Origin: Patellaria atrata CBS 101060 | Lineage: Eukaryota | Assembly (NCBI GenBank): GCA_010093705.1 | Contig: MU006104.1 | Coordinates: 124,001 to 188,000 of the forward strand | Length of the DNA: 64,000 nt | Direction of reading: 5' to 3' | In this document: positions 1-64,000 of the stretch, one piece after another | Layout of the letters: every line of letters begins with the position of its first letter | Numbering within the stretch: position 1 is the first letter of the stretch | Translations under genes and position numbers: made by a program | Notes under the pieces: model-generated | Databases searched by the model: none | What the model was told of the DNA's origin: nothing | Seen by the model: only the letters and a program-made list of their open reading frames with translations

Positions 1-1306
1 TAGTATGGAACGTACAGTACTAAGTTCATGGTGAGTAGTATGGTGATACCACGTCGACAGTACGGAAGAGTTTCACCTCAAGCCAAAGAATCGTATAGAA
101 ATACCGTGAAATGATGTCTCCCTTTTGAACTTTGGCTTCATACGATGTCCATCGCTACTAGTTTGACCGATGGTTATGGGTGGGGAAGAGGATCACTGTC
201 GTCCGTGCCGTCTGGTCCCTAAGACCCGTTATCAGGGATATCAAGAAGTCGACATTAGGGACTCAGTGATGCGTATACCAAGGATGATATTGCAGGAGTA
301 TCTTTCGAGTCGTCAACAGTATCGCACCCGTCAGTGTCTACACCCTGAACTTGCTGACATCGCATATCCGTACTAAGAGGTCGACATCGACGATTTACGG
401 TGTCCGGAATCCGCATGTCTGTTTAATCTTAAGGAGCAGAGTGATGCGATGGCAGAATCAGTGAGATAGATCCCATCCGGATCCGCTGAGTTTGAAGCAA
501 AGAAAGTTAGTTTAGGAGTAAGTGAGGAAACCAGTTATGTTTTGCAGAGCTAAGGAAGCGGGAAGTAATGAACATCTTAAAGCTCAAATTGACGCTAAAT
601 TATGTGCTACAGTGGAAGATAGGGTAGAAGTGATATGATACGCCTTTTTTCTGAACGCAAGCGCCTCCACCAACGCCACCGATGTCCACTTGCAGACAGG
701 GTCTCATAAGATCGTCTAACGATCGCTAAATATATCGCGTGAATCATGATTGTCGTAATGTGAATACGAAAAGCCAGTCTTCCTCGTATTTACGCCGTGG
801 ATACGCTCCGTGACAGGTTAAATCTTACCGGAGTTGAGTTCGCACTACAAACCACCATGCGCAGGAAATAACCCTCTAGAGATTTAGAAAGAGATCGGAG
901 TGATATCAAATGGGAAAATTTTGGTGTTGCGCCAGATAACGCCGGTAACGATGTTAAAGAGGATTCTTTGGGGTGCTTGCAGAATTGCCCCCACGCTTCA
1001 CGCCACCACCTTTCTGCCCTGTGTTTTTCGAACGCCTATTTGCACTCTGATAGAGCTTGAAATGACAGTGATATAATTGAACATAAGAAATGATGGTTTG
1101 CATGCACTTCCCTTGTTGTGTGAGCCTTGGATGCTGTACTGTAGCCTTGGAAAGACGTAGAGCCTGGACTGTTTCGGCTACTGACCTCTGAGCAGAAGTA
1201 AGACTAGAGAGCACAACGGTATGTGTGTACTTGTACAGTATTGGTCATGACAAGGGGGATATGTTGTACTACCAAGAATACGAAAGGAATGCGAGGTACG
1301 GAGCAA

Positions 1307-3696
1307 CTAGTCCTGAGTAAAGGACCATGTGTCAAACATGTTGCTACTATCTGATAACGGCTCAAAGCTGTTGAACGAATCGACCGTAAAAGCCAATCCC
1401 ATTGAGCCACCAAATGCATTCTGGTCGAACACGGACGAATCCCCAAGCAGTGGCACGACTGCCTGGTTATTGTTGACATGTTGATCCACATCCGGCGAGT
1501 CAAAACTCTGCAACGTCTCAACGGTATTGGGATATGAACACTGTGAGGGTTGTTGAGAAGAAGGACCAGAAGGGCTCACCGAGCCAGTGAGACCGGTCCG
1601 GATTCGACTGATGAGATAGTCAGCTTTAGCCGCAAGGTCTCTCGTCACATTTGCGGCACTAGCCGCGATAGCGAAATTGTTGCCAAAATTTTCGAAAACG
1701 GCAATTGCATTGTTGATCGCCTTCCGAGCCGAGGGTGTAGACGGTGCAATAGGGTAAGCGAGCACAAAACCGATCATGGATAAGGTTGCGTTCCACTGCC
1801 ATTGGAACGGTTCATGCCACCCGCTTAGAATATCCGTCTCTGTCAGTACTTGATGCATAATATGAGTGATTGCAATCGCGTGGTTGACGCACGATATAGC
1901 GTGCCCTTCAGCTATTGGAGTTGCGCTGGATGCTGGAGAGAATGAGATGAAAGGTCGATATAGGTTCATTGAGAGGTTATGATAGAGGAGCTCTAAAAGC
2001 AACCGCTGTCGCTGAAGCCACAAGGGAGCGAATAGTTCTATCTCCAATGCAGACCTGTCCGTCGAAAAGGCCTCTCCCGCTCCCTTGCGCTTTGTCTTTA
2101 GTTGCTTCGGCACGCTCTGCAGCCAGTTATGGAGACATTTCATACTTGAGTTGAGGAAATCTGCACATGTCTCAAGCGATTGGGGGTCGTTGTAGAGATT
2201 CTTCCCGCCATTTGAGCCGAGAACGTCGGCGCATTTATCGTAAAACGCAGTGTAGATTGCTCTAGCGGCCAGGATGAGATTCGCATTCTGCAATGTGTAG
2301 GTGAGCCAAGTAATACTCTCATCAAAAGGCGAGAAGTTAGAGCCAGACACCAAGGCGAGTTCATGGTCATCAGCAGGAAACTTGCAGGTCACCTGGGAGA
2401 ACTGAGCTGCGAATGGTCGTCCAAGCTTCATACTTGTCTTACTCTCAATAGCGAACAGCGTCCACCAGAGCCGTCTTCTTAGTTCTTTCTGCTTCCGTGG
2501 CATATCTTCTGGAGGCTCTAAATGGAGGCCTAGGATATGAGCTGTCCTCATGGACAAAGCAAGAGAAAAATGAGCCATATTCGTAAACGAAGCGTTGCAA
2601 AGATAAATGACCGAAAGAAAATGACATTGAAGTGTCGTGATCGAAGGACTTTCCATATCACATGTAAGTAAGGATTGGCATCTTCGATAGAACCAACGTC
2701 CAGCAACTGTAGCATCGTTGATGTTTACATCCGCTCGAGGTTCTGCATCGTTTCGGGGTAAGAATGCTGTACCATACTGCATGCATAATGCAAGGACGAT
2801 ATCAACAAGCGCTGATGGCTTTCGAGGCGCTCCAGGTGTGGTCCATAATGACTTGTAGTGCTCGCGGAATTCAGACTCATCGATTACCTGTAGCGTACAA
2901 TGGTATGACTGCCAATATAGGCCTAAGAAGTATTCCTCTTGAGTACTTGTCAGATATTCTTCAGTAATTGGAGAGTCTGTCTCCATCATATTTTGTTCAA
3001 CACTACCGTTCCATGGGCTTGTGGGACTTGCGAATACCCTACTTGCAGAATTTGGTTGCATATGGTGGTCTGAATGAGGTTGCTGGAGCGCTTTTTCCAA
3101 ATAGGAACCCATCCGGCCTATAAAGTAGAATAGTGACGAGGGGCCATAGCACTGTGTTTGATGCGATTGCGCAGTGCTGGTGTGAATCCCTTCCCAGTAT
3201 TTCCTCTTCCCTTCAAGCTCTTTGAAGGGATCTAGAGCAGGAGGCGGTGATGCAGCCGAAGAAGCTGGAGGAGTGGGTAGTGAAGCAGACCCATTTTTAA
3301 GGGATCTATCGCCGTCGAGCTGCTCTTCTAGCTCCTTTACTCGTAGTCTCAATCTCTCGATTTCCCTTAGGAGCATACAGTATCAGCTTGAGTGTGGAAC
3401 CCGTCGAGCTCGTAGGATAACAGAGATATTTATAGAGACAACAGAGTCACTTACCTGACAGCATGAGGCAGAGTTCGGACATCACTTGTGCCTTTATTGC
3501 TACATTGCCCTCCTCTGTTCTGACAGTTGTGGCATGGATAGTTGCTATCACATTTGATGCGATGAACTCGACACCAGTCGCAAGCTCTGGCAACTTGGCT
3601 ACGCTTCGGCCGTGCTGGTATCGAGGGAGTAGCTCCAGTGGAGGAGTGGTCATTCTTTAGAGAACGAGGCGGGGCACCTACGAAAGTGGTAAACAT
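1307..3696 (-). CDS. Zn(II)2Cys6 fungal transcription factor with fungal-specific TF middle homology region; probable cluster regulator
   Basis: Exon 1 (3696-3455) encodes [28 protein letters not shown] (C-x2-C-x6-C-x5-C-x2-C-x6-C). A GTAAGT...AAG intron at 3454-3366 joins it in frame to the 689-aa ORF containing [24 protein letters not shown] (Fungal_trans-type motif). Confidence 0.93.
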
Positions 3697-6600
3697 GTTG
3701 AAGCCCTTGGAGTTGATTGTGCTGAAAAATTACAACAGCTAACTGTGCCGTACTTAAATCTGATAGAGGCCAAATCGAAAACACAAAGCAGTGCAGATCG
3801 CCCCTCGCACGAGCTGAACGTCAAAGACCGCTCTCTTCTGTACGCGTTCCAACCTTGAAGCGTGCTCATGGGGTTGTTGCATGCGCTAAGAGACTTCGTC
3901 TTATTACCCTGTTTTTGATATCAACGTACGGTACCGTATTCCCGGCATTTCGAAAATAATGGATATGGATACACCTTGGTTATACCTTTTAACCTGGAAG
4001 CTGCTGTTAGGGATATGAAACTTGTTCTCGGTCTCGGTCTCGGCAGTAGCGTAAGAGAGAACTAGATGCGTCGCGTACGAGTGCACGTGACCGAGGTAAA
4101 TCGTCTATGTAAGCGAAACAGTACAGTATAGGAACATCAATTTCCCATGAGATCTAACATTAAGGCTTTAGATGTATTCTTCTTCAATAAGAACGTTAAT
4201 TCGATTCTCCTACTTTCTTCTACCTTTGGACGAGACACAACTTCTTTCCTGGAATAATCTTAGAAGCTCCAGGCTTCTCATCTCACCAAAAACCCCACAA
4301 AAGAGTTCACCGACAGATTGAAACTGGGACAGCCTCTTCTCGCATATTGTTCAGCTTGTACCTCAGCCTTGTACAACGTTGGAGGTGCAAAGCTTGTTTG
4401 TGTAACGGCATGCAAGCATAGGCAGAGTGCTGATCCTGCAGCGTAAACCTGGAATCCGTGGCGATGAGTGACCAAAGTCGAAGGCCATCTTTTGTCCATC
4501 ATTTCCTTGTCATCACCTTACATGCAAACATGAAGGTTTCACCCACCAAAACGGGATCTGTTATGTCCCTTACCTATATTCCCGATAAGAGCTACTGATG
4601 ATCTGAGACCCTGGAGAGGGTACAATCCTTTATCCTCACCGGATACGTACAACCATGCATAAGGGAAGAGAATCCCAGCAAAGACCTGACCATCGCTTAA
4701 ATGAAAATTTCGAAACTTCAAATGGTACTTGTAACAGTGGCAAAGTGGTTGAAGGGCTTTGGTATATAGATTTGTCGTGATCAGTATCAGAGCTTTTGAG
4801 ACGCCATACTCTGGAATACAGAGGAGGTAATTTCAAACTCCATTCAGAATGATATTCATCTTTTGTTGAAATTCGCTATCGGATCTCGCTTACGCTGTCA
4901 GATCAGCGCGAATTCCTATCCAGGGACGTAGATATGTGGTTTTTGAACCTTCTTCATAGGGCAGGTCCTCTCTTGACGTTAATCTCGGAAGTATGTATCT
5001 CAATCCGACGACAAAGAATCTGGTTGTAGAGATGCTTTCTCGCATGATAGTCTATCCCACTCGGTCTATGATTTATGTAGATCACAGTTACGGAGAAGTA
5101 AGTTTCATATGTAATGATTCGTTTGGTAGTACCATACCAAAGGGTTGGTTGTGATACTAATTATCTAGCTACCAAGGCTCAATTAGTTACACACGTTATA
5201 TTCATCCAACCTAGAAGGGTGAGAACTGGGACAGTTGATTCACCAAGAACGTCCGCGGTAACCCGACCTAGGGGTATGACGTCGAACCGATACTCGTCCG
5301 ATCAGGTACTCCTATTGAGCGAGGGCGGGGGATATCCCAAGTTCTTCCTCCACACACCTTTGAAGGCAAAACCGTGTGCATATAACCTGCATGAGGCGAG
5401 TCCACGTGACAGCTATCAGACGTTTTAAACACTATCTATTCGATATTAGTTGAAGAATTCCGATATTTACTTGCCACTACAAATTTTAGTTGTTTGTGGT
5501 GGGATAAGATAAATTTACTCACTTCAACACTAACTAGACGATAGTATGAAGACGCTCACGGACCGAAGTCGATATGTGATGGCCTCCCAGTATCAACATA
5601 GCATCATTTAACATTTTACATAGCTTTTCCAAACTCCTGTAAGTACAATAGAGCAGACACCATACATAGTCACTATGTTTGAACCGCTAAGTAATTCATA
5701 ATTCCGACTCCATTGGAGCGTATTCTCGGCCGTCGAGCAGCAATTTGGAGTGAAACTTCTCTGAAGTTGATACGTATGACAATATCCAACCAGTAATCGA
5801 ACCGTATCTATGGAAGTGGCGCTATTACTCTCGATTAGTATAAGTCGCATGGAGAGTTAGACTCAGTATATTCGTTCGTAAACTGTGCCACGCGATCGCG
5901 TGGGATGAGCATCGTTACGAAGATTTATCCCACCCGAAAATGCAGCATTGTAGATCTATCAAGGGAGAAGAATAGACCAGGTACCGCATTTAAGGTCATA
6001 GCTCTAGCATCTAGAGATATATATTCTCTGAGTATTGCTTGTATGTTCCGCAATATAAGTCCCGGCACCTACCGTCTGACAGAGCATGTCGATCTAGGAT
6101 TGCTCGTCTAGAATGTTATCTCTTGGACCTTGGACTAAATGATGCATCTGTTGGAATTTTTTTAATTTTTTTTTTCACTAAACAGCCCTTGTCCTGCCAA
6201 GTTACGGCTTAGTAACTATCTGTACGCGGGTATCAGACTTGCAGCATAAGGGAGCAAAGAGTCTATCTGGGGGTGGTTTCGGGTACAACGTACGGTTAGG
6301 GTGAACTTTTGAGGGAATATAGGGCTGTAACTCCCGGTCGAGTTCTAGTACTCCATTGGATAGATGTCAAGTATAATCCTAGTACCATAGTCAACTTCAC
6401 TAACTTTCTGGAGTATAATGTTTAGGCCTGTGGACCATTACCGCCAAGGGAAAGGTACCCACTATATTGCTCTGACACATCCCATCCTATTGGGCTATTA
6501 ACAATACTGCTCCTATTTGTAATGCATCTGATCTCGAAGATAACTGACAACTGGACTTACCCATGCAAAATAGTAAAAAGCCATATCAGTTCGAACAACA

Positions 6601-7206
6601 GAGCACCAAATATTGACTGATACGTCAACCCTACTTCAACAACAAGGTATGCCAACCCTCGGCATGGATACTATATGCCCCGCAGTACCCCAGAATTAGG
6701 GTCATTTTCTTTTTGTTCTGACTGCATCAGGTCTTCAATCGACGGAGTTAATTGACGATAAGGATATATAGATTTTACATCACCCCTTGCTCGCGTCTCT
6801 TCAAATAAGCCAAAATCCTACTGTCGGCCTTGTATAGGCGGATCGGAATCGTGTCGCTGTGTCATTTGATTCGCCGACTTCCTCTCTATGCAAATTTTTA
6901 GATCCCTATAACGAGGCTGTATTTGACCACCATGGTAGCCCTATTCTTGGAGATGTTGTCAGCTTGGGAATTTTCTTTCAGCACCCCGCGTGGCTGACTT
7001 CAGGCCCTAGAAGAGAAGCTGCGAAGCTGATGAGAGCGACAAACTTTTGACCAGTCTTGATACATTGATGATAAGTTTGGAATCGATGAAGACTACTAAT
7101 GGTGGGATTCTTGTGAATTGAAGTGATGTTTGGGTTTGTTCAGAATGCTTCGCGGTTTAGCGTCTTATCTCCGAACATGAACCAGCCCCTGAAAATGAAG
7201 CACTAA

Positions 7207-7218
7207 TTCCCAAAGGAG
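7207..7218. promoter_or_regulatory. Candidate cluster TF site TTCC-CAAA-GGAG upstream of the MFS gene
   Basis: Palindromic TCC-N4-GGA core about 410 bp upstream of the ATG, followed directly by two CTCCGAAA direct repeats (7221-7236). The same core recurs upstream of other cluster genes. Confidence 0.5.
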
Positions 7219-7619
7219 AACTCCGAAACTCCGAAATCTGCAAACGGCTAGACTCTCTATACGTTCCTCGTCAAAGTGAGCTTAACCCGAATTCATCGAA
7301 ATGAAGACCTCTAAGCTGATTGACAAGTCGTTCCGGGTTGAATCATGACGCGTACAAGAGTGAAATGCTACTGGATAGAACACGGTCGTATTAGGAGTCC
7401 CTTTTGCTTAAAGAATGTCGTCTGGGAAGAGATCTCTTTGACCCCAAATCTAAAGGAGTTGCGGACTTTCCGTTTTAGGAAGTACATGATTAGAATGAAG
7501 CAATTATGTATAGCATGTCGTCTCTTCCATTCATATGAGTGTTTATTCCGCTTTGATTATACGTCTTCAAGTCGTCTACACTTCTACATCCTCACATTTC
7601 TTTCTATTCCGAAAATAAT

Positions 7620-9431
7620 ATGACAGAAAACATCGGGTACATATCGAATTCCGCCCAAACCAGCCAACCAGACATCGAAAAATCAATTGGTGAGGATATA
7701 CCTTCGGAAACTACGAATGGACCTACACAAAGCGGCTCGTCTCTGTCTAGTCAGGAAAAGCAACAACTGTCGAGCAATAATGACGGAGTAGAACCGACCC
7801 GTCGAGTTACAGGATACCGTTGGATTTTAATTTGTATAGCAATTTACTCCGCAAATATCCTCTATGGTCTCGACACCACTATAGCAGCTGATATACAAGC
7901 GGATGTGTCCGAAGCGTATGATAATGTTACTCAGTTAGGATGGCTCGGTGTGGGATTTACCTTAGGATCTACCGTAGCAATATTACCCCTTGGGAAGGTC
8001 TATGGCATCTTTAACAACAAGTGGATCTTTATCAACTGTCTAGCCCATTTTGCGGCTGCGAGCGCATTGTGTGGTGCCGCGCCTACTATGAGTGCTGTGA
8101 TCGTCGGGCGTGTTTGGGCCGGAGCTGGGGGTGCCGGAATGTATCTTGGGTGAGCAATCGAACGGATTTACTGTGATTGTAGACTGACTCTTGAGGAGAA
8201 CTTTGAATCTAGTAACGGTTACGAGCACCCCGAAAGAGCAACCATTCTATGTTGGCCTAACTGGGTTCGCATACGGTAGCGGTTGTATTCTGGGGCCAGT
8301 CGTTGGTGGATTGTTCGCGGATAGTGCTGCTACGTGGCGTTGGGTACGTCTTTCGCAAGATATCCATTCCTGTCGAACTGTTCTAATTGTATTTGTTAGG
8401 CCTTTTACCTCAACCTCGTGATATTTGGAGCTATGAGTCCCATATACTTATTCTTGCTGCCATCTCTTCCTCGTCATCCCGGCACTACTTTCACGCAAAA
8501 GCTAAAGGGCCTCGATTGGCTTGGCACTGTACTCACCGGGGGTCTATACGTCTCCTTCACTTTAGCATTCACCTTTGGAGGTGCTATTTGGGATTGGGAT
8601 GATGCGCGTGTCATTGCGTTGATAGTGCTGTTCATAATCTTTACCATCGTCTTCGCTGTCACTCAATACTACTCCGTCTTCACTAATAAGATGGACCGAC
8701 TTTTCCCCTGCGAGTTTCTTCGCGATCCCCAACTCATACTTCTATACGTTTGTATGGCTTGTGGTGGTGCAGCTCTTTTCGTATCAATCTACTACATCCC
8801 TCTATACTTCTTGTTCGTTCATGGAGATAGCGGTACGGAAGCGGCTGTGCGTCTTCTCCCGTTTATATGCTTCTACGTCGCGACAATTCTGGCATGCGGA
8901 GCGTTTATGGGACGTGTGGGGTACCACTGGCTATGGTACCTTATCAGTGGTCTGTTCATGACAGCTGGAGGTACAACCATGTACACGGTGAATGCGGACA
9001 CAGCAGCAGCAAATATATACGGCTACACCACTCTGGTTGGCCTAGGTATGGCGACCACACAAGCAGGATATGCGGTTGGTCCTCTTCTCGTGAGACCTGA
9101 GCGTGTTGCGGAACTCATACAATTTTTGAATATTTCCCAAGGATCCAGTCAGCTCATCGGTCTAGCTATCGCCGGTTCCATGTTCCAAAGCATTACGTTT
9201 GCAGGATTGCAGGATGTCCTGAGAGGAACAGGATACCCTGACAGTGAGATACGGGCTGCTATTGCCGGCGCTAGGAGCGACATACTTCAAAATGCGAATC
9301 CGGAACTTCGAGCACGATGCATCGATGTTATTGTCCGAAGCATCCGCAATGCATGGGTCTTGGTTATTACAGCAGGTGCACTGTGGACAGTGTGCTCTTG
9401 CTTTCTGACTAAACGGCGTTTCGTAACTTGA
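7620..9431 (+). CDS. DHA2/14-TMS MFS efflux transporter, PatC-like
   Basis: Three exons, with introns at about 8150-8198 and 8344-8399. Motifs LYGLDTTIAADIQ, IVGRVWAGAGGAGMYLG, LGPVVGGLFADSAATWRW|AFYLNL and YYIPLYF, plus many hydrophobic helices. Very similar to recalled patulin PatC (AVRLLPFICFYVATIL, GLGMATTQA). Confidence 0.9.
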
Positions 9432-10434
9432 ATGCACTTCGAAGCTTTCGATCCTCTCCATGTTTTCTCTTTTCTAATTAAAAGCATCCGCTGGTTCTAC
9501 TGCGAGCACGGAGCTATTGTATAAAATAATTTGGGGCATAGTTCTTGCTTTGGGTCTATAGATAGGTCCAGGTTGTATTTCTATTATAGTATGGGGAATA
9601 TACCCTACCTATTGATATTAGCAGTGACTTACAGAAAGAGATTAGATGTGCTTGGCACCTACACTTGAAGCTACTTCCGTACTAGTCGCAAATCCACTAG
9701 GCTTATTGAACATCATCGTAGAAGTTGAATTAAGCTTTTCTCTCAAGCGGTTTGAGCCGAATCTAAGATCTACGTTCATATAGGGATCTACATTTGGAGC
9801 GGACAATGCACTGTAATTGACTGTACAGCTATCGAAGCATGCTAATATTCGGGAAGACAGATCAGGGGTTCATGCACTTGAAAGTAGTCGGAAGCTACAA
9901 CACTTTTAGGCGATCTAACAAGGCTCCATGCTCTTTTCCTTGTGCATATGAATCCAAAGCTGCATCTGCTATGGACACGGAAAGCTTCGATGTGCCTGAA
10001 TTGATGTTGAAAATTAGTCAAGCTTTAAACTTTAGGTACAGTCCTTTTAGCACCGGAAATGTCAATAGAGGAGATCATAGAATGCAGGCTAAGGGAGCAA
10101 AAAGGTTAGTGAGTATTCCAGATGATTGAAAGCCCATTAGAACACACAATACGGACAGGCCAATCTTCATCATACAAAACATGACCAACTTTGGTATGAA
10201 ACGGGAACTTCCTGCTCCGTTGGGGACTAACTGGCGCGTTTGCCCATAACAGAGCAAAACGTTTACCCCAGCCCATAAGAATACAAGGAAACTATATCTG
10301 AAGAAACTAAACCGGGTTCGAGGGTATAGATAGAATAGCCCAGCAATCTGTCGCTTCTCTGATGTTTTTTCTAGCCTTACAATACGGCTAAACGTGGCGT
10401 CCCAAGAGCTATTCTGGACACCCGAGTTTAGGGA

Positions 10435-10446
10435 TTCCAGATGGAT
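10435..10446. promoter_or_regulatory. Candidate cluster TF site TTCC-AGAT-GGAT upstream of the ADH gene
   Basis: TCC-N4-GGA core about 440 bp upstream of ATG 10884. Confidence 0.35.
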
Positions 10447-10883
10447 TCGGCTTGAACCTCTTCGTTGGATCCTTATCAAGGTAGCATATTCATCAAAAGC
10501 CGCTATGCTAGGTGGAAGCGTTTTGATGTTGATATCGAGGTTCTGTACGACATGGTCGATCTACAACGATATGACAGCACTGGATATTTGCATTCTTAAC
10601 GCCGGTGACGTAGACTATTTAATTAGAAATATTTCAAAAAGATCGTGGTTTGCGGATTTAAGATATCGAAGGTAACCTCCTTGGCTATTTTGGCTAGTCA
10701 TTGAGCTTCCTCTCCGGGCCTCCTGGGACGTTTTCGGCTAGGTTCCGGAGCACTCCTTTAGGCTAGCGCCACAGGAACCCTATAACTATACAGAACAGCA
10801 TTCTTTTTTCTTTGCGACGCCGCATGTCTACACATCTCTCCAAATCCAAACTTTTGCGATTACTAGTGAACAAGTTTAGGACC

Positions 10884-12230
10884 ATGGGCCTTCCAAAGAC
10901 TTACAAGCAGGCGGTTTTCAACGACGCCGGCGCTCCTCTCACCATTCAAGAGGCTGAATTGAGCTTGCCGAGCAAGGGAGAGGTGCTGGTTAAGGTTCAG
11001 GCTTGTGGTGTTTGTTTCTCGGATATGTTCGCACAGCATAACATCATGGGCGGTGGATTGTAAGTTACTTCACCTTGAATCTAATGTAGTTTGAGATTCT
11101 CTTAATGGAGAGACAATGCATCTGCAGATATCCCGTTCAACCGTACCACTGACTCTGTCGCTTAGCCCTATCGTTCCTGGCCACGAGATCATCGGAACCG
11201 TAGCTGCTGTTCCTGAGGGAGAGACGAAGTGGAAAGTCGGAGATCGAATTGGTGGAGCGTGGCATGGTGGTCATGACGGTAAGATACATGCATTCCCAAT
11301 CTGAACAAATTGAAGATCGCATCAATAACGTAGATATTTCAACCAGGTACTTGCCATGCATGCCAAAAGGGTCTCTTCCAAATGTGTGATAACAAAGCAG
11401 TCAATGGCGAGACCAGAGGTGGTGGATGTAAGTACACTTAACCGCATTAGAGCACATACACTTATAGTGCATAGATGCAGAATACTGCAAGCTTCGCACT
11501 GAAGCTGGTGTTCGTATCCCAGCTCACCTGGACGCAGCCAAGTATGCCCCAATTCTTTGCGCTGGAGTGTCTGTATTCAACTCCATGCGCCGTATGGAAA
11601 TACCACCTGGATCGACAGTTGCAATTCAGGGTCTTGGTGGTCTTGGACATCTTGCAGTCCAATATGCAAACAAATTTGGATACCGCGTTGTCGCTATCTC
11701 TCGCGATGCTAAGAAGGAGAAATTTGTTCGCGAGCTCGGTGCACATGAATACATCGACACAAGCAAGGTTGATGCGGGTCAGGCGTTGAAGAAGCTTGGT
11801 GGCGCATCGTTAATCGTTACCACGGCTCCCTCCGGAGATGTTATTACGCCATTGCTACAGGGACTCGGTCCATTGGGAAAGCTACTTATCCTGTCGGGTA
11901 AGCTAATTTATAAAGAGACCTGTATTAGAGCTGTACTGACATTTTCAGTTCCGGGTGAATTACCGATCAATACGGGTGTCCTTCTTGGGTACGGATTATC
12001 GGTACATTCATGGCCTGCCGGTCACGCTACCGATACCGAACAAGCCATTGCATTTACCGAGCTGCAAAACGTCAACTGCATGATTGAGAAGTTTCCGCTT
12101 CAGGATGCCCAGAAAGCTTTCGGTAAGCCGCTCCGTCCTATGAGAGAAGTACATAAGCATGACTAATCAAACTATAGACGCAATGCTCAAAGGAGATGTC
12201 CGTTTCAGGGCAGTTATCGTGATGGAATAA
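10884..12230 (+). CDS. Zinc-dependent medium-chain alcohol dehydrogenase, PatD-like
   Basis: Six exons, with GT-AG introns starting near 11060, 11279, 11428, 11898 and 12123. Motifs ACGVCFSD, PGHEIIG, GWHGGHDG-type WHGGHDGTCHACQKGLFQMC, GLGGLGHLA (Rossmann) and C-terminal VRFRAVIVME*. Matches recalled PatD. Confidence 0.9.
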
Positions 12231-14036
12231 ATTGGTGGGAGTGAAGATTCAAAAAACAAAAATCTAGCAGTTAGCATCATGAGTGCGTCCCAGTAACTCC
12301 TGCAGCCTTGCCTACATAGCACTAAATGGCTACGAGTGATCTGTACACGCTGGAACTGGAATCTAGGAGTGACCTTACGTTTAGGCGACTAAGGTGTGCA
12401 GAAGAATTCTAGTGGTCCTTTAGCGATGTAATTTAGCTTTCACAGAACCAATAAAATATGTGTGCTCAATATGAAGGTGCAAAAATACTAGTGAGTCCTT
12501 AACGAAAGTCCTAGGATCATGAATCCGTGCTCCTAGCGTTTTTGGATTGAAGAATGGAGACTGAAGTAGAAATACCGGCTTAAGTCATTACGAAGACTTT
12601 AGCCTCTACAAAAAGGGATTAAAGATGGGTAACTAGATTAGATCACTTCCAAGAGAGTTCCATTCGGGAACATAATGCAACAGGGCTAAGCCATATCCTT
12701 GAGGAATATTAATAGCAGCTGGACCTAATCTTGTGCTACCCGTAGGAGTTATCAACTAAGACGGAAGGTGACAAGGGGGACACGTGCCAACCAAGTAGGT
12801 GGCAAATTCAAGGAGACTGAAACGTGCTGAGTGGGCTGTATCAAGGATTGTACAGTACCACGTAAGTGGCTCTTGGGGCGAGGTTTGCGAGTGCTGTAAA
12901 TGACAATGCGTAGAGTTTACAGTGCCACATTGGCTGCGGATATGGTATGTACGTCCGATGGCGGAGTCCAGAGGTTTACGAGGTGTGATACCTAAAACTC
13001 CTTAGGAAGGTTGAGTTTAGGGATTGTGGTTGTGTTGGACGAACCTTGTCTCAGACGTGGGGGATATGCTTTGATGGTAGCGAGGTATGGGATAAATGCT
13101 ACATATTTGGTAATGATTGAGGTATAAATGCTTGCTATTCCACAACAAGGGACGGAATGTTATCTGTGGCAAATCGAGGTTCGCCTTAACAGGCGATTAA
13201 AGTTCGTCGTTGCAACGTAGAGGCTAGTTTGAAGTGAGCAATAAAGAAACATTAGCTATGAGGATGACTGTTGGAAAAATAGTGACCACCTATTCAAGGA
13301 TACGGTGCTTGATCCCCCCTTACGGGAGATATCTTTGGGCATGTTTCCCATGATTAAGGTACGGTATGACCCCGCTGAACGTCTTGTGCCACTATACTGG
13401 TGATACACGTTTTTTGGGACATTGAACGTCAGACAGTAGGGCGGAATCTGTGAGGTGGTTGGTAATATGTCTCATCTGTTTTACTAATTGGCGGAGGATA
13501 CGAATATGTCCCAGATAGATTCGCTAATTCGGACGACCCCGGTGTGGATTGTATTTTTGTGCTCACTTAGCCAGGGGCGACTTATCCTAACAGAATGCGA
13601 AGAATGCGATGGTCCTGAAATATTGTGGCTTTGGGCTTCAAAGGACACTTGACGAGATTTTCCATTCTTGTAGGTTGCCAGCTAATCGAATACGGGTGTA
13701 GTTCTTGATAATTATCTCTGAGAATTGGGCTCACAGCTAATATCGGGTCCAAACCTGTCTAATGTTGCTCCTTTTGACCCGGTTGTATGGAAACGGGTCC
13801 GTGTGACGCCGAAAAACGTGGAAAAGCAAGCCTCACTTGCACAAACTATCCCATGACCAGCATTGATGGTAAAGTCTCTAAATAGAGCGTATAGGGTTCT
13901 CATTAGTCGTCCTTGATAATCTTTTGATCGAAATCCAACGCTATACACAGTTCTTTCGAAGCTCAGGTAACGGCGCTGCATAGGCTATCAAGTTGCCCAT
14001 GTTTACTCGCTTGTTGATCCAGCATTTTAAGAACAA

Positions 14037-14048
14037 CTCCTTATGGAG
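14037..14048. promoter_or_regulatory. Candidate cluster TF site CTCC-TTAT-GGAG upstream of the GMC gene
   Basis: Perfect CTCC-N4-GGAG inverted repeat about 310 bp upstream of ATG 14353. Confidence 0.5.
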
Positions 14049-14352
14049 ACACTTTTTTGTGGCTTGGGGGCTCCGGAGACTCCATAAGACAGTTGACGGT
14101 TACGCCTGATGACCTCGAATCCTGTAATTAGATGGGCTGAGAGGAGCTAAGGTGAAGTTGCGAAGTACCAAACTGAACAGTATCATTCTGAGGCGAGCTT
14201 AAGCTATAAATTCGATGGACTAGGTGCAGTTTGTGAGGCGACAGATTGTTATATCTCCCATCTTAGTTTTGTGTAACCAGGAGGCCATATAAAATTGTTC
14301 TTCTTTTACAACATCGTTCTCTCTCATATTTTGCTGCGTCTCGTCGAATATC

Positions 14353-16356
14353 ATGGCGACAATACGATCATTGAGTGCGATCGGTTTTATTTTAGCTTAT
14401 GGATCATACGCGCTTGCCGTTCCAACATTTTCACACATCGAAGCTCGTCGCCTGCTAGGTTCATCTTTTGGAATACCTGGTAATAATGCCACATTCGACT
14501 ATGTTATCGTTGGAGGCGGAACTGCAGGTTTAACTTTAGCAACAAGGTTAGCGGAACAACAAAGCGGGAGTGTCGCTATTGTGGAAGCTGGTGGGTTTTA
14601 TGAGGTCGGTAATGGGAATATTTCCCAGATACCGGCATACGACGGCGTTTATGCGGGAAGGGGAGAAGATGATTGGCAACCCATGGTTGACTGGGGATAT
14701 CAAACCACCCCTCAAGTGGTGAGTGTACATGAATTCCCATGGAAGAAATCTGTTGATTTGATAAACAGGGGGGGTATGGTGATTCCATCCATTATGCTCG
14801 CGGAAAATGCCTAGGAGGAAGTTCGGCAAGGAATTATATGGCTTACCAACGCGGAACCAAAGCGTCCTATCAAAAATGGGCCGATCTCGCCGGAGATCAA
14901 AGCTATTCCTGGGACTCATTCCTGCCATTTTTTGAAAAGAGCTTAAAATTTACACCACCGAATATGGAGCTCAGATTCGCGAATGGGACACCAGAGTACG
15001 ATATTGAAGTGATGGGAGATGGTTCAGGCCCTTTGTCTGTTACGTTCTCTCACTACGTCCAAGCCTTTGGAACCTGGGCAACTAAGGGTTTAGAAGCTAT
15101 CGGAATCCCGATTGCACCGGGTTTCCAAAGCGGAACCTTGGAGGGCCAGTCATACAGCATGTTTACGATCAACGCAACAACAATGACGAGGGATTCATCC
15201 GAGACTTCCTTCCTTCGCAGGGCTTTGGCATACACAAATTATTACGTATACCAGATGACGCTAGCGAAGAGGATCCTCTTCGATGATTCGAAAAGGGCTG
15301 TTGGTGTGCTTGTGGACACTCAAGGAATGGAGTACGTCCTTTCCGCAAGAAAGGAAGTGATCTTGACCGCTGGAGTATTTGGATCACCGCAACTTTTAAT
15401 GGTCTCCGGTGTTGGTCCAGCTGCCGTACTGGAAGAGCATGGTATTCCTGTTATCGCGGACCGCCCCGGAGTCGGTCAAAATATGCAGGATCACGTTTAT
15501 TTCGGACCGTCTTATCGGGTAAACGCACCTACACTATCGGCCCTTAGTGATCCTGCATTCGTTGCTCAAGCAGCTGTGGAGTTCAATGAGAACGCAGCTG
15601 GGATGTTGACTAACCCCACCACTGACGTTCTTGCATGGGAGAAGGTACCTGAGCCCTTGCGCTCACAGTTATCGAATGAGACTCTTGCAACTTTGGCCAC
15701 ATACCCTGCAGATTGGCCTGAGCTAGAGTACCTCTCTCTCGGAGGGTACCTTGGCTTCCAAGAGAATTTGGCAAGGGGCGGTCCAAACGATGGGTACAAT
15801 TATGCATCCCTAGCTATTGCTCTATGCACGCCTGTTTCACGTGGTAACTTAACCATTGCGTCACCCGACACCTCGGTTGCTCCACTCATTAATCCTAACT
15901 TCTTGACCCACCGGGCGGACATAGAGGTTGCAGTAGCTGGGTACAAGCGGGTACGAGAGTTTTGGCAATCTGACGCCATGGCGCCATTCGTCATTGGTGA
16001 AGAAGCTTTTCCAGGCCCAGAAGTTGAAACTGACGCACAGATTGAGGATATCATTCGCAGAACGTACAACACTATTTACCATGCTGCTTGCACGTGCTCC
16101 ATGGGTCGTTCTAATGACACGATGGCAGTCGTGGACAGCCATGCGAGAGTATATGGGGTGAAGAGGATTAGAGTTGTAGATGCTTCATCATTCGCTGTAC
16201 TTCCTCCTGGTCACCCTCAGGCCACAGTTTGTAAGTTGATCGTTCATCGCTATTTTTCAGCCATTTTGACATATCACAGACGCGTTCGCTGAGAAAATGG
16301 CTTGCGCTATCACGGGTAATTGCGAAGAGAGTATAGTAGGCGCTCGAAGGTTCTAG
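14353..16356 (+). CDS. Secreted GMC (glucose-methanol-choline) flavin oxidoreductase, PatE-like
   Basis: N-terminal hydrophobic signal peptide, FAD motif DYVIVGGGTAG, HYARGKCLGGSSARNYMAYQRG, GVGQNMQDH and catalytic His pair (IYHAACTC, PPGHPQAT). Introns at 14719-14768 and about 16231-16279. C-terminus YAFAEKMACAITGNC. Matches recalled PatE, including RRLLGSSFGIP. Confidence 0.92.
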
Positions 16357-17168
16357 TGGACAGTATAGAGACACTAAGGTAAGATCGAAGCATATGGAGC
16401 ACACATGGAGCACATATGGACGTCGCGAAGGATTGTTTGTGTCGTGTATTTTTTTTTACAAGTACGATATGTGCGCGACTAGTTGATTCCACAATCACAA
16501 TCACGATACGATCATATTATATTGTTTAGTTCTACCTACAATTGTTAACTTGTGAGCGAAATGAAGAGTGGTCTATCTATTCCTTTACTTACACCTTTTA
16601 AACAAACTTCTCCAGGTTTACTATATCCCTTTTTCATTACATCCCAGACTAAGTTTAAGGTATTAAAACATTTATGTCTCGCAATGAGTGAGTTTGATAA
16701 CATATCAACTTCTCTACAGTAGGATGAAGCGGCCGGAGTGCGGTGTGACTAAGATCGGGTCGTTATTCCTGTGGAAGACATGTCTGCGGCTTCCTACGAT
16801 AGTGATCGACAAAATAATAATTTCTTACGTACTTCATCTTGTAGTTTTCTAGGAAGATGTTCCTACAACTGTCCGTTGAGTGCTGATCATGAATGAAGGT
16901 GGCGGATAATTGTGGAGGATGTGAAACGTGGGGGTTTGTAGAGAAGGCGATGTGGGATTGCAGTATGCTTGACGGGGTTCTCAAAGTTATCAAAAGCCCT
17001 AGACGAGAAATTCTAATACAAGGTAAAATGTTCCATTTTTAGACGACCTATCTAGTAGTAATTGCAGAAAACTGGAGGTTCAAAAACACAAAGGTTGTGC
17101 CTATGTTGTAATCCTATAAAAAGCTAGTCCACGTTCGGTAAGCTTCAATATTAAAGCCAATTTCTATC

Positions 17169-20100
17169 TCAACCCCATCTCCTCATCCAGGATCTCAAGA
17201 ACTTCCTCACATATCCATCTTTAACAATGTCCGGTGGCGACCTCATGGTTGCACTATCTCTTTCGGCTGCTTTTGTCTCAAATCTGACGCGCTTATCACC
17301 CACTCCATGGTCAAACCCATAACTTGTTTTGAAGTACTCAATCAACTTTACGGCAGGATTACGATTTTCTTGACCGAGTGTTGCACTTTTCTGCAGCTTT
17401 TGAAGCCATTCAGTGAAAGGTATCGTTTCAAACTGTAACCCAGCGGCACGGAGTTCCTCAAGAAGATCATCCCAAGAGAACTCCTTCGGGTTTACAAGGT
17501 TGTAAAAGATGTCAGAGCGTCTAGGATCTACTCCATTCAGAGTTGACGATTTTGTAAGGGACTGAGAGAGCTCAAGGATTGCAGTTGCAAGTGTATCGAC
17601 TGGGATCCATGAACATTTCTATAAACATGTCAATTTTGAAGATATCGGACGAGACCGAGCGCCTAGTACTTACTTGAGACATAGCCGGTAAGGCTTTCAA
17701 CGTCAGCGCAGATCGGATGAGTAATGGTATTGACTCCTTATCGTTCCAAATACCGTTTTCAGCATCTCCAACGATTTGGCCGATCCGCAATACATAGGTT
17801 TGAGCGCCAGCACGTGCTGCGTTCCGTACGATATGCTCGCCGACGAGTTTGGAATGCGCATATCCCATATTAGATGCGAAAGCGAAGTTTTCAACTGCAC
17901 TTTCTGGGACTGGTGCATTCGTTCGTGTATTCGATGCCGTAGATATTGAAGAACAGAAAAATAATTGAGCTGGTCCATCCCTTTCAACTGATAGGGAAAA
18001 ATGTATGAGGTTGTTGAGACCTCCAATATGCGGCTCGAAACTCTTCAAGCTAATGTTGAAGTTCACTGGCCACGCAATGTGGATGATGAGGGAGACCTCC
18101 TTTCTCATCTTCTCAATGATCGATGGATTAAGACCCAAATCTGAACGGACCAGATCACTTGTTAATGCAACGATCTTAGCTTCTTTTGCGCTTGAGAGCT
18201 GGAGACCTCTCTCTGTTAAGGAATCCAGAACTCGTTGTCTTGGATTCGCGCCCCGGACCAGGCAGTAAACCGTCCCAACATTAGCCTTAGCAACAAGCTG
18301 TGCCAGAGTATGGGCGCCCAAAGATCCGGTAGCTCCAGTAATAATCTGTACATACATTAGCTGATTATTTCTTTTGGAGCGAAGGTTACGAACCACTGCT
18401 TGCTTTTCAAAGTTCGAATACTTCTTAATTAGTTCCTTCATTAACGTTGACTCATCATTGTGGACTTGGCTTTCTCCTTCTCTAAGGCAACGAATATAAT
18501 GAGCTAACCGCCGTGCATTCCCATATTCATAAACGACGTTCTGGCCTAGAACTTGGCCATTCAAATGGAGACTTTTCTGTATCACACGCCTCATCTGGAT
18601 CGCTTTTAAACTGTCAATGCCTGCACTGAAGAAATCCGTCTCTGGGGTTTCCAGTGCGACACCAATGGCTTCCTTGAAAGCCTTCATTAGAAAGTCCTCC
18701 AGTTCTACTTGGTCCAATATAAGAGTCCCTTCTTGTTTGCCTTCCAGTGTAGCATACATTTCTTTGATCTCGTCTGCAAACTCTGCGTAGACTTGGGCTC
18801 GGATGATGCTCCCCTTGTCAGTCTGTGGGTATTCCACATGTGAGGGTATTGGGATGATCATTTCTTTCGTGATCTGTGAGAATGCTTCAGCACAAGAATT
18901 AGCGTCGGCAACAGATGGCCAAATGGATTCGATATAAGCATCGTTAGACATATGGTCGGCTTCCTTGGCACGGAATACAAGAAGGCCGGGTATGGGTTGA
19001 TCTACGCCGACAACTGCGGATTCCCGGACCAATGGATCTTCTCGAATACGACCCTCGATTGGTAGGGGAAGGACCTTCTCTCCATTCACCAAAGTTATTC
19101 TGTCATCAATACGAGTGACATACTTCCAAATATCTGGAATGGTTGGGTGTGGGCTGAATACATCCCGGGAATGCCAGGACCCAGGCGCAGGAAAGTCGGA
19201 ATTCGAGGTAGAAAGCGCCGGATGCCCTTTCAAGTATACACACTCGTACAAATTGTCTCCTAGTGGGTTCATGTAGACGTACTTCCTAATATTGGCATAC
19301 AACCGCAAGTAATTCCAGGAGTTGTCACCTTTGGCCCTCCGCATGCTATCGCCGGCAAGACCTGCTTCGGTACTTACAACAAATCAGCTTAAGGACGAGA
19401 CCTTACGGAGCATGAGAACTTACGTTCCGAACACGACGCCAAAATTAATTCCTTCCTTGACCAAGCGATCCCCTAATTCATCCGGGGTTCGAGCACCAGC
19501 TGCAGTTACAACTTGGCAGGCTCTCATTGCATCGATACCACTTTTCTTCTCGGCCAATAGTCCTAAGCAATACGGCACCGCATGTATCGCTTCAGGTCTT
19601 ATCACTTTCATTACAGCGACTAGATTTTCTGAAGTCAAAGGCAAAGAGGTATTGTACAAATGGGCCGTTTTACGCATCCACATTGCCTGGAGAGAAGTGG
19701 AAATACCGTACAAGTGATACCACGGTAAAGCGTTGAAATTATGCAGTCCAGACCCTTGAGTAGGATGAGTCAGAATCGCTCTATGAGAAAGCATGATGGG
19801 CTTCGGCAGGCCTGTAGATCCAGAGGAGTGTAATATCAACGCTATCCTCTTGTTCTCTTCCTCCCTATCGTACTTGCGAACGAATGGTGCCTCGCCAGAA
19901 TTTGGTCTGTCATATTGCCTTCGGATCGGGATTTTGAGCGCCCGTATTTGGAAATCTTGGTTTACCCTTTCAACAGTTGACTTCACTTGTGCCGAATGCC
20001 CGTGTATTATTGTAGAACAATCAGTCTTCTTGAGAAGATTGATAACCGCTAATGGGGCTATCCTCAGTGACAAGCAGAGAACGCTGTAACCCAGTCTTGT

Positions 20101-20466
20101 GAGCGCAAAAACAGAGACTATGAAATCAACATTTGAAGGCGCTAAAAGTGCAACAGTTGCTCGTGTATCCTGTGCCAACGTTTAGCGAGTGCAATCCAAG
20201 GCTACTCCGATAACAGCGTGGAGTTCTTCACTTACTGGCTCGAGACCTGAGGCAAGATACACTTTGACTGTAGCGTCGATAAACTCGTCCAGTTGTTTTC
20301 CAGTGAAGCGCTCATAGTCATCAACGCTATTCTCAAATCGTGGATAACCCAAGATAGGTGTGGGTGGATTATCAGTAGAGCGGTGACGGACGATGTCGTC
20401 CAGTACTTTCAACTCACCAAATGCGTCGTACAACTGCTGCACCCGTTCCTGGGACAGATGTGCCAT
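17169..20466 (-). CDS. NRPS-like adenylate-forming reductase (A-T-R; carboxylic acid reductase) no. 1
   Basis: Five exons, with introns at 20235-20170, 19423-19373, 18393-18346 and 17673-17619. A domain ILHSSGSTGLPKP and RIDDRITLVNGEKV; PCP site DFFSAGIDSL; R domain IITGATGSLG and GYAHSK. The last exon (KCSWIPVD...NPAVKLIEYF...WMRRWG*) is missing from the ORF track but is open in frame. Confidence 0.93.
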
Positions 20467-20839
20467 GTTATCTGCAGAATGGGCGAGGAGAATGCAGGTA
20501 AATTAAGTTGGGGTGTGCAATATTCAAATGTGTTGGAATCTAATTCGGAAAGTGCAATTACGTTCCTTCCCTCACTTCATCTATTTACCACGACTTCCAA
20601 AGCCCTTTTAACTCGATCAATCTAAACACGTACGGGGTACTCGAACAGCACGAAGCCATGGCCCCAAAATAATCCACCATCAGAGCTTGTATCTGAATTT
20701 CACTGAACTATTTCTGCCTACGGGGGAGGCGTACGAAGCGCAATCAGCCTTGATCAAAGCTTCAAGCTCTGGTCAAGTAACGAACATGCAAGAAGCGATG
20801 TCTCCACAAGATGGAACCTATAATGACATATCCGCATAA

Positions 20840-20851
20840 CTCCCGAAGGAG
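20840..20851. promoter_or_regulatory. Candidate cluster TF site CTCC-CGAA-GGAG upstream of reductase 1
   Basis: ACTCC-CGAA-GGAGT inverted repeat about 375 bp upstream of ATG 20466. A second core, TCC-AGGA-GGA, lies near 20949. Confidence 0.5.
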
Positions 20852-21556
20852 TAGAGGAGTACAGATATAGTTATTACCGTTCCTGGTGACGGAGTACTCA
20901 GTTCGATGCGGCTGACTTTTGAGCACCCTGGCTATTCCAAAAACTGCCTCCAGGAGGATCTGGGACAGTACACCACAAAGATGCCTTTTGGGAATCGGGT
21001 TTAGGATATCGCCCAAAACTTCCCGCAATGCAGTCCCTGTTTGATTTTTGCTTATTTGAGGTGATTACGGAACACTAATCGCAAGGAGACAGCAAATCAA
21101 CGCACCAACCTCAGTAGCGATGACATCGGTCAGCACCAACTTACTGGACTGGTGCTTATACCGGACAAGGGTAGCTACAGCGTAGGTTCCGCGAATCAGG
21201 ATGGTCTGAACCTACATAGGCATCCTATTATAAGCTATTGACCTAAGTTTAGCGGCTTAACCGGTCCCGTTTAATTCGCAAAGCTTAATTCGGACGACAA
21301 CCGATGAAACCATGTGTTTTACTGTACTACGTAACTGATTCAACCACCTTACTAGAATGGAGTCTAACATCCTATGTAACCCGGTCTTAGTTCTTGTCTC
21401 TTTTACTGTCACACTACAGAGGCCGAACACCTGGCCAAGAACCCTCCAGCCGTAATGGTGGGTAACAACGCCAGTAGCTGAATCATACCATTACAGGATT
21501 GGTAGTCCCGGATGGAAGAACATGCTGAATCTAGCCCGAGCTATTCGGCCGCTGCG

Positions 21557-22836
21557 TTACCCGAGCGTCTCTGGAATCGGTGCCGACTTTGGCAGAGGGG
21601 GTGTGTCCATCACCAACCCGCCCATCAATGTCTCTGCAACCCTTGTGCCATGTACCTCAGCGCGCTCGATTGCGTCCCTAATCAGATTATCTTCCTCTGG
21701 CGTCAAAGTCACATTAAACGCTCTTATGTTTTCCTCGAGATACTTGACCTTTTTAGTACCGGGAATTGGAAAAATGTCTTCCCCTTGATTCATGAGCCAA
21801 GCTAATGTGAGCTGGCCAGAGGTACAGTTCTTCTTGTCTGCAATTGAACGTAGAGTATCCACAAGTTGGAGGTTCTTGGGGAAGTTCTCTTTCGAAAACC
21901 GTGGAATTGATCTCCGGAAATCGTTCTCGTCGAAGTCGTCGATAGACTTGTATTGGCCTGTAAGCATACCACGACCAAGAGGTGAATATGCAACTGTGGC
22001 AATGCCTAACTCCCGGCATGTCTTCAGAAGTCCAGGATCGGGTTTCTCAATGTCCATTGAGAAAGGACTATATTCTATCTGATATGCTTGGATCTGGTGG
22101 ATCTTGCTTGCACGACGCAAGGTGTCTACTCCACACTCGCTCAATCCAATATACTTAACTTTTCCAGAGCTAGGAATTGATCAATCTCGTGTGCGTACGG
22201 TTGAAAGCTCAATATCATACTCAACATATTCTTTCATTGTCGCGACAATTTCTTCTACCGGTGTCTTTCCACTAAAACGATGGCTATTGAAGTTCATTCA
22301 TCAGCTTATACTACGCTTAGGACACTGTCTTTGGACTGGTACTAACCAATAGAGGAGATCAATGTAGTCTGTTTGCAGTCTTTTCAAACTCTCTGCAACG
22401 GCCTGATGGATATATTCGGGTTCGTTCCTGATTTCTCGGCCACCTTCGGGAGTGACATGATTCCCAAATTTTGTGGCTAGAAATATCTGGTCCATGTCGG
22501 CTTAGGAGCTTTTCTTCTACTTATGGGACAACACTTTATCTCACCTCCGTGCGTTTGCCTGTGCGTTGGAACCATCTTCCAATCAATTCTTCGCTATCAC
22601 CATACAATGCTGCCGAATCCCAATGCACACACCCAAGCTCGTACACGCGATCTAGAAGCTTAAATCGGTCTTCGTCCAGCGTAGGGACGCCATAGAATGC
22701 TACAAAACCTTAACAATTTCATGCGAGCGCAAAAACTCTCATAGGACTTACAGCTTAAACCCATCATACCAAACCCGAGGGCTGGTATTTCGGGGCCATT
22801 TCTTCCCATAACTCTAGTAGGCAGCTTGTTTGGCAT
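21557..22836 (-). CDS. Aldo-keto reductase (YakC/AKR13-like)
   Basis: Spliced model: MPNKLPTRVMGRNGPEIPALGFGMMGLS|AFYG...HWDSAALYGDSE...|IFLATKFG...IDLLY|CHRF...|SGKVKYIGLSE...QIEYSPF...AYSPLGRG...PIPGTKK. Catalytic D/Y/K/H tetrad present; four introns. Confidence 0.92.
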
Positions 22837-23024
22837 CTTAAGATATGCGATAACGATAATGGGTCTAAAGATACTTTTCTCGGCGAAAGTAGTGAGCTAG
22901 GAGGGATGATACCCGCTTTGCAGACTCTAGAAAATGGCAGAATGACAAAGGGGGGTATAGTCCTACTTATAGACGTATGAGGACTTGTATGCGATCACGT
23001 GCACATCTTATCAATTTGGTTTTT

Positions 23025-23284
23025 TTCCCCATGGAGTTTTCGCTGAATAAGGCATCACTATTTCAAAGGAAACAGTAAGGTATCTTAATGATCGCACTTC
23101 GGGAGACAAACTCTGGTATACTCGATTTACTATCTCTCACCTCATGCATTTGCACTTAAAGAATCACTAGTAAGCGATAACCGTAGGATTAGAGCTGAAA
23201 ACAGGATCGTGAGGTGAGGTGGTCGCACCACCGGGTTCTTATTCAGTTGTACAAAGGTACTTCGCCCCAGATTTCCCAAGGGAG
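23025..23284. promoter_or_regulatory. Two candidate cluster TF sites upstream of the AKR gene (TTCC-CCAT-GGAG 23025-23036; TTCC-CAAG-GGAG 23273-23284)
   Basis: Two YTCC-N4-GGAG copies about 190 and 440 bp upstream of ATG 22836. Confidence 0.5.
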
Positions 23285-23550
23285 GTGGGGTAGCTGCTTT
23301 TGATTCTCATCCTAGATTTCTAAATTCACTGAGCTATTCAGATACTTCTTATTTCCTACTCAACAATGGAAAAAGCTCTCAATTTCTACTCATTCGAGAC
23401 TTTCGTGGTATAGCAAATTTTCAAGTCACGGACAGATCACGAGTTACGACGAGAGAATGGCAGACATATATGGAACTTTTTATTGATATCGACTATCATT
23501 CAGTTCCGACTTAAGTATAGGCCTAAACGGATATTCCTTCGCCAACATTC

Positions 23551-24437
23551 TCAGTTAGCCAATTCGAGGAAGGTAGACGGCTTCCACTTGATAAGAGTTA
23601 CTCCGTCATACACCGGCAACAGGATAGTGTCAATCCTGGTGTCATTTTTGCAAAAGGTGTTGAACCTCTTGAGAGCCTTGCCGCACTCCGTCCAGTAGGG
23701 TCGAACCTTCTCAGGCAGAGTAGGATTCGCATCTGTACTAATTGTCATGCCGCGGGCGAAGACTGTATTTCGGTTAACTTGTGGAATTCAAATTGCTCAA
23801 AGATGCTACTTACTGTTGTCGCACATGATAAATCCATGCGGTGAGAGCAATTGCTTGTCGAGGATGTACTTGACATAACCCTCGTAACCTTCCTTATTGG
23901 CGTCGACGAATATGATGTCAAAAGTCCCTGACAGTTTTGCAAGCGACGCTTGAGCAGGCCCCTCGATAAGGGTGATCCTGTCGTTGACCTTGTATTTGTC
24001 AAAAGTCCGACGAGAAGCAGCAATCATCTTAGGGTCCAGTTCCAGAGTAATGATCTCAGCTTTGGTAGACTCCGTCGCTTCGTACCATGCCAACGCACTA
24101 TAACCAGTGAAGCAACCAATTTCGAGGACTACGTTTGTCAACTTGTGTTCTGAGATAAGAAAGACTTTCTAGTACCTCTCTTTGCCTGCTGCCATTCCGC
24201 AAGGAATTTCATGGTAGCGCCCTGGAGAGGCGAGGACATCTTATCGGCATCCTCAAATTTCCCACATGTCCACTCCCAAACCTCGTTCATCTCTTTGGAG
24301 ACATCGTTAGAGTGCTTGGTACAGTATTCAGTAACTGTAGCAGCCATTTCAGGCTGGATAAAAGATGGTCAGTAAGCGTGTATCGCTTTTGAAATTTTAC
24401 GGAGACTTACCGTGAAGGACAGGACACTGGACAACAT
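23551..24437 (-). CDS. Cation-dependent catechol/caffeoyl-CoA-type O-methyltransferase (Methyltransf_3)
   Basis: Four exons. VLEIGCFTGYSAL (SAM motif I), TLELDP, FDIIFVDANKEGY and IMCDN (D-x-x-K and DN metal-binding motifs), and LLPVYDGVTLI. Confidence 0.9.
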
Positions 24438-24832
24438 TTCTGCGGTTGGATGGTGTCGAAGACTATTTTGGATCTTGTCTAAGGCTTCAAAAGGGTTATC
24501 AGGTAGGTTGTTTGAAGAACTGGTGAACAATAGACTCGAGGAAGAAATCTTCTAGATTTAATACACTTTTACCCACCCTCAGTCTCCTCTAGGTATATCC
24601 TAATTCTGGCTAGAGCAAAGCAAAGTTCCACAACTCCTTCACCACTACCTCCAGGTAATGCTCCAGAACGATCTGAAAACCTTCCCGAATTGGCACACTC
24701 TTTTGGTTGCTCAAACCTGCACTTCTCCATTCCCCATACGACCACGCTCGGATGAGTTCTGCACATCAGCTTTCAGCTTCGACTCTCTTCCGCTGATAAA
24801 AATTGACTGAAATGGAATCTTCCCCAGTTACT

Positions 24833-24844
24833 CTCCCGAAGGAA
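24833..24844. promoter_or_regulatory. Candidate cluster TF site CTCC-CGAA-GGAA in the divergent OMT / reductase 2 spacer
   Basis: Shares 11 identical bases (CTCCCGAAGGA) with the site at 20840 and lies about 400 bp upstream of the OMT ATG. Confidence 0.5.
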
Positions 24845-26541
24845 GCACACAACAGGGATGCTAATAGTTTCCCACTGCACTGTGAGTATGCATGGAGACA
24901 AACTCCTTGATAATGGATAAAGGAGTTTAGGAGCAGGAGAATCTTTCCTTAACTACGGTAAGTTCGATGTGACCATTTCAGGAGCTTTTCCAAAAACGCA
25001 GTTCTTATCACGGTTGATCTTCAATGCGATGTTTTCTTTCATTCTCGAATAACATGGTACACTTAGGGCATGCGGCAAAATTGTGTGTGGCTGTCGGAAT
25101 ATTACCTCCAAGTCAGCACATAGAGGAACTACTGACAGGACAAGGTTCATCAGGCTACCTTTGTTATCTGGCACTACAAATTCCAACACTGCGACAAATC
25201 CATATATCTTACCAACAGGCACATCAGTTCAGCTGCACAGTAAGCCATATCTCTAGGGTTTTGTCAGTGGCGGGCCAAAAGGAGAAAGTACCTGGATTGA
25301 CCCGAATAATCGGTAGCGAAAATGCCGGAGTAAACGGAGGTACGGACTCAAATAAACTACCCAAATAGGACCAAGAACATTTGAAGCAAAAACCAAGGGC
25401 TCACTAAACTGCACCGCAATTATACAAAGATGCAATCGAGTATTACTTACACTTCTATTCTTATAAGGCGGTGAGAAAAGGTACTTATAAGTTTACTTAC
25501 ACTTTTGCAGGCGGTGAGCGTACGGCTGACAGCTCTAGTTCGTGTAGTTGGTCGACAGAATTAGGATCAAAGAACCCCCCCCTCTGTCTTTCGAATAAAA
25601 GACGAGTCGTTGTGGAACGTATTGACGTAAAATAAGACAAGTGATCTATACTAAGAATTTACCCTGTTACTCGCCTCATGCTCTCTGTCATGAAACCTGG
25701 AAAAGCCTTTCTAACCGTATGGCCTCAGGTAGCATTAGCTAATTTGTCAACAGTATATACGAATATCTGTATTGAACGATCATAATAAGTATCAAGACAC
25801 AAACGAGCCCCAAGGGATACGTTAGTGGGAATACAAAGAGTGTACTGTGAAGTATTGGCCAACTAGAATGATATGGACTGCGCATATTCCATATTAACCT
25901 AATCAGGGGCATACCAACGACATCACGCAGCGACGCGGCAATTGAAGGATCTCATTTTTTATCATCTCAAAGGTCACTCTGCAATATTTGACCACTTGGA
26001 GCAATGTTTCAACCTGTCTCTAAGGGTTCAGTGGTCGGTTGAAATGAGGATTGATCTGTTTTGTGAAAGCTCTATTTCATTTCACAGAATCAGGGATTTA
26101 TCAACTTGACATCATCACGCATATTTCCCCTTCTCAATATCTGTACCAATTTAAACGGAAGTTCTAGCCCAATATCATTTTGATTACTGTAACGTAATTT
26201 TTACTGAACCGTCCAGGTCTCATTCCGGGGTTGCAGTTCTATCCTGAACCTATCGAACCTAAACTGAAGGTAGAATGTTATTACATTTCATTCCTTGTCG
26301 TGAGTGGTAACCCCTGTCATTAGGGTACTTGCCGTGCATACGCTGGTTAGGAAAAGCTCGACCCCTTATAAGATCTTATGATTTTGATACTCAAGCAGGG
26401 CGCCGCTGAAGAGAGTAAGCTAGGGGTACCATGGAGGAGAACGAGGTACAAATATAACTTCTTAATTCAATCTCCTCCTTATGAACACTTTGTCATTTTT
26501 GTCTCCCTTGATATTGTCTTTCTAATCAACTCGGTTGCACT

Positions 26542-38510: not shown

Positions 38511-39747
38511 ATGACGAGCAATATTCCAGCAAAGTTGAAAGCAGTGGACATCACTCGTTTCGCCCAAAGAGCAGCGCAGTTAGAGAAAGTTAAACCCGTA
38601 GCCGCCTACTGGTGTATGTATGGCCCGGGAATACTTAATAGGGTTTAATTCTGACAATCATAACAGGCGAGTTCCATATAGTCAATCAGATACTAAATAA
38701 GGGGCTTCATACTGCCGACGATGAGTGCATGGCATATACCACTACCCTCATGGACAAACTGGAACACACGAAAACGCGAGAAGCTAATAATGATGCTATT
38801 ATCGATGATCTTGCGGCACAAGCGTACATGGAACAATTTGCTTTAGAAACTTTTCAAAGGGCTGATAACGCAGTCCGTGCTAATAAAGCATCAGCGTATG
38901 ATACCATAAGTTCCTCGCCTCAAGTCATGCTAACCCGAGCTGTCCATAAAGCCAAACCGCGGATACCTTTAGAGCTGCCGCCACATTTCTTGACTTACTG
39001 AGCACATGGGGAGCACCTAGCGAAGAGTTCCTTTCGAAATCGAAGTATGCAAAATACCATGCTCTCAGAATTGCTAAGGCTCTGAAAGCAGGGGAGGACC
39101 CAAACCTGTCAAATCCAAAACAAGAACCCACGCCAAAGACTGAGGAAGTACCATTGGACCCAAATGATCCAGATGTCCAAAAGATCAATGGCATTTCTAG
39201 ACCACCCTATGTAGAAGATTATCCTGAACATCGACAATCATCGTCACCTTTTTCAGAAACTCGTATATCTACGGCTGCTACACCTTCTATCCAAAATGCT
39301 CGTTCGCCGAATGTCACGATGGGCGATGTCTCACCACTAGAACAATCCCCAATTGAGCGTCAAGGATTGGGCGGAGGAGAATATTTCCCTCAAGTACCAA
39401 CATTTACCTCTGAGTCATCGGCACCGGGTCTCCCTACTGCCCCTCCGGATGATGGTACAGCAGCGTCCCCCACCGCCCCTGTGTTTATTGATCAACCTCC
39501 CCAAAATTTCTATCAGACGTCGCCTATATCACAACCAGCGATATTTCCACAGAGTAATATTCCACCAGCACCAGCTCCGTCTACGCAGACCAACACCAAC
39601 CGCCTGCCCCTTTATAGAACAGATGACGAGGCCATACTCATGGCGCAAAAGCACGCGAAATGGGCAATATCAGCCCTTAACTTCGAGGACGTCGAGACTG
39701 CGGTCAAGGAGCTCAGGATTGCTCTACAGTCTCTCGGAGCAAGATGA
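38511..39747 (+). CDS. VTA1: ESCRT/Vps4 cofactor Vta1
   Basis: N-terminal MIT-type region (PVAAYW|C, KSKYAKYHALRIAKALKAGEDPN), a Pro-rich linker and C-terminal VSL domain AQKHAKWAISALNFEDVETAVKEL; two introns. Confidence 0.92.
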
Positions 39748-40515
39748 AAGCACTTACACCGTTTATTCCAACGAAATCTAAAATGATTAGACCTCAGACT
39801 GGAGTTCAACGTCCGGAGGGAAAGAGAGCCATCACGTAGCACCTTTGTTCTCTCTCAATCCCGCAGTCGCAAAAGACCTGACCATGCCGAATTCTAAGGA
39901 ATACAACAAGCTGCAGGTCCTTGTTGTGATGTATATCCAACCCCTACATGAGCGTAGGAAGGAAGGCTAAATCCGGATTCCCAGTATGATCTGGATAAAA
40001 ACGCGGACCAAGAGAGATATAAAGTAGGGAAAAGTTTACTAATTGTCCCGAACCTTCTATTATACATTTTCTTCATATACCGCTGTATTGTCATTTCTTC
40101 GCTAATCTACGGCTGACCCCTCGAACTAGGACGAAGAGGATCGATGTCGCAAGCGGCAGGGTGTTATTGCAAAGTACCACAGAATTCCGAGTAGTAGTAC
40201 TATTGTTATTATACTGTAATTTACCTGTAGATATGTCCTATTTGCGAAACAGAAGATTAATACACTCTGTATCCCTTAAGTTGAATTGATGTTGAAGTTC
40301 CTTGGCATATCTCGGGAGCCCACCCCAGCCCACATCAGCCCCACTTACCCCCCGGTTGCCGTGCGAACTCCAGCTTTAAGGTAGCTTGCAAATAAGGCTG
40401 AGTCGACTGATTTCATCCAAAGCCTTCCATTACCCGCGACGCACTCCCGTCGCGCGTATCTCATGACACTTACTTCTCTCTACCTTTACCCCTTGAAACC
40501 GTTTACGCAGACGAT

Positions 40516-41627
40516 ATGGTTAGGCGGTTCGTCGAAGGCTCTTTCACTAATGGCCAGTGGCATTGTTCGTATTGCAGAACTCCCCGCTCAAGTAGACCTC
40601 TAACAGCCCTTCTCTAGGCGCCTGTAATAAACCGGCGGTACGTCTTCAGGTGAAATCGAATACGGCAAATCAGGGTCGCTACTGTATGTAATGAGTCAAT
40701 CCACAGTCTTCACACTAACAGTTCATTCAGTCCAGAAATGCGCAACGGATAAGTGCAAGTTTTGGTGGTTTGAGAATGAACTTGACAGGAAGTTACAAGA
40801 TCAGCCTTCTACGAGTGAGCCATCTTCAATAACACCCAGATCAAGAAGGACAGGGAATCTCTCCTCACCCCCGCCACCATATTCGGAGCTGGGACAGCAA
40901 GCACCAAGAACTCCGACGAATCAAAATGGGAACAGGAGGGCTCAGGGTGAAGAACATGCGATAGCTCAGGGCATAGAGTCCGCGCGACAGTTGACATCAG
41001 AAAGGGCCTGGAAAGCCCCAAGAACTGGCACATTTACAACTCCTGCGAAAAGGAGGTTCTCCGACATGAATAGGGACGGGAATCACGAGGTGCCTACTCC
41101 TGCGACTAAACAAGGGCCGCACGATCGAGCTACCACCGCGTGGACAGGGGCGAACGCAGTCCGTAGGACTCTCTTCCCGCCGCGTACTGAAGAAACGCCC
41201 ATAAATAAAACTGTACCTGTTCCTCCCTCCCCGGTAACACCAAGCTCGTCCCAGGATAGAGTCACTACTGGCCAAGGTCAAGATATGGTAGAAGAGATAT
41301 TAGATTTCTTAAAGGAAGAAGGAGTTACACTCAGTGAAGAACCCTATGCAAGGTTCGCAACGTTACTTAAGAGATATGCTCTCAACCTTCGCACGATGGC
41401 TAAAGGGTACGCCACCATATCAGTTAGGTTGAGTTGTGCGCTAACTACTGGGTAGCCGTGATGCTGTCAGGGCCGCCGTGAACGCAAAGGAAGAAACAAT
41501 CAAAGAAATGACGTATCGGATCAGTACTCTGGAAGCGCGGTTAGAAGCAGAGCAAGCAAATACCGCTGCCTTAACAGCTGAGATCGAAGAGTTGAGGTTC
41601 GCAAGAGACCATTATGAGACAGGTTGA
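40516..41627 (+). CDS. Hypothetical protein with N-terminal GRF-type zinc finger and C-terminal coiled coil
   Basis: Spliced N-terminus FTNGQWHC|ACNKPAVRLQVKSNTANQGRY|FQKCATDKCKFWW fits C-x-C...GRxF-x2-C-x4-C-x-F. Introns at about 40566-40617, 40683-40730 and 41407-41455. The last exon is GRDAVRAAVNAKEETIKEM (heptad-like). Confidence 0.7.
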
Positions 41628-43047
41628 GGAGAGTGTTATAATCTGTTGTGTTACACACCTACGATACCCCATCTTTTGCTGTTGCACGAGTACCCTAATC
41701 CTTTTCTGTCCATGACTCGAATATATGGAAGTTCGGTTCGTTCCTCGTACTTCTCTATCTCCCCTTCGATTTGTCGCGAGCATTAAGAAAGCACTCTCTC
41801 GAAATAGTCAACCTTTACGCTTACGAGAGGCGTCTCTCTGAAGGATCACAAGCGTAATTCCGAATTTGAGGTCATCGTATCCTGCAGTAAGTTTATCCAA
41901 GCTGCGACTTGGACCTCATCCCTTTTTTCACCCTTTGAAAGGAGATGCCCGACCTAGCTAGCAGTTGCGGTATTTTAGGTTGGTTATACAGCTCTATGAA
42001 GGGCACATATCTGGATATAGCTACTGTATCCGCGTGGACTAGGATACAATAGATGGCGTATGCTACATCGGAGCTTGTGAGAAAAGCAAATGTTGCACAG
42101 TGCGCCCAACGCCTGTTAGACGGGGTTGTGAAGAAGTGGTTGCAACGGTCGGCAACGCATGATTTTCCAAGGGCCTCCTTAGAGATTGGAAGCACAAAAA
42201 TTCCTTGCTCGGTAGGCCGGTGTTCAGCTGGGTCGGGTAGAACTACAGTACATAAGACAGGGACGCAGGGTAAGCGTAAGCGATGCCGGGCTATTCGGAG
42301 TCGGCACCTTTTTAATCAAAGGCTGATCGCCTTATCAAGTTGTCAAGGCTCGCTATACTTCTTTGAGACGTAACACGTGACTTTGATTCATTGGACTTAG
42401 ATGCAAACAAAGCAAATTTCCGCTTTTAACATGGATTTAGTCGAGCTCTCAACTAGAACACGAAGCTTAAATTGACCCGCACTTTGAGGTGACCAGTTGA
42501 CTAGTTGACCACGGTGACCTTATACCATCTCAATTAAGAATTAATTCCATAGTAGAGATGAGGGGACGTAGAAATCATTAGGCAACTTTTTGCACATAAG
42601 GTAAGACAGAGGTAGGGATCCTTGAATTGCAATCTGCTTGTTTCCCATTCCTTCTCCTCTAATCATGACGATTGCGAGATTTGTGCGCTTTGCCACGCGC
42701 GCTTTGTGCGGTGGAACATTCACGATATTTAGCTACAAGTCCAGATCCCAATTTCACTCTTTCGATCCTGTGTATCGTGCTTCTTAATTCCCTAAACATT
42801 CGTTATTCTTTGTGTTCAGAAAAGAATTCGATAAGAGTTGCCCGTAACTCCTTGCATCAAGTAACAAGGCGTGTGCTCAATACCGAACCAGTCATATCAC
42901 CCAATTGTCGGCTCCGTCGGGGCGAGGGGCATCAACTTTCATTAAGAATATTACCTGTACCGGAAAACTGTTGATCCTGCACGTTGCACTTCTGCATTTC
43001 TTGGTACCCCGGTGATATTCGATATAAATCCCGGAAACAAGTGCACC

Positions 43048-46000
43048 ATGGCCAGTTCACTTAAATCTGCCAAGGCCCGATCTACCTGGGCAAGTCGTTT
43101 GGTGTTGACAACTCTGTTCATATCTAACCTTCATTGCCCATCATGCGTCAGAAGCATTGAAAACGCTTTTCTGGAACTGGTACCGAAGCCACTCTCGATT
43201 TCCGTATCCATACTGTCACACCGAATTGACGTTCGACATGATATCGACTTGACTACGGCAACACTAATCAACACTCTCGAGCTCACCGGTTTCGAAGTCC
43301 ACAGCACATTTCAAACTACTGCAGAGAACACTGAGCAAATCGAAGTGAAGAAGTCTGATGACCCAATCTGGAAAGAGAGTCTCCATAAAGCAGTTTCCCG
43401 GTGGGAAAACGCGCCAAAACCGGAACTAAACGTAGCAACGGAGAAAATGGAAAAGCATTTAGAACAATGTGAGCAGTGTAGGGTTGAGGTGGGATCCAAG
43501 GACCAATCCGATGTTCCCAGTAAAACCACCACCAAAATAACATCTGATCATTCAGATATGGGAATAGAGAAGATACCCCAGTTTCCATTCGGTAAGGAGT
43601 TCATCGTTGTTGAACAGGTCCCCCAAACCGAGCTCTTCAAAGCATCATTGACCATCACTGGGATGACATGCAGTTCCTGCGTGGCAAGCATCACAATGAT
43701 CTTGGATGCTTATCCATGGATCGATTCTGTTAATGTTAACCTGCTTACAAATAGTGCGAGTGTTTCTTTCCAGGGCAAGGATCATATCAACACAATCATT
43801 GAATCCATTGAGAATGCTGGCTTTGATGCTGCAGTGGAACATCTGGAGGAACTGAACCCATCGAAAGCCCACCCTCCTCAACTTGGTCATGATCGCTGGC
43901 TAGCTACATATGCTATTGGCGGTATGACCTGCGCGGCCTGCGTAGGGAATATAACTCAAGCACTTCAGCAGCATGGATGGATTGAATCTGTCGATGTTAA
44001 TCTGATCTCAAATAGCGCATCAATCGTCTTCCAGGGGAAAGACCACCTATCAACCATCAAGGAAACCATTGAAGATGTAGGATATGATGCAACCCTGGAT
44101 AATATCATTAATGCTGCAGTAGAGGTCAAAGATGATGTCGCCCGGTCTGTTTCGATACGAGTCGATGGGATGTTCTGTTCCCATTGTCCAAATCGGATTT
44201 TACAGGCACTAAAAGAAACGTACGGTCCACGTCTAGATATTGAGACAATTGAAGCTAGCAGGACAACGAATTTTAAGATGTCTTACCTTCCACAGGCGCC
44301 AGACTTTACGATACGCCATATTTTGGCGTCTATCGCGGCGCTGAACCCGGACTTCGATCCTTATGTGTATCATCCTCAGTCACTCGAGGACCGAGCAAGA
44401 GAGATGCATTTAAGAGAAAGACGCAGGATTCTCTTACGTCTTGCTCTGTCTGTCACCGTGGCCATACCTACATTTCTCATTGGTGTAGTCTTTATGGCGT
44501 TGTTCCCAATGGGGAACTTCTCGAGGCATTATCTGATGCAACCGATGTGGGCAGGGAGCGTCAGTCGCGGCCAATGGGCCCTGTTTATCTTGGCTACACC
44601 AATTTACTTCTTCGCAGCGGATGTTTTCCATAGACGAGCCCTAAAGGAGGTCTATTCCATGTGGCGCCCCGGAAGCCGGACACCTGTCCTAAGAAGATTC
44701 ATACGGTTTGGTAGTATGAATATGCTCATGTCTCTTGGAACCAGCATTGCATATTTCGCCTCTGTTGCTGAGCTTTCCTTGGGCGCATCAGGAGCAGTGA
44801 TAATTCATGATGGCGATTTCTATTTCGACGCGGTTGTCTTCCTCACCATGTTCCTTCTCACTGGGCGTTTTCTCGAAGCATATAGTAAGGCTAAAACGGG
44901 CGATGCTGTTGCATCGCTCGGCAAATTGCGCCCAGAACACGCAACACTCGTTGACCCTTCAGCTGGTGGCGATCAAAAGATCGCAGTGGACCTTTTGGAC
45001 GTTGGCGATATTGTCAGGATTCCTCAGGGCACCTCACCCCCATTCGACGGCGTTGTTGTCGAAGGTGATACAAACTTCGACGAGTCTAGCTTGACGGGTG
45101 AATCTAGGCTCATCAGCAAAACTGTGGGGGATGAGGTATTTTCAGGCACAGTAAATCGCCTGGGGCCGATATCGATCAAGCTCACACGCACGTCCGGGAA
45201 GTCTATGCTTGATCAGATCATTAATGCTGTCCGAGAAGGGCAAACCAAGCGGGCTCCAGTAGAACGTGTTGCTGACATTATAACCGGAAGCTTCGTACCT
45301 ATTGTCGTACTGATAGCTGTTACAACGTGGATCGTGTGGCTGACCCTAGGTACCACCGGTGCGTTACCTAAGGATTACAGAGGCGACGATAAAATCAATT
45401 GGGCTCTATGGTCTGTAAGATTCGCCATCTCCGTCTTCGTAATCGCATGTCCTTGTGGTATTGGTCTCGCAGCACCGACTGCATTATTCGTCGGCGGCGG
45501 GCTTGCTGCTCACCACGGCATCCTCGTCAAAGGAGGTGGTGAGGCCTTTCAGGAAGCAAGTGGCCTCGATTGTATTGTTTTTGACAAAACAGGAACTTTG
45601 ACGCAGGGTGGTGATCCAGCTGTCCTAGATTTCGAGAAATTGTCTGAAGTGGACGAGAAGACGTTGTTAGGAATGACTAAGAAAATGGAAGAAAGTAGCA
45701 GTCATCCGATTGCCGGCGCTATTGCGTCCTACTGCTCAGCCAGATCACCTGTTTCTATGGAACCCACTTTCATCGATGAGATCCCGGGGAAGGGCCTAAA
45801 AGGCGAGTTCAGAACTGAGAGTGGAGTTACAGAGGTCATCATCGGCAACGAAACACTTATGGCTGATTTCCACGTTGCTGTTGATCAACCAACTGGAGAA
45901 TTGCTGGATATTTGGAAGCGACAAGGGAAATCTGTAGCATTACTTGCTATTGCTCCGCCAGTTGCCTCCGATGCTGACGTCACGGAGGCGTCCTCGACTA

Positions 46001-46692
46001 CTTGGATGTTAGCGGCAGCATTCTCCATCTCAGACGCAATACGAGAAGAGGCACGGCCGACTGTCGCGGCGCTCCAATCGCGAGGAATCGCTGTGTGGAT
46101 GCTCTCTGGGGACAATCATATCACAGCTACCGCAGTAGGGGCAGAAATCGGCATCGATGCTTCCAACATCATCGCAGGTGTCCTACCAGACCAAAAAGCG
46201 GAGAAGATCCAATTCCTCCAAAAGTCTCTTCCTAAACGGCGTGGCAGAAAGGGTCGAGCAATTGTCGCCATGGTTGGCGACGGTATCAACGACTCCCCCG
46301 CCCTCGCCATGGCCGACGTAGGCATCGCAATCGGTTCCGGGTCCGACGTCGCCCTCTCCTCTGCGTCGTTTGTCCTTATCTCTTCCAACCTAACTTCTCT
46401 GCTCGTTCTTATCGATCTCAGTAGGAAAGTGTTCAGGCGCGTTTGGTTCAATTTCGGCTGGGCTTTGGTGTACAATGTCGTGGCGATGCCTATTGCGGCG
46501 GGCGTATTGTATCCGGTGAAGACACCGGGTGGGGGAAGGATCAAGTTGGCTCCGGCTTGGGCGGCTTTAGCTATGGCACTGAGCAGTGTCAGTGTGGTTT
46601 GTAGTAGTTTGCTGCTGAGGAGTAAGGTCCCTGGGGTTGGATTCAGGGTCTCTAAAGAGGTACAGACTGTACAAGTCGTAGGGGGGAGATGA
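43048..46692 (+). CDS. Cu(I)-transporting P1B-type ATPase (CrpA/Crd1-like)
   Basis: Intronless. HMA motifs HCPSC, MTCSSC, MTCAAC and MFCSHC; TGES, ACPC, DKTGT, HP, GDGINDSP, YN and MALSS (P1B-1 signature). First ATG at 43048. Confidence 0.92.
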   Translation: MASSLKSAKARSTWASRLVLTTLFISNLHCPSCVRSIENAFLELVPKPLSISVSILSHRIDVRHDIDLTTATLINTLELTGFEVHSTFQTTAENTEQIEVKKSDDPIWKESLHKAVSRWENAPKPELNVATEKMEKHLEQCEQCRVEVGSKDQSDVPSKTTTKITSDHSDMGIEKIPQFPFGKEFIVVEQVPQTELFKASLTITGMTCSSCVASITMILDAYPWIDSVNVNLLTNSASVSFQGKDHINTIIESIENAGFDAAVEHLEELNPSKAHPPQLGHDRWLATYAIGGMTCAACVGNITQALQQHGWIESVDVNLISNSASIVFQGKDHLSTIKETIEDVGYDATLDNIINAAVEVKDDVARSVSIRVDGMFCSHCPNRILQALKETYGPRLDIETIEASRTTNFKMSYLPQAPDFTIRHILASIAALNPDFDPYVYHPQSLEDRAREMHLRERRRILLRLALSVTVAIPTFLIGVVFMALFPMGNFSRHYLMQPMWAGSVSRGQWALFILATPIYFFAADVFHRRALKEVYSMWRPGSRTPVLRRFIRFGSMNMLMSLGTSIAYFASVAELSLGASGAVIIHDGDFYFDAVVFLTMFLLTGRFLEAYSKAKTGDAVASLGKLRPEHATLVDPSAGGDQKIAVDLLDVGDIVRIPQGTSPPFDGVVVEGDTNFDESSLTGESRLISKTVGDEVFSGTVNRLGPISIKLTRTSGKSMLDQIINAVREGQTKRAPVERVADIITGSFVPIVVLIAVTTWIVWLTLGTTGALPKDYRGDDKINWALWSVRFAISVFVIACPCGIGLAAPTALFVGGGLAAHHGILVKGGGEAFQEASGLDCIVFDKTGTLTQGGDPAVLDFEKLSEVDEKTLLGMTKKMEESSSHPIAGAIASYCSARSPVSMEPTFIDEIPGKGLKGEFRTESGVTEVIIGNETLMADFHVAVDQPTGELLDIWKRQGKSVALLAIAPPVASDADVTEASSTTWMLAAAFSISDAIREEARPTVAALQSRGIAVWMLSGDNHITATAVGAEIGIDASNIIAGVLPDQKAEKIQFLQKSLPKRRGRKGRAIVAMVGDGINDSPALAMADVGIAIGSGSDVALSSASFVLISSNLTSLLVLIDLSRKVFRRVWFNFGWALVYNVVAMPIAAGVLYPVKTPGGGRIKLAPAWAALAMALSSVSVVCSSLLLRSKVPGVGFRVSKEVQTVQVVGGR

Positions 46693-47657
46693 TAGGCGTT
46701 GACTCTCTACCATGAGACTTTGATTTGAACTACATGCTGTGTGTAGTTGCTGATATAATAAAGAATGCAGCATGTTTACTTGTTACACCCTCATCCTCTT
46801 CGGAATTTGTGGTTACCTTTTGTGAGTTGTCACAGCTTTCTAATTTGGTTGATGCTGTGCTACTACGGTACGGAGTCGGTGAGGTATCTCTCCTTGCTTG
46901 TGATGGGTGAAATCAAAGGTATTTATTTATTCGGGAGGTTGAACTGTCAGTGTCCGTCCCAAAGTGGAACTGCCCACATTTTATATGGGGTGCCAATACA
47001 GGTACCACCCCGTCAAATTATAGAACTACATTAGCATAGCAAAGAACGCTAGCAGAATGATTACATCGAACTTGTAAAACACGCAAACCTTTACTTTTAA
47101 GATGAGGATGGAGTATCTGTGAGTTTTGCTTGCAAGGTATGAATGTTTCGTTTCCTGAATACTGTGTACGGGCAAATGATGGAAAGTCGGCCTGAAGGGA
47201 ATGGCCGGTATGAATCGGTTTCAGAGAATGCGTGGGTAGCCCATGTCATCGTCACACGGTCCCGACAGCGGGCCGAGGGAAGGCAGATCTGAAATGCGGT
47301 GCTTCCAACAGGCCACACTGTGGACGTTTCATCTTAGGTCGTGATGCCAAAGGGAGGGATATGTCATTTACAGGCATTATAGAAATCGTTGCGGATGTGA
47401 TTCATGAGTTGTTGAGAGCTGAAGTTGATGTCAGCGATGCGAATGATAGATAAAAGATTTGATATGCGGTAGAAGTTTAAGGGGAGGTTGGAATAGATGG
47501 ATTGGGCTTTAGTGTAAGTGTAATAAACGAGTTGAGCGTGTGTCACGAAACGGTGATTGGTTCAGGGGCACGGCAAATCTCTTTTTCTCATCATTCCAAT
47601 TGACGTCCCGAGCAACCGCCAAGAGGAGAAGATAGAGTGGAGAGCTGCTTCGTTCAT

Positions 47658-47742
47658 CTTCAACTCCCCTTCAACTCCCCTTCAACCCCCCTTCAACTCC
47701 CCTTCAACCCCCCTTCAACCCCCCTTCAACCCCCTTCAACTC
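47658..47742 (+). repeat. Minisatellite, about 8 copies of an 11-bp unit CTTCAACYCCC
   Basis: Directly visible tandem array upstream of RAX2. Confidence 0.9.
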
Positions 47743-48121
47743 AAACAATTCCTCGAATAAACTTCATCCGGGAAGCTCAACATCCTCAATTCTCTCACTG
47801 CTTCACTGCAGGACTCCCCTTGGACGCTCGTAAAAAACTAACCATAGTCGCTCGTTGTAACGTTCCTTGTCGCATAAGAATCCACCCGAGTTACGCACCA
47901 CGGGCACCCCTACAACCTCATCCTTGGCTCCCATCACCTGTAACCTGCTTTTCCTCTCTCACACTGACTGCATCCCTTTCAATCGTCATGTTCTTCGAAT
48001 TACGAGCTTGAGAATCGAGAAACCAACATCGAGAAACCAACATCGAGAATCCTCGTCGAGCGATTGACTGAGCACCTATCGTCGCGACAAAACGCGCTTC
48101 TCATCGCCGCCGGTTCGGGCG

Positions 48122-51100
48122 ATGAGGAAGCTCACTTCGTTACTGGGCTCAACCGAGACCAATCTCGCAACCCTTCTCCTCGCCATATCTTCTCTCACCT
48201 TACACAATGTCGCCGCATTCGATTTCAATCCCGTTCCATCTCCAAACCTCGATTTAGATCAGTTGGGCCGCGTCGCTCTCGCTGGAGATTTCGACTCGAT
48301 ATCGCTCTACCAATATGAAGGACAAACTCAAAATGGCTTCTCCTCCAACGGGACTCAATCCGTCCTTGCTCGCTTTCCCAATGGCGTCTTCACCTCTGTA
48401 TCAAACGCGGACGCTCATATCGAGACTATGTGCTCTTTCGTCGACAAAGCAGGGAGAATGCATGGAGTTGTCGTCGGCGGAAATTTTACTAGTCTAGGCA
48501 GTGATGAAGCCAATGGAGTCGCGCTGGTGAATCACACAACTGGATCAATAACTCCTCTGCCGGGATTGAACGGAAGGGTAACAAGTCTTCTATGTGATCG
48601 GGATGGAGGTATAGTCTACGTGGGTGGCTCATTCTCCGGCGGCAATTCGACAAATGCTATCGCATGGGTCACAGGATGGACTAATCTTCCCTTCGCTGGA
48701 TTCAATGGACCCGTAAGATCTATCGTCAAGGGACCTAGGGGAAGAATTATTTTTGGTGGTTCGTTTGATGGTCTAGGTAATACAACCGCACCAGAAACCC
48801 CAGATGAACAGGATGTCCCCATTTCTTCGGCAAACATCACAGCAGATGGCAGCTCATTAGATCCAAGTTTCAGCGATCCACGCAATATTGTCTGCAAGAC
48901 AAATGCTGGAACCGGAGTGGGAAATTCATGGCTTCTGGCAGACAACCGCCCGGGATCCTGGACAGCTAACTTTGCCTTTGGCTTTAATCCCACAAAAATA
49001 CGCCTATGGAATACTCCCGAAGGAGATCGAGGAACGAAGACTTGGAGATTTACTGCATTGCCACTGGGTGGAATTCTCAACCTTACCTTTGCCGATCCAG
49101 AAACTGGAGAAACCCGATACTGTGATCAGACATGTCCTCTCCCAGATAACAACTCCACGGCACAAGATTTCTTCTTAGTAAATAAACCGATTGGCATGAA
49201 CGCCTTTAGGATTGACATCTCCGACTGGTACGGAAGTGGAGGAGGATTAGCTGGTATTCAGCTTTCCCAAGACGGTATGTATCCTAAACATTTACTGCGT
49301 TTCAACTTTCTGTCTTACATATCTAGATATCTACACATTCGCAATTGATGATTTCAACTCACCCAAATGTACTGGCGAAGATGTCGGAGCTTCATCTACA
49401 AGTACTGGACCGTGGGCTGTGACACCCTCTGGACAAAGCTCATCATCTTATCTGACCGCATCGTTGACTGGCGATGATATTGGCATCAACTCGGCACAGG
49501 TAGTATTTCGACCCAATATCAAGCAATCGGGTAACTACTCCGTGACAGTCTATACTCCAGGATGTATTCAAGACGACACATGCGACTCCCGTGGCAGAGT
49601 CAACATCACAGGTGTCATGGGCTCCGGTACTCGCTCCTCGAATAGACCTATGTCAACCGAACTTTTCCAAACCAACAACTTCGACAAATATGACCGGGTA
49701 TATTTCGGTTACGTTGATGCAACCAGTGATTCATTTCAACCTGCCGTTACACTAGCTCCTAGCAATGGTCAGCAGGGAGATGTCACTATTGTTGCTCAAC
49801 GAGTTCGTTTTGAATTGCTCTCATCCGAGGCCAATGGTTTAAATGGACTTTTCGAATACAATCCGAATCAGGCCGAAATTGACACGGATTTCTCAGCTTC
49901 CGCTATCAATAGAGCTGGAATTGGACTCAATTCACAAGCTCTCATCACATCTTTAGCTGTTCAGGATAACACGCTGTTCGTCGCTGGCGATTTCGAAAAC
50001 CGCAACTATAGCAATATCTTCTCTATTGAAGGAAACGATATTGACAGTCTTCCGGGAGGTGGTCTGAATTCGGGAGTGTTCACTTTATACCACAAAGAGG
50101 ACGATGCCTTACTTTACGTTGGAGGTAATTTCACTAGTACTCGAGATAACAGGACGGACGGGCTCAAAGGAGTAGCCGCATACTCGATCGAGGATGGCGA
50201 ATGGCAACCCCTTGGAGCGGGTGTGCATGGTTTTGTCATGGAAATTGTGCCATTCACCTTGAACTTGACGGCGGATGAACCCGAAGATGTGATAAGCATT
50301 AATGGGTACTTTGACCGAGTTCACAAATTCGGTAACAATACAGATTTCCCTGCTCAGAACTTCGCCATCTGGGTCCCATCGCGACGGAACTGGCTCAATA
50401 ACCTAAATATAAACACGATATCGATAACGGGAAGGCTTACTGCTACAACTGAGACCCCAGACTCTGAACCTCTCTGGGCTGGTAGTGTGTCATCTCAAGG
50501 GAATAGTGCGAGCGGTGCCGTTGCGATGACAAATTCTGATCGTTTGGCCCTTCAAAACATTCCAGTCAAGATCCAACCCAAGCAGATATCGACGGAATCA
50601 TCGCGCAAGAGGGCCATTAACGGACAAAATCTCACTGGAGTAGTCGCCGGCTTGATCCACCAAGAAGGTGGCTTCAATCTAACAATATTGGGAGGTCACT
50701 TCACCGCTATGTCATCCAATGGTTCTCAAATCGACAATCTCCTCATAATGGACGGAGATGATTCGGACAAAGTCTTTGGAATCGGAAACAGTGTTGATAC
50801 TGATTCCACCTATATGGCGCTAGCTATCCATGGTAGCACTCTCTTTGCGGGTGGAATCGTATCTGGGGACGTGAACGGTGATGAACTCAACGGACTCGTT
50901 CTCTATGATCTCAACAGCAAGACTTTGGGTAACGATCAGCCACCTGCCTTTTCAGGTTCAGATGTCGCCGTAAACGCTATCCGACCCCGGCCAGAATCAG
51001 GAAACGTCTATGTTGGAGGTAACTTTGAATCTGCCGGTTCCTTTCCTTGTCCGGGCCTTTGCGTTTTCGACACGAGCCGGACCCAGTGGAGTAGCCCAGG

Positions 51101-64000: not shown

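What the first reader, a model, noticed from the sequence alone, without database searches (positions are those of the whole stretch)
7620..16356. Contiguous patC-patD-patE-like triad outside a patulin cluster: a portable reduce-inside, export, oxidise-outside module
Seen: MFS, ADH and GMC lie adjacent on one strand. Their sequences share long stretches with the patulin proteins as I recall them (PatC GRVWAGAGGAGMYLG and RLLPFICFYVATIL; PatD WHGGHDGTC-x2-C-x-KGLFQMCDN and FRAVI-x-ME; PatE LGSSFGIP, RGKCLGGSSARNYMAYQRGTKA and AEK-x-AC-x-I-x-GNC). Established: patC, patD and patE are neighbours in the patulin cluster; PatD makes E-ascladiol and secreted PatE oxidises it to patulin extracellularly. 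Here no 6-MSA synthase, decarboxylase, P450s or isoepoxydon dehydrogenase is visible. Inference: either this triad is an evolutionarily mobile self-protection/activation cassette recruited by a different pathway, or this cluster preserves the ancestral context from which patulin acquired it.
Basis: partly seen in the sequence, partly recalled or inferred. Interest (0 to 1): 0.82.

Follow-up and report, generated by a model that had tools for sequence, protein, structure and literature searches.

The report
Ancient sister module of patulin genes
Three genes resembling the last steps of the mould toxin patulin pathway (an exporter, a reductase and a secreted oxidase) sit here without the rest of that pathway, and they belong to an old, widespread fungal gene set of unproven function that is a sister of the patulin genes, not a copy of them.

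Summary
The three genes are real, intact and adjacent. The ADH is 69% identical to P. expansum PatD and the GMC oxidase 64% to PatE. The genome (Patellaria atrata by a 100% hit) showed no 6-MSA-synthase-type PKS and no close PatG or PatF-like hit, so this is not a patulin cluster. But the trio is neither rare nor a copy of the patulin genes. Closer relatives (up to 77-81%) occur linked in lichens, Aspergillus, dermatophytes and Xylariales. The GMC falls in a well-supported sister clade of PatE, and grouping it with PatE is rejected (AU p=0.024). A patC/D/E-only set was already noted in Aspergillus affinis. Best reading: an ancient regulator-exporter-reductase-oxidase module that reduces a reactive aldehyde inside, exports the alcohol and reoxidises it outside; a paralogous copy serves patulin. 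Substrate untested. Here it abuts two carboxylic-acid-reductase-like NRPS genes, an aldo-keto reductase and a catechol O-methyltransferase, which suggests an aryl-aldehyde redox cycle making H2O2; that link is not shown conserved.

The parts
1307..3696 (-). Zn2Cys6 transcription factor, probable fourth member of the module
   Evidence: PF04082 and PF00172; homologues 47-48% identical lie between MFS and GMC in L011 and L044
7620..9431 (+). DHA2-type MFS exporter (PatC-like), 3 exons, 568 aa
   Evidence: PF07690; best NCBIfam model efflux_EmrB, below cut-off; 71% to the MFS of patulin-type locus L010
10884..12230 (+). Zn-dependent alcohol dehydrogenase / aldehyde reductase (PatD-like), 6 exons; the NCBI model starts 20 codons earlier at 10824
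   Evidence: 69% to PATD_PENEN over 335 aa; best own-genome hit of PatD; best NCBIfam model NADPH-dependent aldehyde reductase Ahr, below cut-off
14353..16356 (+). GMC oxidoreductase, probably secreted (PatE sister clade), 3 exons, 634 aa; catalytic His560/His604
   Evidence: 64% to PATE_PENEN; 8BXL E 5e-208; hydrophobic N-terminus and 7 N-glycosylation sequons; His pair conserved in 41 of 41 aligned
17169..20466 (-). NRPS-like A-T-R protein 1 (carboxylic-acid-reductase-like); membership of the module unproven
   Evidence: PF00501, PF23562, PF00550, PF07993; best PDB hit 8AEP, E 4e-38 (its identity as the Neurospora CAR reductase domain is recalled)
21557..22836 (-). Aldo-keto reductase; membership unproven
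   Evidence: PF00248; best PDB hit perakine reductase, E 6e-44; likeness to yeast YakC aryl-aldehyde reductase is recalled, not tested
23551..24347 (-). Catechol-type O-methyltransferase (PaMTH1-like); membership unproven
   Evidence: PF01596; PaMTH1 4QVK/4YMG, E 1e-44
26542..30251 (+). NRPS-like A-T-R protein 2, only 25% identical to protein 1; membership unproven
   Evidence: PF00501, PF23562, PF00550, PF07993; pairwise comparison
7169..7235 (+). Three CTCCGAA copies upstream of the MFS; a weak candidate regulator site (also at 10744-10750 and 14071-14078)
   Evidence: Picked after the fact; window-wide count 16 against 16.3 expected; 4 vs 1.0 in L044, 3 vs 0.65 in L011, 1 vs 0.6 in L010

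Best explanation
The trio plus the upstream Zn2Cys6 regulator is an old four-gene module of filamentous ascomycetes, a sister paralogue of patC-patD-patE. It most likely works as the patulin end steps do: the cytosolic, probably NADPH-preferring Zn-ADH reduces a reactive aldehyde (aromatic or allylic) to its alcohol, the MFS exports it, and the secreted FAD oxidase reoxidises it outside, giving back the aldehyde (or a cyclised product) and H2O2. Shown: gene anatomy, homology, linkage in other fungi, tree position, conserved catalytic residues. Inferred: secretion, direction of each step, co-regulation, substrate. A second copy of the module serves patulin; which function came first is not shown.
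For: Accessions are near-consecutive: A. steynii GMC PLB54582, ADH 54584, MFS 54585; A. sclerotiicarbonarius MFS PYI03845, ADH 03846, GMC 03849; A. melleus 6284/6286/6287. L044 holds ADH-MFS-TF-GMC and L011 MFS-TF-GMC. GMC tree: PatE clade 100/98, query clade 100/99, joined 100/99; AU rejects query+PatE clade (0.024) and PatE clade+Aspergillus trio copies (0.017). The MFS tree puts the patulin-type L010 outside the query clade (99, quick tree); the PatD clade (support 1.0) excludes the query, and A. leporis has an ADH in each group. His560/His604 and Tyr145 match PatE H564/H608/Y149 (residues named in PMC7824139, passages). PatD cytosolic, PatC plasma membrane, PatE cell wall/secreted (PMC9134587, passages).
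Against: No substrate, expression or secretion data. The two GMC clades differ at some 45 fixed positions, including Y559 vs F563 next to the catalytic His, so PatE chemistry need not carry over. 40 of 56 named GMC relatives showed no linked partner in the truncated lists. The regulator link rests on two closely related loci. The AU values are modest, came from a non-mixture model on 23 of 83 rows, and depend on the root. The ADH backbone is poorly resolved and has no outgroup.
Confidence: 0.5

Rival explanations
1. All eight genes (1307-30251) form one pathway: the catechol O-methyltransferase and the two CAR-like enzymes turn aromatic acids into aldehydes, AKR and ADH reduce them, the MFS exports aryl alcohols, and the GMC acts as an aryl-alcohol oxidase that makes extracellular H2O2, as in the white-rot anisaldehyde cycle. 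This extends the best explanation; it does not replace it.
For: All four flanking genes fit aromatic acid/aldehyde/catechol chemistry. The block is bounded by housekeeping genes. 2 of the roughly 4 CAR-like loci that one search found in the genome lie here. More distant GMC paralogues sit beside NRPS-like genes in 15 of 80 metagenome loci, about 3 independent groups. The cycle is described for basidiomycetes (PMC8140971, passages). Patellaria species are saprobes on decaying wood (PMC11767155, abstract start).
Against: No locus that has the trio also showed an NRPS-like, AKR or OMT hit (0 of 3; only L044 has a long flank, holding APH-family and GH76 genes). The candidate promoter word is absent from all four flanking promoters. 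The GMC is far from the characterised aryl-alcohol oxidases (E 2e-44 against 5e-208).
Confidence: 0.22
2. A detoxification or catabolic regulon with no toxin activation: the regulator senses an environmental aldehyde or alcohol (plant, lignin or competitor derived), the ADH and exporter remove it, and the GMC oxidises it further to a harmless acid or lactone.
For: Presence in lichens, dermatophytes, saprobes and endophytes; its own regulator; no backbone synthase in the long flank of L044; A. affinis has the trio and no patulin was detected.
Against: Reducing inside and reoxidising outside is wasteful as plain detoxification unless the outside product differs (inference); the nearest characterised homologues do toxin activation.
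Confidence: 0.2
3. A mobile cassette recently transferred out of patulin clusters.
For: Patchy distribution and shuffled gene order; Paraphaeosphaeria GMC and ADH both group with Hypoxylaceae (grouping with Patellaria rejected, p-AU 0.0003), so the module can probably move.
Against: The query is not in the PatE clade; within its clade sequences mostly sort by fungal group; GC of the genes matches the window.
Confidence: 0.05
4. Part or relic of a true patulin cluster.
For: High identity to PatD and PatE and the same C-D-E order.
Against: Six iterative PKS loci, none of 6-MSAS architecture; best hit of a 6-methylsalicylate decarboxylase 27%; PatF-like query not found (no positive control); nearest P450 on the contig about 105 kb beyond the block.
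Confidence: 0.02

Closest known systems
patC-patD-patE of the patulin cluster (P. expansum, A. clavatus)
   Same: Same three families in the same order; ADH 69% and GMC 64% identical; catalytic His pair and Tyr conserved.
   Different: Sister clade, not inside the PatE/PatD clades; fixed differences such as Y559/F563 and CGVCFSD vs CGVCHSD; no 6-MSAS-type PKS or close PatG found; own regulator upstream; flanked by CAR-like, AKR and OMT genes.
patC/patD/patE-only set of Aspergillus affinis (PMC8709101, passages)
   Same: The same module: A. affinis GMC 74% identical, MFS three accessions away, same clade.
   Different: The passages I saw treat it as 3 of 15 pat genes and give no phylogeny, regulator or function; the supplement could not be read.
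Aryl-alcohol oxidase / aryl-alcohol dehydrogenase redox cycle of white-rot basidiomycetes (PMC8140971, passages)
   Same: Reduction of aldehydes by NADPH enzymes and extracellular oxidation by a His/His GMC oxidase, with an aromatic residue before the first His.
   Different: The GMC here is only distantly related to Pleurotus AAO (E 2e-44); the activity is untested; I found no report of a clustered version.
Grammicin cluster of Xylaria grammica (PMC12749516, PMC13215408, passages)
   Same: Patulin-like system in which the parts are separable.
   Different: The mirror case: backbone present, patD and patE missing from the cluster.

Membership tests
Patulin biosynthetic cluster | 6-methylsalicylic acid synthase PatK (KS-AT-DH/TH-KR-ACP, no ER or MT) | tested here: not met
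   KS and AT searches give six iterative PKSs: two non-reducing, four highly reducing with ER or MT, plus FAS and thiolase hits. By domain layout; no PatK sequence was at hand; the assembly may be incomplete.
Patulin biosynthetic cluster | 6-MSA decarboxylase PatG | tested here: not met
   A named 6-methylsalicylate decarboxylase (P0388) hits 2 places at 27% and 25%, on other contigs; 5 PF04909 loci, none on C16.
Patulin biosynthetic cluster | PatF (neopatulin-forming) | tested here: inconclusive
   Not found with one proxy query from L010; calling that ORF PatF-like rests on its position and on recall, and there was no positive control.
Patulin biosynthetic cluster | P450s PatH/PatI in the cluster | tested here: not met
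   Of 95 P450 matches, those on C16 lie at 259-261 kb, about 105 kb from the block. Orthology elsewhere in the genome not tested.
Patulin biosynthetic cluster | PatJ, PatL, PatM, PatN, PatO orthologues | not tested
   No reference sequences obtained; whether the window regulator is related to PatL was not tested.
PatE (patulin synthase) clade | Monophyly with characterised PatE | tested here: not met
   Sister clade; AU p 0.024.
PatE (patulin synthase) clade | Catalytic His/His pair and Tyr149 equivalent | tested here: met
   H560, H604, Y145; F563 is Tyr here and in 28 of 31 sister-clade rows.
PatE (patulin synthase) clade | Oxidises E-ascladiol; secreted | not testable with these tools
   Only a hydrophobic N-terminus like PatE's and 7 sequons; no signal-peptide predictor was run.
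PatD clade | Monophyly with PatD | tested here: not met
   PatD clade support 1.0 without the query in a 71-row FastTree tree, midpoint-rooted, weak backbone; no AU test.
PatC | Monophyly with PatC | tested here: inconclusive
   No named PatC retrieved; proxy L010 lies just outside the query clade (99, quick tree).
Aryl-alcohol oxidase redox cycle | GMC oxidises aryl alcohols with O2, giving H2O2 | not testable with these tools
   His/His and a preceding aromatic residue are present; the activity needs an assay.
Aryl-alcohol oxidase redox cycle | Conserved linkage or co-expression of acid and aldehyde reductases with the oxidase | tested here: inconclusive
   0 of 3 trio loci show the flanking genes, but flanks are short; expression could not be examined.

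The most novel reading that the evidence does not exclude
The 29-kb block is a clustered, regulated ascomycete version of the aryl-aldehyde redox cycle (methylate, reduce acid to aldehyde to alcohol, export, oxidise outside to make H2O2), and the widespread regulator-MFS-ADH-GMC core is the ancestral redox shuttle whose duplicate became the toxin-arming end of patulin biosynthesis.
Probability: 0.2. Interest if true: 0.78.

Novelty: new variant of a known kind. Interest (0 to 1): 0.45.

Why it matters
It reframes patC/D/E-only hits as a separate, conserved four-gene module and not as decayed patulin clusters, which matters for mycotoxin-risk calls from genomes. It offers a testable origin for the extracellular last step of patulin synthesis and a large clade of uncharacterised, probably secreted flavo-oxidases. 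If the flanking reductases belong to it, a wood-dwelling ascomycete would carry a clustered H2O2-generating cycle of a kind described mainly in white-rot basidiomycetes.

Tried and rejected
AlphaFold model of the GMC: mean pLDDT 57.9, unusable, so no fold search or pocket comparison. No RNA holder listed; the runs laid were DNA-like contigs, so nothing on expression. Promoter motif: no spaced CGG pair stood out; CTCCGRA was picked after the fact, is at chance level window-wide, counts palindromes twice, and L011/L044 are close relatives. Hidden genes in six intergenic gaps: no tblastx hit in 80 loci, and no hit of the L010 patF/B/A proxies in the window or 60 kb upstream. ESM Atlas on the MFS gave only generic MFS clusters. 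A crude hydropathy scan found 7 strong membrane segments, not enough to count helices. Earlier scan findings: nothing by sequence or place, one unrelated cyanobactin note by words. The PatE structure paper (Tjallinks et al. 2023) is not held; only its reference entry was seen. Literature searches for a description of the module found only the A. affinis remark; the library is open-access only. PMC7819241 (passages) gave nothing usable.
Full report
Observation. The window is contig C16:124001-188000 of a 28.7 Mb genome in 127 contigs. The GMC has a 100% database match named Patellaria atrata CBS 101060. An MFS gene (7620-9431), a zinc ADH gene (10884-12230) and a GMC oxidoreductase gene (14353-16356) lie in tandem on the + strand, with GT..AG ends at the 9 introns inspected. 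The ADH is 69% identical over 335 aa to the record named PATD_PENEN and the GMC 64% over 595 aa to PATE_PENEN. PatD's best hit in the genome is this ADH; the GMC's next own paralogue is at 30%. No named PatC was retrieved.

Not a patulin cluster. The KS search gave 17 matches in 10 places and the AT search 12 matches. I fetched the 10 KS places and scanned 24 of their 36 long ORFs: two non-reducing PKSs, four highly reducing PKSs carrying ER or MT domains, fatty acid synthase and a thiolase. The C14 place has no AT match, so I read it as a stand-alone KS; the weak C15:401 kb hit was not scanned. None has the 6-MSA synthase layout. A named 6-methylsalicylate decarboxylase finds only 25-27% hits. 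A PatF-like proxy finds nothing, without a positive control. The nearest P450 on the contig is about 105 kb past the block. The 60 kb upstream show housekeeping-type ORFs by eye. PatJ, L, M, N and O were not tested, and the assembly may be incomplete.

Surroundings. Upstream is a Zn2Cys6 regulator (1307-3696, minus strand). Downstream are an A-T-R NRPS-like gene, an aldo-keto reductase, a PaMTH1-like catechol O-methyltransferase and a second A-T-R gene, 25% identical to the first; housekeeping genes follow.

The trio is widespread. The closest GMCs are not PatE but proteins of Microsporum, Coleophoma, Teloschistales lichens and Aspergillus section Circumdati at 74-77%; the MFS and ADH searches give a similar taxon list. 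Of 56 named GMC clusters left after removing the query and the 6 PatE-clade rows, 16 share a contig with a listed MFS or ADH homologue and 4 with both. This is matched by species and contig length, is a lower bound because each list ends at 120 rows, and on megabase contigs does not prove adjacency. Adjacency is shown where accessions or locus tags are known: A. steynii 54582/54584/54585, A. melleus 6284/6286/6287, A. sclerotiicarbonarius 03845/03846/03849, Gyalolechia 3968/3970, Teloschistes 4236/4237, Mycoblastus 3837/3838, Parahypoxylon 2845/2848. Of 80 metagenome loci, 3 carry close partners: L044 has ADH-MFS-regulator-GMC, L011 has MFS-regulator-GMC at a contig end (regulator 47-48% identical to the window's), and L010 has a PatF-like gene, GMC, ADH, MFS, carboxylesterase and acetate transporter, that is a patulin-type arm. 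L011 and L044 are close relatives, so the regulator link is one independent observation besides the window. A. affinis was already reported to hold only patC, patD and patE and no detectable patulin (PMC8709101, passages; its supplement could not be read, and may say what core gene lies nearby).

Trees. A FastTree tree of 83 GMC rows and an IQ-TREE tree of 23 rows that I chose from it place PatE, A. tanneri and L010 in one clade (100/98) and the query with lichen, Aspergillus, Leotiomycete, Onygenales and Sordariomycete sequences in a sister clade (100/99). AU tests reject query plus PatE clade (p 0.024) and PatE clade plus the Aspergillus trio copies (p 0.017); the second group was named after seeing a tree, and the model had no mixture. 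The MFS quick tree of 24 rows puts L010 just outside the query clade. The ADH tree of 71 rows has a PatD clade (1.0) without the query, a weak backbone and no outgroup; A. leporis has an ADH in each group. Taken together the genes look like sister paralogues of patC/D/E from an old duplication of a linked set. The trees do not give a direction; the wide spread without a 6-MSA synthase is the only argument that the non-patulin role is older. Against strict vertical descent, Paraphaeosphaeria GMC and ADH both group with Hypoxylaceae, so the module has probably moved at least once.

Mechanism. In P. expansum PatD is cytosolic, PatC is at the plasma membrane and PatE at the cell wall, believed secreted (PMC9134587, passages). 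The GMC here keeps H560/H604 and Y145, the equivalents of the PatE residues named in PMC7824139 (passages), has a hydrophobic N-terminus and 7 sequons, but differs from the PatE clade at some 45 fixed positions, among them Y559 for F563. The ADH has Ser-Arg after the second nucleotide-binding strand like PatD, which by general knowledge favours NADPH, and its best NCBIfam model is an NADPH aldehyde reductase, below cut-off. So reduce inside, export, oxidise outside is the most economical reading (0.5), with an aromatic or allylic aldehyde as the likely substrate. That PatE also accepts aromatic alcohols is recalled from Tjallinks et al. 2023, which I could not read. The flanking genes suggest an aryl acid to aldehyde to alcohol route feeding an aryl-alcohol-oxidase-like step, as described for white-rot fungi (PMC8140971, passages). 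For it: coherent chemistry, 2 of about 4 CAR-like loci of the genome here, and distant GMC paralogues beside NRPS-like genes in 15 of 80 loci, about 3 independent groups. Against it: 0 of 3 trio loci show these neighbours, the one long flank (L044) holds unrelated genes, and the weak promoter word is absent from their promoters.

Novelty and verdict. The trio outside patulin clusters has been noticed once in what I could search; seven searches of an open-access library found no account of its breadth, its regulator or its sister-clade status, which does not prove there is none. It is a new variant of a known kind: a real, conserved module with a plausible but untested mechanism, not peculiar to this genome. 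Interest 0.45; 0.78 if the clustered redox cycle proves true (probability 0.2).

Noticed in passing
L010:2678-15573: A patF-E-D-C-B-A-like arm near the start of a metagenome contig; its GMC is 70% identical to PatE and sister to the PatE clade. No patG-like hit in the 2.7 kb before it.
   Followed up: partly
P0088 and P0334 (Paraphaeosphaeria sporulosa): A Pleosporales GMC and ADH on one contig both group with Hypoxylaceae, suggesting co-transfer of the module.
   Followed up: partly
P0225 (Lipomyces tetrasporus): A yeast MFS homologue at 63% groups with Fusarium solani (100, quick tree), a possible transfer into Saccharomycotina.
   Followed up: no
G000:C15:631000-644127 (L091 and beyond): A non-reducing PKS with thioesterase lies next to another A-T-R NRPS-like gene, a candidate aromatic-aldehyde cluster and possible source of aryl acids.
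   Followed up: no
L014, L016, L025, L026, L028-L035, L050-L052: More distant GMC paralogues (43-60%) lie within 10 kb of A-T-R NRPS-like genes in 15 of 80 loci, about three independent groups.
   Followed up: partly
G000:C21:343417-344486: A second PatD-like ADH (50-57%) elsewhere in the genome.
   Followed up: no
G000:C21:5324-21942: Four P450 genes within 17 kb near a contig start.
   Followed up: no
window:10824-10886: The NCBI ADH model starts 20 codons upstream of the ATG at 10884 that lines up with homologue starts in L010 and L044.
   Followed up: partly
window:52608-54017: A LanC-like gene (PF05147) in a stretch of 62% GC against about 46% for the window.
   Followed up: no
window:3730-7619: An unusually long 3.9 kb gap between the regulator and the MFS with no recognisable gene.
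   Followed up: partly
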